Assembly: GCA_965215185.1 (NCBI GenBank)
Contig: OZ244034.1
Span: forward strand, 1,120,001-1,184,000
Direction: 5' to 3'
DNA from: Acidimicrobiia bacterium
GTDB lineage: Bacteria; Actinomycetota; Acidimicrobiia; Spongiisociales; ZC4RG35
DNA length: 64,000 bases
Shown here: positions 1 through 64,000 of the stretch, one piece after another
Layout: each line of letters starts with the position of its first letter
Position numbering within the stretch: position 1 is the stretch's first letter
The notes under the pieces: generated by a model
The model's database searches: none
What the model saw: only the letters and a program-made list of their open reading frames with translations
Told to the model about the DNA's origin: nothing
Made by a program: the position numbers and the translations under genes

Positions 1-813
1 ACGCGCATCGCAGGGAGGAGAGGGGTTCTCCTCCGAAAGAGAACAGAGCAACTGGATTCCGTCAGGTTTGAAATACCACTCCATACCCACGTTGGCCACC
101 AACGGCCACTCTCGGTAATCATCGGATCCCGGCGCCATGAAGACAGTCCGTCGCATCGGGGTGATGCCCACCGGTTGGACACCTGCCAAACTGGCTATCT
201 CATCTCCCCAGGCTCCGGCGGCATTCACCACGACCTGAACCTCCTGCCAGTCATCCGCCGCCCTCACCTTCCATCCTCCGGCGGTTTTTTGCAGGGCGGT
301 GACCGGCGACGAAACCCGGATCTCAGCGCCCCTCCGGCGGGCGCCCCGCACGAAAGCCTGATGGATTGCGGCGACGTCCATATCAGCAGCACCGGGCTCC
401 CACACCGCCCCGGCCAGCTTGTCCCTCCGAAGGGCAGGACAGAGCTCACACGCCTGTTCGGGTTCCAACCATTTCACCGCAGTGCCTGACCTTCCCGCCT
501 CCTCCTCCCATTGTCGCAGGGCTTCTACCTGGTGTTCCTCTCCTACCAACATTCCCCCGCGCTTGGAAAGGAATGGAAAGTCGGATAGTCCCTTTGGAGG
601 GCGGTCGAAGAAACTGCGGCTGGCCATGGTCAGGGGCCGAAGGCCGGACGATCCGTAAGACTCGAAGAGAAGAGCGGCGGAACGTCCGGTGGTGTGATAC
701 GCCAAGGTCGATTCGGCTTCGATCACTACCACGTCGGCTCGCTCCGCAAGATAGTAAGCGGCGGCTACCCCGGCGATCCCCCCTCCCATCACCGCAACCC
801 GCAGGGGTGTCAT
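1..813 (-). CDS. FAD-dependent oxidoreductase (DAO/DadA-like, D-amino acid dehydrogenase family); runs off the window edge
   Basis: Not in the ORF track because there is no stop in the window. Manual translation from ATG 813 gives MTPLRVAVMGGGIAGVAAAYYLAERADVVVIEAESTLAYHTTGRSAA (Rossmann GxGxxG and the TTGRSAA motif), later VVNAAGAWGDEIA. Confidence 0.85.
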   Translation of the reverse strand, partial: MTPLRVAVMGGGIAGVAAAYYLAERADVVVIEAESTLAYHTTGRSAALLFESYGSSGLRPLTMASRSFFDRPPKGLSDFPFLSKRGGMLVGEEHQVEALRQWEEEAGRSGTAVKWLEPEQACELCPALRRDKLAGAVWEPGAADMDVAAIHQAFVRGARRRGAEIRVSSPVTALQKTAGGWKVRAADDWQEVQVVVNAAGAWGDEIASLAGVQPVGITPMRRTVFMAPGSDDYREWPLVANVGMEWYFKPDGIQLLCSLSEENPSPPCDAR

Positions 814-820
814 GGCTTTC

Positions 821-1324
821 CTACAGATACAGTCCGGTGGGAGGCCGGTCATTGGGGTCGGGACGGCCTGCCCTGAGTTGGGCCCGTTGCGCGGCTTGGG
901 CCTGGGCAACCATCTGTTTGGTGACCAGACTAGCCTGAATGCCTTGGAAAAGGCCTTCCAACCATCCGATCAGCTGGGCTTGGGCGATGCGCACCTCAGA
1001 TGAGGTGGGAGGATCGTCCCCCAGCAACGGCTCGAACATGCGGTCGAACTCGCTGAGGAGATGTTCGCTGAGCACATCTCGCAACTCTATTAGGGAACGG
1101 TCATGGATCCTGGAGATGAGATCCCGCCCGGACTCATCGGGAGTTGCCTCCCGCACTTCCTCCAATATCGATCTGGTCATGGTGGCGATCCTGATCAACT
1201 TGGCCGGCTCGGTGACCTGGGTGTCAGATCCGGAAACCAGGCGCCCGTCTCCGTCGGCGGTGACATCTGGGTCACCCGGCACTTCCTCCACCAGATCGGG
1301 CTGCAGGGTTTGATCAGATCGCAT
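821..1324 (-). CDS. bpa: Bacterial proteasome activator Bpa/PafE
   Basis: AKLIRIATMTRSILEEVR and SEVRIAQAQLIGWLEGLFQGIQ motifs; C-terminal GLYL (HbYX) tail. ATG 1324 lies 7 nt after a TAGCCT -10 box; the ORF track starts at 1330. Confidence 0.9.
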   Translation of the reverse strand: MRSDQTLQPDLVEEVPGDPDVTADGDGRLVSGSDTQVTEPAKLIRIATMTRSILEEVREATPDESGRDLISRIHDRSLIELRDVLSEHLLSEFDRMFEPLLGDDPPTSSEVRIAQAQLIGWLEGLFQGIQASLVTKQMVAQAQAAQRAQLRAGRPDPNDRPPTGLYL

Positions 1325-1380
1325 GCCCATCAGGCTACTTCAACAACGCGCACTTTATAAAGCCACCGGATGCTATTGCC

Positions 1381-2073
1381 TTACACTGGGATTTCGGCGC
1401 CGTTGAGAACCCAGGCTTCTTTGGTGAGCAGAAACTCGGCTACCCGGGCAACATCGTCGGGGGTGGGCCAGAGGCTGTGATCGGCATCAGGCATGGCTTC
1501 CCGGGAGGCCGGAGTGTCTATCACCGAAGGAACCAGAACCGAAACGGAGACACCGGTTTTCTGCAGTTCTGCAGCCAGTGTTCGACTCAGCGCCACCACC
1601 CCTGCCTTGGCGATGTTGAACGCCCCCTGGGCAGGAGGAGCGTTGAAGGCGGCCTGGCTGGCAGTCAGCACCACCCGGGCCCACTCGGCACGGCGCAGAT
1701 GGGGCAACGCCGCCCGCACCGCGGTAAAGGTGGAACGCAGATTGGAGTCGAGCATTCTCTCCAGACGCAGATCAGAAGTTTGCTCGATGGTCCTTCCTCC
1801 CGCCCAGCTTCCGGCCAGGCAAGCCAGCCCAGAGATGTCGCCCCACCTGTCACTCAACTCTCCCAAGAATCCTTCCATGGCTCGGGAACTGGTCACATCC
1901 ACTCTCCGCAGCATGATGCGATCATGGTAAGTGCCGAACCTATCCTCAAAGCGGTCGGCCTCGGCAGGTTTGAGGTAGGTGACTCCCAACCGGAGGTCGG
2001 GGTTCTTCAGCAACCTGGTGATGAGAGAGTTGCCCAGCCATCCTGTCCCACCAGTTATGACCACCGTTCTCAT
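1381..2073 (-). CDS. Short-chain dehydrogenase/reductase (atypical FxxxK)
   Basis: VVITGGTGWLG cofactor motif, DVT, PSVIDTP; catalytic motif reads FNIAK. Start at ATG 2073. Confidence 0.85.
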   Translation of the reverse strand: MRTVVITGGTGWLGNSLITRLLKNPDLRLGVTYLKPAEADRFEDRFGTYHDRIMLRRVDVTSSRAMEGFLGELSDRWGDISGLACLAGSWAGGRTIEQTSDLRLERMLDSNLRSTFTAVRAALPHLRRAEWARVVLTASQAAFNAPPAQGAFNIAKAGVVALSRTLAAELQKTGVSVSVLVPSVIDTPASREAMPDADHSLWPTPDDVARVAEFLLTKEAWVLNGAEIPV

Positions 2074-2228
2074 AGGCCTGATTCTGGCAGAGTCGGAAGC
2101 CAAATCGAGATCAATTCCAGGCTTGATGCGCCTCTGATGGTGCATGGATCAAGATCTGAGTAGCTCGGTCACCCCGCGAAAGATGAAAAGAGGCCCTAAT
2201 CAAAGGAACTGCCTAGTCTCGTAAGACG

Positions 2229-3296
2229 ATGGCCACCCTGGGAATCACCGGTCCGCCCAACAGCGGCAAAAGCTCTCTGTTCGCGGCACTCACCGACCGC
2301 CACGAAGGGATCGCCCCCTTTCCGTTCTCGACTACCGCCGCCCGAGTAGGTGTCGTTGCGATGGAGGACCCGGTTTTGGAAGAAGTGGGCAGGCTGGAAG
2401 GATCCAAACGCATCACCTACAGTGCGTTGGAAGCCACCGACACCCCGCCACGGAGCAGATCGGGAGGAGAGCCCGACACAGAAACGATGGGCAGGCTTCG
2501 TCAGTCCGACTGCCTGGTGGTCGTGCTCCGCTCCTTCAATGACCCGGCCGTTCCCGATTCGGAGTCGGGGGTGGACCCGGTTCAGCAGGCGGAGGAGACC
2601 ATGCTCGACCTAGCGATCGCAGATGCGGACATGTTCGAGCGATCTTTGGTGAGGCTCCGCAATCAGGCCACTTCCCGGCCGGAGCGCCGGGCGGTCTATG
2701 AGGTGGTGGCCCGCGCCGCCGCCATCGCCAGGGAGGGCGACATGCTGCGATCGGCGCCGTGGTCGAAAGCCGAGCGGACTGCCTTGGCAGACTTCGCGCC
2801 CCTAACTCTCAAACCGATCATCTGGGTGGTGAACGCCGACGAAGACCTCCACTCGTCCACCGATCACCGATTGCGGGAAGTGGTGCCCGATCGAGATCCG
2901 GTATTGACCCTGACCTTGGCTTTAGAAGCCGAGGCCGCCTCGTTGGACCCCGGGGACCGAAAGGAGATGAGGGAGGCGTTCGGACTGGGGGAGGGGGCAT
3001 CGTCCACCGTGGCCCAGGCTGCCACGTCCGCCCTCGGCCTGTGCACCTTCTACACGGCCGGCCGGCGGGAAACCCGGGCATGGCTCACCCCGCATGGCTC
3101 TAGCGCTCGTCAGGCGGCGGGCAAGATCCATTCCGATATGGAAAGAGGCTTCATCAGAGCTGAGGTGGCGACTGCCCGGACCGTGATCGATGCCGGAGGG
3201 TGGGACGCGGCCCGCGGAAAGGGAATGGTGCGGGTGGAGGGGCGCGATTACACCGTTCAACCCCAAGACCTCATGCACGTTAGGTTTTCGGTATAG
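2229..3296 (+). CDS. ychF: YchF/Obg-like ATPase with C-terminal TGS (DUF933) domain, divergent
   Basis: GPPNSGKS P-loop, PFSTT, LTLKPIIWVVN, AAGKIHSDMERGFIRAEV, EGRDYTVQ..D...RFSV. Confidence 0.8.
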   Translation: MATLGITGPPNSGKSSLFAALTDRHEGIAPFPFSTTAARVGVVAMEDPVLEEVGRLEGSKRITYSALEATDTPPRSRSGGEPDTETMGRLRQSDCLVVVLRSFNDPAVPDSESGVDPVQQAEETMLDLAIADADMFERSLVRLRNQATSRPERRAVYEVVARAAAIAREGDMLRSAPWSKAERTALADFAPLTLKPIIWVVNADEDLHSSTDHRLREVVPDRDPVLTLTLALEAEAASLDPGDRKEMREAFGLGEGASSTVAQAATSALGLCTFYTAGRRETRAWLTPHGSSARQAAGKIHSDMERGFIRAEVATARTVIDAGGWDAARGKGMVRVEGRDYTVQPQDLMHVRFSV

Positions 3297-3339
3297 ATGC
3301 CCTTACCCGCAGGTCGACGAATGTATTGTTATCAACTGA

Positions 3340-5559
3340 GTGCTTCCCGTATTTGCCGCCGCTGAACCGGGGGAATTCACCCTCCTAGATGAGCACCAAC
3401 TGTATATCTTCTTCCTGCAGTTGGTCCTTTTAGTAGGAACCGCGCGGCTATTGGGTGGGATCGCCAACAAACTGCGCCAGCCCCCGGTGGTGGGGCAACT
3501 CGTTGCCGGAGTGGTTATAGGACCAAGTGTCCTGGGTCAGTTCTATCCAGAGACCTTCGATTGGATCTTTTCGGACTCCACCGTGGGATCGGTGATATAC
3601 GGTCTGGCCTGGCTGGCGGTGATCATGGTGCTGGTGGTGATCGGATATGAGACCGACCTGGGAATTATCGCCCGTCTGCGCAATGCAGCCCTCAATGTCT
3701 CCGCCGGCGCCCTGCTGGTTCCTCTGGTGGTGGTGGGATCGGTGGCGCTCTTAACTCCTTCATCTTTCATCGGGACCAGCGGACGGGGCCTGTATGCGGC
3801 CTTCATGGCGCTGGCGCTCTCGGTGGCCGCCTTGCCGGTGGTGGCCAAAATTCTTCAGGACCTGGGCATGCTTCGCCGCAACTTCGGTCAAGTGACCCTG
3901 GCGGTGAGCATGACCATGGATTCGGTGGGGTGGTTGATCCTGGCCGGCCTGGCCGGGATCGCACAGGAAGGTTTCGAGCCTGCCCAGTTGCTCACCTCCC
4001 TGGGAGGGCTGGTGGTGTTCTTGGCGGTGGCGGCCACGCTGGGAAGGTGGTTGCTCAACCAAGCCATGCGTTTGGCTCTGCGGGACGGATCGAATCTCCG
4101 AGCGGCTCTCACGGTGAGTCTGGTGGCAGCGATCGGGGGAGGAGCGGTGACCCACCTCTTGGGACTGGAAGCCATCCTGGGGGCGTTCATCGTGGGGATT
4201 ATCCTCGCCACGCTCCGCTACCAGATGAGCGAGGTCCGGTATGTCCTGGAGGCGATCACCGACTCCTTCTTCGCCCCCATATTCTTCGCCTTCAGCGGGC
4301 TCCGGGTGGATGTAACACTGTTGGCATCTGCCAGTGCCATCATCTGGACGGTGGTTCTCATCGTCCTGGCGGTGGCGGCCAAGATGTTCGGAACCCTGGT
4401 GGGGGCCCGCCGGGCCGGCCTCAGTGTCAGAGAGGGATTGGCCCTCGGGTCCGGCTTGTCCGCCCTTGGCGCCATGGGCATCGTGGTGGCTTTGGTTGGC
4501 TTGAGCCTGGGCGTGGTGAGCCCCACCGGATACACGGTGATTGTGTTAGCCGCCATCGTTACCTCGCTGGTTGCTCCGGCGTTGCTGAAGATGGCCGTCA
4601 AGGGAATGGAGGCCGGAGAGGAAGAAAAGACCCGTCTGGAGTCGGAGGCCATCCGCTCCCAGGCGCAGATTCTGGGATCGCGCCGGATACTCCTTCCTAC
4701 CCGGGGAGGAGCAAACACCGTTTACGCCGCCGCCCAGATAAGCATCCTGTTTCCCGATGCGGAGGTGACAGTGCTGGCAGTCACCGGTGCAAAGGGCAAT
4801 TGGGGGAAGCGTCTCCTGGGCATTCAGACCGAACCCGATCAGGGTCCAGAGGAAACGTTGAAGGCGCTGGGTTCCGAGGGCCATCGCCTGATTAGAAGGA
4901 AGAGACGGGATCCGGCGGACGCGATTTTGAAGGAAGCGGCGCTCGGATATGACTTGGTGGTGCTGGGAGCGACAGAGGGCACCGATGAAAGCGAAGTGTT
5001 CTCCAGCGTGATCGACCGGGTTCTGGCCAAATTGGATCGACCCACCCTGATTTTTCGATATCCCAGCACCGACCCGAACGCCAGCCTCTCGGAATTAGCC
5101 ATTCCCGAAGCGAGGAGAGTGCTGTTGTCGGTGGAATCAAACCGGGCTTCCCGCGCAGCCGAGGAGGTGGCATACTCCTTGGCCTCCCACAATGACGGGC
5201 TGGTGTACGCCTTGCATCTGATCACCGAGAGCGCCGACGGCCCGATCCACTACGACATGATAAGCAGCGCTCAGAACTTCAAGGTCGGTCGGGAAATGGT
5301 GGAGGAATCGGTAGCTTTCGGAGAACGGCTGGGCGCCAGAGTACAAGCCGACGTCCGGCCTGTTGCCCAACCGGAAGGGGAACTGGTAGCCACCGCCAAT
5401 TCCGAGAATTGGGACTTGTTGGTGATGGGCGCCACCAGTCGACCTCTTACCAATCGGCCTTTCTTCGGTTACGGGATGTCCTATGTACTAAAGCACGTGA
5501 CTGTTCCACTGGTGATAGTCGCCATGCCCGATGTTGTCTCCCGTTACACACCCCATTGA
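3340..5559 (+). CDS. Cation:proton antiporter (CPA2/Kef type) fused to two universal-stress-protein domains
   Basis: About 12 TM segments with QPPVVGQLVAGVVIGPSVLG and FFAPIFFAFSGL; C-terminal half has USP motifs DLVVLGAT and DLLVMGAT..FFG. Confidence 0.85.
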   Translation: MLPVFAAAEPGEFTLLDEHQLYIFFLQLVLLVGTARLLGGIANKLRQPPVVGQLVAGVVIGPSVLGQFYPETFDWIFSDSTVGSVIYGLAWLAVIMVLVVIGYETDLGIIARLRNAALNVSAGALLVPLVVVGSVALLTPSSFIGTSGRGLYAAFMALALSVAALPVVAKILQDLGMLRRNFGQVTLAVSMTMDSVGWLILAGLAGIAQEGFEPAQLLTSLGGLVVFLAVAATLGRWLLNQAMRLALRDGSNLRAALTVSLVAAIGGGAVTHLLGLEAILGAFIVGIILATLRYQMSEVRYVLEAITDSFFAPIFFAFSGLRVDVTLLASASAIIWTVVLIVLAVAAKMFGTLVGARRAGLSVREGLALGSGLSALGAMGIVVALVGLSLGVVSPTGYTVIVLAAIVTSLVAPALLKMAVKGMEAGEEEKTRLESEAIRSQAQILGSRRILLPTRGGANTVYAAAQISILFPDAEVTVLAVTGAKGNWGKRLLGIQTEPDQGPEETLKALGSEGHRLIRRKRRDPADAILKEAALGYDLVVLGATEGTDESEVFSSVIDRVLAKLDRPTLIFRYPSTDPNASLSELAIPEARRVLLSVESNRASRAAEEVAYSLASHNDGLVYALHLITESADGPIHYDMISSAQNFKVGREMVEESVAFGERLGARVQADVRPVAQPEGELVATANSENWDLLVMGATSRPLTNRPFFGYGMSYVLKHVTVPLVIVAMPDVVSRYTPH

Positions 5560-5565
5560 TCTACT

Positions 5566-6075
5566 GTGCGTTCGTTACTAGCCGACCTTCTGGGCGGCTG
5601 GGGAGTGCCCAACCCTTTGGTGGTGGCGTTGATATCCGCCCTCCCCGTGCTTGAGTTGCGGGCTGGCATACCTTTGGGAAGACTTGTTTTGGAGATGAGC
5701 CCCCTTTCAACCTGGGCCTGGGGCGTGGCTGGCAATCTGGCGCCCGTGCCTCTGGTCTTTTGGATTCCGGGAGTGTTTGATCGATTTTGCTCTGCTGATC
5801 GTCTCCCCTGGATGCGGCGCTTGATGGACCGGATGTATGCCCGCACCCGTCGCCGCCACACCAACTTGTTTCTTCGCCTGCAGGATCTGGCGTTGGTGGC
5901 GTTGGTGGCGATCCCTCTCCCACTGACCGGAGGTTGGACCGGAGTGCTGGCCGCATATGTTTTCGGTGTTCCTTTCCGACGTGCCATCTGGCTGATAACC
6001 CTGGGAGTGGCCATCGCCGGTGCGCTGGTCCTGCTCCTGGTTGAGGCCGGTTTGCTGGTCTGGGGTTCAGGGTAG
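5566..6075 (+). CDS. Putative small multidrug export protein (COG2426-like)
   Basis: SALPVLELRAGIPLG, GNLAPVP, VAIPLPLTGGWTG family motifs. Confidence 0.85.
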   Translation: MRSLLADLLGGWGVPNPLVVALISALPVLELRAGIPLGRLVLEMSPLSTWAWGVAGNLAPVPLVFWIPGVFDRFCSADRLPWMRRLMDRMYARTRRRHTNLFLRLQDLALVALVAIPLPLTGGWTGVLAAYVFGVPFRRAIWLITLGVAIAGALVLLLVEAGLLVWGSG

Positions 6076-6411
6076 AACACCGGTCGGTATTCATCCTCGG
6101 CAAGTCCGGCGGGTCCGAATCTGTTGAGTAGGCAGATGCAGGTCCCGGGTGGAAGGAAAGGGTAGAGAGGAAGCTCCGGGGAGGAGACTTTCGTCATCAT
6201 CGTGGCTTGAACATCCACGATCGCGCGCCTACTCCATGTAGCCGGCCGGATGGAAACAAGCCTCTTTCTTGGTCTGTCGAGATCTTTCCGGCGCTCTCCC
6301 CGCCACCGATGGGTGGGGCTCTCGACGCTGCCCCAGGTGCGGGCACCCGCGGTGAGTCCTTTTGTTATGATTGGCGCTGGCCGCGATGACATTGGCGGAA
6401 AGGAAGACACA

Positions 6412-7614
6412 TTGTCCTCTATCACATTTGAAAGCGTCGGCAAAGTGTATCCGGGAGGAACCAGGGCAATCACCGACGTGAGCATCGAGGTTGGTGACGG
6501 GGAATTCGTGGTATTGGTCGGCCCGTCCGGATGCGGCAAATCCACCCTGCTGCGGATGGTGGCGGGATTGGAGGAAGTCACCGAGGGAGTCCTTCGGATC
6601 GGCGAGAACGTGGTGAACGACGTATCCCCCAAAGACCGGGACATCGCCATGGTCTTTCAGAATTACGCCCTCTACCCCCACATGAGTGTCTTCGACAATA
6701 TGGCGTTCGGTTTGAAAATGCGGCGCCTGCCGCGCGAGGAAATTCGCCGCAAGGTGGCCGAGGCCGCCGCCATCCTGGAAATCTCCGAGTTGATGGACCG
6801 AAAGCCCAAGTCATTGTCGGGGGGACAGCGGCAGCGGGTGGCGATGGGTCGGGCGATCGTCCGCGAGCCCGCCGCTTTCCTGATGGACGAACCCCTTTCC
6901 AATCTCGACGCCAAGTTGCGGGTGCAGATGCGCTCCGAGTTGGGGCTTCTTCACAACCGGCTGAAGACCACCACCTTATATGTGACTCACGATCAAGTGG
7001 AGGCGATGACTATGGGAGACCGGGTGGCGGTGCTCCGCAAGGCCAGCGAACACCAAACCAACCTCCAGCAGATCGACACGCCTCGGATTCTATACGACTA
7101 CCCCGCCAACCTGTTTGTGGCCGGGTTTATCGGCTCGCCTTCCATGAATTTCGTGTACGGAAAGATCCGCTCTCACGGTGCGGAAACTTCCCTGGCTTTC
7201 GCCGACGAGGAGATACCACTCAACCGTTCAGTGTTCACTCAGCATCCCCACTTGGGTTCCTATGCGGATAGCCAGGTGGTAGTGGGAATCAGGCCCGAAG
7301 CCTTCGAGGTCCACTCTCCGACCTCAGAATCCGACGGCGGGGGGACCATCACCGCCGAAGCCAGCTTGGTGGAGCAACTGGGATCGGAAGCCTATGTCCA
7401 CTTCAGCAAGCCTTCGCCTCCGGTAATTACCCCCGACATCCGGGAACTCTTGGAAGACGAGGGAAGCGACATCTCCTCCCTGGGGGACAGGACAAAATTC
7501 GTGGCCAGGGTCAATCCCGATTTGGCGCCTTCCTCCGGAGATCGGATTCACCTGATCCTCGATGTCTCCAAGCTGCACTTCTTCGACCCCGAGACCGGCG
7601 CTGCCATCAGTTGA
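6412..7614 (+). CDS. Sugar ABC transporter ATP-binding protein (MalK/MsiK/UgpC-like)
   Basis: GPSGCGKST, VFQNYALYPHM, LSGGQRQR, MDEPLSNLDAKLR, C-terminal TOBE-like region. TTG start 6412 follows GGAAAGGAAG. Confidence 0.92.
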   Translation: MSSITFESVGKVYPGGTRAITDVSIEVGDGEFVVLVGPSGCGKSTLLRMVAGLEEVTEGVLRIGENVVNDVSPKDRDIAMVFQNYALYPHMSVFDNMAFGLKMRRLPREEIRRKVAEAAAILEISELMDRKPKSLSGGQRQRVAMGRAIVREPAAFLMDEPLSNLDAKLRVQMRSELGLLHNRLKTTTLYVTHDQVEAMTMGDRVAVLRKASEHQTNLQQIDTPRILYDYPANLFVAGFIGSPSMNFVYGKIRSHGAETSLAFADEEIPLNRSVFTQHPHLGSYADSQVVVGIRPEAFEVHSPTSESDGGGTITAEASLVEQLGSEAYVHFSKPSPPVITPDIRELLEDEGSDISSLGDRTKFVARVNPDLAPSSGDRIHLILDVSKLHFFDPETGAAIS

Positions 7615-7636
7615 GTCTCCCGGTTGGGCCGGCTGG

Positions 7637-8962
7637 CTAATTCTTCAGGAAACCCCATTCCGAGCGAGCGTCGCGAGCCTTTTCCACGTTGACCAGGCTC
7701 AGCAGTACCAATCCCACTACAAAGAAGAACACCAGCGATAACACGGCAGGTCGACTCGAACCGGTCACCTGGCGGAAGGTGGCGAAAATGATCGGCCCCC
7801 AAATGGCGGAGAACTTGGTAAACACCGAGAAGAAGCCGAAGAACTCGGCGGAAGCCTGCTGGGGAATGATCGACCCATACAGGCTGCGGCTTAGCGCCTG
7901 GGTTCCTCCCAACACCATCCCGATAACCATCCCCAGCGCCAACAGAGGATAATTCTGGCCGACCGGCAGGTTGTAAGCGGCAATCAGCACACCTACCCAA
8001 ATCACCAGGGCGAAAGACACCGCACGCTTGGGGCCGATCCAATCGGACAGCCTTCCAAATGCCAGCGCCCCGAAAAAGGCCATGAACTGCACCACCAGCA
8101 GGACCAATGCGATGAAGAAGGTGCTGATCTCCAAAGTTTCCGAAGAGTAGATGGCAGAGATGTTTATAACTGTCTGAACCCCATCGATATAAAAGATGTA
8201 GGCCACAACGAACAACAGCAGATGCTTGTGTCCGGCCAGGTTGCGACAAGTGCTCCAGGTGCGGCCGAAACCAAGCCGCAGATAAGCCAGGTACCGACTC
8301 TCACCATCTCCGATTCCCAGGGGTTCCTGGGCTTCTCCTACCTCCTGCAAGCGCCGGAAGGCAAACCAGGAAAACCCTGCCCACCAAAGCCCCGCGCCGC
8401 CAATGGCCAGCCGAGCAGCCAGAGACTCTTCAATGCCCAGATCTTCCGCATAGAAGATGAACATCAATACCAAGAGCAGGTAGATCCCACCTCCGACGTA
8501 TCCGAAGGCGTATCCCTTGGAACTGACCCGGTCGATGGTGTCGTCGGTGGTGATGACCGGAAGCATCCCGTCGTAAAAGACGTTGGAGGCGGCGAGTCCG
8601 AAATGGGAGGCCAAGAACATCAAGATGGCCAACAGCACACTGCCGGTGGAAACGAAGGCAAAGCAGGTAATGAACAAAGCCCCCCCATAGGCAAACACCT
8701 TCAAGAACATCAGTCGCCGGGCGCTGTAATCGGCGATAGCCCCCAGCACCGGGGTTATCAGAAAGAGCGCCAAGGAGATCAGGCCGACCATATATCCCCA
8801 CAGTGACTCGGCGCTCAACCCCATCCAACCCTCATCGGGTATGAGCACTGACCCAAAATAAGTGGGAAGTATCCCCACTGTGATCACGACATAACCGGAA
8901 TTGGCCCAGTCGTACATGGCCCACCCGAAAATGGTGCGTTGATCGTTACGCATCTGGGTCAA
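7637..8962 (-). CDS. MFS transporter (UMF1/Atg22-like)
   Basis: WAMYDWANS, PVLGAIAD, SSKGYAFGYVGG, QALSRSLY, AEFFGFF motifs; 12 TM. Confidence 0.88.
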   Translation of the reverse strand: MTQMRNDQRTIFGWAMYDWANSGYVVITVGILPTYFGSVLIPDEGWMGLSAESLWGYMVGLISLALFLITPVLGAIADYSARRLMFLKVFAYGGALFITCFAFVSTGSVLLAILMFLASHFGLAASNVFYDGMLPVITTDDTIDRVSSKGYAFGYVGGGIYLLLVLMFIFYAEDLGIEESLAARLAIGGAGLWWAGFSWFAFRRLQEVGEAQEPLGIGDGESRYLAYLRLGFGRTWSTCRNLAGHKHLLLFVVAYIFYIDGVQTVINISAIYSSETLEISTFFIALVLLVVQFMAFFGALAFGRLSDWIGPKRAVSFALVIWVGVLIAAYNLPVGQNYPLLALGMVIGMVLGGTQALSRSLYGSIIPQQASAEFFGFFSVFTKFSAIWGPIIFATFRQVTGSSRPAVLSLVFFFVVGLVLLSLVNVEKARDARSEWGFLKN

Positions 8963-9130
8963 ACATTACCCCTCGAATCCTCAGGGTCCCGGTTCTGGAG
9001 CGGATCGTCCTCAACCTCGCCCAGTCTCTCTGACCGTCTGCTAATCTCGGCTCAGCCCGATGCCTCACCTTGGCACATGGTCATCTTCTATGCCTGTTGC
9101 TTTCCCCCCCTCTCGCTTCTCCACAGCGCC

Positions 9131-9961
9131 ATGGCCTTCTTTCTCGCCGGACTGACCTCTCTCCTTTACGGGCTGTGCGACTTCGCCGGGGGTCTGGCCA
9201 CCCGCCGGGCGCCAGTGCTGGTGGTGACCCTGTGGGCCAATGTGGTGGGGCTGGGCATAGCCATCTTGATTTCCGTGATGCATCATCTGATCATCGGCGA
9301 CTCGGCAACCATCACCGATCTCGTTTGGGGAGCAGTAAGCGGAGTAGCCGGAGTGGCCGGACTGGCCTTGTACTTCCAGGGAATGGCGAAAGGCCAGATG
9401 GCGGTGGTGGCACCCGTCTCCGCGGTCACCCTGGCGGTAGTTCCCCTTTTCTTCGGGATGCTGACGGGAGAACGCTATAGCTTGGTGTCCTGGGTGGGGG
9501 TGGCATTGGCCCTTCCGGCTCTGTGGCTCACTGTCCACCAACGCAATCCCGGACAACGCCCCGGCAAAGCAATCTACGGTGTGGTGTCGGGCCTGACCTT
9601 CTCGTTGTTTTTGATCGGCATCGCTCAAACTTCACCTGAATCCGGGGTGTGGCCCCTGGTCACAGTCCGGATAGGAGGTCTGACCGTGCTGGGAATCCTT
9701 CTGGCGGTGCGGAAGATCCCACCCGTTCTGCCGAGAGAAGCACGCCCCCTGGCACTGTTGGCTGGTGGTGACATCCTGGCAAACCTCACCTATCTCTTGG
9801 CCGTGCGAATCGGGCCGTTCGGACTGGTGGCTGTGGCATCGTCCTTTTACCCGGTGGTGATCGCGGTGATGGCCAGGATGATTGAAAAAGAGAAGATGTC
9901 CCCTGCCCGGGTCTTTGGCCTGACCCTTTCGATGATCTCTCTGGGACTTATCGCCCTTTAA
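9131..9961 (+). CDS. EamA/DMT family transporter, paralogue 1
   Basis: YGLCDFAGGLATRR, GQMAVVAPVSA, SFYPV; about 10 TM; aligns from ATG 9131 with the two following 276-aa paralogues. Confidence 0.88.
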   Translation: MAFFLAGLTSLLYGLCDFAGGLATRRAPVLVVTLWANVVGLGIAILISVMHHLIIGDSATITDLVWGAVSGVAGVAGLALYFQGMAKGQMAVVAPVSAVTLAVVPLFFGMLTGERYSLVSWVGVALALPALWLTVHQRNPGQRPGKAIYGVVSGLTFSLFLIGIAQTSPESGVWPLVTVRIGGLTVLGILLAVRKIPPVLPREARPLALLAGGDILANLTYLLAVRIGPFGLVAVASSFYPVVIAVMARMIEKEKMSPARVFGLTLSMISLGLIAL

Positions 9962-9964
9962 CCC

Positions 9965-10795
9965 ATGGCCTTTGCCCTGGCAGGACTCACCGCCCTTTTC
10001 TACGGCTCAAGCCATTTCGCCGGAGCATTGGCAACTCGCCGGGCCTCGGTCTTGGCCGTCACCTTCTGGGCCAATGCCGTGGGGCTGGTCCTGGCGGTAT
10101 GCGCGGCGGTGGTCCATCACATTGTCGTAGGGGACACAGTGACCTTCACAGACCAAGCCTGGAGTGCCTTGTGCGGAGTAGCGGGAGTCGTCGGGGTGGC
10201 CTTCTACTTGCAAGGACTGGCCAAGGGACAGATAGCGGTAGTAGCTCCAGTCTCGGCAGTGACGCAGGCGATCGTTCCTTTTCTGTTCTCGGTAGCAGTG
10301 GGAGAACACCATACGGTCTCAGCCTGGGTGGGGGTGCTGGTGGCCATTCCGGCCCTATGGCTCACCGTTCACCGGCAGAAAGAACAAGGCCGGCCCGGAC
10401 GGGCATGGTACGGACTGGCGGCAGGTCTGGCCTTCTCCCTGTTTTTTGTGACAATTACCCAAACCTCACCGGAGGCCGGGTTCTGGCCACTGGTGACGTT
10501 GCGAGTCAGCGGCTTGGTACTGCTGGGAATATTCTTCCTGGCACGGCGAACGGCCCCCGCTGTTCCCTCCGAAGCCCGGCCGATGACGCTTTTGTCCGGC
10601 GGTTATATCCTGGCCAACCTCACCTACCTGCTGGCAACACGGATCGGACCGTTCGGGCTGGTCACGGTGACCGCTTCTTTCTATCCGGTGGTCACCTCCC
10701 TGCTGGCTGCGGTGGTGGTAAAGGAGAAGATACCCCTGCAACGCATGGCGGGTATGGCGCTGTCGGTTGTCTCTCTGGCGTTGATCACCATCTAA
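9965..10795 (+). CDS. EamA/DMT family transporter, paralogue 2
   Basis: Same architecture as 9131-9961; 276 aa. Confidence 0.88.
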   Translation: MAFALAGLTALFYGSSHFAGALATRRASVLAVTFWANAVGLVLAVCAAVVHHIVVGDTVTFTDQAWSALCGVAGVVGVAFYLQGLAKGQIAVVAPVSAVTQAIVPFLFSVAVGEHHTVSAWVGVLVAIPALWLTVHRQKEQGRPGRAWYGLAAGLAFSLFFVTITQTSPEAGFWPLVTLRVSGLVLLGIFFLARRTAPAVPSEARPMTLLSGGYILANLTYLLATRIGPFGLVTVTASFYPVVTSLLAAVVVKEKIPLQRMAGMALSVVSLALITI

Positions 10796-10985
10796 TCGCC
10801 ATCAGGCGCGGGCGGCCACCGACGTGGGCTGGCATGGGTGGTCCCAAGAGGGTGCCCCGACCCTTTAACCGGCTTGTAACAAGGCAACAGATCTGTAAAC
10901 CACTAGTCTCTGCTTAGCCCACCCTCGTCGAAACCCGGCTTTCTCTGCCCTTGTTTACCCACTCCTCATCTTTTACCGGTGTCCC

Positions 10986-11816
10986 ATGGCCATTGCTCTG
11001 GCTGTACTGACTTCTATCCTTTACGGGGCCTTCGACTTCGCTGGGGGATTGGCAACCCGGGGGGCGCCTGTTTTTGCGGTGGCCTTCTGGGCCAACATCA
11101 TGGGGCTAGGCCTATCCCTCCTTATAGCCGGAACCCACCACATCTTGGTGGGGGCTTCCTTCGCCTTCTCCGACATTGCCTGGGGAGCGTTTAGCGGGGT
11201 GGCCGGGGTCGCTGGAGTGGTCTTCTACTTTCAGGGACTGGCTAAGGGACGGATGGCGGTGGTTTCACCGGTATCTGCGGTTACCTTGACAATGGTGCCC
11301 TTCCTGTTCGGATTGCTTACGGGCGAGACCTATGCCCTACTGTCATGGATAGGAGTGGCCCTAGCCATACCAGCTTTGTGGCTGACCGTCGCCAACCGCC
11401 AAACCCAGAACCGCCCCGGGAAGGCCGCATACGGATTCGCGGCCGGCATGTTGTTTTCCCTGGTCTTTATCGGCTTAGCCCAGATCTCCCCGGAGGCCGG
11501 TTTCTGGCCCCTGGTGACCTTCAAATGCGGCAGCCTCGCATCGGTGGGGATTATGGTGAAGGTCCGCAGAGTTCCACTCCGGATGCCAAAGAGAGAATGC
11601 ACGCTGGCCATGATGGCAGGGGGCAGCGTTCTGGCCAACCTTACGTACCTGTTGGCGGTGCAAATCGGCCCCTTGGGACTGGTGGCCGTGGCCTCGGCTT
11701 TCTATCCGGGGGTCGTCGCCTTGTTGGCCTTCTTTGTGGATAGGGAGAGAATCTCCCCCTATCGGGCTGCTGGCCTAGCGCTCTCGGTGATCGCTTTGGC
11801 GCTAATTGCTATGTGA
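10986..11816 (+). CDS. EamA/DMT family transporter, paralogue 3
   Basis: Same architecture; 276 aa. Confidence 0.88.
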   Translation: MAIALAVLTSILYGAFDFAGGLATRGAPVFAVAFWANIMGLGLSLLIAGTHHILVGASFAFSDIAWGAFSGVAGVAGVVFYFQGLAKGRMAVVSPVSAVTLTMVPFLFGLLTGETYALLSWIGVALAIPALWLTVANRQTQNRPGKAAYGFAAGMLFSLVFIGLAQISPEAGFWPLVTFKCGSLASVGIMVKVRRVPLRMPKRECTLAMMAGGSVLANLTYLLAVQIGPLGLVAVASAFYPGVVALLAFFVDRERISPYRAAGLALSVIALALIAM

Positions 11817-11830
11817 ACCACCGAGTCAGA

Positions 11831-12271
11831 TCAGCGCAATACCAACCGGGCGCCCAATATCAGGAACATGATGCCCAGCAGTTTGCTCAATGAGATCTCT
11901 CGAACCGGTGCGCCCATCCACCCGAAGTGGTCGATTATGGTCCCGCCGGTAAGTTGTGCGGTGACCAATAGCATCGAACCGGCCAATACCCCCACCCTGG
12001 ACACCGTGAAGGCGATACTGCTAATGATCACGATACCGGCGAGCCCCGCCAGGTAGAGATAGGGGGGGATGCCCTGCCATTCGGCGAGACTTGGGCTTCG
12101 GGTGGCCAGCAAAAACACACCAAGCACCAGCGCGCCGACCACGAAATTGGCTGCAGTGCCAGCCATCATCCCCACTCTTTGTTCGAATTGCCCCATCATC
12201 TGGCTTTGGATGGCGGCCAACACCCCTCCCACCAATCCGAATAGCACCACCACTAACGCACTCACCGTCAC
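11831..12271 (-). CDS. DMT family transporter (YdcZ/DUF606-like)
   Basis: AIQSQMMG, NFVVG, PPYLYLAGLAG, AQLTGGTIIDHFGWMG motifs. Confidence 0.85.
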   Translation of the reverse strand: MTVSALVVVLFGLVGGVLAAIQSQMMGQFEQRVGMMAGTAANFVVGALVLGVFLLATRSPSLAEWQGIPPYLYLAGLAGIVIISSIAFTVSRVGVLAGSMLLVTAQLTGGTIIDHFGWMGAPVREISLSKLLGIMFLILGARLVLR

Positions 12272-12387
12272 TGAGGTTAACCAAAGACGCGGTTGGCTTT
12301 TCTATTCTCTTCAGCCCTTATTACTGATTTTTCTTCTGCATGGCTTTACAATCAGTTTTGAATTACAATTTGTTCACAAGCCAGTGA

Positions 12388-12562
12388 CGCGACACGGGAG
12401 AGTCTCGCTAGTCGAGACGCCGAAGGGGCAAATCCTCCCAGGAATCTCTCAGGCCACAGGACCGTGTTGAAGAGGCAGAGCTGAAGAAGGCGGAACGCAC
12501 CGCCGCCGAAGGAGCAAACTCCGCGAACCGGAGCAAAACTCTCAGGTAACCGGGACAGCAGG
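12388..12562 (+). promoter_or_regulatory. Tandem glycine riboswitch upstream of gcvP
   Basis: Two aptamers with conserved elements: GGGAGAG...CGCCGAAGGGGCAA...CTCTCAGG and GAAGA...CGCCGAAGGAGCAA...AACTCTCAGGT; directly 5' of gcvP. Confidence 0.92.
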
Positions 12563-12596
12563 GAGGACCAAGTAGACGCTGCCCGAGGAGAACACC

Positions 12597-15446
12597 ATGT
12601 CCAGCCGCCAACCCCTTGATTTCGCTGACCGACATATCGGGCCTCGGGGCAACGACATCGAAAAGATGCTGAAGGTGATCGGCGCCGAGTCCTTGGGCCA
12701 ACTGATGAGGGAGACGATACCGTTTTCGATCCGCTTGGATCGCGAACTCAATCTACCCGCTGCTCTCGGCGAGCCGGAGGCGCTGGGGAACCTGAAGGAG
12801 ATCGCCTCCCGGAACCAAGTGATGACTTCGCTGATCGGGCTGGGCTATTACAACGTCCACGTCCCTTCGGTGATCCAACGCCAGGTATTGGAGAATCCCG
12901 CCTGGTATACCGCCTACACCCCCTATCAGCCCGAGATTTCCCAGGGTCGTTTGGAGGCGCTGCTCAATTTTCAGACCATGGTCTCGGATCTCACCGGAAT
13001 GGAAGTGGCCAACGCCTCCCTTCTGGATGAGGGAACAGCGGCCGCCGAAGCCATGACCATGGCCCGTCGGATTTCCCGCCGTCGTCGCGCCACGCGGTTC
13101 TGGGTGGACACCGACACCTTTCCTCAGACCATCGAGGTGATCCGTACCCGCGCCCAATGGATGGATATCGACGTGGCGTTGGATCATCCCGAAGACATGG
13201 ACTTCCTGGACGGAGAATCATTCGGAGTGCTATTCCATTACCCGGGAGCCAGTGGGCAGGTGCGGGACCTCAGCAAAGCGGTGGAAGAAGCCCGAGCCGC
13301 CGGGATGGTGGTAGTTGTGGCCACCGATCTCTTGGCTCTCACTTTGCTGGCCCCGCCGGGGGATTGGGGAGCGGACATTGCGGTGGGATCCTCACAACGT
13401 TTCGGGGTTCCCATGATGTTCGGAGGCCCCCACGCCGGATTCATTGCCACCCGCGAAAGGCATGTACGCTCTCTCCCCGGACGGTTGGCGGGGTTGTCCG
13501 TCGACTCCAATGGAGATCCGGCCCTGCGGTTGGCGCTCCAAACCCGGGAACAACATATTCGCCGTCAACGAGCCACTTCCAACATTTGCACTGCCCAGGT
13601 GCTCTTGGCGGTGATGGCATCCTTCTATGCCTCATGGCATGGCCCACAGGGTCTAACCGCCATTGCCCGGCGAATCAACCGGCTCGCTGCGCGGATGGCG
13701 GCAGGTCTCCGTTCGGCGGGATGGGGACTGGTCAACTCCGCTTGGTTTGACACACTGTCGGTAAGAGCCGGAGAGTCAGCCGACCTGGTGATGGACACCG
13801 CACTGGCAGCCGGCATCAACCTGCGGCGCATCGACAGGTACACCGTCGGGATTTCCTTGGACGAAACAACCGATGAAGAAACCGCAACCCGAGCACTCTC
13901 CGCCTTCTCAGCGGACCTTCCCGCCACGGGTAACACTCCAGCGTTCCCTCAAAATCTGGCCCGGCAAAGCTCTTTCTTGAGCCATCCGGTGTTCAACAGT
14001 TATCACTCCGAGCACGAAATGCTCCGATACATCCGGCGTTTGTCGGATCGTGATCTCGCTTTGGACCGGACCATGATTCCGCTGGGATCCTGCACCATGA
14101 AGCTCAACCCGGCATCGTCGATGATCCCGGTCACCTGGCCGGAATTCTGCAACATGCACCCTTTTGCCCCGATCGAACAGGCTGAAGGGTATATGCAGCT
14201 TTTCTCGGACCTTGAGGACTGGCTGATCGAGATCACCGGCTATCAGGCGGTATCACTTCAGCCCAACGCCGGATCCCAGGGGGAACTGGCCGGTTTGGCG
14301 GCGATTCGCGCCTACCACCAGGCACATGGCGAAGACCACCGTCGGGTGTGTCTCATTCCCTCCTCCGCGCACGGGACCAACGCCGCTTCGGCAGTGATGG
14401 CCGGCATGCGCATCGCGGTGGTCAAATGCGATGAGCAGGGAAACATCGACCTGGTGGACTTGAAGGACCAAATAGCCCGCCAAGGAAACCAGCTAGCGGC
14501 GATCATGATCACCTATCCCTCCACCCATGGGGTGTTTGAGGACAGCGTTAGACAGGTGTGCGAAATGGTGCACAACGCCGGTGGCCAGGTGTATGTGGAT
14601 GGGGCCAACCTCAACGCCTTGGTGGGCCTTGCCCAGCCGGGCGCCTTTGGCGCCGACGTCTCCCACCTCAACCTCCACAAGACCTTTACCATTCCTCATG
14701 GGGGAGGGGGCCCGGGAGTGGGTCCGGTGGCGGTTCGGGCTCATCTTGCTCCGTACCTCCCCAACCATCCCCTGCAGTACGCGGCCGGACCCTCCACCGG
14801 TATCGGCCCCATCGCCGCGGCTCCCTGGGGGTCGGCGGGGATCCTCCCCATTCCCTGGATGTACATGAGAATGATGGGAGGAACGGGCTTGAAGAGAGCA
14901 TCAGAAACGGCCATCCTGGCGGCCAACTATCTAAAAGACAGGCTTTCTCGAGACTATCGGGTCCTGTATGTGGGAGAGCAGGGGAGAGTGGCGCACGAGG
15001 TGATCATCGATCTTCGGGAGTTCGTCGACACGGCCGGCGTGAACGCCGAGGATGTGGCCAAGCGTCTCACCGACTACGGCTTCCATGCTCCCACCCTCAG
15101 TTTCCCCGTTCCCGGCACCCTGATGATCGAACCGACCGAATCCGAGCCCTTGGCGGAACTCGACCGCTTCTGTGCAGCAATGTTCTCGATCCGGGAGGAG
15201 ATTCGACGAATAGCAGATGGGGAGTGGCCCCAGAACGACAACCCTCTTCACCATGCGCCTCACACTGCCCGGGTGGTGACCGCGGATCACTGGGATCGTC
15301 CCTACCTCCGGTCCACCGCGGCCTGGCCCGTCCCCGGCCTAGCGCCCGACAAGTACTGGTCGCCCGTGGGTAGGGTCGACTCGGTAACGGGGGATCGCAA
15401 CTTACAGTGCTCCTGTCCGCCTATCGAATCCTATGTCGAAGAGTAA
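12597..15446 (+). CDS. gcvP: Glycine dehydrogenase (decarboxylating), glycine cleavage P protein
   Basis: [58 protein letters not shown]. Confidence 0.97.
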
Positions 15447-15632
15447 ACGCCTACAACCTTCGATTTGACTCAGCACATGAAAATGGGGATTCGAGCCTCG
15501 CTAGTTGATTCTGTTCTGCCACCTCAGGATTGGCTGCACAGCCCGACTGTCCTGCAATGCAAACCCCCACAAAGTGTCCCACCCCGCGGTAGAATAAATG
15601 TCCAGGAGTTGGGATAAGAAAGGCAAGGATCG

Positions 15633-16232
15633 ATGCCCACTAGTACGGATGAACTGGTGACCCTGGTTACCAAAGCCCAACAGGCCACAAATAACCTTGA
15701 TTCAGAACTGCGACGAGTTGCTTTTGAGCGGGTGCTCGATCATCTTCTTTCGAATTCCGCCGCTGCTGACGCAGCGAGACCGAACCGCCAAGCATCCCGG
15801 GATGTCGCTGGAGTGGCCAAGCCAGACGCTGACGGTGTTTTAGCAGACACACAACAGCGAATAGACGCAATAGCCCGCTACTTCAAGATCTCGCCTGAAG
15901 TTGTGTACCACATTTTCGATACTTCAGAAGAAGACCCAAAACTAGTGCTTTCGACCAAACAACTGGCGGAAGCCAAGGCCCAGGCCACTCGGGAGATCAC
16001 TCTGCTGGTGGGAGGGGCCCTCACCGCTCTAGGGCTTCAGACAACAACCTCTCAAATCAGAGAAGTGGCCGATGACTACGGAAAACTTGACAGTCCCAAC
16101 TTCATGACAACCCTGACGAACCTTGAGGAAATATCAGTCCTGGGCAAGCCCAGATCGCCTAACCGGATCATACGCATGAAGGTCGCTGGAGTAGAAGCTG
16201 CACAGGCTGTTGCTGGGCGCATCGTCAGTTGA
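15633..16232 (+). CDS. Hypothetical protein, possible C-terminal winged-helix domain
   Basis: 199-aa ORF with RBS (AAGGA) and upstream TAGAAT; lower-GC codon usage by eye; no family confidently recognised. Confidence 0.65.
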   Translation: MPTSTDELVTLVTKAQQATNNLDSELRRVAFERVLDHLLSNSAAADAARPNRQASRDVAGVAKPDADGVLADTQQRIDAIARYFKISPEVVYHIFDTSEEDPKLVLSTKQLAEAKAQATREITLLVGGALTALGLQTTTSQIREVADDYGKLDSPNFMTTLTNLEEISVLGKPRSPNRIIRMKVAGVEAAQAVAGRIVS

Positions 16233-16308
16233 TCAACTCGAATGAAGGGAGGGGCAAAGGTGACCGACTCAGGCAGGGCTAAGCCTGATTGGCAGCTAAC
16301 CAGCAGGT

Positions 16309-16743
16309 ATGACTTCTTTTAGTAGCTTCCACCAAGAGGTCGGTATCGCTGCCAATCTCTTCAAAGATGGGCACTACGATGATGCTGTCCGAAAGGCTTC
16401 TCAACGCTTTGTCAATCGCGTCCAGGAGTTGGCAGACCGTCTTGATCTCGACGGCGTCGGGCTGATGAACAAGGCCTTTTCACATAAATCTCCGCTACTC
16501 GAATTCAATGATCGTGAGACTTTGATCGAACGTGATGAGCACGATGGGTACCGGTTCCTTGCGGTTGGCCTTACCCAGGCGTTGCGAAACGTTCTCACAC
16601 ACCATGACAACTACGGGTTGGAGGCCGTTCCCGCCCTTGAATGGATGGCATTCATCAGTGCCATGCATCGCCGCCTCGACCAAGCCCAGCAAATCCCACA
16701 AGATTCATCTACATCAATGACTCCGCGGACCGACGCAAATTAG
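16309..16743 (+). CDS. TIGR02391 (Ymh-like) family protein
   Basis: H.EV...LFKDGHYDDAV..A, DG..LM..AFS, E.DE..G...L..G....RN...H motifs. Confidence 0.8.
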   Translation: MTSFSSFHQEVGIAANLFKDGHYDDAVRKASQRFVNRVQELADRLDLDGVGLMNKAFSHKSPLLEFNDRETLIERDEHDGYRFLAVGLTQALRNVLTHHDNYGLEAVPALEWMAFISAMHRRLDQAQQIPQDSSTSMTPRTDAN

Positions 16744-17224
16744 GCAATCTGCTTTGGGTTATGCCGGCCGGTGCCACTAGCAGCCACAGGACTGCAGCCC
16801 ATGGCACCTCAAACATCTGTCGCAACAGGATGAGATTTCGTCGAGGGCCGGGAAATGCCGGAAGTGTTTTTGAATCGACCATCAGCCATCTTATACGGTC
16901 ACGCCCCCGGTCCTGATAACGCTCCAGCCGGTCATCGGCCGACTCTGACGATCTCTTCCGCTCAAGGGTTGTCCGACCTCGGCGACAAGTTCGATCAGAT
17001 ATTGGTGGGTGGACTCGCGAATTCCATAGTGTCCCACTTGACCAAGGCTTCTTCCTGATGCAAACTTGGACAGTTCAATATTGCCTGCCTCGGTTGTCTG
17101 GGAATCACTTCAAACCATCATCGTCTCCTTGCAACCATTCATACAGAGATATCCAACTTCCGCGACAGTCTTTTGAACGCCTAACCGGTAGGCTTGACTC
17201 AATCTTGAAAGCAAAAGGCGCCAT

Positions 17225-17740
17225 ATGGATCGTGTTCCGCGCCGACTAGCTTCTCCTGTCATCCACCCCGCGGCGTACATCGCCTCCACCGCCCGAATAT
17301 TTGGTGATGTGGTGGTGAAAGCCGACGCGGTGGTGATGTTCGGCGTGCTGATCCGAGCCGAAACGGAGCGGATCGTGGTGGGGGAGGAGACCAATATCCA
17401 GGACAACTCGGTACTCCACGCCGACCGGGGATTCCCGACCCTGGTGGGCAGGCGAGTGACCATAGGCCACTTGGCCTTGGTGCACGGGTCAGTGGTGGGA
17501 GATCACTGCCTGTTGGGGATGGGCGCCATCGCCCTCAACGGATCGGTTATGGGAGAAGGGTCGTGGTTGGCTGCCGGATCCGTGCTGGGAGAGGGAAAAG
17601 AAATACCACCTTGGACCATCGCGGTGGGAACACCCGCCCGTCCTCTCCGAGAACTGCGTCCCCACGAGATCCAGCGCGCCGAGATGGGCATTGAGGAGTA
17701 TCTGACCTTGGGCGCCACCTACCGGCGCATAGAAGGATGA
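17225..17740 (+). CDS. Gamma carbonic anhydrase family / PaaY-like hexapeptide-repeat protein
   Basis: IRAE, TNIQDNSVLH, VTIGH.A.VHG, LGMGA motifs. Confidence 0.9.
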   Translation: MDRVPRRLASPVIHPAAYIASTARIFGDVVVKADAVVMFGVLIRAETERIVVGEETNIQDNSVLHADRGFPTLVGRRVTIGHLALVHGSVVGDHCLLGMGAIALNGSVMGEGSWLAAGSVLGEGKEIPPWTIAVGTPARPLRELRPHEIQRAEMGIEEYLTLGATYRRIEG

Positions 17741-17815
17741 GATCCGCCCGATCCGTGCGGCCCTGACCAGCCGAAAGCGAAGCCGTCCCAGCCCCGGTCC
17801 GTCGGCTTTGTGGAT

Positions 17816-18517
17816 CTAGCCGACGGCCAGTTCACGCATCTCAAAATCACCGCCACTGTGTTCGCGCAACTGCTCGGGCCGACCCGCCAGGATGGGAAAC
17901 GTCCCGAAATGCATTGGGATCACAGTCTCCACCCCCAGGAGATGTGCGGCCTTGGCCGCCGAGCGCGGATCCATGGTGAAATGTCCCCCGATCGGAAGGC
18001 AGGCGATGTTCGGTTCCCATAGCTCTCCAATCAACCCCATGTCCCCGAAAACATCGGTATCACCGGCGTGGTAGATGGTGGATCCCCCGGGAAAGTCAAG
18101 TACCCAACCGCCGGCTGAACCACCGCTGATTATTCCTTCCTCGCCAAGGATGCCCGAGGAATGAACCGCGTGAACGAAGGTGCCCTTCACCCCGCCTGGA
18201 GCCAACACCGTGCCGCCTTTGTTGAGGGGGATTGTTTGATCGTCCTCCAAGCCCTGCTGCATCAGCCAACTCTTTATTTCGAAGATCGAGAAGACGGTGG
18301 CGCCGGTGGACAACGCAATGGATGCGGCATCGCCGAGGTGGTCGAAATGACCATGGGTTATGAAAATAGCATCGACCTTCTCGGGGCGTTTCTCGTCCGT
18401 GGGACAGAGGGGATTGTCTCCGAGGAACGGATCAATCAGAAGAGTGGTGCCGTCGTCAAGTCGAAAGCGGAAGGCGGCATGCCCCAGCCAGGTGATCTCC
18501 ACTCCATCAAGTTGCAT
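17816..18517 (-). CDS. Metal-dependent hydrolase (UPF0173, metallo-beta-lactamase fold)
   Basis: ITWLGHAAF, THGHFDH, AVHSS, YHAGDT, LPIGGHFTM, IPMHFGTFP. ATG 18517 follows AAGGAG. Confidence 0.9.
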   Translation of the reverse strand: MQLDGVEITWLGHAAFRFRLDDGTTLLIDPFLGDNPLCPTDEKRPEKVDAIFITHGHFDHLGDAASIALSTGATVFSIFEIKSWLMQQGLEDDQTIPLNKGGTVLAPGGVKGTFVHAVHSSGILGEEGIISGGSAGGWVLDFPGGSTIYHAGDTDVFGDMGLIGELWEPNIACLPIGGHFTMDPRSAAKAAHLLGVETVIPMHFGTFPILAGRPEQLREHSGGDFEMRELAVG

Positions 18518-18562
18518 GGTCGTTCTCCTTGAATCGCGTCTACACCTCCCAATATTAGCATC

Positions 18563-18591
18563 TTGACTAACGAACGATCGTTCGTTAGAGT
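18563..18591 (+). promoter_or_regulatory. sigma70-type promoter of paaA overlapped by a perfect 22-bp palindrome (probable TetR/PaaR operator)
   Basis: TTGACT-17 nt-TAGAGT; CTAACGAACGA|TCGTTCGTTAG at 18567-18588; ATG of paaA 7 nt downstream of the -10 box. Confidence 0.8.
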
Positions 18592-18598
18592 GGCGGGT

Positions 18599-19537
18599 AT
18601 GAAAGACGAGCATTCCGGCCGAGCCCGCTTTCAAGCATTGCTGGCTGCCGAGGAGAAGGTGGAACCCGCCGACTGGATGCCAGATGGTTATCGCAAGACG
18701 CTTATTCGCCAGATCGCCCAGCACGCCCATTCCGAGGTGATCGGGATGCAGCCGGAGGGCAATTGGATAAGCCGCGCTCCCACACTCCAACGCAAAGCCA
18801 TTCTGATGGCCAAGGTCCAAGATGAGGCGGGGCACGGGTTATACCTCTATTCAGCAGCCGAGACTCTGGGCATCACCCGGGACGAGATGATGCGTCTGCT
18901 TCATGAGGGCAAGCACAAATATTCCTCCATCTTCAATTACCCAACCCTCAGCTGGGCCGACATCGGCTGCATCGGATGGCTGGTGGACGGAGCCGCCATC
19001 ACCAATCAGGTGATGCTGACTCGCTGCTCTTACGGCCCCTATGCCCGGGGCATGGTGCGGATCTGCAAAGAGGAGTCCTTCCATCAGCGGCAGGGTTTCC
19101 AGATCATGGCCACCCTCAGCCGCGGAACCCCCGCCCAGCGGGAGATGGCCCAAGACGGACTCAACCGATGGTGGTGGCCTTCACTGATGATGTTCGGACC
19201 ACATGACTCGGAATCCACCCACAGCCAACAATCCATGGAGTGGAAGATAAAGCGGGTATCCAACGACGCTCTGCGACAGCAGTTCGTGGATATGACTGTG
19301 CCGCAGGCCGAATTTCTCGGATTGCAGATCCCCGACTCGGATCTTCGCTGGAATCCCCAGCGCGGGCACTACGACTTCGGGGAGATCGATTGGGAGGAGT
19401 TCTGGGCAGTGGTGAGGGGCAACGGACCGATGAATAGGGAGCGAGTAGATCATAAACGGGCCGCCTGGGAAGAGGGCGCCTGGGTTAGGGAAGCCGCGGC
19501 GGCCTATGCCGCCGGCCAAGCGGGAAAGGTCGCCTGA
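18599..19537 (+). CDS. paaA: 1,2-phenylacetyl-CoA epoxidase subunit A
   Basis: [53 protein letters not shown]. Confidence 0.97.
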
Positions 19538-19887
19538 TGTCCTATTCTGTTCCCCGCCTGCCCGAAGAACGAGAGTCCGACTTCGCGCCGCAGAGCCAAG
19601 GTGGGCTCTCCGGGTGGCCGCTGTGGGAGGTCTTCATTCGCCAGCGCCGGGGGATGTCTCATGTCCACGCCGGGAGTCTCCATGCTCCGGACGCGGAGAT
19701 GGCCCTCCAATCCGCCCGAGACGTTTACACCCGCCGGGGGGAGGGAATCAGCCTGTGGGTGGTGAAGTCATCGCAGATTACCTCCTCCGACGCCGACGAC
19801 GCCGGGGCCCTGTTCGAACCCACCGCAAGCAAGCCGTACCGTGACGCCACCTACTACCCGGTTCCCGAAGAGGTGAAGTGGCTGTGA
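19537..19887 (+). CDS. paaB: 1,2-phenylacetyl-CoA epoxidase subunit B
   Basis: WPLWEVFIR, HAGSLHAPDAEMAL..ARDVYTRR.EG.SLWVV. Confidence 0.95.
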   Translation: MSYSVPRLPEERESDFAPQSQGGLSGWPLWEVFIRQRRGMSHVHAGSLHAPDAEMALQSARDVYTRRGEGISLWVVKSSQITSSDADDAGALFEPTASKPYRDATYYPVPEEVKWL

Positions 19888-20681
19888 ATCCAGTCGTGGG
19901 CTCGACCTTGTCGGAAACCGCCGCCGGAACCCACCCCCTCTTGTTTGGCTATGTGCTCCACCATGCCGATGACAATCTGGTTCTCGCCCAACGGATGTCG
20001 GGATGGATTTCACGCGCTCCGGATCTTGAGGAAGATATAGCCATGGCGAACATCGCCTTGGATCTGTTGGGCAGGGCGCGGATGCTGCTGGACTATGCAG
20101 GGCAACTGGAAGGAAACGGCCGGTCCGAGGATCATTTGGCGATGTTCCGCTCCGAGCGAGAGTTCACCAACCTTCTTCTGGTTGAGCAGCCCAACGGCGA
20201 TTTCGCTCATACCATGGTTCGCCAGTTCCTTTACGATGCATATCAGGTCGAGCTTTGGGAAGGACTTCGCATTTCACAGGATGCTTTTTTGGCGGGCATC
20301 GCCGGAAAGGCCATCAAAGAGGCCCGTTATCACCTGAGGCACTCATCGAATTGGATATTGCGGCTCGGAAAGGGTACCGGGGAGAGCCATCGACGAACCC
20401 AACAGGCTGTAAACGGCTTGTGGCGTTTCACTCCGGAGATGTTTGAAGTAGAAGAGACAACCCAAGAGCTGGCTGAATCCGGGATCGCCGTCGACCCGGT
20501 CCAGATGCAGGCGGCGTGGGATCGGCTTGTACAGGAAACCTTCTCGGCGGCCGGGTTGCGGATCCCTACCGACGGTTACTCACGTTCAGGTGGACGGTTA
20601 GGTCTTCACACTGAACACCTGGGATATTTACTGGCGGAGATGCAGTGGATGCAACGCTCCTATCCGGACATGGAATGGTGA
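19884..20681 (+). CDS. paaC: 1,2-phenylacetyl-CoA epoxidase subunit C
   Basis: ADDNLVLAQR, APDLEEDIAMANIALDLLG, EQPNGDFA, KEARYH, GLHTEHLGYLLAEMQ. Confidence 0.95.
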   Translation: MNPVVGSTLSETAAGTHPLLFGYVLHHADDNLVLAQRMSGWISRAPDLEEDIAMANIALDLLGRARMLLDYAGQLEGNGRSEDHLAMFRSEREFTNLLLVEQPNGDFAHTMVRQFLYDAYQVELWEGLRISQDAFLAGIAGKAIKEARYHLRHSSNWILRLGKGTGESHRRTQQAVNGLWRFTPEMFEVEETTQELAESGIAVDPVQMQAAWDRLVQETFSAAGLRIPTDGYSRSGGRLGLHTEHLGYLLAEMQWMQRSYPDMEW

Positions 20682-21151
20682 TAACCGCCGGCGAAATCCG
20701 GGCACGACTGGCGCAAGTGCCAGATCCAGAACTCCCGTGGGTATCCATCGCAGAGTTGGGGATCCTCCGGGGCGCCCACATAGCACAGGGAAGGGCCGTT
20801 GTGGAAATCACACCTACATGGTCGGGTTGCCCGGCGATGGATGCCATCAAAGATTCCATCCAGGAGGTACTGCAGGAAGCCGGTTTCCGCGCCGATCAAA
20901 TCAAGATCAACACCCATTACAGTCCGGCGTGGAGCACCGATGACATCACCGCCGACGGGCTCCGCAAACTCAGAGCAGCCGGTATCGCTCCTCCCCTCCA
21001 ACCTGCGGGAGATCCGATGGGGACCACTCAATGCCCCCGCTGTGACTCGCCCGGTGTGAGGCAAGTCAGTGAATTCGGGTCCACCCCTTGCAAAGCGTTG
21101 ATGGTTTGCAGCAGTTGCTTGGAGCCTTTTGATCGCTTCAAGGAACTCTGA
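20675..21151 (+). CDS. paaD: 1,2-phenylacetyl-CoA epoxidase subunit D
   Basis: VPDPELP..SI.ELG, TPTWSGCPA, CPRC, FGSTPCKA, C..C.EPFD.FK. Confidence 0.95.
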   Translation: MVITAGEIRARLAQVPDPELPWVSIAELGILRGAHIAQGRAVVEITPTWSGCPAMDAIKDSIQEVLQEAGFRADQIKINTHYSPAWSTDDITADGLRKLRAAGIAPPLQPAGDPMGTTQCPRCDSPGVRQVSEFGSTPCKALMVCSSCLEPFDRFKEL

Positions 21152-22227
21152 TGGACGCTCCACCGGTTTTCCACCGTTTATATATATCTGAAGTAAAACG
21201 TGAGACTGCCGAATCGGTAGCGGTCACGTTTTCGATCCCACCCCACTTGGAAACCAAATTTCGATATCTGGCCGGTCAACACGTAACGGTCCGTGCCCAT
21301 ATTGACGGTGAGGATGTGCGACGCAGCTACTCGCTGTGCGCAGACGCCTCCACCGGACAGATCCGCATCGGGATCAAGAAGCTAACGGGAGGCAAATTCT
21401 CTACCTACGCCAACTGTGGACTTCGCGCCGGAGACTCCTTGGACGTAATGCCCCCGGTGGGAGAGTTCACCATCACCCCCGACCCCCAGTCGAAACGACA
21501 CTACGCGGCGGTGGCGGCGGGAAGTGGTATCACCCCGGTCCTGTCTCTGATCTCCACCACCCTTCGAGCCGAGCCGGGGTGCTCTTGGACTCTGGTGCTG
21601 GGCAACCGCTCGGCCGCTTCGATCATGTTCCTCGAGGACCTGGCCGCCCTGAAAGACCGATATTCGGCGCGTTTCCATCTGATCCATGTCCTCAGTCGCG
21701 AACAGCAGGCCTCGTCACTGCTCAGCGGGCGAATCGACCGCCCCCGACTGGAGGGGATATTCAGGGTGCTGTTGGACCCAGAATCGGTGGATCTTTGGTT
21801 CCTATGCGGCCCTTATCAGATGGTCACCATGATTCGGGAGACCCTGGAAGAACGGGGCGTGGAGCCCGCCGACATCCGGGATGAATTGTTTTTCGCCGGG
21901 CCGCCACCTGCCTCGAGTACGTTTGAGGGCGGGGAACCGTCGGAGGGCGGAGTGGAACTGACCTTCACTTTGGATGGACGTACCTCGACGGTGTGGATGG
22001 GGCCTCAGGCCCGGGTCCTGGACGCCGCCCTGACCGTCCGACATGAGTTGCCCTGGTCGTGTCGGGGCGGAATGTGCGCCTCTTGCAAGGCCCAGGTGCT
22101 GGATGGAGAAGTCTTCATGGAGCACAACTACGCCTTGGTGGCCGAAGATCTGGAAGCAGGTTACGTTCTGACGTGTCAGGCCGTTCCTCAAAGCGACCGG
22201 CTGACTGTGGACTTCGACCGACGATGA
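21151..22227 (+). CDS. paaE: 1,2-phenylacetyl-CoA epoxidase reductase subunit E (FAD/NAD/2Fe-2S)
   Basis: RRSYSL, AAGSGITP, LCGP, SCRGGMCASC, LTCQ. Confidence 0.93.
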   Translation: MDAPPVFHRLYISEVKRETAESVAVTFSIPPHLETKFRYLAGQHVTVRAHIDGEDVRRSYSLCADASTGQIRIGIKKLTGGKFSTYANCGLRAGDSLDVMPPVGEFTITPDPQSKRHYAAVAAGSGITPVLSLISTTLRAEPGCSWTLVLGNRSAASIMFLEDLAALKDRYSARFHLIHVLSREQQASSLLSGRIDRPRLEGIFRVLLDPESVDLWFLCGPYQMVTMIRETLEERGVEPADIRDELFFAGPPPASSTFEGGEPSEGGVELTFTLDGRTSTVWMGPQARVLDAALTVRHELPWSCRGGMCASCKAQVLDGEVFMEHNYALVAEDLEAGYVLTCQAVPQSDRLTVDFDRR

Positions 22228-22844
22228 GCACCACCACCCGGCACAGCCGCGAGAGCGTAATCCAGGCGGCGGGGAAGCTCTTCGCGCTGCGGGGCTACCA
22301 CGGCACCTCCATGCAGGATCTGGGAAATGAACTTGGCCTGTTCAAGTCCTCCATCTACTCCCATGTCTCCTCCAAAGAAGACCTATTGCTGGAAGTGGTT
22401 CGCCGCGCCGAGCGGCTGTTCAATCAGTCCGCCCAAAGGGCGATGGAAAACAACGTGGGGGAGGCAGCCCGACTTCAGGCACTCATCACCGGCCATCTTC
22501 AAGTCATCTTGGACCATCGCGATGAAGCCAGCACCTTCCTCAACGAGGCTCGGGCGCTCGACGCACGCTATCGGCAAACAGTAATCGCCGCCCGTGACGG
22601 CTATGAAGGCATCTTCCGCGAAGTACTCCGGGCCGGCATCAACAGTGGTGACTTCAATCCCCACATCGACCCGGTGATGGCCACCATCTTCATACTCTCC
22701 ATACTCAATGCAGTGGGTCGCTGGTACCGGCCGGACGGAAAGCTGGGACGTGAAGATCTAGCCCACGAAATGTGGGAGTTCATCAGTTCCGGATTGACCC
22801 GTCCCGGGAACACCAGCCCACCAGCAGCCGGGCTTCAGACGTAG
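22224..22844 (+). CDS. TetR family regulator (PaaR/KstR2-like)
   Basis: AAGKLF..RGYHGTSMQDL...LG..KSSIYSH..SKEDLL HTH; WYRPDG C-terminal motif; ATGA overlap with paaE. Confidence 0.9.
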   Translation: MSTTTRHSRESVIQAAGKLFALRGYHGTSMQDLGNELGLFKSSIYSHVSSKEDLLLEVVRRAERLFNQSAQRAMENNVGEAARLQALITGHLQVILDHRDEASTFLNEARALDARYRQTVIAARDGYEGIFREVLRAGINSGDFNPHIDPVMATIFILSILNAVGRWYRPDGKLGREDLAHEMWEFISSGLTRPGNTSPPAAGLQT

Positions 22845-23506
22845 GACATCTCCCGGCGGAACTTCTTCCAATCTGAGGTCTTCACCGACCACACAGAATC
22901 GGTGATGATTTGCAGCACACCTTGGCCCAACAGCAGCCAAGCCACCCACGAGGGGAAATTCGACGACCAGGCCACAATCAACATCAGGAAAGGAATCGCT
23001 TTGGAGACGATGGCGCCAGAGGCGTGCATCCAGGCCCGCCCTCGCGCTCCGGCCCGAAGATAGGTGTCGTAGTCGACTTTCACTCCCGGCTGAGGACGTT
23101 TCAACGACCCCACAAACCAATGAGTGAAACGTATCCCCACCATCCTGCCCACCAGTTGGTGGCCCAGTCCGTGGGTGGTGGTCGTCAGAACGCCGCCGCC
23201 CCCCAGCAACACCAAGCCATCCCATGGTCTGGGCAGAAAATGAGCCCAGACCACCAACAGCACCCCCGCCACAGTGCCCAAGGTCATAACCGCATTGCCC
23301 ACCCGGGACGGCACCGCAAAAAGAGCCCACTCCAGGAAAGCCTTGCGATCGATCTGGGCAATCCGTGGAGCAAAGCCGTCCACCAAATCAGGTGAGGATT
23401 TCACAGACGCCACCGCTTTCCAAAAACCGGTACCAGCCAGCCCCTTACCAGCGCCCACCGCCTTCTGGGCAGCCGTCAGCGCCTCTTTGATGCCCGACGG
23501 CTCCAC
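22835..23506 (-). CDS. Hypothetical membrane protein, peptidase M50-like with HGLGH in place of HExxH
   Basis: About 4 TM segments; TTTHGLGHQLVGRMVGIRFTHWFVG; GTG start 23506 follows GAGGGAG. Confidence 0.65.
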   Translation of the reverse strand: MEPSGIKEALTAAQKAVGAGKGLAGTGFWKAVASVKSSPDLVDGFAPRIAQIDRKAFLEWALFAVPSRVGNAVMTLGTVAGVLLVVWAHFLPRPWDGLVLLGGGGVLTTTTHGLGHQLVGRMVGIRFTHWFVGSLKRPQPGVKVDYDTYLRAGARGRAWMHASGAIVSKAIPFLMLIVAWSSNFPSWVAWLLLGQGVLQIITDSVWSVKTSDWKKFRREMSYV

Positions 23507-23519
23507 TAGCGCAGCTCCC

Positions 23520-24275
23520 TCAGCGATGCTCGGGATTGTCGAAGTCGAAACGACATCCGGCGTCCCACGCGGCACGCTGGTTACCGTGCACCGGCCACCC
23601 ACCCGCGTCGACGAGCATGCGCGCCGCGTGAAGGAGGTTCCAGGTCATGAAAGTGGTGTTGCGATTGGTGAAATCGTTCTCCGGGCCACCCGAGCCAGGG
23701 TCCAGGTACGAGGGTCCAGGGCCGGCTTCTCCTATCCATCCGGCATCGGCCTGCGGAGGAATCACGAACCCGATGTGCTGCAGGGCGTAGAGAATGCTCA
23801 TCGAACAGTGCTTTATCCCGTCCTCGTTGCCGGTGATGAGACACCCGCCCACCCGGCCGTAATAGGCGTACTGCCCGTGCTCATTGAGGACTCCCGAGGC
23901 GGAATAGAGCCGTTCGACCACCTGGGTGCACACCGAAGTTTTATCTCCCAGCCAGATCGATGAACCCAACACCAGGATGTTGGCGTCCATCACCTCCTGC
24001 AGAATGGCCGGCCAGTCATCCCGCTCGAAGCCATGTTCGGTCATATCCGGCCAAACTCCCGGAGCGATCACATGGTCAACGGCACGAAACTGGGTGACCT
24101 TGACCCCATTGCGTTCCATGATCGCCGCCGATAGGTCCATCAAACCTTGGGTGTGAGATATTTCCGGCGACTTCTTGAGGGTGCAATTGATAAAGACCGC
24201 CGACAAATCAGAAAAATCCCAGTTGCTTTGGCTGCAAAGTTCTTCCTGCCTGACGCTAAGTGGGGCGGTGCTCAT
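23520..24275 (-). CDS. Flavodoxin-family NAD(P)H-dependent oxidoreductase
   Basis: INCTLKKSPE.SHT, SSIWLG, ITGNEDG.KHC, IPPQADAGWIGEAGPGPSY. Confidence 0.88.
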   Translation of the reverse strand: MSTAPLSVRQEELCSQSNWDFSDLSAVFINCTLKKSPEISHTQGLMDLSAAIMERNGVKVTQFRAVDHVIAPGVWPDMTEHGFERDDWPAILQEVMDANILVLGSSIWLGDKTSVCTQVVERLYSASGVLNEHGQYAYYGRVGGCLITGNEDGIKHCSMSILYALQHIGFVIPPQADAGWIGEAGPGPSYLDPGSGGPENDFTNRNTTFMTWNLLHAARMLVDAGGWPVHGNQRAAWDAGCRFDFDNPEHR

Positions 24276-24365
24276 AAGACAGTCTCCTATTACGTTCTGC
24301 TTACGGGAAATGGTACCTAACGGAAGGTAGAATGCCTCAATGTATGTCGCTGCGATCTGAGCATT

Positions 24366-25118
24366 TTGACGGTTGAACTGGACCTGATTACCGGCGTATT
24401 GTTGGTCCTGGCCGGGTTCGCGTCGGCCTTCATAAATGTCATGGCAGGGGGAGGGTCGGCGGTCACCCTGATAATCCTCGAGCCGTTGCTCGGCGCCAAC
24501 ATCGCCAACGCCACCAACCGGGTGGCAATCGTCCTCGCCAACATCTTGGGAACCGCCAACTTCTCACGCAAGCAACTGGTCCCGTGGAAACTTTCCTTCA
24601 GCCTGCTCATCCCCACCATGATCGGGACCGGACTGGGAGCATGGGTCGCCACCCGGGTCTCCAATGAAACGATGCGCACCGCCTTCGCGGTGGTGCTGGT
24701 CGGAGTGGCCCTTTCGGTGCTGCTCAAACCATCAGCCTGGGTGAAAGGGCAGGTGGACCCACGATTGGGGAAGTGGGGGAAGGCAGCGGCTTTCCTCGCC
24801 ATCGGCTTTTACGGGGGCTTCATTCAGGTAGGAGTGGGGTTTTTGCTGATCAGTGGACTGGTGCTGGGATGCGGGCTCGACCTAGTGAAAGGCAGCGCCG
24901 CCAAGATGTTTCTGATCGCTTGCTACACCGCCTTGGCACTGGGGATCTTCGCCTTGGCCGATCAGGTCAACTGGGGAGTGGGCTTGGTGATGGCGATCGG
25001 TAACTGCAGCGGCGCGTGGCTGGGAACCCGCCTCGCCATTGACAAGGGCGCCGGGCTGATCCGCTGGCTATTGGCGATCGCCTCGGTGGGGGTGGCCGTG
25101 CGCATGTTGTTCTTCTAG
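24366..25118 (+). CDS. Sulfite exporter TauE/SafE (TSUP) family protein
   Basis: INVMAGGGS, ANATNR, GFYGGFIQ.GVG, GAWLG motifs. Confidence 0.88.
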   Translation: MTVELDLITGVLLVLAGFASAFINVMAGGGSAVTLIILEPLLGANIANATNRVAIVLANILGTANFSRKQLVPWKLSFSLLIPTMIGTGLGAWVATRVSNETMRTAFAVVLVGVALSVLLKPSAWVKGQVDPRLGKWGKAAAFLAIGFYGGFIQVGVGFLLISGLVLGCGLDLVKGSAAKMFLIACYTALALGIFALADQVNWGVGLVMAIGNCSGAWLGTRLAIDKGAGLIRWLLAIASVGVAVRMLFF

Positions 25119-25159
25119 CTGAAGCGATCCCGGCGCATGAATCCCTAATCTGTTTTGGG

Positions 25160-26203
25160 ATGATCATTCCTGTTCTCCTGTCCGGAGGGATCGGCATCCG
25201 ATTGTGGCCGCTGTCCACTCCCGAATCTCCCAAACAGTTTCTACGGATCCTCGGAGAGGAGTCTCTTCTACAGACAGCCGCCCGGAGGGTTATGGGCATG
25301 GAGGGAGTTGGCCCCCCGGTAGTGGTGACCAACCAGACCATGCGCAAACAGACCATCGACCATCTGGCCGAGATCGGATGTACACCCGCCGCGGTGCTGA
25401 CCGAACCGGTGGGTCGCAACACCGCCCCGGCTTCGATGGCAGCCGCCCTGTGGGCCGACCCCGACGATCTGCTGCTGGGACTTCCCACCGACCATCTGAT
25501 CACCGACGTGGAGGCTTTCCGAACCGCCATTCGTCAGGGGGTTGCATCCGCCCGGGAGGGTGAGTTGGTCATCTTCGGGATTGAGCCCACCCGCCCTCAT
25601 ACCGGGCTGGGGTATATGGAGGTGGTTGCCGGTCCTCGCCCCGAGGTGCTGGGTATCCGCCGATTCGTGGAAAAGCCGGACCTTCAGACCGCCCACCGCA
25701 TGGTGGAGTCCGACAACTATCTCTGGAATGGAGGAATGTTCCTAACTAAAGCCGGGAAGATGAGGGAGGTGATCTCTTCGTTGCTTCCGGGGGTGGCTGA
25801 GGCGGTCTCCGAAGCCTTCTCCGCAGCTCGCCGCCGCGACGACAGGACCATAGAGTTGGGCCCCCAATTCGAAACAGCCCCTTCGATCTCGGTAGCCAAA
25901 GGTCTGTGGGAACGGGCGGAACGGATCCTGGCGGTCCGGCTGGCCGCCGGATGGTCGGATATCGGGTCGTGGGAGGCTCTGGGAGAGATACTGGGAGCAG
26001 ACACCCAAGGCAACGTGATAAGCGGCGCGGCGGTCGTGGAAGCCGCCCAAGGAGTGCAGATTCACTCCCCACACGCCAAAACCGCGGTGGTTGGCGTCTC
26101 TGATGTGGTGGTGGTGGTCGCCAATGGACGAGTTTTGGTAACAAGTCGGCAAATGTGGGAACAGACAACTGATGCGATCAAGCGCTTGGATGATCTCTCC
26201 TAA
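25160..26203 (+). CDS. Mannose-1-phosphate guanylyltransferase
   Basis: LSGG.G.RLWPLS...PKQF, EPVGRNTAPA, PTDH, FVEKP, WSDIGSW. Confidence 0.88.
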   Translation: MIIPVLLSGGIGIRLWPLSTPESPKQFLRILGEESLLQTAARRVMGMEGVGPPVVVTNQTMRKQTIDHLAEIGCTPAAVLTEPVGRNTAPASMAAALWADPDDLLLGLPTDHLITDVEAFRTAIRQGVASAREGELVIFGIEPTRPHTGLGYMEVVAGPRPEVLGIRRFVEKPDLQTAHRMVESDNYLWNGGMFLTKAGKMREVISSLLPGVAEAVSEAFSAARRRDDRTIELGPQFETAPSISVAKGLWERAERILAVRLAAGWSDIGSWEALGEILGADTQGNVISGAAVVEAAQGVQIHSPHAKTAVVGVSDVVVVVANGRVLVTSRQMWEQTTDAIKRLDDLS

Positions 26204-26525
26204 CCGACTGGCGGAAAGAGCGCCGCTTTGGTTGGCCGCCTTGGTTCTGGTGATCGGAACGGCGGCGTGTTCCCCTTCGCCTTCTCTGGACGCCACCGGG
26301 CCGGAACTCTTCAGCGAACTGTGCTCCGCCTGCCATGGCGATGGACTGGAAGGCAAGGCAGGTCCACCCCTGGGACCGGGCTCACCGAGCGCGGTGCTGC
26401 CGGACGACTATCTGGTTACCTCCATTCGCCGGGGACGGGGAACGATGCCTTCCTTCGGTCACCTGAACGACGCCCAGGTAACCCGGTTGGTGGCATACAT
26501 TCGAGAAGTTCAAGCCGGACAATGA
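26190..26525 (+). CDS. Mono-haem c-type cytochrome, probable lipoprotein
   Basis: Signal peptide with lipobox-like TAAC, CSACH haem motif, distal MP motif. Confidence 0.85.
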   Translation: MISPNRLAERAPLWLAALVLVIGTAACSPSPSLDATGPELFSELCSACHGDGLEGKAGPPLGPGSPSAVLPDDYLVTSIRRGRGTMPSFGHLNDAQVTRLVAYIREVQAGQ

Positions 26526-27529
26526 CGCCTCCTCCGGATCGGGCGTTCACCCGAGGGCCTCTCGCCGGACTGTCGGCATGGACGGTTGCGATCCCAATGG
26601 CCCTTCGCTATCGACGACTCAAAGAACGCAAAGCCGTGCTGCTACGCGGACCGGCGGGTTGGGGAGAATTTTCGCCCTTCGACGAATACGACGACACCAC
26701 TGCGGCACGCTGGCTGGCGTCGGCTCGGGAATCGGCTGTCAAACAACTTCCACAACCGAGACGTGACCGGATCCCGGTCAACGTCACCGTACCCCCAATC
26801 GGGGCCGAGCAGGCCCGCCGGTTGGTAGCCAACTCGGGCTGCCACACCGCCAAGGTGAAAGTGGCAGAAGCCGGCCAGCATTTCAGCGCCGATCTGGCGC
26901 GGGTGGCGGCAGTGCGAGAGGCCCTGGGAGATAGCGGTTTTCTGCGCATAGACGTCAACGGGGCATGGGGAGTGGACGAGGCGGAAGCCTGTCTCGGTCG
27001 CCTGGCTCAGTTCGATCTCCAGTACGTCGAGCAGCCCTGCGCCACCTTGTTGGAGTTGGCCGAATTGCATCCGCGGACGAATATCCCGATCGCCGCCGAC
27101 GAGTCGATTCGCTCGGGCGCCTCACCCGAGCAGATCGTCGACTCGGGCGCAGTGGACATGCTGGTGATGAAGGTCCAGCCCATGGGAGGCGTTGCCCGGA
27201 TGCTGGACTGGGCATCGCGCACCGGTCTTGCAGTGATTCCCTCCTCGGCATTGGAGACCTCCGTCGGCCTGGCCTCGGGACTTGCGGCGGCGGCGGCCCT
27301 GCCGGAATTACCCTATGCCTGCGGGCTGGCCACCGTCTCGCTGCTGGCCGGAGATGTGGTCCGCCACCCCTTGGCGCCCGACCAGGGAACGATCACCCTG
27401 CGCCGCCCCACACCGGCCCCGGAGTTGCTGGAGAGATGGCGACCCGAAGAAGAGGTAGCCTCAATCATGATCGCCCGCCTGGAGCGGATCGCTGCTGTGC
27501 TGAAAGACCATGAGCCATTCTCACCCTAA
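26522..27529 (+). CDS. menC: o-succinylbenzoate synthase
   Basis: GWGEFSPF, PVNVTVP, AKVKVAE, RIDVNGAW, EQPC, AADESIR, SSALETSVG; adjacent to menD. Confidence 0.92.
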   Translation: MTPPPDRAFTRGPLAGLSAWTVAIPMALRYRRLKERKAVLLRGPAGWGEFSPFDEYDDTTAARWLASARESAVKQLPQPRRDRIPVNVTVPPIGAEQARRLVANSGCHTAKVKVAEAGQHFSADLARVAAVREALGDSGFLRIDVNGAWGVDEAEACLGRLAQFDLQYVEQPCATLLELAELHPRTNIPIAADESIRSGASPEQIVDSGAVDMLVMKVQPMGGVARMLDWASRTGLAVIPSSALETSVGLASGLAAAAALPELPYACGLATVSLLAGDVVRHPLAPDQGTITLRRPTPAPELLERWRPEEEVASIMIARLERIAAVLKDHEPFSP

Positions 27530-29231
27530 CCCTTCCGTAGCTTTGGCCAGGGTGGTGGTGGACGAACTGGTGCGGGGGAGAGTGTCCCGATTTGTGGTAT
27601 CGCCGGGATCCAGGTCCGCCGCGTTGGCCATAGCGGTGGAGGAACACCCCGGCGCGACTTTGGCGGTGCTCATCGATGAGCGTTCCGCGGCCTTCTTTGC
27701 GATGGGCGCCGCTCGCATGGGAGGTTCGCCGGCGGCGGTGATCACCACCTCGGGCACCGCAGTGGCCAACCTGTTTCCCGCAGTGGTCGAAGCCGACGCC
27801 TCCGGAACCCCGCTCATCCTGCTCACCGCCGACCGTCCCCCCGAACTGCGGGAAACCGGCGCCAATCAAACCATCGACCAATTGAAACTATTCGCGCAAT
27901 TGGTCAGGTGGTCCTGGGAGGCCGGACCGGCCGAGGACCGCCCGGAATCCAACTCCTACTGGAGATCTTCGACGGCTCGAACGGTAGCGGAGGCGCGGGG
28001 ATGGGGAGGGCGGCCGGGGCCGGTCCATCTCAACCTGGCATTCCGAGAACCCACCGCCCCCACCTACGACGATGGACGCTCCCGGGCCCAGCCCTTTGAA
28101 GCCGCTACAAGTGGGCGACCGGCAGGAAAGCCCTGGATTACGGCTCGGCGGACTCCACCCACCGACCTTTCTTTCCTTGCCGCGGTGGAGCAGGCCAAAC
28201 GGGGTGTGATAGTGGTGGGGGAGGGGGCGGGGGGCACGCAGATCTATGCGCGATTGGCCGAGCGGCTCGGATGGCCGCTCATCGCCGAGGCTCTGTCCGG
28301 AGCGCGTCGACCGCCTTCCATCTCCACCTATCACCATCTTCTCCAAGGCTCTCCGCCAGCGCTTCGTCCCGATCTGGCGCTGTGCTTCGGCACAACCGGG
28401 CTCAGCCCCAACCTTTCGGCCCTGCTGGGGGATCCCTCCGTGCCACAGGTGGTTGTGGGAGCCCCCGGACCTTGGGCCGATCCCAGTCGGGCAGTCTCAC
28501 ACTTGACGGCAGGTTCGCCTCCCACCGTAGCCCAGGCTGTGTTGGACCGGATCGAGGAGGGCGGGACCGACCGGGAATGGCTGGGGAGATGGCTGGGAGC
28601 CGAACAGGTCTGCCGCCAGGTGGTTGACAACATTCTGGACTCCAGCGACACTCCCACCGAGCCTCGGACGGCCCGAGATCTGTCAGGACTGCCGCTCGAC
28701 GCCCTGGTCGTGGGATCATCGATGCCCATCCGGGATGTGGAGATGTTCGCCCACCTGACTCCTGAACAGGTAATCGGGAACCGGGGCGCATCCGGGGTAG
28801 ACGGTCTGGTCTCCACCTCGTTGGGGGCGGCCTGGGTGAAACAGGGACGGGTGGCTTGCATCACCGGCGACCTGGCGCTTCTCCACGACTCCAACGGGTT
28901 CCTGGTGAACGACCGCCCCTCATGTGTCTTGGTGGTGATCAACAACGACGGGGGAGGGATCTTCAATTTCCTGCCCCAGGCCGCTTTTCCGCATTTTGAG
29001 AAGCTCTTTGGAACTCCACACGGGCGGGACTTGGGGACTCTGGCGCAGTTTCACGATCTTGGGTACCGAAGGCTGGAGCGAGCCGTGGACCTGGTTCCCA
29101 CAGTGGAAAGCGCCCTCACCAGTGGCGGGGTGTGGTTGGTAGAGGTCCGCACCGACCGGGAAGAGAACCACCGGCTGCACCAGAGCATCGGGGCGGAGAC
29201 CACCCGACGGGTTGCTTCGATCCTGGGCTAA
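27510..29231 (+). CDS. menD: SEPHCHC synthase (menaquinone biosynthesis)
   Basis: SPGSRS, DERSAAF, TTSGTAVAN, TADRP, GANQTI, NRGASGVDG, GDL..LHD, NNDGGGIF. Confidence 0.95.
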   Translation: MSHSHPNPSVALARVVVDELVRGRVSRFVVSPGSRSAALAIAVEEHPGATLAVLIDERSAAFFAMGAARMGGSPAAVITTSGTAVANLFPAVVEADASGTPLILLTADRPPELRETGANQTIDQLKLFAQLVRWSWEAGPAEDRPESNSYWRSSTARTVAEARGWGGRPGPVHLNLAFREPTAPTYDDGRSRAQPFEAATSGRPAGKPWITARRTPPTDLSFLAAVEQAKRGVIVVGEGAGGTQIYARLAERLGWPLIAEALSGARRPPSISTYHHLLQGSPPALRPDLALCFGTTGLSPNLSALLGDPSVPQVVVGAPGPWADPSRAVSHLTAGSPPTVAQAVLDRIEEGGTDREWLGRWLGAEQVCRQVVDNILDSSDTPTEPRTARDLSGLPLDALVVGSSMPIRDVEMFAHLTPEQVIGNRGASGVDGLVSTSLGAAWVKQGRVACITGDLALLHDSNGFLVNDRPSCVLVVINNDGGGIFNFLPQAAFPHFEKLFGTPHGRDLGTLAQFHDLGYRRLERAVDLVPTVESALTSGGVWLVEVRTDREENHRLHQSIGAETTRRVASILG

Positions 29232-30445
29232 CGCAAGTCGAGGGCGGTGGTCATCGCCTGAAGCTTGAGCCGGGTTTCGGCCAGTTCCTCCTCAGGTAAA
29301 GAGCCCTCAACGATTCCCGCTCCGGCGAACAGGCGAGCTCCGGTGTCTTTCAACTGGGCGCAACGCAGGGCGATGGCCCATTCCCCGTTGTCTGCGGCAT
29401 CGAACCATCCCACCGGACCACCATATCCTGCCCGATCGATCCCTTCCAGACGGCGGATGGCCACCAGCGCCGCCGCTCGCGGGACGCCTCCTACCGCAGC
29501 GGTGGGATGAAGATGCTCCAAGACCTCGAAACATGAAACCTGCTCGTCCAAAACCCCCGTGAACGAGGTGGCCAGATGACGCAAGTTAGCCAGTTCGCGA
29601 AGCGTCGGCACGGTGTCGCGATCCAGTTGGGAGCACACCTGCGCCAATGCTTCTTCCACCGAACGGGCGGTCAACTCGTGCTCACGTCGGTTTTTGTCCG
29701 AGTCGAGCAATTGATCGGCCAGCCGTCGGTCCTGTTCAGGATCGGGATGGCGTGGAGCCGTCCCGGCCAGGGCTACCGATTCCACGTTCCTGTCCTTTTG
29801 GCGAAGCAACAACTCCGGGCTGGCCCCCACCAAGCCTTCCACCAAAAAGGTGAAACATTCCGAGAAAGTGGCGTGGAGCCTTCCCAGAAGCAACCGCACA
29901 TCGAAAGGGGCTTTGCTCCATACCTCCACGTCCCGGGCGAGCACCACCTTTTCAAAACGTCCGGAGTGAATCATTCCCACCGCCTGGGCCACCGACTCCA
30001 TCCACTTCCAATCAGGGTGCGTAGAGCCAAGGTAACGGGGCCGATCAGGCGTTGCCTCTTGGTGAGAGCAGGATTGGAACGAGACAGGATCGATGTCCCC
30101 CACAGTGGTGATCCAGGCGAGACGGCCTTTGCGACCCACGATCACCTCGGGAACCGCCACCACCGATCCCCGAACCTGCGGGTCGAAGGTGAAGGAAGCA
30201 AAGCCGACCGGACCGCTCCCTTCTTCCCGCACCAAATCCTCAAGCTGCGCCCCCGACAGCCAAGTCCGCCAGGCGTCCCGCGCCCGAACATAGCGTCCCT
30301 CGCCGACCCCCGGATCAAATCGCCAAGCCCGACCGTACCCCTCGAGGGAGAAGTCTTCGTTCATCCAGGCAAAGGAGGGGCAGGACAAACGCTTCGGATC
30401 GACGCCGCTCCCGTCGAGGGGACGCGAGCGAATCAGAAAGCTCAC
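29228..30445 (-). CDS. menF: Isochorismate synthase
   Basis: KVVLARD, GASPELL, ALAGT, KNRREH, LHPTAAVGG.P, YGGPVGW, IALRCA, FAGAGIV. Confidence 0.88.
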   Translation of the reverse strand: MSFLIRSRPLDGSGVDPKRLSCPSFAWMNEDFSLEGYGRAWRFDPGVGEGRYVRARDAWRTWLSGAQLEDLVREEGSGPVGFASFTFDPQVRGSVVAVPEVIVGRKGRLAWITTVGDIDPVSFQSCSHQEATPDRPRYLGSTHPDWKWMESVAQAVGMIHSGRFEKVVLARDVEVWSKAPFDVRLLLGRLHATFSECFTFLVEGLVGASPELLLRQKDRNVESVALAGTAPRHPDPEQDRRLADQLLDSDKNRREHELTARSVEEALAQVCSQLDRDTVPTLRELANLRHLATSFTGVLDEQVSCFEVLEHLHPTAAVGGVPRAAALVAIRRLEGIDRAGYGGPVGWFDAADNGEWAIALRCAQLKDTGARLFAGAGIVEGSLPEEELAETRLKLQAMTTALDLR

Positions 30446-30942
30446 GGGGCGATAGACTGTTCCAGCCTAGAACGGGCGGTCTGCAGCAGGATCCTGCGGA
30501 AATGGCCGGCCACCAACTCGCCGGTGGCATTCATCATGGTCTGATAGGCATCTAACAGCCGTTCGGATGCCTCGTCCTCTGAGTCAGCAGTGAATTCCAC
30601 CGAATCGCGTACGAATCGCACGAACACCTCCACTGCCCGCACCGCGATGGGACGCATGACCTGATCCACCTGTCCGGCCAACTCCAGCAATTCATCCAGC
30701 GGAACGCCTTCTTCAAGTAGCGTCCTGCCGGCGCGAAGAGCATCAGCGTCTTTGGCGTTGTAGAGCCGGATAGGGTGGGTGCGCTCGGGAATCAGGATTC
30801 CCAGCCGGTCCAAAGCCTCCAACACGATGGCCGAAAGTCCCGAGGCCGCCGAGAGTTGCTCCAAGTCAATAGAGGAGCCACTTTCACCCTGAACCAAAGT
30901 TTCGTAGATCGAACGATCCCAGGGATCGAGTTGGCCGGACAC
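30442..30942 (-). CDS. MerR-like HTH protein
   Basis: LEQLSAASGLS...L.AL.RLGIL.P...Y...D HTH pattern; GTGA overlap with menF. Confidence 0.7.
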   Translation of the reverse strand: MSGQLDPWDRSIYETLVQGESGSSIDLEQLSAASGLSAIVLEALDRLGILIPERTHPIRLYNAKDADALRAGRTLLEEGVPLDELLELAGQVDQVMRPIAVRAVEVFVRFVRDSVEFTADSEDEASERLLDAYQTMMNATGELVAGHFRRILLQTARSRLEQSIAP

Positions 30943-30967
30943 GAATTCTCAGAACCCGCCCCGGGTT

Positions 30968-31408
30968 TCAGGCGGCACGCTCGAGGTGTCTTCTGACTTG
31001 GTTCTTCAAGGTGGCCACAATCGCTCCCATCCCCCGCAGACGCAGCGGTGAAACTACTTCCTCCAACCCCACCCCGTAATAGAAATCGTCGGGAAGATCC
31101 AGCACCGTCTGAGCGGATTCACCGTCCAGACCCACTGCCAGCAGCCCCGCGTAGCCGCGGATGGTGGGCGATTGGGGGGGTGCATCGAAAAACATCCTTA
31201 CCGTCTGGTCCTCCTCAAGGCGAATGGCCAGAAAGAACGGCGTTTGGCACTCCACTACCTGCTCCAACTGGTCTTTCATCTCACCGCGATACTCCGGGGG
31301 CAATGGTGGAAGGGTACGAGACAAATCCAACAATGCGTGGCCCCGTATGGAGCGGGGAGTGCTCTGCAATAAGGCCAGGATGCGGTCAAGGCGCGCGGGA
31401 AGAGGCAT
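30968..31408 (-). CDS. sufE: SufE family Fe-S metabolism protein
   Basis: [35 protein letters not shown]. Confidence 0.88.
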
Positions 31409-31528
31409 CGCCTTAAGAGTACCACCAACCTGCAGGGGGAATACTGGCGGCTATTGGTGAGGTTAAACACTATTAACATAGGAGTTACTTCTGCTCCTTT
31501 CCCTGCACGTCAACCTGGAGAAACATGC

Positions 31529-32401
31529 ATGTCTGACACTGACACTCCCAAGTTCGCCGCCTACTCAAATCCCGGAATGCTGGTTTCCACCGACTGGCTG
31601 GCTCAGCGGCTGGACGACCCCAAGATAATCCCGGTGGAATCGAACGAGGATCCGTTGCTCTACGACACCGGCCACATCCCGGGGGCGGTCAATCTTGACT
31701 GGCACCTTGACCTGAACCATCCGCTGATCAGGGACTACCTGGACAGTGACGGTTATTCCTCGGTGATGGGAAGTAAGGGAATCAGTCCCGACTCCACATT
31801 GGTTTTCTACGGAGACAACTTCAACTGGTGGGCCACCTATGCGTTGTGGGTGGTATCGCTTTTCGGACATGCAGATATCCGGGTGTTAGACGGAGGGCGT
31901 ATGAAATGGGAAGAGGAGGGCCGCCCCATGACCACTAAGCCCACCGAGCGCCCCACAGCCGAGTACCCGACAACCAGTCGGGACGACAGCCGGATCCGCG
32001 CTTTCCTTCCGGCCGTACTCGGCCACTCCAACCAAGGAAATCCCCTGGTGGATGTCCGCTCTCCCGAGGAGTTCCGTGGCGAACGTCTTCACATGCCCGG
32101 ATACCCCAACGAAGGGTCCACCCGTGGCGGGCACATTCCTGGCGCCTACAGTGTTCCTTGGAAGCGGGCCGCCAACGATGATGGCACCTTCAAGGATGCA
32201 GATGAACTGAAGGCCATCTACTTGGATGAGATCGGTCTCCGACCCCACGACGAAGTGATCTCCTACTGTCGAATCGGGGAGAGATCCAGTCACACCTGGT
32301 TCGTCCTCACCCATCTCTTAGGATTCGAGAACGTTCGCAATTACGACGGATCGTGGACAGAGTACGGCAATACGGTGGGTGTCCCCATCGAGAAGCCCTG
32401 A
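31529..32401 (+). CDS. Thiosulfate/3-mercaptopyruvate sulfurtransferase (tandem rhodanese, SseA/CysA-like)
   Basis: LVSTDWL, GHIPGA twice, [19 protein letters not shown]; divergent from sufE. Confidence 0.93.
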
Positions 32402-32489
32402 ACGGCTCCGACCCTTATTGATCAATCAACCGGGGATGGGTTCACTCCCTCCCCGGTTGTGACCCTCCCGGCGGTTAGAATGGGCAACC

Positions 32490-33590
32490 GTGACGCTGGG
32501 AGGTGAACGTACGCATTCCGAACAGCCTCCTCCCTGGCTCAACCGCTGGGTTTTCACCGCCTCGCTGACCTTGTTGGGAATCGCCGGCACAGTTTGGGTG
32601 ATCGGGCGGCTGACCACCCTGCTCCTGATCGTGTTCATGGCTGGCTTTTTGGCGGTGGCCCTCATACCGGCAGTGGACTGGTTGGAAAAGCGCAAATGGA
32701 ACCGCCGGTGGGCCGCCCTTTTTGTCCTCGCAGCAACCGTGCTGTTAGTACTCCTCTTTTTTGCCACCCTGCTTCCGCTCTTCATCAACCAGACCGCGGC
32801 CATCACAGTCAAACTCCCCGATTACTTGGCGGCCACCGAGGATTGGGTGAGCAAATTCGTTGATATCGACCTGCTGGACAATCAAGTCCGCACCCAATTG
32901 GAAGATCTCGGGTCGCTGCTTCAACAATACGGAGGACAGGTGGCGGGGGGAGTGCTGGCGGTGGGGACCACTCTGGCCAGTGCTGTGTTCCAAGGAGTCA
33001 CCATTCTGTTGTTCGCCTACTACATGGTCGCCGAGACACCCAAGATGCTTCGCTTGGTGCTCTCGTTCTTTCCGGGCCCCCGCCAGCGTCTGCTCTTGCA
33101 GATCTGGGCGGTTTCCATCGAGAAGACCGGCGGATATGTCTATTCTCGATTGATCCTTTCCGTGCTGTCGGCAGTGATCACTGCCGTAGTGCTCGCCCTG
33201 CTCTCGGTGCCCTATCCGGTAGCGCTGGGAATCTGGGTCGGGGTGATCTCCCAGTTCATTCCCGTGATCGGAACTTATATCGCCGGAGCGCTCCCGGTGT
33301 TCATAGCGCTGGTCGAGAATCCGATTACCGCCCTGTGGGTCATAGTGTTGATCGTCGGCTACCAGCAGGTCGAGAACCTCATCATCTCCCCGCGGATTAC
33401 TTCCCGCACCATGGCCATTCATCCGGCGGTTTCGGTGGGAGCAGTGATAGCAGGCGGGTCCCTGATGGGGGCGATCGGGGCAGTCTTGTCCCTCCCGGTG
33501 GCCGCCATCATCCAGTCACTGATCTCCACCTCCCGCCATCATCATCAACCGGTGTTCGGAGTGGAAAAACAGAAAACTCTCGAGGAGTAG
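32490..33590 (+). CDS. AI-2E family transporter
   Basis: FIPVIG, YQQVEN.IISPRI, IHPAV, GAVLSLPVAA motifs. Confidence 0.88.
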   Translation: MTLGGERTHSEQPPPWLNRWVFTASLTLLGIAGTVWVIGRLTTLLLIVFMAGFLAVALIPAVDWLEKRKWNRRWAALFVLAATVLLVLLFFATLLPLFINQTAAITVKLPDYLAATEDWVSKFVDIDLLDNQVRTQLEDLGSLLQQYGGQVAGGVLAVGTTLASAVFQGVTILLFAYYMVAETPKMLRLVLSFFPGPRQRLLLQIWAVSIEKTGGYVYSRLILSVLSAVITAVVLALLSVPYPVALGIWVGVISQFIPVIGTYIAGALPVFIALVENPITALWVIVLIVGYQQVENLIISPRITSRTMAIHPAVSVGAVIAGGSLMGAIGAVLSLPVAAIIQSLISTSRHHHQPVFGVEKQKTLEE

Positions 33591-33651
33591 ACCGCTTATC
33601 GGACCGGAAGTCCACCCCCACACCGCGGCAGGAACAGGGCCGCTCGCCGGT

Positions 33652-34764
33652 TTGGCCGTGCTGGAATTGGCAGGGCTGGGGCCCGGGCCCTTCGCAGGTA
33701 TGGTGCTGGCCGATCTGGGGGCCAAGGTAACAGTGATTGATCGGCCCAGCGGGGGAGCCGACTATGCGGCGGGACAGACCATCTTCAATCGAGGAAAACG
33801 TTCGATCGCCGTCGATCTCAAACGAGGCGAAGGCAGAAGTGTTGTACTGCAGATGGTGAAACAAGCCGACATACTGATCGAAGGATTCCGGCCGGGAGTA
33901 GCCGAGCGGCTGGGGGTGGGACCCGAGGTTTGCCTGGAGCGCAATCCCCGTTTGGTATACGGGAGGATCACCGGCTGGGGACAAACCGGCCCCCTCTCGC
34001 AGACTGCCGGTCATGACATCAACTACATTGCAGTGGCCGGCGCCCTGCATCCCATCGGTCCGTCCGAGCGGCCCTATATCCCTCTCAATCTGGTGGCGGA
34101 CTACGGCGGGGGTGGGATGCTGCTGGTCTGCGGCGTCCTGGCTGCCCTGGCCTGCGCGCGGACCACAGGAAAGGGCCAAGTTGTGGACGCGGCCATGGTG
34201 GACGGCACCGCCCTGCTGACTTCCGCGATGCATGCCGGATTGGCGGCCGGATGGTGGAAGCCGCAGCGAGCCTCAAACTTCTTGGATGGCGCGGCGCCGT
34301 TTTACGACGTTTACGAGACCGCCGACGGGGGACACGTGGCGGTGGGGTGTCTGGAGGAGCAGTTCCTGGAGGAGATGTGCTCCCGATTGGGGATCGACCG
34401 TGACGACCTGCCCCACCGTTTCGATCCGCGGGGATGGCCGCAGCTGCGTCGTCGGCTGTCGGAGGCCTTCCGCGGCCGGACCCGGGACGAATGGGCCGAG
34501 GTCTTCAGCGAGGGTGACGCCTGTGTGTCACCGGTGCTCAGTCTGACTGAAGCCACACGGCATCCTCACTTGCAGTCCCGTTCCACATTTGTCGAAGTGG
34601 GAGGTTGGCAACAGCCAGCTCCGGCGCCCAGATTCTCAGAGACTCCCACCCAGATGCCCTCTCCTTCTCCGTCGCGGGGGGACCACACCACCGAGATCCT
34701 GACCTCACTGGGATTCTCACCCACTGAAATAGATAAACTCCGGCAGGAACGCGTAGTTAGTTGA
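33652..34764 (+). CDS. CaiB/BaiF family protein, alpha-methylacyl-CoA racemase-like
   Basis: GPGPF..M.LADLGA, NRGKRS, EGFRPGV.ERLG.GP, AGHDINY, NLVADYGGG, LDGAAPFY. The true start is probably upstream (see findings). Confidence 0.9.
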   Translation: MAVLELAGLGPGPFAGMVLADLGAKVTVIDRPSGGADYAAGQTIFNRGKRSIAVDLKRGEGRSVVLQMVKQADILIEGFRPGVAERLGVGPEVCLERNPRLVYGRITGWGQTGPLSQTAGHDINYIAVAGALHPIGPSERPYIPLNLVADYGGGGMLLVCGVLAALACARTTGKGQVVDAAMVDGTALLTSAMHAGLAAGWWKPQRASNFLDGAAPFYDVYETADGGHVAVGCLEEQFLEEMCSRLGIDRDDLPHRFDPRGWPQLRRRLSEAFRGRTRDEWAEVFSEGDACVSPVLSLTEATRHPHLQSRSTFVEVGGWQQPAPAPRFSETPTQMPSPSPSRGDHTTEILTSLGFSPTEIDKLRQERVVS

Positions 34765-34787
34765 TTTTGAAGGAAGAACATAGAAAG

Positions 34788-36647
34788 ATGGACCACCGCG
34801 ATCTTGATTCGGAGCGCCGGCATCTCGATCACGCCTCCGAGGGCCTGACATTGATAGACGTCCTCGACCGCGCCGCTCATGACCACGGGGAGCGCTCCGC
34901 AGCCCGATGGAAAGACCAAAGCGGTGAGTGGAAGGGCTTGAATTGGGCAGAAATGCGCGGTATCACCCACCAGGTCGCGGCGGGATTGCAAACTCTGGGG
35001 GTGGCGGAAGGCGACTTCGTGGGGATAATGGCGGGGGTACGTCCCGAACATGCCCTGGCGGATCTGGGGATTGTTCACACTGGCGCGGTCCCCATCACTT
35101 TCTATGAGACTCTCGCTCCTCCTCAAATCGCCTATATCGGCAAACAGACCGGCGTAAAAGCGGCGATTCTAGAGAATGCCGCGATGATGGAACGATGGGA
35201 CGAAGTCCGTTCCCAACTTCCCCGGCTGGAAGTTGTGGTTGCCATGGATGTTCCCGAAGAAGGACTGCCGGACGGTGTGATTTCTTGGGAGGAGTTGCTT
35301 AACAGGGGCGCAGAACAATTAATGGCCGATCCCGAGAGCGTCACTCGGGCGGCGCAGGAAGTCACTCCATCCCACCTTGTCACTCTGATCTACACCTCAG
35401 GGACAACCGGAGACCCCAAGGGGGTGATGGTCACCCACCGCAACGTGGTCTGGACGGTCGAGTCCGTAGCCCGTACCCTGGGCATGCCGGCCCATTTCCG
35501 GACGGTGGCTTATCTTCCTTTTGCACACATAGCGGCGCGAGCCGCCACCCACTATGCACCCATCTTTTTGGCAGGAGAGGTCTACTACTGCGCGGACCTT
35601 GCAGAAGTGGCCGACTACGCCCGGGCATGCCGCCCCCAGGCTTTTCTGGGAGTGCCGCGAGTGTGGGAGAAGTTTCAGGCCCGCCTCTTGGAGGCCCTCG
35701 AGGCCGATTCCAAACGGGACCTGGTGATGAAGGCCATTGCCAATGGCCGCGAGGTTGTGGAGAGCAGGGTAGCGGGAAACAGCGCGCCACTCGGAAAGCG
35801 AGTCAAGCATGCTCTTTTCAACCGACTGATCTTCTCAAAGATCAGAGCCCGGCTGGGAATGCAAGATCTGGTCTTGGCGGTGACGGCCGCCGCCCCGATC
35901 AGCCGAGATCTCCTGGTCTTCTTCAATGCCTTGGGAATCCCCCTCTACGAGATATACGGGATGAGTGAAAGCACCGGCCCGGCCACCTGCACCACCGCCG
36001 ACAATCCTGCACTGGGAACAGTTGGCAAGCCCTTCATGGGCGTGGAAGTGGAAACGGGAGAAGACGGGGAAATCAGGGTCAGGGGCGGGGTGGTCACCGA
36101 CGGCTATTACCGGCTTCCCCAAGCCACTGCCAATACCTTCTCCGAGGATGGTTGGCTTTACACCGGAGACTTGGGAGAGTGGGACCAAAACGGCAACCTG
36201 CGGATCGTGGGCAGAAAAAAAGAGATCATCATCACCTCCTCGGGAAAAAACGTCGCTCCCGCCACATTGGAGACCGCCATCTCCAGCCATCCGCTAGTGG
36301 GCGGGGTGTGCATGGTGGGCGATAACCGACCCTACCTGACCATGCTGGTTTCCCTGGATCCCCAAGAAGCTCCCAGGTGGGCCGAGCAGCAGGGAATGCC
36401 CGGCGACGATTGGGAGACTCTGACCACCCATCCCAAAGTAGTGGGAGAGATACAGTCCACCGTGGAGCGCGCCAATCGCCTCGTAGCACGAGCCGAACAA
36501 GTCAAGAAAACCGCCATCGTTCCGGACCAGTGGGACCCCGAGACCGGGGAGATCACCCCTTCCATGAAGGTCAAACGGCATGTCATCATCGACAAGTACG
36601 CTGGGTTGATCAACGAGCTATACCAGGACGGGACCACGGGATCCTGA
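34788..36647 (+). CDS. Long-chain fatty acid--CoA ligase
   Basis: IYTSGTTGDPKG, YLPFAHI, GVPRVWEK, YGMSE, TGDLG, GRKKEII...GKNVAP. Confidence 0.92.
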   Translation: MDHRDLDSERRHLDHASEGLTLIDVLDRAAHDHGERSAARWKDQSGEWKGLNWAEMRGITHQVAAGLQTLGVAEGDFVGIMAGVRPEHALADLGIVHTGAVPITFYETLAPPQIAYIGKQTGVKAAILENAAMMERWDEVRSQLPRLEVVVAMDVPEEGLPDGVISWEELLNRGAEQLMADPESVTRAAQEVTPSHLVTLIYTSGTTGDPKGVMVTHRNVVWTVESVARTLGMPAHFRTVAYLPFAHIAARAATHYAPIFLAGEVYYCADLAEVADYARACRPQAFLGVPRVWEKFQARLLEALEADSKRDLVMKAIANGREVVESRVAGNSAPLGKRVKHALFNRLIFSKIRARLGMQDLVLAVTAAAPISRDLLVFFNALGIPLYEIYGMSESTGPATCTTADNPALGTVGKPFMGVEVETGEDGEIRVRGGVVTDGYYRLPQATANTFSEDGWLYTGDLGEWDQNGNLRIVGRKKEIIITSSGKNVAPATLETAISSHPLVGGVCMVGDNRPYLTMLVSLDPQEAPRWAEQQGMPGDDWETLTTHPKVVGEIQSTVERANRLVARAEQVKKTAIVPDQWDPETGEITPSMKVKRHVIIDKYAGLINELYQDGTTGS

Positions 36648-36674
36648 ACCCACCCGAAGATAGGAGACTTTGCT

Positions 36675-37580
36675 TTGTCAGACATCACTTTTGACCGGAA
36701 GGTGGCGATCGTTACCGGAGCGGGGGGCGGTCTGGGGCGAAGCTACGCCCTGGAACTGGCCCGTCGGGGTGCTCGGGTAGTTGTAAACGACCTGGGTGGC
36801 GCCATTGACGGCACCGGTGGGGACAGCCGTCCCGCAGATCTGGTGGTCGAGGAGATCACGCGGCGGGGCGGAGAAGCGGTGCCCAATTACGACTCGGTAG
36901 CCAGTCCCAAAGCGGGATCGGCGATAGTCCAGACGGCTTTGGACGCCTTCGGCACTGTGGATGTGGTGATCAACAATGCCGGGATTCTGCGGGACCGAAG
37001 CTTTGGCAACCTCACCATTTCAGAATTGCAAGCGGTGATGGATGTCCATCTGCTGGGTGCATTCCATGTATCGATGCCCGCCTTTCCAATCATGAAAGAA
37101 AAGGGCTACGGCCGGTTTGTTTTCACCTCCTCCAATGCCGGGATCTTCGGCAACTTTGGGCAGACCAACTACGGGGCGGCCAAAGCCGGTCTGGTGGGAT
37201 TCTCCAACGTGCTGGCCATAGAGGGGGCCAGATACAACATCAAATCCAACGTGATTGCCCCGGTGGCCCGCACCAGGCTCACCGAGGAACTGCTGGGGCC
37301 TCTCACGGACTTTCTGGATCCCGACCAGGTCACTCCCATGGTGGTGTACCTGTGTTCAGAGAACAACCAGTTCTCCCACGAGATATTCACCGCCGGCGGG
37401 GGACGGTACGGTCGCATCTTCATCGGCACGAATCAGGGATGGTTCTCCGGCATGAAGGTCGTACCGTCAGTGGAAGAGATCCAAGACAACCTCGATCAGA
37501 TCCGAGACATCTCCACTTACGAAGTCCCGATGAGCTCCACAGAAGAAATCATGTTGATCGCTAAGGCAATGGGAGGCTGA
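36675..37580 (+). CDS. SDR, (3R)-hydroxyacyl-CoA dehydrogenase-like (MFE-2 type)
   Basis: TGAGGGLG, VVNDLGG, NNAGILRD, GNFGQTNYGAAK. Confidence 0.88.
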   Translation: MSDITFDRKVAIVTGAGGGLGRSYALELARRGARVVVNDLGGAIDGTGGDSRPADLVVEEITRRGGEAVPNYDSVASPKAGSAIVQTALDAFGTVDVVINNAGILRDRSFGNLTISELQAVMDVHLLGAFHVSMPAFPIMKEKGYGRFVFTSSNAGIFGNFGQTNYGAAKAGLVGFSNVLAIEGARYNIKSNVIAPVARTRLTEELLGPLTDFLDPDQVTPMVVYLCSENNQFSHEIFTAGGGRYGRIFIGTNQGWFSGMKVVPSVEEIQDNLDQIRDISTYEVPMSSTEEIMLIAKAMGG

Positions 37581-37583
37581 GTC

Positions 37584-38438
37584 GTGCCGATCGACATCGA
37601 AGCCGCTCTGGCCTCACAGCTCCCGGCCCGCCAATTCGCCTGGGACGAGGACCGGGTGATCCTCTATCACCTGGGTCTGGGAGCCGGAGCACCTCCCACC
37701 GATCCCCGTGAACTCTCCTATACCTATGAAGGCAACCTAGCGGTGCTGCCCTCCTTTGGCACGATCGCCGCCAATTCCTCAATGGCAACGATCTCCACTG
37801 CCAGGGGAGTGGACATCAACTGGGCGCTACTGCTGCACGGGGAACAGGACTTGGAGATCAGACAACCGATACCGCGAAGCGGCACAGTAACCAGCCAACC
37901 CCGCATTGCTCACATCTACGACAAAGGCCGGGCCGCCCTTATGGTGGTGGAGGTGACCTCCACCGACCAACAAACTGGGGAGTTGCTATTCATCAACCGG
38001 TCAACGTTGTTCATCCGTGGAGAAGGAGGATGGGGTGGAGATCCGGGTCCGAAGGCGTCAAATCCTGCGCCATCTCGGTCGCCCGATCACATAGTTCGCT
38101 CGCCCACCCTTCCCCAGCAGGCCCTCCTGTATCGCCTGTCGGGAGACAAGAACCCCCTGCATGCCGATCCGGCGTTTGCCACGCTGGGAGGATTCGACCG
38201 GCCCATTCTTCACGGCTTGTGCACCTATGGAATGGTTTGTAAAGCAGCGGTCAACACGGTGTTGGACGGGAACCCCGAACGCGCCCGACGCTATCAGGCC
38301 CGATTTGCGGGAGTGGTATTCCCTGGAGAAACCGTGGTGACCCGCATGTGGGAAGAAGGAGACAAGGTGCTCTTGGAAGCGGTGGTGGAAGAACGGGATG
38401 CGAAGGTCCTCTCCAATGCCGCTCTGTGGGTGTCCTAG
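37584..38438 (+). CDS. MaoC double-hotdog (R)-enoyl-CoA hydratase 2
   Basis: ILY.LGLGA, LHGEQ, YRLSGDKNPLH.DP, PILHGLCTYG hydratase-2 motif. Confidence 0.9.
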   Translation: MPIDIEAALASQLPARQFAWDEDRVILYHLGLGAGAPPTDPRELSYTYEGNLAVLPSFGTIAANSSMATISTARGVDINWALLLHGEQDLEIRQPIPRSGTVTSQPRIAHIYDKGRAALMVVEVTSTDQQTGELLFINRSTLFIRGEGGWGGDPGPKASNPAPSRSPDHIVRSPTLPQQALLYRLSGDKNPLHADPAFATLGGFDRPILHGLCTYGMVCKAAVNTVLDGNPERARRYQARFAGVVFPGETVVTRMWEEGDKVLLEAVVEERDAKVLSNAALWVS

Positions 38439-38453
38439 AGAGAAAGGTTCAAA

Positions 38454-39641
38454 ATGACTACCACCGCCGTCCTGGATGTCATAGACCAAAGAGTCGACCG
38501 GTTGCTTTCCGAGCATCCGCCCGCTGAAACCAGTTCCCAGAAGTTTTGGGGTGCCCAGTTCGATTTGGGGCTGGCCTGGCCGTCCTTTCCCGAGGGATTG
38601 GGAGGGATGGGAGCCTCCCCCGGCGAGGCGACCGGGGTAACCCAGGCGCTGAGAGAAGCGGGCGCCCCCGCGGACAACATCCGCCGCAACTTGATCGGTT
38701 ACGGGATGGGCGCCCCGACGATCGTCGCCCACGGAACTGCGGACCAGCAGAACCGTTGGCTACGCAAACTGTTCACCACCGAGGAGATTTGGTGCCAGCT
38801 ATTCAGCGAGCCAGGGGCCGGCTCAGACGCGGCCGGCATCGGCACCAGCGCCATGCGGGACGGGGACGAGTGGGTGATAAACGGCCAAAAGGTGTGGACC
38901 ACCCTGGGACACAACGCCAAATGGGGGATGCTCACCGCCCGCACCAATCCCGCAGTCCCCAAGCATCGGGGCATCACCTATTTCATCATCGACATGGACC
39001 AGCCGGGGGTGGAGGTACGGCCGCTTCGCCAAATCACGGGTGAGGCCGAGTTCAACGAGGTCTATTTCACAGACGCCCGGGTGCCCGACGCCAACCGGCT
39101 GGGAGCAGTGGGGGAGGGGTGGAGGGTGTCAGTGACCACGCTCATGAACGAGCGGGTGATAATCGGGGAGAACATCAGTCCCCGCGGAGAGGGGGCCATC
39201 GCCACCGCCGTGGAGGTGTGGCGCAACTCGGACAGCGACGACCAGACGCGCCGAGATGAACTGATCAGCCTCTGGGTTGATGCGGAAGCGATACGGCTTA
39301 CCAGCCTACGCGACCGGATGGCCCGATTGCGAGGCACTCCGGGGCCAGAGGGATCCACCCTCAAGCTGCAGTGGGCAGAATTGCGCAAGAGCACCTTCGC
39401 TTGGGCCGTGGACATGATGGGCGCCGAAGGGATGCTCTATCCAGAGGCCTACGAATTCCGTACCCCCGAGACCATGGAGGTTGACCACAGTCCCCAATGG
39501 CAGTTCCTTCGTTCTAGAGCCAACTCCATCGAAGGTGGGACTTCCGAGATTCTTCGCAACGTGATCGGGGAGCGGGTGCTGGGTCTACCCCGCGAGCCCC
39601 GTGTGGATCTGGAACTTGCCTGGAAAGACATCGCCCGCTGA
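38454..39641 (+). CDS. Acyl-CoA dehydrogenase (actinobacterial FadE type)
   Basis: WCQLFSEPGAGSD, NGQKVWT, EFNEVYF, L.NER, IEGGTSEILRN.IGERVLGLP. Confidence 0.92.
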   Translation: MTTTAVLDVIDQRVDRLLSEHPPAETSSQKFWGAQFDLGLAWPSFPEGLGGMGASPGEATGVTQALREAGAPADNIRRNLIGYGMGAPTIVAHGTADQQNRWLRKLFTTEEIWCQLFSEPGAGSDAAGIGTSAMRDGDEWVINGQKVWTTLGHNAKWGMLTARTNPAVPKHRGITYFIIDMDQPGVEVRPLRQITGEAEFNEVYFTDARVPDANRLGAVGEGWRVSVTTLMNERVIIGENISPRGEGAIATAVEVWRNSDSDDQTRRDELISLWVDAEAIRLTSLRDRMARLRGTPGPEGSTLKLQWAELRKSTFAWAVDMMGAEGMLYPEAYEFRTPETMEVDHSPQWQFLRSRANSIEGGTSEILRNVIGERVLGLPREPRVDLELAWKDIAR

Positions 39642-39699
39642 TCGCATCGCGTAGTCGGGCCGAGATCACAAACGCGGGAGAGGTATCCTTGCGCATGCC

Positions 39700-40668
39700 A
39701 TGGCGCGGGTATTAGTAACTAGGCCGATCAACCCCCAGGCGGCGGGATTGCTGTCCGAACACGAGGTCTGGACATGGCCGGAAAACCGGACCATGCCACG
39801 CGAATTGCTTTTGGAGCGAGTTGCTACAGCCGAGGGGGCGCTGGTCATGCTCACCGACCGCATCGATGACCAATTCCTGGAGGTCGGACGTCAGATTAAA
39901 GTGGTCTCACAGATGGCGGTGGGGGTTGACAACATCGATCTGGCGGCCTGCACCAGCCGGCGGATACCGGTGGGGCACACACCCGATGTTTTGACCGAGA
40001 CAACCGCCGATATGGCTTGGGCCCTGCTGGGCACCGCCGCCCGCCGGATCCCCGAAGGACGGGACTATGTGCTGGACGGGCACTGGCTTGAGTGGGACCC
40101 CGACCTTCTGTTGGGAAGCGATCTGTGGGGGGCCACTCTAGGCATAGTCGGAATGGGACGGATTGGCGCAGCCGTGGCTCGCAGAGCAGCCGGGTTTTCC
40201 ATGAGAATCGTTTACAACTCCCGCTCGCCTAAACCCACAGTGGAGGAAAAGACTGGAGCGGTCTACACCCGGTTGGATGATCTGTTGACACAATCCGACC
40301 ATGTGGTGGTAACCGCCTCCTATACCCCCGAAACACACCATCTGATCGACGCCGCGGCTCTGACCCAAATGAGACCAACCGCAACTTTGGTGAACATCGC
40401 CCGCGGTTCGCTCGTCGACCCCAAAGCCCTCTACGTCGCCCTCTCTTCCGGTGGCATCGGAGCAGCGGCGCTGGACGTAACCGAGCCCGAACCGATTCCA
40501 GCAAATCATCCGCTGCTGTCCCTTCCCAATTGTCTGGTGATACCCCACCTGGGTTCGGCTAGCCGCGGCACACGCCTAGCCATGGCCACCCGAGCGGCGG
40601 ACAACCTGCTGGCCGGGTTGGCGGGAGAACCCGTGCCTTGGTGCGCCAACCCAGAGGTCTATTCCTGA
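39700..40668 (+). CDS. D-2-hydroxyacid dehydrogenase (glyoxylate/hydroxypyruvate reductase-like)
   Basis: VGVDNID, TPDVLTETTAD, GMGRIG, NIARG, LDVTEPEP, PHLGSA. Confidence 0.9.
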   Translation: MARVLVTRPINPQAAGLLSEHEVWTWPENRTMPRELLLERVATAEGALVMLTDRIDDQFLEVGRQIKVVSQMAVGVDNIDLAACTSRRIPVGHTPDVLTETTADMAWALLGTAARRIPEGRDYVLDGHWLEWDPDLLLGSDLWGATLGIVGMGRIGAAVARRAAGFSMRIVYNSRSPKPTVEEKTGAVYTRLDDLLTQSDHVVVTASYTPETHHLIDAAALTQMRPTATLVNIARGSLVDPKALYVALSSGGIGAAALDVTEPEPIPANHPLLSLPNCLVIPHLGSASRGTRLAMATRAADNLLAGLAGEPVPWCANPEVYS

Positions 40669-40762
40669 TAAGACCTGGAGAGGTGCGGACGCAGAAACCT
40701 GTCACCTACCATATCTCAAGCTGAACAAGATGTTGAGATCAACATTAAGCTATACAAGAAGG

Positions 40763-41425
40763 TTAAACAGCCGGTTTCTTAGTCAGGACGGCGCCCGGTT
40801 GGACGGTCAGCAGGGCGCCTTGCCGGACTGAGAGGTGCGCAGTTGTCCCAACGAAGCGGTTGGAGAGGCCGCGGGTGCTCCCCGCCGGCAAGATGGCGTC
40901 GTTCAAAGACCATTGGAGACCCTGGGTGGTCACTCCGATGGCATGGCCACCCAGCGGTATGAGCGAAACCAAATCTCCCACTCTTCCGTGGAGAGCGGCT
41001 TGATGGCGGACCACAGTGGCCAGATCTTCCCCAGCCAGCCACAAGATCCGTGCGGCCGACCAGCGGTGATCCGCCAGCAACTCGGCATTTCCCACAAGGT
41101 GGTCCAATCTTCCTCCATGACCTCCCACCACGATCACCACATCACCGTGTCGCAGCGCCGCTTCCATCGCCAACTCCAAGTCTGTGTAGTCCTTGTCCTC
41201 GGAGTACCGCTCCACTTCGCCTTCATGTCGATCAGCAGCGTTAAAAGAAACCGAATCCAAATCCCCCACCAGTAAATCAGCCTTGAAACCCAGCCGGTGA
41301 GCATGATCGAGCCCCGAATCTGCGGCTATTGCAAACGCCTCCGAAGGTATCCAGCGCTCAACCTGAGGCGGGGGCGCCTCACCACCGGCAAAGATCACAA
41401 CTACCTGCTTCTTATGCTCAGTCAT
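40763..41425 (-). CDS. thiN: Thiamine diphosphokinase
   Basis: AADSG, VGDLDS, KDYTDLELA, GGRLDH, SLIPL, RGLSN. Confidence 0.9.
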   Translation of the reverse strand: MTEHKKQVVVIFAGGEAPPPQVERWIPSEAFAIAADSGLDHAHRLGFKADLLVGDLDSVSFNAADRHEGEVERYSEDKDYTDLELAMEAALRHGDVVIVVGGHGGRLDHLVGNAELLADHRWSAARILWLAGEDLATVVRHQAALHGRVGDLVSLIPLGGHAIGVTTQGLQWSLNDAILPAGSTRGLSNRFVGTTAHLSVRQGALLTVQPGAVLTKKPAV

Positions 41426-41612
41426 AACGGGTCCAATGGCCCTCCAAGAGATCAATAGAAGTGGAAACTGACAGGTGGGCGATTTCAAAGTTGATATGGA
41501 GATCGTAGATAGTTCTTTTGGCCAACCGCGAGGGACGTAGCGGGCCAACCATGGGAGAACGGCTCTTCGCCGCCATCACCGACGGCATCGCCTTAACCAC
41601 TCTATTCGTCAT
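41418..41612 (-). CDS. Small hypothetical protein, translationally coupled to thiN
   Basis: 64-aa ORF with GAGGAGG upstream; stop overlaps the thiN start (ATGACTGA). Confidence 0.4.
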   Translation of the reverse strand: MTNRVVKAMPSVMAAKSRSPMVGPLRPSRLAKRTIYDLHINFEIAHLSVSTSIDLLEGHWTRYD

Positions 41613-42006
41613 GGTGCACCCAAATACCTCCTCAAAACCTTACGTATCTCATAACTTTGTGCCCCTGCACGGTATGAGGCCTGAATGGTGGCGACCTGAG
41701 GAGCCATACCTGGCAAGAAGGCGGTGGGCATTCGGGTGGATCCTACAAACACGGAGAGCCCCGGCTGGGGAACCTCGCCGGGGGCAATGGGCTGTTGTAA
41801 CGGTACCTTTCGTAATCGCGCCACCGATACGCGAATCTGGCGTAGGTTTCTTGGCGAGTCTTATCGTCATTGACGCCTTATTCCAGAAATGAGGGTGACT
41901 TGTATAGGCTCTCTTGAGCTTTGCACCATCCCAAAAAAGATAAACCCGAGATCGTAATAACTTCAAATGACCCCTAAACACTGCCTATTTGGCACCTGAA
42001 GGCGTC

Positions 42007-43104
42007 GTGAAGGCTATAACGAAACTAGCTGTTCTGACCTCGGGAGGCGACGCCCCTGGAATGAATGCCGCCATAGTCTCGGTGGCAAAGGTGGCGGCTT
42101 CTGCTGGGGTAGAAGTGGTGGGGGTTGAGGATGGTTACGAAGGGCTGATAAACGGACATTTGCAACGTCTCGTCAAGGCTGATCCACGATCAGGAACTCT
42201 GGTGCTGAGCCCGGAGCTGGCTGGGGCGGGAGGACGAGGGGGAACCATGCTGGGCACAGCCCGCTGCCCCCGTTTCCAGGATCCCGCATATCGGGCCCGG
42301 GCAGCCCGGGCGTTGCGCCACGCCGGCGTTGAAGGACTTGTGGTCATAGGTGGTAACGGTTCCATGGCAGGTGCTTACGCCCTGTGGTCGGAGCACCGGA
42401 TACCCGTAGTAGGTATCCCAGCTTCAATCGACAATGACATTGGACATACGCGGGAGGCGCTGGGAGTCGACACTGCGCTCAACACCATCGTGGACGCTTG
42501 CGATCGTATCACTGACACGGCAAGATCTCATCGTCGAGCCTTCATTGTTGAGGTAATGGGGCGCGATTGCGGGTACCTTGCGTTGGCGGGAGCCGTGGCA
42601 ACTCGCGCCGATGCTGTTCTCCTTCCCGAGAAGAACCCCGAGCTCCACCAAGTGTTGAAAAAGCTGGAAAGCACCGTCCGTCAAAGATTCTCGGACCATC
42701 GGGAGAAGAAAAAGGTACTGATCCTCAAGGCTGAAGGGGTCAAGATCCCCACCCAGACACTGGTCACCGATCTCTCAACCGCAATTTCGGACCTGGAAGA
42801 CGTGGAAGTGAGAGCAACCGTTTTGGGACACATCGTCCGTGGAGGTGACCCCACCTTTCGTGACAGACTGCTGGCTAGTCGATTCGCCCTTGTAGCAGTT
42901 CAGTCGATTCTGGCCGGGGCGGCGGGTGTGATGGTTTGCTGGTCGGCGTCCGATCAAGGAGATCCAACCAGCGATGCGTTCGTAAGGCTATTTCCGCTGG
43001 ATTCCGTGCTTCGGGAGACCGAGTCGCTGACCGAGGGAACCTCCGATCTCCAGAATGAAAGGATCCGCCGTTTGGAAGCCATCCATGGCGTCCTCGCCTT
43101 CTGA
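42007..43104 (+). CDS. pfkA: 6-phosphofructokinase
   Basis: TSGGDAPGMN, GGT.LGTAR, GGNGS, PASIDND, EVMGR..G, LGH..RGG. Confidence 0.92.
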   Translation: MKAITKLAVLTSGGDAPGMNAAIVSVAKVAASAGVEVVGVEDGYEGLINGHLQRLVKADPRSGTLVLSPELAGAGGRGGTMLGTARCPRFQDPAYRARAARALRHAGVEGLVVIGGNGSMAGAYALWSEHRIPVVGIPASIDNDIGHTREALGVDTALNTIVDACDRITDTARSHRRAFIVEVMGRDCGYLALAGAVATRADAVLLPEKNPELHQVLKKLESTVRQRFSDHREKKKVLILKAEGVKIPTQTLVTDLSTAISDLEDVEVRATVLGHIVRGGDPTFRDRLLASRFALVAVQSILAGAAGVMVCWSASDQGDPTSDAFVRLFPLDSVLRETESLTEGTSDLQNERIRRLEAIHGVLAF

Positions 43105-43340
43105 TCCCCGCAGAGGCAACGGTCACCACGGCATTGCGTCTTATAGGAGGCCTAGGCAGCGGGTTCTAGGACAGGGTGCCTTACTGCTCCAGGGAGCGGG
43201 GAGGGGGTGGCCCACATTGTCATCCTTGCAGATCACTTTGGGCCCCAGCAGATTTCATTGAAGGCCCGTGAAGAAGAGAACAGCAACCGTTCACAGACTC
43301 GCGATGACAAAGCCAAGGTTCCGCTGGGATCCGGAGGCTA

Positions 43341-43368
43341 ACTTAACATAACGTTTTTATCTTGAGGT
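43341..43368 (-). other. Degenerate second dif-like (XerC/D) site, inverted relative to 43734-43761
   Basis: Perfect XerD-type arm TTATGTTAAGT on the minus strand (43341-43351); the XerC-side arm (CCTCAAGATAA) fits only with a 5-bp spacer. Confidence 0.45.
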
Positions 43369-43733
43369 CCTGGGTCGGCAGGGTCGGGTTTTGTTTCTGT
43401 CTCGTTTCTAAGCGGCAATCCCACACTCCGGGCGTAGGGTTTGCGTCTCCACCCGATGAGCCTTTGCACTCCGGTGGTCGGACATTCGCCTGATTCCGGC
43501 AGGTTCAGCAGTCCAGAGTGAGCCAATACCGTTTGCCGGGCGTAAATCCGTGAGAAGTGGTCTGACAAACCTTCCAGGCATCCGAAAGCTGTGTGGTTTA
43601 CACGGAGGCACAGGCAACCGGGAGGGTGGTAACACCATAAATATGGGGAAAGCGGGTTCTCGGGAACACACCAAGCCTTTCCAGATCAAGGGCCTGGACT
43701 TCCCGAGTTATATAAGGTCTTGCCTTTTCGGAT

Positions 43734-43761
43734 ATGTCCCATAATCACCGTTATGTTAAGT
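43734..43761 (+). other. dif-like chromosome dimer resolution site (XerC/XerD)
   Basis: ATGTCCCATAA-TCACCG-TTATGTTAAGT, an 11-6-11 layout resembling E. coli GGTGCGCATAA-N6-TTATGTTAAAT; intergenic; gene orientation bias flips across it. Confidence 0.75.
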
Positions 43762-43805
43762 AGCTGGGTGATACTCCCTCCAATGAGCGTATGTTTGTTG
43801 TCCGA

Positions 43806-43871
43806 TCTCACGATAGTTGGCAATTTCTCACGTACTTGGCCATTCGTCTCACAGAGTTGGCCAATGTCTCA
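43806..43871 (+). repeat. Tandem 20-21 bp repeats (TCTCAC..AGTTGGCCAAT-like), putative transposase binding sites
   Basis: TCTCA recurs at 43806, 43826, 43847 and 43867, followed by TTGGC in the first three units. Confidence 0.8.
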
Positions 43872-44003
43872 AATTCCTGTCAAAAGGATGGTTGCGTAAG
43901 GGGGTGAGGGATCCAAGTATGATCTGCCGCGAATTGAAGGATGCCTTCTCCAAGAGACTGCTCGCCCTTTAGCCATCGAGGTCCACCTCCGCGTCTGATA
44001 TAG

Positions 44004-44204
44004 TTGCTGTTGATGGGAAGCGAAGCACTAGCCGCGTGGGATGCCGTGACCGAATCTGACGAATGCACGGTAGCGGACATCGAAGAATACATGGGGGTTG
44101 TACCCGACCCCTCAGGCGACCTTGAGGCTGGCCGAACCGTTTTCCACGCCACCGACGAAGATTTTCTTGACTTCCTGACTTCACGGATGCACGAACCGGG
44201 CTAA
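44004..44204 (+). pseudogene. Probable gene fragment inside the relic element
   Basis: Acidic 66-aa frame that reads like a protein C-terminus, preceded by an in-frame stop; no good RBS. Confidence 0.3.
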
Positions 44205-44408
44205 ATCCCATCGGACATGGCCAGTGGTCATATCGAAAAAGGCGGGATCTTCGGTCAGGGCGGAGGGGGATGGCCCCGGGAATTGACTACCCCAACTTGC
44301 GATTCCAGTGCCTGTTGAGCATAGTGAGAGGTTGGGGCAGCACTCCAGCAACAGGGGGCGTCAGGCAGAGGATGCTGTGGGCGTTTGTTCACATTGATGG
44401 TTCGGGGC

Positions 44409-44864
44409 TGTCCTCTCCCCCACCGAACGCCAACCTCTAAATGCCCAGGCCATGTCTCACCGTAGTTGGCGAAATCTCAACAATGTGGCGAAATGTCTCA
44501 CGGTTTTGGCGAACGTCCCCTAGCGGACACGGGTCGCCGTTGGATAGCAGTCCGCTAATACAACTGGCATGGCGAACGCTCACTGTTTCCGTCGGGGTGA
44601 TCGACGGCGGGTTGGTCTATTTTGGGTATGTGTGGGCAGAGTTCCCACCCGAAATACTATTCAAGCGATAGTCGCGGGTTATCGCCGCCACATAGATATC
44701 CGGCACTATCCCCTCCCCCACCACTTGAACCGTTGACTGTCAAACCGCTCCCTCAGAGAGCGGCTCTCCGATTTCGCTAACTACGGTGAGACAACGACCC
44801 TTGGTTCCATCTCAATCCAGTGGCGAAACTGGGCGATTCCCGCCATATAGCGTGAGATCGGACA
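44409..44864. mobile_element. 456-bp MITE-like element nested in the outer relic, with 6-bp target duplication
   Basis: Begins TGTCC, ends GTGAGATCGGACA; CGGGGC on both sides (44403-44408 and 44865-44870); repeat units at 44455, 44475 and 44496. Confidence 0.55.
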
Positions 44865-45018
44865 CGGGGCAGTTGACGGAAGCGCTCAATTCTGAGTTTC
44901 CCCAACATCGCAGGACCTTCTCCGATTTGGCCAACTACGGTGAGACAGAGTCTTGGGATTACCTCTCACAACCATGACAAGACGGGGGAATTTTGGCCAA
45001 CTACGGTGAGATCGGACA
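44766..45018 (+). repeat. Two ~100-bp imperfect direct repeats (right ends of the nested elements)
   Basis: TCTCCGATTT(C/G)GC(T/C)AACTACGGTGAGACA ... GTGAGATCGGACA occurs at about 44765-44864 and 44919-45018. Confidence 0.75.
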
Positions 45019-45155
45019 GTGTGGTTTCCCTCTCCCCTAACCACCCGTCGCTGATGGTTGGCGCCTCACTCTGATGATGGCGTCCCCGGCGGAAGCGCCA
45101 CCGACCGCTTGGTAGGATGGGTGAACCGCTACGGCTTGAAGGAAGGCTTCCGTCC

Positions 45156-45893
45156 ATGCCACCACAGAACTCGCACCCCAGTCACATCGCGTTACTGGTG
45201 GATGGAGACAACGCACAACCGTCCCTAATAGAGCCCATATTAACCGAGGTGGCGAAGCACGGCAGTATCACCACCAGGCGCATCTATGGAGACTGGACAA
45301 CACCTCAGATGTCCGGGTGGAAAGACGTTCTGCAGACCTACGCCATCCAACCTATTCAACAGTTCCGCTATACGGTGGGAAAGAACGCCACCGATAGTGC
45401 CTTGATAATCGATGCCATGGATCTGCTGCATGCCGGGGCGGTTGATGGATTCTGCATAGTGTCCAGCGATAGCGACTACACCAGATTGGCTACACGTATG
45501 CGCGAAGAGGGACTCTTTGTGATGGGGATAGGCCGCATGCAAACCCCCAGCTCCCTGGTTAACGCCTGTGAGGTGTTTGTTTACACCGAGAATCTCACTT
45601 CGTCGGAGCAAAACCCAGAAGACCGGGCTACACCCTCACAACCCTCCAAGTGGATCACTACGGTTGGGATTGCCGTAGAGACAGCTTTAGAGACAGGTAT
45701 AGAAGAAGACGGCTGGGTGATCCTCAGTATTGTCGGTAGCCAGATCCGCAAACTGGATCCCGCATTCGATCCCCGGACCTATGGATACTCACGATTGTCG
45801 CTCCTCGTCAAGTCGGAACCTGACAAGTTTGAAACTAGTAAGAGGGCAATTGGTGGGCACAAACAGCTCTACATAAGACGGTCTTCGAAATAG
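45156..45893 (+). CDS. NYN domain (LabA/DUF88, PIN-like) protein with C-terminal OST-HTH/LOTUS domain
   Basis: LLVDGDN, RIYGDW, GKNATDSALIIDAMDLL, VSSDSDY, FDPRTYGY..LS.L. Confidence 0.92.
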   Translation: MPPQNSHPSHIALLVDGDNAQPSLIEPILTEVAKHGSITTRRIYGDWTTPQMSGWKDVLQTYAIQPIQQFRYTVGKNATDSALIIDAMDLLHAGAVDGFCIVSSDSDYTRLATRMREEGLFVMGIGRMQTPSSLVNACEVFVYTENLTSSEQNPEDRATPSQPSKWITTVGIAVETALETGIEEDGWVILSIVGSQIRKLDPAFDPRTYGYSRLSLLVKSEPDKFETSKRAIGGHKQLYIRRSSK

Positions 45894-46075
45894 GCAGACG
45901 TAAAAGGCTCTGCTCTGGAGGGTCGGAACCCACCACAAGCGATGGCACCATGGGCAGGCTCGAGTAACCCGCACCTCCCTGTCCCCTGCCACCGGCTCCC
46001 CTCTGCTCAGCCAAGCCCGGCAAGCCCGCCGCCTGTCGCTCTGATCCATCCATAACGTGTTCGCAGGAGAAGAAG

Positions 46076-46528
46076 CTAGACGCGGCGGAAAGCAATCACC
46101 GGGATCCGCCGGCCGGTTGCGGAGCGGTAGGTAGCAAAGCGTGAATTGGCGGCCACCACCCGGTCGAAGACTGCGGCTCTCTCTTCCCCTCGGGTGATAC
46201 GAGCCTCGGCGGTCAAGCGTCCCCCCTTCACTTCCACCGAAAACTGAGAGTCGGCGGCGATGTTCAGGTACCACGCCGGATGGTGGTCCTGCCCGTAGTT
46301 GGAAGCCACCACGAAGAGATCCGAAGACTCCTCGAATCGGAAATGCAGCAAAGGTGAAGACCGCCGCTTGCCGCTCTTACGCCCCTTGGTCACAAGGAGG
46401 AACACTCTTTGCCCATCCAACCGGCCCAGAAATCCGCCACCGGAGAGACGGAACAGAAACCGCTGCGCCGGCACGAAGAACCACGCGATGATCAAGCGTT
46501 GATAGGTCGGCACTGCAGGCGCGTTCAC
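46076..46528 (-). CDS. Deazaflavin (F420)-dependent nitroreductase family protein
   Basis: LLVTKGRKSGKRR..PL, VVASNYG...HPAWYLN, Y...T.R.IPV. Confidence 0.88.
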   Translation of the reverse strand: MNAPAVPTYQRLIIAWFFVPAQRFLFRLSGGGFLGRLDGQRVFLLVTKGRKSGKRRSSPLLHFRFEESSDLFVVASNYGQDHHPAWYLNIAADSQFSVEVKGGRLTAEARITRGEERAAVFDRVVAANSRFATYRSATGRRIPVIAFRRV

Positions 46529-46583
46529 AAAAATGCAATTATCCCTTCCCGGAACACCACCCACCCAGGCCTGTCCGGGTCTG

Positions 46584-48227
46584 CTAGGCAGACTCGATCC
46601 CGGCCGCAGTCTCCAGGCCCAGTTCGGCGATGGAGACCTGGCGCATCTCCACCTTGCGAACCTTGCCGGTGACGGTCATCGGGAACCCGTCAACGAATTT
46701 CACGTATTGGGGGACCTTGAAGTGGGCGATGCGGCCCTGGCAGAATTCCTTGATTTCCTCGCCGGTAGCTTCAGCGCCTTCCCGTAGCTTGACCCAAGCC
46801 ATCACCTGCTCACCGTACTTGATGTCGGGTACGCCGATTACTTGGACATCTTCGATGGCCGGGTGCCCGTACAGGTATTCCTCGATCTCCCTGGGGTAGA
46901 TGTTCTCGCCTCCTCGGATGATCATGTCCTTGATCCGCCCGACGATGTTCACATAGCCCTCCGAGTCCATCGTGGCGAGGTCGCCGGAGTGCATCCAGCC
47001 CTCGGTGTCGATCGAAGCCTCGGTCCTCTCCGGTTCACTCCAGTAGCCCAGCATGACCGAGTAGCCGCGGGTGCACAGTTCGCCGTCCCTGCCCCGCTCC
47101 ACTGTTTTGCCGCTCTCGGGATCGATGATCTTGATCTCGACGTGGGGATGGACGCGCCCAACGGTGGAGACCCGCCTCTCGATGGTGTCTGTGGTCATCG
47201 TCTGCGTTGACACCGGGGATGTCTCAGTCATGCCGTAGGCGATGGTCACGTCTGTCATGTTCATGTCGGAGATGACCTGCTTCATGACCTCCACCGGGCA
47301 CGGTGATCCGGCCATGATCCCGGTGCGAAGAGACGACAGGTCGAAGGACTTCAGATCAGGGTGAGCAAGCTCCGCGATGAACATGGTCGGCACCCCGTAT
47401 AGGCTCGTACACCTCTCCCCCTGCACCGCGGTCAGAACCTCCTCCGGATTGAATCCCGGGCCCGGGAAAATGATCGCCGACCCGTGGGTGGTGCACGCAA
47501 GGGTGCCCAGCACCATACCGAAACAGTGGTATAGGGGGACCGGGATGCACACTCGATCTTCTTCGGTGTAGGCGCACGCCTCACCGATGAAGAAGGCGTT
47601 GTTCAGGATGTTGGAGTGGCTGAGGGTGGCGCCCTTGGGGAACCCTGTGGTACCGGAGGTGTATTGGATGTTGATGGCGTCGTCGTGATGAAGGCCGGCC
47701 ATCCGCTCGGCCAGAACTTCTTCCATGCCGTCGCGGGCTGGTTCCATCAGGGCATCCCACTGGGGCGTGTCGAGGAAGATCACCCGCTCAAGACCGTCCA
47801 GTTCGTCCCGGACCTCGGAGATCATGGCCCGGTAGTCGGAGGACAGGTATTTCTGAGCCGAGACCAGTACCCGGCATCCCGATTGCGCCAGCGCATAGCG
47901 CACCTCGTGAGTGCGATAGGCGGGGTTGATGTTTACCAGGATCACGCCGACCTTGGCGGTTGCGTACTGGAGCCACACCCACTCCGCGCAGTTGGGGCTC
48001 CAGATACCTACCCGGTCACCGACCTCAAGGCCGAGACGGAGCAGACCCAGCGCCAGCCGGTCAACCGATTCGTTGAAGCTCCTGTAGCTCTGGCAGATTT
48101 CCTGGTGCATCGAGACTAGAGCGTCCCTGTCCGGGAACCGGGCCACCATCGACTCGAGGTTCTGACCGATGGTCTCCTGCAATAGGGGCGTCGCTGTGTC
48201 ACCGCTTGCGTACGCTAAGGCCGGCAT
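46584..48227 (-). CDS. AMP-binding acyl-CoA synthetase (FadD/ACSF2-like)
   Basis: [59 protein letters not shown]. Confidence 0.93.
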
Positions 48228-48352
48228 GTCTCTCTCTCGGTCGATGACCTCTCAGGGGACTATATCAGCCTGTCAAGAAGGGCCTCCTGCTGGTCGTGGT
48301 CGGATCGCATAAATACAAGCCGGGGCGCAGCCCGAAGCCTGGCAAAACGGGG

Positions 48353-48383
48353 GATTTCTCGCCAGGTACCGTGAGATAGGACA
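48353..48383 (-). repeat. Degenerate solo copy of the transposon-end motif
   Basis: GATTTCTCGCCAGGTACCGTGAGATAGGACA resembles the ends at 44864 and 45018. Confidence 0.5.
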
Positions 48384-48449
48384 ACTCATCCCGTGCCGAC
48401 CTCTCCCCCACCTTGACTATCCCCTACTGCTTCTTGGGCAAATTGGACA

Positions 48450-49343
48450 TCAAAGCGGCAGGCGCACTTTAACGGGGCCGCGGTTGGTATAGCTGGTGAT
48501 GGTTCTGGGGACTTTGAGCCGCTGATCGTATTCGTAGAGGCCCCTGACTGCCTCGAAGTTGTCGCTCACCACAAGTGCCGCAACTTCGTCAAGCAATGCC
48601 ACGGCCGCACGGCTTGGCGAGTGGCGGGGATCTCTCATTATGCCCCAGCTGTCCCATGGGAGCATTTCCACCTTCTGGAGGCACGCGAGATCGTTCACAA
48701 CGTTTCCCGCAATGAACCCCATCCCCCACATGTCCAAGATACCGAATGCCTCGGGATCAACCTCTCCAGACCTGGCAGCTATCCACGCCTCACTACCCGT
48801 AAGGAACCGTCCGGGTGGTTGATCGTAAGGATCAAGGTCGAGCCCCAGGACCTTGGCTTGCACCTCATCTATTTGAGGATCCTCTCGCACCCAACGTCCA
48901 CCGTCCCATCGCTCAGTGATCCAGTGGTCATACCACTTCACAGAATCGAAGTAACCGCTAAACCCACACCTCACCCGGGCTGGCACACCCTGAGATCGCA
49001 GGAATGCAACATGGATCAGCGTGAAGTGTCGGCAGACCGAGACCACCCGATCTAGGGGCGCTCGGGCAACCGCAGTCGTCTCTGCAGACATCTGGAACGC
49101 CCGGGCCAGCACCTCCGCAGTCGTTCGAAGGTTCTGCTCCTCAATGCGGACCGCATCCCCCTCCACCCCGTAAAGATGCGCCCAGTCAGGGTGAAGCAAC
49201 AGACCCTGAACCGTCCGCCTCACCTCCTCCAAGTCCGTTGGGAGATCAACCAAGGCCGGGTGATCCGGCAGCGTGGTCATCCAACTTGGTGTTCGGTAAA
49301 AGTCCAAGAGGAATCCACCTAGTTGGGTATCAAAGGGTGGCAC
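48450..49343 (-). CDS. Transglutaminase-like domain protein
   Basis: CRHF, PARVRCGF..YF, DHW..E.W, W...D catalytic triad pattern. Confidence 0.85.
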   Translation of the reverse strand: MPPFDTQLGGFLLDFYRTPSWMTTLPDHPALVDLPTDLEEVRRTVQGLLLHPDWAHLYGVEGDAVRIEEQNLRTTAEVLARAFQMSAETTAVARAPLDRVVSVCRHFTLIHVAFLRSQGVPARVRCGFSGYFDSVKWYDHWITERWDGGRWVREDPQIDEVQAKVLGLDLDPYDQPPGRFLTGSEAWIAARSGEVDPEAFGILDMWGMGFIAGNVVNDLACLQKVEMLPWDSWGIMRDPRHSPSRAAVALLDEVAALVVSDNFEAVRGLYEYDQRLKVPRTITSYTNRGPVKVRLPL

Positions 49344-50370
49344 GGGGGCTGACTCGCCGGTTTGCCCTGGCCTTTAGTGCTTGATGGATGCCTCTGTAAG
49401 GAGCGGCTTTAGGAAGAATGCCCTTGGGAACTTTGCAGGTAACGGTGTAGACGGTATCGCAGACATTTGCGATAGGGCTCAATGCAATCTGTGATACCAG
49501 TTGATAGGAATCCATGATCGACAGTTCAAGAAGCGCTGCGATCCACCGCACCATTTCAGTGAAAGCTATGCGAAAGGCATCCTCCAGGGGTTTGGTCGAG
49601 CCCGTTGTGATTAAGAATTCGTCCGTTTCAAGCCGTGGCCATTCGGTGTAACAACCTCGGACAACATCAACGATAAGAACAGTGCTCATCGCACACTCCA
49701 CCGCAACTCCGCACGCTTCCCCTTCCCCCTGCCTGGCATGGCCATCGCCGATGCTGAACATTGCTCCGGGCACGTTTACTCCGAGAAAACAGGTGGCGCC
49801 GGCCCGCATCTCAGGGGTGTCCATGTTGCCGCCCCAGGAACCAGGTGCGAGTGACAATCGAACTTCGCCCAAGGGGGGCGCAACGCCCACCGTTCCATGC
49901 ATGGGATCCATCGGCAGCGGTAACCGGATATTGCTGTCGAGCCCGCGAAAAATGACGAGTCGCGCCTCGGTGTCAAGGTCGTATATCCAAGTCCTCTCAT
50001 CCAAGGCGGGCTGGAGTGTCGCCGTGTCTCGACTGCTTGTCAATGCCCCGAAGAACGGCACAGTACTGCTCACACCCCACGATTCTCTGGGTTCAATGCT
50101 GACGAAGTGAATCGCCAGGGTGTCTCCAGGCTCCGCCCCTTCAACGAAGAACGGCCCCGTCTGGGGGTTGAGGAAACGGGGATCACATACTTGTGAAGGG
50201 AGATCAGCCGGTGTGCGCACCTGCCCTGCAAAACAGTCTCTGGTGGTGGTAGAGATCAACTGCCCGGCCTTTACCACGGCAACCGCATCCGCCCCACCGA
50301 ACGTGTAAACCAAGCTGGACGCTGGCGCGTCATCATCGGGAAAGAATTCGAAAAGATCAACCACTGGCAA
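49330..50370 (-). CDS. Acetamidase/formamidase family protein
   Basis: NPQTGPFFVEGAEPGD, PMHGTVGVAP, GGNMD, GDGHARQGEGE..GVAVE. Confidence 0.9.
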   Translation of the reverse strand: MPVVDLFEFFPDDDAPASSLVYTFGGADAVAVVKAGQLISTTTRDCFAGQVRTPADLPSQVCDPRFLNPQTGPFFVEGAEPGDTLAIHFVSIEPRESWGVSSTVPFFGALTSSRDTATLQPALDERTWIYDLDTEARLVIFRGLDSNIRLPLPMDPMHGTVGVAPPLGEVRLSLAPGSWGGNMDTPEMRAGATCFLGVNVPGAMFSIGDGHARQGEGEACGVAVECAMSTVLIVDVVRGCYTEWPRLETDEFLITTGSTKPLEDAFRIAFTEMVRWIAALLELSIMDSYQLVSQIALSPIANVCDTVYTVTCKVPKGILPKAAPYRGIHQALKARANRRVSPRATL

Positions 50371-50609
50371 AGCTCACAGCCGATGCTTGCCGCGGTCATC
50401 TGCAATGTCGCGGCTCGTCGGAAGAACCTGTGGGTATCTTCGGTTTATCGAATATGTTGGGAATTCCACCCGTTCAAGCATAGGTTCGACCGGCATGTCA
50501 AAGTGCCATGGACCGTCCTTCCTGCGGGTAGGACCCTCAACAGGATGCAGTTCTCCGGACGATATCCACGCCCATCTGATGGAGGCCGGATTGTCCTCGG
50601 TTTCAAGCC

Positions 50610-52157
50610 CTACCGGGCGGAGGCGAGAACTTGGGCGCTGGCAAGGATTGCTGCAGTTTGAGCTCGGGTGATTGGTTGATAGGGGCAGAAGCGAGCCGGA
50701 TTGACGCCACATCCCTGGATGAGATCCGAGGAGGCAGCGATAGCAATGTTTACGGAATGGGAGTTCCTTGAGATGTCGGTGAAATCGACGCTGCTATCGC
50801 CGGTGATTGCGAAGGCGCGGACCACCAGAGACGCCATCTGACCTCTGGTAACCGAATCGTTTGGACAGAAACGGACAGGGTCGGTGGCGCATCCCCGGGT
50901 GACACCCAATGCGGCCAAGCGTTCCACATAGGGCGCCCACCACTGGCCTGTGTCGATGTCCCCGAACCGGGTCACCGGGATAGGCTCAAGCTCAACGCCC
51001 TCAAGAGCCCGGACAAGCCACACCGCCAATACCCAGCGTTGGATAGGATCACTGGGGCAAAGAAGCTCAGGGCCGCACTCCGTGTAGTCGAAAACTCCTT
51101 CACCCAAGAACGACTCAACTGCTGAGAGGTGACGGCCCGCAACGTCTCTGTAATGGTCGGGTTCGTGGAAAGCCGCCTCCGTCATGGTTTCCAAAGGTGG
51201 GTCCACACAATTGCCGGTGCCTCCACCGTACAGTCTCCTACTCGTGACGTGGGTTCCGTTGTAGCCAGAGCCCGGGTCGTCGGTGGTGAGATATCGCACG
51301 ATTCCATCAGCGATCGCTGAAGCTTCCACTGTTTGCACTGTCTCATCGGAGAGCAGTCGCTCTTCGGCCAGGTTGGACAGGTAGGCGGCTTCGGTTATCA
51401 CAGAAGTCATCCCCGGGGTGTATTGCAGGATGCCGTAGAAGTCTTTGCCGTCCCGTTGGCGGACAATGGCATTGGCCCCGCGGAAGACCGCCCGGCGCCA
51501 GTCGATGTCATATTGTGAAAGGCCATCGCGGATCTCTTCGTAGAGGATCCCGGCCAGGCGCATGGAGTTCGGATTGTTCGCGTGGTGGTAGGTTTCGGTG
51601 CCGGGTTCATCGGAGCGACGCGTGGCCCCGCTGTTGTGATGGATGGACACAAAAACATCGGGGTTCAGAGCGCGGGCGATCTCGGCACGTACCAGAATCG
51701 GCAACCGCACGTCTGTGGTACGAGTCAAGAACACACGGTAGCCTCGAGCCTCCAAAAAGGCGGCGGCCATCTTGGCGATCGACAGATTCAGGTCCTCTTC
51801 TCGGAGCCCCTCACGACCTATCATTCCTAGATCTTCTCCCCCATGGCCGGGATCGAGCACCACATCGACATCTGATATATAGGCGCCAGTGCTTACGACT
51901 GCCTGGTTCCAGCAGGGGGTGGTGACGAGGTAGCCGTCGGGCAGCACCTCCCGCACAGGCAGCACCAGCCCCGAGCCGGTTACGACAACACCGCCCCCGG
52001 ACGGGCTCGGCGCGGTATCGTGGGCCATGACCGAGGCGGGCACCAGCGTCGAGGCCACACCCACCAGCACCGACCCGACTACGAACTTCCTGTACCCGGC
52101 CCATCTGAATCCCAGGAACCGGCGACTTACCGCCGACCAACCTGAAATGATGTCCAT
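50610..52157 (-). CDS. N-acetylmuramoyl-L-alanine amidase (Amidase_3) with C-terminal SLH domains
   Basis: Signal peptide; LDPGHGG, EEDLNL, SIHHN, TEAAY; SLH-like FGDI...W...V..L...G.T.GC...FCP...VTRGQMA. Start uncertain. Confidence 0.85.
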   Translation of the reverse strand: MDIISGWSAVSRRFLGFRWAGYRKFVVGSVLVGVASTLVPASVMAHDTAPSPSGGGVVVTGSGLVLPVREVLPDGYLVTTPCWNQAVVSTGAYISDVDVVLDPGHGGEDLGMIGREGLREEDLNLSIAKMAAAFLEARGYRVFLTRTTDVRLPILVRAEIARALNPDVFVSIHHNSGATRRSDEPGTETYHHANNPNSMRLAGILYEEIRDGLSQYDIDWRRAVFRGANAIVRQRDGKDFYGILQYTPGMTSVITEAAYLSNLAEERLLSDETVQTVEASAIADGIVRYLTTDDPGSGYNGTHVTSRRLYGGGTGNCVDPPLETMTEAAFHEPDHYRDVAGRHLSAVESFLGEGVFDYTECGPELLCPSDPIQRWVLAVWLVRALEGVELEPIPVTRFGDIDTGQWWAPYVERLAALGVTRGCATDPVRFCPNDSVTRGQMASLVVRAFAITGDSSVDFTDISRNSHSVNIAIAASSDLIQGCGVNPARFCPYQPITRAQTAAILASAQVLASAR

Positions 52158-52363
52158 AGGTGCTATAGCTGTTCTCCTATGGACATCCACTTTAGACGCC
52201 CGGATCGGAATCTCTATCAGCATCCCTTTCTTCAGTTCTATTCGGAGCAGAATTCCAAATTTGGAGCACATGGTGGGTTGGTGCAACCTCAGTGGAATGT
52301 GCATCTCATGCCAGCCTGTTGGGCCGAGGTTCGGGCATTTAGGAATATGGAAATAGCATTAAT

Positions 52364-53092
52364 GTGGTGTCTGATTCCAATATCCCTCAAGTGGGAGTCG
52401 ATAGCGACTTCTCAGGGCGAGACTCCGCCGCCCGAATCGCAGGGGCCCTTCTAATTGTGACTGCGGTGATTACCGCCATCTCCGCGGTAGGACGTCTCGT
52501 CGCCGATGCCGATCAGCCCACACTGGCAGAGTCATTGGAAGCCATATCGCTGAATGCCGGACTTTACGGGCTGGGGGGCGCGGCGCGCCTGGTGGCGGGG
52601 ATAACACTGCTAGCCGCCGCCCAGTCTCTATTGAGGACCTGGATAATCCGAAGGCGCCTGGACTCCCCTATGGTTCCCATCCTGTTCTCCGTGTCAGGCA
52701 TTTTCACCGCCATCTCCGGAATCTGCGCCCTCTTACTGGCTATCACAGTCCCTGACCTGTTTGTGGCAACGTCTGGATCTGAAGTAAGCCGGTTCCTAGA
52801 GGTCACCGAGCTTCTTCGGTGGCTAACCGGCAAGACCGGGTTCGCAATCGCAGGATTGGCACTGATCATCGCCTCGCGGTCTCAGTGGAAGGTCGGTGGA
52901 GCGTTGCGCCTCATTGCACCGGCATCGGCGATTCTCGGGGTGGCGATGCAGTTCATCTGGATAGACGCCGCCACTCTCCTGCATCCAATCGTGGGTGCTG
53001 CTTTCTTCGTCTGGCTCCTTGCTGTGGGCGCAATGCTATTGACCGGTCGCACCGAAAAGCTCTTCGCCCGGATGGCCCACGCACTCCCATGA
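52364..53092 (+). CDS. Hypothetical membrane protein (about 6 TM)
   Basis: 242-aa hydrophobic ORF; family not confidently recognised. Confidence 0.7.
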   Translation: MVSDSNIPQVGVDSDFSGRDSAARIAGALLIVTAVITAISAVGRLVADADQPTLAESLEAISLNAGLYGLGGAARLVAGITLLAAAQSLLRTWIIRRRLDSPMVPILFSVSGIFTAISGICALLLAITVPDLFVATSGSEVSRFLEVTELLRWLTGKTGFAIAGLALIIASRSQWKVGGALRLIAPASAILGVAMQFIWIDAATLLHPIVGAAFFVWLLAVGAMLLTGRTEKLFARMAHALP

Positions 53093-53457
53093 TTGGAGCC
53101 ACCAATACTCAGAAGAGAGGTGCTGGTTGATTTACCCAACAGGGCCCTCCCTTGAGGATCTTGTCTTGCCCTAGCCTCCCCGAGTTGACTCATGCGTTGC
53201 AGCATTTGAGAGGTCCCAAGATGCTACGGTCATAGCGGCGCCCTAAACCAACAGTATCAAGACACCGCTTTCTGATCTGTAGCACAACGCGTTAGATGCT
53301 TCGGGAAGAGCACAATCGGCGCCGCCGCTTGGCGTGGGAGTACTGGTGGCGATGGGAATGGCCTTGGCCGCGGTGGCCTCATGGTCGCTGCGCCGCACCG
53401 TCACCCGCATCTTTTGACCTCCCCCCACCCCGCAGGATTGTCAGGCTTGCCGGGCGC

Positions 53458-54351
53458 TCAGATCTTGAAGCGAATGGCGGCCGGAATGCTGGATACTTTC
53501 ATCGGCGTGTAACCGATCAAGTCCCCGTCAGCTTCCACCGGCCAAGGTGGATCGGTGGTTATCTCGAAGCTCTCCCAACTCCTCCGCTGCACCCAGGGCT
53601 CTTTCAGATGCATTCCTTTGATGATCTTGGGGACCACCATCGGCAACTGGTACTTTCTGGCGGTGATGACCTGCAGATCCAAGCGGTTGTCCACCAGGTT
53701 GGCCTTGGGCGCTATGTTCCATTTCCAAGCAAAGAACTGGGCGTTGGCCACAATCACCGCCAAGGCGTCGGCAGAAATGGCGCGTCGGCGACCTTGGACC
53801 GTCACCATGGCTCGGGGAAACCCAGGCAACCGGGCCAGGAACGCCAACCCATAGCGGGACGCTCCCACCCAGGCCGGAAGCTTGCCAGCGGTCTCGGCCG
53901 CGGCGGCGCCCACTCCGGCCTCGGCCACATTGACGAAAAACCGCCGACCCCAAGAGCCTTCCAGGCATCCGACATCAATGTCGTACCAGCCGGAGGAGCC
54001 TAGACGGGAAGCGGCTTCGCTCAACTGCCGGGACAACCCGAAGGTTCGGATGAAATCGCAGGCAGTCCCGCAGGGAAGCATGGCCACTCGGGGAGGCTCT
54101 GACCATTGCTCCGCACACAAGGCATTCACCGCCAGGCTGAGGGTGCCGTCACCACCCGCCACCGCCACCCGACCTTCGGAAGACACCACCTCCACCACCC
54201 GCTCAGCCATCCATTCTGGCGATCGGGGCAACTCCACCCGGGCGGTAATACCCTGGCTGGTCAACGTATCTTCAAGGACCTGCGGAGAAACCTTTCCCCG
54301 GCCCGCCCTCAGATTGAAGAGCACGGTCCAGTCGGTGAAGCTCTCCGTCAC
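53458..54351 (-). CDS. Diacylglycerol/lipid kinase family protein (YegS/DagK-like)
   Basis: N..AG, AGGDGT, LPCGTACDF, F.NVA..G, EADGD. Confidence 0.88.
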   Translation of the reverse strand: MTESFTDWTVLFNLRAGRGKVSPQVLEDTLTSQGITARVELPRSPEWMAERVVEVVSSEGRVAVAGGDGTLSLAVNALCAEQWSEPPRVAMLPCGTACDFIRTFGLSRQLSEAASRLGSSGWYDIDVGCLEGSWGRRFFVNVAEAGVGAAAAETAGKLPAWVGASRYGLAFLARLPGFPRAMVTVQGRRRAISADALAVIVANAQFFAWKWNIAPKANLVDNRLDLQVITARKYQLPMVVPKIIKGMHLKEPWVQRRSWESFEITTDPPWPVEADGDLIGYTPMKVSSIPAAIRFKI

Positions 54352-54372
54352 CGTTGTGTGACCGTCTGGGCG

Positions 54373-54609
54373 CTAGGCCAGAAGCCAGATGAGTGCGACA
54401 GTGGTCACCGCAAACCCGACGACCGTCATAACGGTGAGACGACTCAGATTGCGCTCGGCCACAATGGATCCTCCCACTGAAGAATTCATCCCACCGCCGA
54501 ATGCGTCGGAGAGCCCGCCGCCTCGCCCGGAGTGCAAGAGAATCAACACGATCAAACCAAGAGAGAGCAGCACATGAATCGTGATCACAACCACTTGCAA
54601 AATAGCCAT
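54373..54609 (-). CDS. secG: Preprotein translocase subunit SecG
   Basis: LILLHSGRGGGLSDAFGGG...AERNL.RLT. Confidence 0.95.
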   Translation of the reverse strand: MAILQVVVITIHVLLSLGLIVLILLHSGRGGGLSDAFGGGMNSSVGGSIVAERNLSRLTVMTVVGFAVTTVALIWLLA

Positions 54610-54614
54610 AGCGC

Positions 54615-55361
54615 TTATTCTATCGCGGCTTGCGCAGCCACTGCCGCCGCCGCGGCCTTGGCGGCTTCCGGATCGCCCAGATACCTGGATCCGGCAGGCC
54701 GCAGGCCCGCGTCCACTTCATATAACAGCGGGATCCCTGTGGGGATATTCAATGCAGAGATCTCCTTTTCAGAGATGTCTTCCAAGTGCTTCAAAAGGGC
54801 TCGGAGGCTGTTTCCATGCGCCACCACCAAGGGTGTCGTCCCTCGGCGCAGTTGTGGGACTATCCGGTCGTGCCAGTAGGGAAGGAAACGGTCGACCACG
54901 TCCTTCAGGCACTCGGTGGCGGGAAGCAATTCGGGCGCCAGGTCGGCGTAGGCGGAGTCGAAACGGGGATGGCGAGGGTCGTCCGGCGCCACAGGTGGAG
55001 GTCGAACGTCGTAGCTGCGCCGCCAGATGTGTACCTGGTCGGCGCCGTGCTCAAGGGAGGTCTGTTTTTTGTTCAAGCCCTGTAGAGCCCCGTAATGCCG
55101 TTCGTTGAGACGCCAATGGCGCATCACCGGAAGCCAGGCCAGCCCCATTTCGGCCAACGCCAATTCGGCGGTGCGGATGGAGCGGAGCAACATCGAAGTG
55201 TGCACCACTTCGAAACGCAGGCCCTCCTGTTTCATTAGCCGCCCGGCCGACCGGGCTTCCGCCTCGCCCTGAGGGGTGAGGTCAACATTCGTCCACCCAG
55301 AGAACTGATTGGACAGATTCCACTCCGACTGCCCATGGCGAAGTAACACCATTCTGTACAT
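54615..55361 (-). CDS. gpmA: 2,3-bisphosphoglycerate-dependent phosphoglycerate mutase
   Basis: [40 protein letters not shown]. Confidence 0.96.
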
Positions 55362-55477
55362 GCGAGGTCAGGCTACCGGAATCCCGTCTCGACAACCAGC
55401 CGACGTTGCAAGATGTGCGCAAATGACCTCGAATGCCCCCGTAAAATGGCGCCTGGCACTGCGTTTTGTTACCGGTA

Positions 55478-56248
55478 TTACATCCAGTACCGGGCCACGG
55501 CCGCGAAGGTGTCGGGATCGAGGCTGGCGCCCCCCACCAAGGCGCCGTCGATGTGGCGCTTGGCCATGAATGCGGCCACGTTGCCGGGGTTGACCGACCC
55601 CCCATAGAGAATCCTCACTTGCTCGCCGGCTTCGACGCCGCCCATGGCCGTCACCGTGTCCCGCAGCAGGTTGCACACCTCGTCGGCGTTGCCGGCGCTG
55701 GCGTGTCGACCGGTGCCGATCGCCCACACCGGTTCGTAGGCCACCGTTATCGACCGGCGTTGCTCGGAGGTAAGCCGCCGCAGCGCTCCGCGCAGCTGGG
55801 TGGTCACCACCCGGTCGGTCTCCCCGGCCTCCCGCTGGGAGAGAGTCTCGCCTACGCACACCACCGGCGTCATGTCCGCCGCCAAAACTGCCCGCACCCG
55901 TTTGTTGACCAGTTCGTCGGTCTCGGCGAACATTGCCCGCCGCTCCGAGTGCCCGACGATCACATAGCCGACATCCAGCTTGGCGAGCATGCTGGCCGAT
56001 ACTTCGCCGGTGAAAGCCCCCTCATTCTGCCAGTGGACATGCTGCGCGCCTAACCCAAAGGGCATCCGGTCGGCCATGATCAGGGTCTGGACAGTGCGAA
56101 GGCAGGTGAACGGCGGAGCGATCACCACCTCGGTACGGTCGAAGTCGGCGGCATCCAGCCGATACCAGAGCTTTTGAACTACCGCGATGGCCTCCAAATG
56201 AGTGAGGTTCATCTTCCAGTTGCCCATAATCAAACTTTTACGTGTCAT
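55478..56248 (-). CDS. tpiA: Triosephosphate isomerase
   Basis: GNWKMN, GHSERR, AYEPVWAIGTG, YGGSV, LVGGASL. Confidence 0.97.
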   Translation of the reverse strand: MTRKSLIMGNWKMNLTHLEAIAVVQKLWYRLDAADFDRTEVVIAPPFTCLRTVQTLIMADRMPFGLGAQHVHWQNEGAFTGEVSASMLAKLDVGYVIVGHSERRAMFAETDELVNKRVRAVLAADMTPVVCVGETLSQREAGETDRVVTTQLRGALRRLTSEQRRSITVAYEPVWAIGTGRHASAGNADEVCNLLRDTVTAMGGVEAGEQVRILYGGSVNPGNVAAFMAKRHIDGALVGGASLDPDTFAAVARYWM

Positions 56249-56256
56249 ATGCGCTC

Positions 56257-57438
56257 CTAAGGTACCCACTTCTTCAAGATCTCCACACCCGGTAGGGGCG
56301 TGCCCTTCAACAGCCGCAACCCCGCTCCGCCGCCAGTAGAGAGATGGGACACCTGATTTTCCAACCTCAGCAGCCGAACAGCGGCAGCTGAGTCTCCCCC
56401 ACCTACCACCGAGAAGGCTTCCGAGGAAGCCACCGCTCGGGCCACTACGTCGGTTCCCGATCGGAAAGCTTCCCACTCGAAGACTCCCATCGGCCCGTTC
56501 CAGAAGATACTCCCCGCTCCTTTACACACCTGCGCAATGCTCCGGGCGGTGACGGGACCGATATCCAAGCCCATCTCATTATCTTCGATGGTCCGGGCGT
56601 CGGTCACCCGGTGTTTGGCATCGGCCCTGAATTTCCGGGTTACCACCATGTCTTCGGGGAGTAGCACCTTCCCGCCTTGAGGTCCTCGTAGCAACTCGAC
56701 GACAGAGGGCACCATCTCTTTCTCAACAAGGCTCTTTCCAATCGCATATCCCTCGGCCCGCAGCGCCGTGAAGGCCATTGCGCCTCCTATCGCCAACACA
56801 TCACACATCTTCACCAAGGTGGAGAGCACCCCCAGCTTGTCAGAGACTTTGGCCCCGCCCATGATCACCACAAATGGGCGGGGTGGATCTCTCAACAGAC
56901 TGCCCATCGCCTCCAGTTCAGTAGCCAATAACGGACCGGCCACCGAACGCACCTGCGCCGCCACCCCCACCGTGGAAGCGTGAGCGCGGTGAACAGAGCC
57001 GAACGCATCCTGGCAGAACAGATCGGCCAGCTCCGCCAACTGAGCCCCCAGCCCCGGATCGTTGGATGTCTCTCCGGGATGGAATCGGGTGTTCTCCAGC
57101 AGAAACACCTCCCCTGGTCGTCCCTGGAGGACTGCTTCGGTGGCTTGCGGTCCGGCCACCACCGGCAGGTGTCTAACAGGAAAGCCGCCCAGTTGCTCCA
57201 TGCGCCGGGCCACCGGGCCCAGGCTGTAGCAAGGATCAGGTCCCTTGGGGCGGCCCAGGTGGCTGCACACCACCACCACTGCCCCTTGGGAACGAAGCCT
57301 TTCCACCACGCCCAGCGAGGCCCGGATGCGAAAGTCGTCGGCCACCTCCCCATCGGCCAGCGGTGTGTTTAGGTCAGCGCGGACCAGTACCCGGCGTCCG
57401 CCGGCCTCGACATTGTCGAGGGTCAGATACTCGGGCAT
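56257..57438 (-). CDS. pgk: Phosphoglycerate kinase
   Basis: RADLNTP, SHLGRP, LLENTRF, DAFG..HRAHAS, GGAKVSDK, WNGPMGVFE, GGGDS, STGGGA. Confidence 0.96.
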   Translation of the reverse strand: MPEYLTLDNVEAGGRRVLVRADLNTPLADGEVADDFRIRASLGVVERLRSQGAVVVVCSHLGRPKGPDPCYSLGPVARRMEQLGGFPVRHLPVVAGPQATEAVLQGRPGEVFLLENTRFHPGETSNDPGLGAQLAELADLFCQDAFGSVHRAHASTVGVAAQVRSVAGPLLATELEAMGSLLRDPPRPFVVIMGGAKVSDKLGVLSTLVKMCDVLAIGGAMAFTALRAEGYAIGKSLVEKEMVPSVVELLRGPQGGKVLLPEDMVVTRKFRADAKHRVTDARTIEDNEMGLDIGPVTARSIAQVCKGAGSIFWNGPMGVFEWEAFRSGTDVVARAVASSEAFSVVGGGDSAAAVRLLRLENQVSHLSTGGGAGLRLLKGTPLPGVEILKKWVP

Positions 57439-57540
57439 CGGTCAAGCAGGGTCATGGGGATTCACATTTGCAGCCACGACTCTCATCGGCACGAGGGGTC
57501 GTTCACTACGGAGAAACTGCTATTTGGCGCCTGCGGCGAC

Positions 57541-58434
57541 TCATCCTGCGCCCACATCCCGATGGAAGACAGAGACCTCGACACGGTGGAGGGCCAGGCG
57601 ACGCCATAATTCCTCCGCGATCGCCACCGATCGATGCCGCCCGCCAGTGCATCCCACGGCAATGGTCAGATAGGACTTGCCCTCGGCTCGGTAGCGGGGC
57701 GCCAGGAACAGCAGCAGTTCCATCACCCGTTCCAAGAAGCCGGTGGTGTCAGGGTTATCGAGCACAAAGGCGGCCACCTCCGAATCGGTTCCGGTCTTGG
57801 GTCGCAGTTCCGGTTTCCAATGCGGGTTGGGCAGGAACCGAACATCGAACACCACATCGGCGTCGCGTGGCAGCCCGTTCTTATACCCGAAGGAGATGAG
57901 CGAGATTTGCATGGCCCGGGCCTTCCCCTCCGCGCCGAATCGGGCGATCACCCGTTCCCGGAGTTGGTGAATGTTGAAGTCAGAAGTGTCGATAATCAGA
58001 TCGGACGCAGCCCTCAATCCCGACAGGAGTCGGCGTTCGGCGGAGATTGCCGCCGGGAGAGATTCACCACCCTGGGGATGCGGTCGCCGGGTCTCCTCGT
58101 AGCGGCGGATCAGCACCCGATCTTCGGCGTCAAGGAAGACCACCCCTGGGCTGATCCCGAGTCCTCCCAGTTGGTCAACCGCCCGGCCGATCACTTCCTC
58201 GGGACTGAGGTGGGATTCCCACGACCGTATCACCATGGCCAGGGGGGCGGTCTTAGTAACTCCCTTGTCCCGGGATGCGACTTCCACGACCATTACCGGA
58301 GGAAGATTGTCGATCACCCGATAGGAGAGATCCTCCAGAATCCGGGCCACCGATCCCCGACCGGCGCCCGACATACCGGTGATCAGTAGCATTTCAGGCT
58401 GATGCTCCGAAGGGGACGCAAGGGGTCCGCCCAC
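57541..58434 (-). CDS. rapZ: RNase adapter / P-loop NTPase RapZ (YvcJ)
   Basis: ITGMSGAG, DNLP, SFGYKNG.P, DVRFLPNPHW, GCTGGRHRSV. Confidence 0.93.
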   Translation of the reverse strand: MGGPLASPSEHQPEMLLITGMSGAGRGSVARILEDLSYRVIDNLPPVMVVEVASRDKGVTKTAPLAMVIRSWESHLSPEEVIGRAVDQLGGLGISPGVVFLDAEDRVLIRRYEETRRPHPQGGESLPAAISAERRLLSGLRAASDLIIDTSDFNIHQLRERVIARFGAEGKARAMQISLISFGYKNGLPRDADVVFDVRFLPNPHWKPELRPKTGTDSEVAAFVLDNPDTTGFLERVMELLLFLAPRYRAEGKSYLTIAVGCTGGRHRSVAIAEELWRRLALHRVEVSVFHRDVGAG

Positions 58435-58440
58435 TGGCTC

Positions 58441-60267
58441 CTACTTCCCGTGCAGCAGCAGATGCAGGTCGTCGGCCACCGCGGCGGGTACCACCTCGGC
58501 CAACTCTGCCACCTCCGCCTCCCGGAGGCGTCGCAGCGACCCGAATTTGCGCAGCAACGCCCGCTTGCGGACCGGGCCGATACCCGGCGCTTCGTCCAAC
58601 AATGAATCCAACATCCCCTTGGAGCGGAGTTTACGGTGATACTCCACCGCAAACCGGTGAGCCTCGTCACGAATCCGTTGCAGTATGTAGAGTGCCTCCG
58701 CTCGGCGGGAGATGCGGAGAGGCTCGGCCAGGTCGGGAAAGTAGACCTCTTCCATCCGTTTGGCCAACCCCACCACCGGGATGTCCAACCCCAGTTCGTC
58801 CAACACCCTCACCGCCCTTCCCAGTTGCCCGATGCCCCCGTCGATCACCACCAGGGAAGGCGGATAGCGAAAGCGGCTGTGCTCCTGGGCGGGGAGTTTG
58901 CGATCGGCCAGATAGGCGGTGAACCTGCGGCGGATCGCTTCTTCCATGGAAGCGAAGTCGTCCTGTCCCCGCACCTTTCGGATCTTGAAGCGCCGGTATT
59001 CCGACTTGCGCGGCAAGCCGTCTTCCACCACCACCATGGACGCGACGGTGTGGGTTCCCATCAGGGTTGAGACGTCGAAAGCCTCGATCCGCAACGGGGG
59101 TTCCGGCAACCCCAGCACCTCCTGAAGACTGCGAAGCCCCCGGGCGCGGGCGTTGTGATCGGACTGGCGCCGCAGGCGGTGCCTTCCGAACTTCTCTCGG
59201 GCGTTGGCCACGGCCGTTTCCATCAGCCGACGTTTGGCGCCCCTCTGGGGCACCCGCAATTCCACTGGACCTCCCCGCCGTTCCACCAGCCATGCTCTGA
59301 AGGTCTCGGGGTCGGGTGGTAGATCGCCGATCATCACCAGCGGTGCGGGCACACGATCCCCGTAGAGTTCTCGGAGGATCGATCCGGCCAATTCCCGCTC
59401 GTTCACCTCCTCCACGCGGTCCACCACCGATCCCAGTTGACCCACCACCCGCCCTCGGCGAACAAACAGCACCCAGATAGCAGTCTCCAACTCGTCGCCG
59501 TGCCCGGCAATCAGGTCAAAATCCTCGCGGCGGTCGGTGACCATCTCCTGGCGGGCCAAGGCCTTCTCCAAATCGGCCAGCCGGTCACGGTAACGGGCGG
59601 CGGACTCATATTCCAGGGCCTCCGATGATTGGTGCATTCGGGTGGTGATTTCCTCCACCACCTGATCCACATCACCCTGGAGAAACCCGGCAAGGCCGTT
59701 CACCGCCTCCTGATAATCCTCCTCGGAGACCTCGCCCACGCACGGCCCCGAGCACTTTTCGATGTGAAAGAGCAGACAGGGACGGCCCTGGAGCTGTTGC
59801 CGACGGAACAAGGAGTCCGAGCAGGTGCGAACCGGAAAGGTGCGTAACACCAGATCGAGCGTCTTGCGAATGGCGTAAGTGTGAGCATATGGACCGTAGT
59901 AAGCCGTCCCCTTGCGTCGGCGTCCCCTCATCACATGGGCACGAGGCCACTGATCCGAAAGGGTGATAGCCAGATAGGGATAACTCTTGTCATCCCGCAG
60001 CCGGATGTTGAAACGGGGCCGATGCGCTTTGATCAGAGAATACTCCAACATGATCGCCTCCACCTCCGAAGAGGCGACGATCCACTCCACATCCCGCGCC
60101 GATTTCACCATCGCCGAGGTGCGCAATTGCAATTCCCGCCCGAAGTAGGAGGCCACCCGCTTGCGGAGCGACTTGGCTTTGCCGACATAGATGACCCGCC
60201 CGTCACCGTCCCGAAAAAGGTAGGCGCCCGGAGCGTCGGGAATCTCAGCGGAGGGGGGACGGTCCAT
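58441..60267 (-). CDS. uvrC: Excinuclease ABC subunit C
   Basis: YVGKAKSLRKRV.SYF GIY-YIG, DDKSYP, RIEAFD.S, IDGG.GQ, RDEAHRFA, HhH. Confidence 0.97.
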   Translation of the reverse strand: MDRPPSAEIPDAPGAYLFRDGDGRVIYVGKAKSLRKRVASYFGRELQLRTSAMVKSARDVEWIVASSEVEAIMLEYSLIKAHRPRFNIRLRDDKSYPYLAITLSDQWPRAHVMRGRRRKGTAYYGPYAHTYAIRKTLDLVLRTFPVRTCSDSLFRRQQLQGRPCLLFHIEKCSGPCVGEVSEEDYQEAVNGLAGFLQGDVDQVVEEITTRMHQSSEALEYESAARYRDRLADLEKALARQEMVTDRREDFDLIAGHGDELETAIWVLFVRRGRVVGQLGSVVDRVEEVNERELAGSILRELYGDRVPAPLVMIGDLPPDPETFRAWLVERRGGPVELRVPQRGAKRRLMETAVANAREKFGRHRLRRQSDHNARARGLRSLQEVLGLPEPPLRIEAFDVSTLMGTHTVASMVVVEDGLPRKSEYRRFKIRKVRGQDDFASMEEAIRRRFTAYLADRKLPAQEHSRFRYPPSLVVIDGGIGQLGRAVRVLDELGLDIPVVGLAKRMEEVYFPDLAEPLRISRRAEALYILQRIRDEAHRFAVEYHRKLRSKGMLDSLLDEAPGIGPVRKRALLRKFGSLRRLREAEVAELAEVVPAAVADDLHLLLHGK

Positions 60268-60280
60268 CCCTTGTCCCAGG

Positions 60281-63121
60281 CTACCCAGTGCGGTCGAGAT
60301 AGGCGGCCAGCATCTGCTCCAAATAGCGACCGGTATGACTCGCCCGGTTGGCGGCCACTTCCTCGGGAGAGCCGGTGGCCACTATCCGCCCTCCCGCGTT
60401 ACCACCTTCCGGACCCAGGTCGATCAGGTGATCGGCAGACTTAATGACATCCAGATTGTGTTCGATCACCACCACCGTGTTACCGCCATCCACCAGACGG
60501 TGAAGCACCCCCAACAGGCACCGTACATCCTCAAAGTGCAGCCCGGTGGTGGGCTCATCAAGGATATAGATGGTGCGTCCGGTGGAGCGCTTACGCAACT
60601 CCGAAGCCAACTTGACCCGCTGCGCCTCCCCTCCCGAGAGAGTGGTGGCGGCCTGGCCGAGGCGGATGTACCCCAATCCCACATCGCTGAGGGTCTCCAG
60701 GGTGCGGGCGATGGTGGGAAGGTGGGCAAAGTGCTCCAACGCCCGGGAAACGGACATCTCCAGAACATCGGCGATGCTCTGGCCCTTCCACAGGACCTGT
60801 AGGGTCTCCCGGTTGTATCTGCGCCCCCCGCACTGCTCGCAAGGGACATAGACATCGGGCAAAAAGTGCATCTCGATCTTGATGGTTCCATCCCCCCGGC
60901 ACTCCTCGCAGCGCCCTCCCGCGACATTGAATGAGAACCTCCCCGGTTTGTATCCCCTGACCTGAGATTCGGGAATCTTGGAGAACAACACGCGGATGTG
61001 GTCGAAGACCTTGGTATAGGTGGCCGGGTTGGAGCGGGGAGTTCGACCAATCGGCGATTGGTCGATGTTGATGACCTTGTCCACATGCTCGATGCCCTCA
61101 ATCTCCCGGTGGCGGCCGGGCAGCACCCGGGAACGGTAGATGGAACGAAGAAGCGCCTTGTAAAGGATCTCCTCCACCAGCGTGGACTTCCCACTGCCCG
61201 AGACGCCGGTCACACAAATCAGCTTGCCCAGGGGGAAATCCACATCCAGGTTGACGAGGTTGTGTGCCGCGGCCCCCAGTATCCGGATGTGTTTGCCGTT
61301 GCCCTTCCTACGGGCGCCGGGAACCGGAATAGCCCGCCGGCCCGACAGATAGTCGCCGGTGATGGAGGATCGTTCCCGGCAGATCGTCTCCACCGTTCCC
61401 TCCGCCACGATCCTTCCTCCGTGCTCGCCCGCTCCCGGGCCAATGTCCACCACATGGTCGGCCGCGCGAATGGTCTCCTCGTCATGCTCCACTACCAGCA
61501 GGGTGTTGCCCAGGTCGCGCAACCGGGTGAGGGTCTCGATCAGCCGTGCGTTATCACGCTGGTGCAGGCCAATGGACGGCTCGTCCAGGATATACAGCAC
61601 TCCTACCAGACCAGAGCCGATCTGAGTGGCGAGCCTGATCCGCTGGGCTTCTCCCCCCGCCAAGGTAACCGCCGACCTTCCCAGAGTGAGATAACCGAGC
61701 CCCACATCCAGGAGGAAGGAGATACGGGCGCGGATCTCCTTGAGCACCCGTTCGGCGATGGTGGTCTCTCGGTCGGTCAACCGCAAATCGTCCACGAAGT
61801 CGAGCACCTCGCCCAGGGAGAGATTCGACAGATGCTGGATGGTGGCGCCCCCCACCGTAACTGCCCGGGGCACCTCCCCCAGCCGGGCTCCGCCACATTC
61901 ATCACAGGGGACTTGCCACATGTATTGGCGGTAGGAATCCCGGGCGGAGTCCGAACCGGTTTCCCGATGCCGCCGCTCCAACTGGGGAATCGCCCCCTCA
62001 TACTTGGTGGTCCACACCCGGCGCCTCCCCCGGCGGTTGCGGTAGCTCACCCGAAGCTCCCGTTTAGAGTTGCCATAGAGGATCTCCTCTCGCACCGATT
62101 CAGGCAACTGTCGCCAAGGATCGTGCAAACTGAACCCCATGTTCTGGGAAAGGGCGTCCAGAAGTCGGCTGTAGTAGCCGCTGAACTGATAGGCCCACGG
62201 GGCGATGGCCCCTTCCGCCACACTCAGCCGATCGTTTGGCACCACCAGATCCTCCGCCACCTGATAGCGGGCCCCGATCCCCGCGCAAGTCGAACAGGCT
62301 CCGTAAGGGCTGTTGAAAGAGAAATTCCGAGGGGCAAGTTCGGAGAAAGAAAAGCCGCAGCGATCGCAGGCCAGATGCTGACTGAATGTGAGAGTGGGTC
62401 CGTCAATGACATCCACCATCGCCTTGCCTTCAGCCAGCGCCAAGGCGGTCTCCATCGACTGGGTGAGACGCTCTTGCATCCCCTCCCGTCTCACCAGCCG
62501 GTCCACCACCACCTCGATGGTGTGCTGATAATAACGATCCAATTTGATTTCCTCGTCGAAAGAGCGAATCTCCCCGTCCACCCGCGCCCGACTGTATCCC
62601 TGACGGATGAGATCCTTGAAAAGCGCCTGGTATTCGCCCTTTCGGCCCTCCACCACCGGGGCCAGCACCATGAACCGGATGCCTTCTTCCAACTCCAAAA
62701 TGCGGTCCACGATCTGTTGGGGGGTCTGGCGCTTCACCACCTCGCCGTCGTTGGGGCAGTGGGGAATCCCGATCCGGGCGAACAGAAGCCGCAAGTAGTC
62801 GTGGATCTCGGTCACGGTGCCCACTGTGGAACGAGGATTGCGGCTGGAGGTCTTCTGATCTATGGAAATCGCCGGAGAGAGTCCTTCGATGAAGTCCACG
62901 TCCGGTTTGTCCATCTGTCCCAGGAACTGACGCGCATAGGCCGACAGAGACTCCACATAGCGACGCTGCCCCTCGGCGTAGACGGTGTCAAAAGCCAGGC
63001 TGGACTTGCCCGATCCCGACAACCCGGTAAATACGATGAACGCATCTCGGGGAAGCTCGACCGTGACGTCTTTGAGGTTGTTCTCCCTGGCGCCGCTGAT
63101 GAGGATGGATTCGGCAGTCAT
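60281..63121 (-). CDS. uvrA: Excinuclease ABC subunit A
   Basis: [25 protein letters not shown], zinc fingers, [17 protein letters not shown]. Confidence 0.97.
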
Positions 63122-63133
63122 CGGCTTAGGCCT

Positions 63134-64000
63134 TCAAAACGGCAGGCGGTCCAAACGCGCCTGGGTAGGGGTGACGGTTCCGTCCGTCCAAACCTTGACT
63201 CCATACGCTTTTTCCGCCTGCTCCAGGGACACATATTCGTCCAGAACGTCCTCTCGCACCAACTCTACGGGGCGGTCCAGAGGATCACCCCACCCTCCTC
63301 CACCCCCTGAGAGGTTACGGAACCGATCGCCGGGATGCATGCTGAATCTCTCCATCCGCGCCCGGTGAACCCGGTCCGTCTCGGGCCACACGATCATGGC
63401 ATTGGTCTCCGGCTCATGTCCACCCCGCAACCCCCACGGCTTGGTCTTGGTCTTCTTCTTCATCGACAGCACCTCGCCAGTGGCGAGGAACCTAACCTGC
63501 CTACAGACTCCCAGACCCCCCCGCCACCTGCCGGCCCCACCCGAGTCCTGACGCAGTTCCAACCGTTCATGAAAGATGGGCGAGCGGTGCTCCAATACCT
63601 CCATCGAGGTGTTCCTGACCGCAGTGGTGGAAAGATGCTGCAGGGCATTGGCCCCGTCGTAGTTGGGAGTGGCACCCCAGCCAATCCCCTCGTTGTTGCT
63701 AACCAAGAACATCTCGTCGGTGTCGGGATGCGTCCCCACCGCCATGAATCCCGGCAGGTCGGAACCGGAAGATGCCGCAATCTGATCCATACCCTGGGCC
63801 AGCGCCTTGTTTATCAACTCAAAGCCCGCCATACCCGTCCAAAGAGTGTAGGTAGCGGATGGGTAGACGGCATGGAAAAGATTCCCGGGGGGACAGATCA
63901 CCCGAAGCGGTTGGTAATGGCCATGGTTGGCAGGAGCGTCGGGGGTGGTGAGAGACTTGAAGACATTCTTAGCCAGGCTCACCGTACTCCCAAACGGCAT
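63134..64000 (-). CDS. Hydantoinase B/oxoprolinase family protein (C-terminal part; N-terminus beyond window)
   Basis: N.G...PL.V..P.G, NT..EVLE...P, DSGGAG.WRGGLG, GGGGWGDP..R..V..DV...YVS. Confidence 0.88.
   Translation of the reverse strand: MPFGSTVSLAKNVFKSLTTPDAPANHGHYQPLRVICPPGNLFHAVYPSATYTLWTGMAGFELINKALAQGMDQIAASSGSDLPGFMAVGTHPDTDEMFLVSNNEGIGWGATPNYDGANALQHLSTTAVRNTSMEVLEHRSPIFHERLELRQDSGGAGRWRGGLGVCRQVRFLATGEVLSMKKKTKTKPWGLRGGHEPETNAMIVWPETDRVHRARMERFSMHPGDRFRNLSGGGGGWGDPLDRPVELVREDVLDEYVSLEQAEKAYGVKVWTDGTVTPTQARLDRLPF

Follow-up and report, generated by a model that had tools for sequence, protein, structure and literature searches.

The segment 43799-45018 of the window, by which we mean the whole 64,000-nt stretch of DNA analysed here, is very probably what decay has left of an array of at least three transposase-less Tn7-like mini-elements arranged head to tail, belonging to a family whose chromosomal attachment site is dif. 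The dif site is short, essential, single-copy and intergenic and is found in nearly all bacteria with circular chromosomes, and look-alike sites are borne by plasmids. The features on which this reading rests are listed below, the arms of dif being named after the C-spacer-D layout of Tables 5 and 8 of PMC10132070.

43734..43761, + strand: chromosomal dif, 28 nt, ATGTCCCATAA TCACCG TTATGTTAAGT
43734-43744: XerC-type arm of dif
43745-43750: central 6 nt of dif
43751-43761: XerD-type arm of dif, TTATGTTAAGT
43762..43798, no strand: spacer between dif and the first element, 37 nt
43799..44454, + strand: element E1, shortened; packed (Tn7R-type) end at 43799-43890, body kept, distal end lost
44455..44864, + strand: second mini-element; packed end without the terminal TGTCCGA, spaced (Tn7L-type) end at 44765-44864
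44865..45018, - strand: third-element remnant; 54 nt of interior and a complete spaced end (44919-45018) terminating ...GATCGGACA
45117..45893, + strand: NYN/OST-HTH gene (Pfam NYN 119.6 bits, OST-HTH 49.9 bits)
48265..48383, - strand: decayed third spaced-type end, TGTCCTATCTCAC..., upstream of an acyl-CoA ligase gene

The dif site and its flank

The sequence at 43734-43761 is a genuine chromosomal dif, since it occurs only once in the whole 3.12-Mb genome, coincides with the turning point of the cumulative GC skew (a plateau of maximum values between 1.10 and 1.17 Mb) and is present as exactly one copy in 42 of 61 relatives, reversed-pattern controls giving 0. The first element opens with TGT 37 nt beyond it, the distance reported in the first-pass annotation, and the last 5 nt of the spacer, TTTGT (43794-43798), are presumed to be the target 5-mer. 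On the far side of the array, the NYN/OST-HTH gene is chromosomal flank and not cargo. In three congeners (G006, G015 and G014) a homologue of this gene starts ~80-130 nt past dif without an intervening element. Because dif is followed there directly by the NYN gene, these genomes have an empty site, of the kind that the first-pass annotation had suggested looking for, and the window array is an insertion.

Anatomy of the array

The TGT...ACA termini are present as first described: TGTCCGATCTCAC begins at 43799, its reverse complement terminates at 44864 and 45018, and the outer arms (43799-43821 and 44996-45018, 23 nt each) are 91% complementary (21/23). The same holds for the packed units of the TCTCAC-N5-TTGGC type, found at 43806, 43826, 43847 and 43867 and then at 44455, 44475 and 44496, and for the spaced end type, of which the two copies of 100 nt (44765-44864 and 44919-45018) are 70% alike. 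Allowing at most one mismatch, the unit pattern occurs nine times in the window against 1.26 expected, a number reached by 0 of 100 shuffles, and six of the nine matches fall within 43806-45011. Pfam families were absent from all four ORFs tested inside 43799-45018, in line with the earlier statement that no transposase lies there. Given that genes for TnsA, TnsB, TnsC and TniQ/TnsD are missing from the window elements and that no helper transposase was found in their own genome, the window holds relics or mini-elements and no autonomous transposon.

Comparison with a congener, G011, accounts for much of this structure. The stretches 43791-44223 and 44213-44462 are 99.1% and 98.8% identical to the E1 of G011, relative to which the window copy has a ~470-bp internal deletion and its L end is gone. 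Within the second mini-element, identity to G011 is 92% for 44455-44503, compared with the R end of E3, and 86% for 44676-44864, compared with the L end of E2; an intact form on a metagenome contig carries TGTTGTCCGA ahead of the position of 44455. The spaced end of the third-element remnant is 80% identical to an end on contig C62 of G016. No intact target duplication was found in the window, where the left TTTGT has no counterpart among GTGTG, CGGGG and ACTCA, the 5-mers that follow the three right ends.

The first-pass annotation had described nested elements, with a 456-bp element (44409-44864) inserted into an older one of 1.2 kb and CGGGGC duplicated upon insertion. The 6-nt repeat is exact (44403-44408 and 44865-44870) and TGTCC does start at 44409, but the supposed left end of the inner element (TGTCCTCTCC, 44409) is internal E1 sequence, which is also contained in the 99%-identical G011 copy. 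There, GGTTCGGGGCTGTCCTCTCCCCCACC... lies inside E1 (L032 ~8589-8620) and is followed by E1's own L end, beyond which CGGGGC is absent. Moreover, the real packed end begins at 44455 without its terminal 7 nt, an outcome that fits deletion between adjoining ends at a common TCTC, and other members of the family have duplications of 5 nt. The repeat is therefore real but probably not a target duplication; nesting is a very unlikely account, and the window is better seen as a tandem array from which deletions have removed parts than as a nested pair.

Two further candidates were dropped. A genome-wide REP-like scatter of the motif, which the first-pass annotation had said would speak against its reading, was rejected, as the exact 13-mer has only five copies in the genome, three of them inside 43799-45018 and the other two without adjoining units. 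An RNA gene as the attachment site was discarded because the Rfam and tRNA scans returned no tRNA or tmRNA in the window, their sole match being a glycine riboswitch (12385-12474). As a separate observation, the decayed spaced-type end finishing at 48383 is an addition to the ends listed earlier; its alignment with the L-end consensus covers the first ~50 nt, after which the sequence is degenerate.

Arrays in congeners

A packed end lies 34-37 nt from dif in four genomes of the genus, the spacers measuring 37 nt in the window's own genome, 36 nt in G011 and G016 and 34 nt in G004. These four spacers are mutually unalignable, so that the spacer sequence itself is not the conserved thing. Five elements follow dif in G011 (L032), and the 5-bp duplication TCTGT occurs in four copies, before the first of them and at three junctions (10774-10778, 12045-12049 and 12900-12904). 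Between G011 and the window's genome, E1 is 99% identical and the nearby ligase gene 94.7%, with no alignable spacer, which speaks for separate insertions of recent date. One point beside dif was used repeatedly, and the earlier proposal that related elements inserted again and again beside the XerCD site is upheld and can be extended: the elements are of Tn7 type and inserted in one orientation and at a set distance. A survey of rve genes in five congeners returned ordinary IS copies only, none of them at the arrays.

Integration by XerCD recombination, without transposition, in the manner of IMEX or dif-module elements, was also considered. CTX/TLC-type elements are known to lie next to dif in tandem arrays, and the elements studied here likewise adjoin dif in tandem; some relatives (L065 and L079) have duplicated XerD half-sites beside dif. 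The genome, however, contains one dif-like site and none flanks the elements, and TGT/ACA ends accompanied by 5-bp direct repeats form the junctions, 36-37 nt from the crossover region. Unlike IMEX, the window elements are bounded by their TGT/ACA ends and not by dif and a dif-like copy, and XerCD-mediated integration is thus extremely improbable.

Autonomous relatives and their genes

A 19-base end pattern taken from the window retrieves tnsA-tnsB-tniB-tniQ elements. Ends of the window type bound autonomous elements of ~5 kb in Pseudarthrobacter (chromosome and plasmid) and Dietzia; intact elements with TnsB/TnsC/TniQ-like genes, for which a search had been proposed in the first-pass annotation, do therefore exist, and their packed ends lie beside dif-like sites. 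The plasmid copy of Pseudarthrobacter sp. P1 is 4979 bp long with ACTTC on either side, and the chromosomal copy is 5054 bp long with flanking 5-mers that match at four of five positions (the Hiyo8 and Nocardia plasmid copies, truncated or incomplete, were left out). The R ends have their first 32 nt in common, and the L ends comprise a direct, an inverted and a direct unit at a spacing that is constant across the compared ends. To judge from these alignments, the end architecture common to the window and the autonomous relatives extends beyond the 19-base search pattern.

From the packed end, the genes run tnsA-like, tnsB, tniB/tnsC and a tniQ-like gene of ~280 aa. The first three are recognized by TnsA_like_Actin (NF033179, 212.5 bits against a cut-off of 110), Mu-transpos_C (30-38 bits, cut-off 21.7) and TniB (56-60 bits, cut-off 22.4), and RefSeq gives the genes on pJ349-116 these names too. 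The fourth gene has no Pfam or NCBIfam match. It carries an N-terminal PLPVPTR..GGEG..SYA.RHA motif and an invariant C..C...C..H (CxxC...CxxH), and several searches point to a TniQ-like protein: 28 of 30 matches in an Atlas feature search were clusters carrying TniQ, one row of an Atlas structure search reached the naming bar, for PF06527 (residues 1-144), the sole rows of a fold search spanning residues 1-144 were the TniQ/TnsD chains 8fcu_P, 8rdu_C and 9bw1_J, at low Z (4.1-4.2), and a homologue is named 'TniQ protein' in one source. In the PDB, Foldseek with the model had no match at E <= 0.001, and no relevant sequence was found by phmmer or profile searches. Complex prediction for this protein and the XerD encoded in its Pseudarthrobacter genome gave no answer (score 0.00), which weighs neither way. 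The 5-kb elements showed no resolvase and no additional pathway of the TnsE or CRISPR type.

Association of packed ends with dif

A scan of species genomes with the 19-base pattern, which is internal to the end, retrieved 35 loci, among them 14 distinct first-in-array packed ends, 13 of them with flanks long enough for assessment. An XerD arm of the TTATG type lies 34-51 nt outside each of these 13; in ten cases it belongs to a full ATAA-N6-TTATG site, and in three the XerC arm is degenerate. Such an arm was seen at 0 of 16 spaced ends in the same scan. Pseudarthrobacter sp. P1, P. albicanus and Dietzia aurantiaca possess seven dif-like sites altogether (reversed controls 0), and all five of their packed ends adjoin five of these seven. 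The packed end of the window, 37 nt from the XerD arm, matches the attachment site and orientation of the family, within which the gap to the XerD arm varies from 34 to 51 nt and so counts against a fixed distance. Dif-directed, orientation-specific Tn7-like transposition is well supported by this comparative evidence.

Some findings count against the association. In the metagenome scan, an XerD arm was present at one of three distinct packed-type ends (L149, identical to L157) and absent at L144/L145 and L141. On the Arthrobacter plasmid pJ349-116, a more distant relative with a TniQ-like protein ~45% identical to P0015, the distance is 36-39 nt from the XerC side. Among the TnsA_like_Actin matches in a sample of the phylum, none of 24 showed a strict dif pattern or a window-type end within 520 nt, and 0 of 19 re-scanned loci had a relaxed dif pattern in either orientation within 600 nt; targeting of dif is consequently a trait of a sub-clade and not a general property of TnsA_like_Actin elements.

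It could be argued that the transposon reads something near dif, such as a terminus-specific structure or the spacer sequence. L116, L144 and L149, from different sources, have a ~30-nt spacer CCAAATATGTTGGACGA.AGCACTATTCC in common, L144 has it without a recognisable XerD arm, and the variable gap points the same way. Against this, plasmid copies also adjoin dif-like sites, and in the window's genus the spacers are unrelated and dif alone is in common. We regard such an alternative as distinctly unlikely and retain dif as the attachment site.

Search for a helper

TnsA above the cut-off was found in 0 of 401 sampled Acidimicrobiia and PF09299 in six. The four PF09299 loci that were read, in G157, G148 (two) and G175, were rejected as helpers, having other ends, a two-gene layout and no dif nearby. 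Neither TnsA nor PF09299 was found in G011, G016, G004 or G437, and the positive control, G434, matched. A metagenome scan with the Acidimicrobiia-type end gave 0 loci; a broader pattern gave 26, mostly spaced ends like those in Mycobacterium records, with no Acidimicrobiia helper among them. Given that the window copies have ends without genes and that no helper was found in the genome or in the 401 Acidimicrobiia, we infer that they were mobilised in trans by a hypothetical helper outside the assembly.

Comparison with known systems

Tn7 enters attTn7, downstream of glmS, by means of TnsABC and TnsD, with its packed (R) end facing the gene. The family described here resembles Tn7 in its heteromeric TnsA/TnsB, AAA+ TnsC-type regulator and candidate TniQ-family selector, in TGT...ACA termini whose repeats are packed on one side of the element and spaced on the other, in the 5-bp duplication, and in insertion at a set distance from a recognised site with the packed end facing it. 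Unlike in Tn7, the site is the non-coding dif and not the end of a conserved gene, the gap is ~34-51 nt, the selector has only ~280 aa, and a TnsE or CRISPR pathway is not seen. Tn5053/Tn402, the res hunters, are replicative elements with TniA/TniB/TniQ machinery and a resolvase, without TnsA, and target the res sites of serine resolvases. Here, too, TniB/TniQ-type machinery is aimed at a site-specific recombination site of the host replicon, but together with a TnsA-like endonuclease, no visible resolvase and the Xer sites of tyrosine recombinases.

Tandem Tn6022-type insertions at comM in Acinetobacter are described as Tn7-like stacks later reshaped by deletion and recombination (PMC11014353). 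The stacking of several Tn7-like elements at one attachment site and their remodelling by deletion are shared, whereas the attachment site differs, and in that account the link to Xer is a cargo XerC-like gene and a dif-like site within the island, not a target.

The closest precedent in target choice is the ISAjo2/ISAba32 group of the IS1202 family, dif hunters that insert in fixed orientation at chromosomal dif and plasmid Xer (pdif) sites, their tandem copies separated by one 5-bp sequence with the newest proximal (PMC10132070; bioRxiv 10.1101/2022.12.17.520857). The first-pass annotation had called the targeting mode unusual; dif-hunting as such is already known from that IS1202/ISAjo2 group, and it is the heteromeric TnsA/TnsB/TnsC/TniQ case that appears unreported. 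Could the relics then be miniatures of such an IS, which has a single TnsB-like transposase? Xer-site targeting, orientation, the 5-bp duplication, TGT/ACA ends and tandem copies split by one 5-bp sequence are shared. However, those IS encode one transposase of 400-500 aa without TnsA, TnsC or TniQ, have one extra internal binding site per end, lie 5-6 bp from the XerC arm and are known mainly in Proteobacteria. The present family occurs in Actinomycetota, 34-51 nt from the XerD side (37 nt in the window), with 3-4 units per end, and window-type ends bound elements with four transposition genes, encoding TnsA, TnsB, TniB and the TniQ-like protein. An origin from IS1202-type elements is hence highly improbable. 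In the article texts searched, no report was found of a heteromeric TnsA/TnsB/TnsC/TniQ element that uses dif for attachment.

Proposed mechanism and significance

We propose that a TniQ-like selector would read the XerD half of dif, whether as DNA or as a site occupied by Xer protein, and recruit the TnsC ATPase, which would then position the TnsA/TnsB transposase. The element would be pasted ~32-37 bp past the XerD arm, with its packed (R) end nearest dif and a 5-bp target duplication. Every newcomer would take the one insertion point and displace older copies outward, thereby producing an array, which may then be eroded via deletions between adjoining ends; the gene-less window copies would owe their movement to a helper element acting in trans.

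It can be speculated, short of considering it probable, that this is a compact four-gene Tn7-like family in which a small TniQ-like selector reads the XerD half of Xer sites, a single pathway leading both to dif as a universal safe site on the chromosome and to the dimer-resolution sites of plasmids. In Acidimicrobiia the family would exist mainly as arrays of transposase-less cassettes with cargo of the defence or toxin-antitoxin type (DUF433, HEPN, TIR, DUF6338), mobilised in trans by helpers rarely captured in assemblies.

If a Tn7-type machine homes to dif, this would be a new class of attachment site for a well-studied family, together with a TniQ-type selector of very small size that serves a near-universal safe-harbour site, and a single selector would account for both vertical and horizontal spread. 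Whether dif-hunting transposons read DNA or bound Xer proteins, a question raised for IS1202, is testable here. For annotation, the variable island beside dif in Acidimicrobiia would correspond to stacked mini-transposons with small defence-type genes, and, should the joint reading be true, the flank of dif would be an integron-like platform for gene capture at the replication terminus.

Repeat units and element ends at dif

The dif site is unique in the genome and lies at 1.164 Mb, on the plateau around the peak of cumulative GC skew (maximum 1.11 Mb, minimum 2.53 Mb); two XerC/D-type recombinases are encoded in the same genome. Of 61 related genomes, 42 have exactly one copy of its core pattern each, with no hits for the reversed control, a tally that includes one unpublished genome (G039) supporting no other claim. 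The transposon-end relics (43799-45018) open 37 nt beyond the XerD-type arm, starting with TGTCCGATCTCAC and finishing with its reverse complement, and a second such terminus has its last base at 44864. The TGT...ACA termini, the inverted repeat pairing 21 of 23 positions in the outer arms, and the packed and spaced units proposed in the first-pass annotation are all present.

Features of the window
43734-43761: dif, ATGTCCCATAA-TCACCG-TTATGTTAAGT
43806, 43826, 43847, 43867: packed units of the TCTCAC-N5-TTGGC type, spaced about 20-21 nt, following 43799
From 44455: second set of packed units of the same type
48265-48383: third, decayed spaced-type end, finishing at 48383, upstream of an acyl-CoA ligase gene (46584-48227)
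12385-12474: glycine riboswitch aptamer (Rfam RF00504, 67.4 bits), a separate feature

The two right-hand ends of the relics are copies of 100 nt that agree at 70%, their units lying about 65-73 nt apart. At no more than one mismatch the window has nine occurrences of the unit, a number reached in none of 100 shuffles, where 1.26 would be expected; six of the nine fall inside the relics and one at 48361-48376. A dispersed REP-like repeat was considered and ruled out, because the exact 13-mer terminus has only five copies in the 3.12-Mb genome, three of them in the relics and the other two without adjacent units.

Elsewhere in the genome, at position 1,996,773, stands a single end fragment of one unit (TGGCCGATCTCACGCTACTTGGC), with no partner end or dif-like site within 3 kb. 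The congener G004 has a similar spaced-type end past the stop codon of the ligase homologue, unlike the upstream position in the window, a difference pointing either to an inversion in the past or to a larger element of greater age.

Empty sites and arrays in congeners

In three congeners (G006, G015, and G014) the site is empty: the NYN/OST-HTH homologue (window 45117-45893) starts about 80-130 nt past dif with nothing between. Because the dif-NYN interval is uninterrupted there, the stack in the window is, on this comparison, an insertion. In another congener, G011, dif is followed by a 36-nt spacer with TCTGT at its end and then by an array.

Elements in the G011 dif region (locus L032)
7506-8743: E1
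8762-10773: E2
10779-12044: E3
12050-12899: E4
After E4: fifth element (E5), start only

Exactly TCTGT separates E2 from E3, E3 from E4, and E4 from E5, and the E1/E2 junction is irregular (18 nt, opening TCTG). Since differing elements are separated by the same 5-mer that precedes E1, the pattern is the trace expected if elements were repeatedly cut and pasted into a single fixed position, each time duplicating 5 bp, and the newest copy would adjoin dif. The packed end lies 34 nt from dif in G004 and 36 nt in G016, and the spacers of the four genomes (the window's own, G011, G016, and G004) are mutually unalignable.

Window positions 43791-44223 and 44213-44462 match G011 E1 at 99.1 and 98.8%, with about 470 bp skipped and the distal end absent. 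A TCTC common to both sequences marks the changeover, at 44455, to a packed end that is like that of G011 E3 (92%) but lacks the terminal TGTCCGA; a metagenome contig carries the intact form, with TGTTGTCCGA preceding 44455. Positions 44676-44864 are 86% like the distal end of G011 E2, and a third element is represented by its distal end at 44919-45018. Given these matches, the window probably holds three stacked elements worn down by deletions; no 5-nt duplication survives at any right end in it. The nested inner 456-bp element with a CGGGGC duplication, as originally proposed, is unsupported: what was taken for its left end (TGTCCTCTCC, 44409) belongs to the interior of E1 and is also found in G011, where it is followed by E1's own end with no CGGGGC beyond.

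Among 111 ORFs scanned with Pfam, cargo matches in these arrays were DUF433 (twice), DUF7689, HEPN (weak), DUF6338, and TIR_2. No transposase of the Tn7-like family was found among them, the sole transposase-related match being an IS4/5-type DUF4096 fragment (locus L034, 716-937). G011 E1 also has a 100-aa ORF without Pfam match (L032 7923-8222) within the roughly 470 bp missing from the window copy, in which only an upstream 66-aa ORF (44004-44204) is left. The NYN and F420H2-quinone-reductase genes that the window has between array and ligase are absent from G011 (L032 12905-15512), which points to a deletion next to its array.

Autonomous relatives

A 19-base pattern internal to the end (TGTCCGNTCTCANNNTAGTTGGC), scanned over one genome per species, gave 35 loci against about four expected by chance in our estimate. 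Four loci outside Actinomycetota (L097, L108, L115, and L120) have no second unit; the others are in Acidimicrobiia, Pseudarthrobacter, Arthrobacter, Dietzia, Mycobacterium, and related MAGs. Intact elements with such ends, sought as suggested at first pass, are present in Pseudarthrobacter sp. P1, which has two complete ones, and in Dietzia. These elements encode four proteins.

Elements of strain P1, and genes in order from the packed end
Plasmid element: 4979 bp, ACTTC at both flanks
Chromosomal element: 5054 bp, flanks GCAAA and ACAAA
Gene 1: TnsA-like endonuclease (NF033179 TnsA_like_Actin, 212.5 bits, cut-off 110; Pfam Tn7_TnsA-like_N match under its cut-off)
Gene 2: TnsB (Mu-transpos_C, 30-38 bits, cut-off 21.7; plus HTH and weak rve matches)
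Gene 3: TniB/TnsC ATPase (56-60 bits, cut-off 22.4)
Gene 4: protein of about 280 aa, no match in Pfam or NCBIfam

RefSeq gives the same names to the first three genes on Arthrobacter plasmid pJ349-116. The L (spaced) ends of the window, G011, and P1 elements share the layout of direct, inverted, and direct unit, and the R (packed) ends have their first 32 nt in common.

For the fourth protein there are 57 clusters of homologues. An N-terminal PLPVPTR..GGEG..SYA.RHA motif is conserved and a C..C...C..H is invariant, and the predicted model is good (mean pLDDT 83.9). In the Atlas, 28 of 30 feature matches are clusters with PF06527 TniQ, and one structural match over residues 1-144 reaches the level for naming PF06527; over the same residues a wide fold search returned only TniQ/TnsD chains (8fcu_P, 8rdu_C, and 9bw1_J), at Z scores of 4.1-4.2 that are low and inconclusive alone. 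Based on the feature and structure matches and the conserved motifs, we term the predicted protein TniQ-like. Many homologues lie on assembly contigs of 4.95-5.2 kb, the length of a whole element, as one would expect if the element were excised or present in multiple copies.

Distribution of the dif association

The 35 loci contain 14 distinct packed ends standing first in their array, of which L109, with only 32 nt of flank, was set aside. All 13 others have an XerD-arm-like TTATGNNNNNN 34-51 nt outside, bearing out the proposal that such elements sit repeatedly beside the XerCD site; ten have the full ATAA-N6-TTATG-N6 site, and in three (L099, L116, and L128) the XerC arm is degenerate. No such arm was found within 90 nt of any of 16 spaced ends. 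In P1, P. albicanus, and Dietzia aurantiaca the dif-like pattern occurs seven times in total genome-wide (reversed controls, 0), and all five packed ends adjoin five of these sites, plasmid sites included.

Several observations count against the dif reading. Across 26 metagenome loci the XerD arm stands at one of three distinct packed-type ends (L149, identical to L157) and was not found at L144/L145 or L141. A spacer of about 30 nt (CCAAATATGTTGGACGA.AGCACTATTCC) is common to the packed ends of L116, L144/L145, and L149/L157, from differing sources, and is present in L144 with no recognisable XerD arm; it may be replicon backbone held in common or part of what is recognised. The more distant tnsA-tnsB-tniB element of pJ349-116 (L216 1490-1570, TGTCCGTTGTCAG ends) lies 36-39 nt from the XerC side of a dif-like site, opposite to every other example. 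Because other TnsA_like_Actin elements of the phylum show no dif (strict pattern, 0 of 24; relaxed patterns in either orientation, 0 of 19 re-scanned), the association is, judging from these scans, a trait of a sub-clade.

Variation was also seen at dif itself. In L090 (G003) the site has, relative to its flanks (pfk and NYN), the opposite orientation to that in the window, placing the NYN gene on the XerC side, and L065 (G053) and L079 (G041) have one or two additional XerD half-sites (TTATGTAAAGT or TTATGTCAAGT) after dif at about 20-36-nt spacing, which may be scars of Xer-integrated elements.

Mobilization and target recognition

The targeting mode had been called unusual, a detail that does not hold for dif-hunting as such. 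Two reports describe it as established for IS1202/ISAjo2-type insertion sequences, which have a single transposase, insert 5-6 bp from the XerC arm, duplicate 5 bp of target, and occur in tandem (PMC10132070; bioRxiv 10.1101/2022.12.17.520857). In mostly open literature, including the main texts of PMC10293859, PMC8649781, and PMC12915292, we found no TnsABC-TniQ element described as using dif for attachment; Benler et al. (2021; PMC8649781) mention a Tn7-like clade, dominated by Actinobacteria, of which no member had been characterised.

The absence of a transposase of this type extends from the window to its genome, where profile searches found neither TnsA nor PF09299. Neither was found in G011, G016, G004, or G437, with the positive control G434 detected; these assemblies are 94-95% complete and may lack plasmids. 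Among 401 sampled Acidimicrobiia, none had TnsA above cut-off and six matched PF09299, the four loci inspected being other families. E1 is 99% identical between the window's genome and G011, two species whose nearby ligase genes are 94.7% identical and whose spacers differ, and both E1 contexts are represented by contigs in the same public metagenomes (presence only; loose ends at 43791, 44462, 44213, and 44223). From this we infer that the window elements were recently mobilised in trans by an uncaptured helper.

By analogy with Tn7, the TniQ-like selector would mark the target and TnsC would bridge it to TnsA/TnsB, and insertion would then occur at a measured distance, R end nearest the target. 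Recognition may be of the DNA of the XerD arm or of a site with Xer bound. Since the XerD arm is constant across the XerD-side examples and the XerC arm is degenerate in three, there are hints that the XerD half of dif is what is read.
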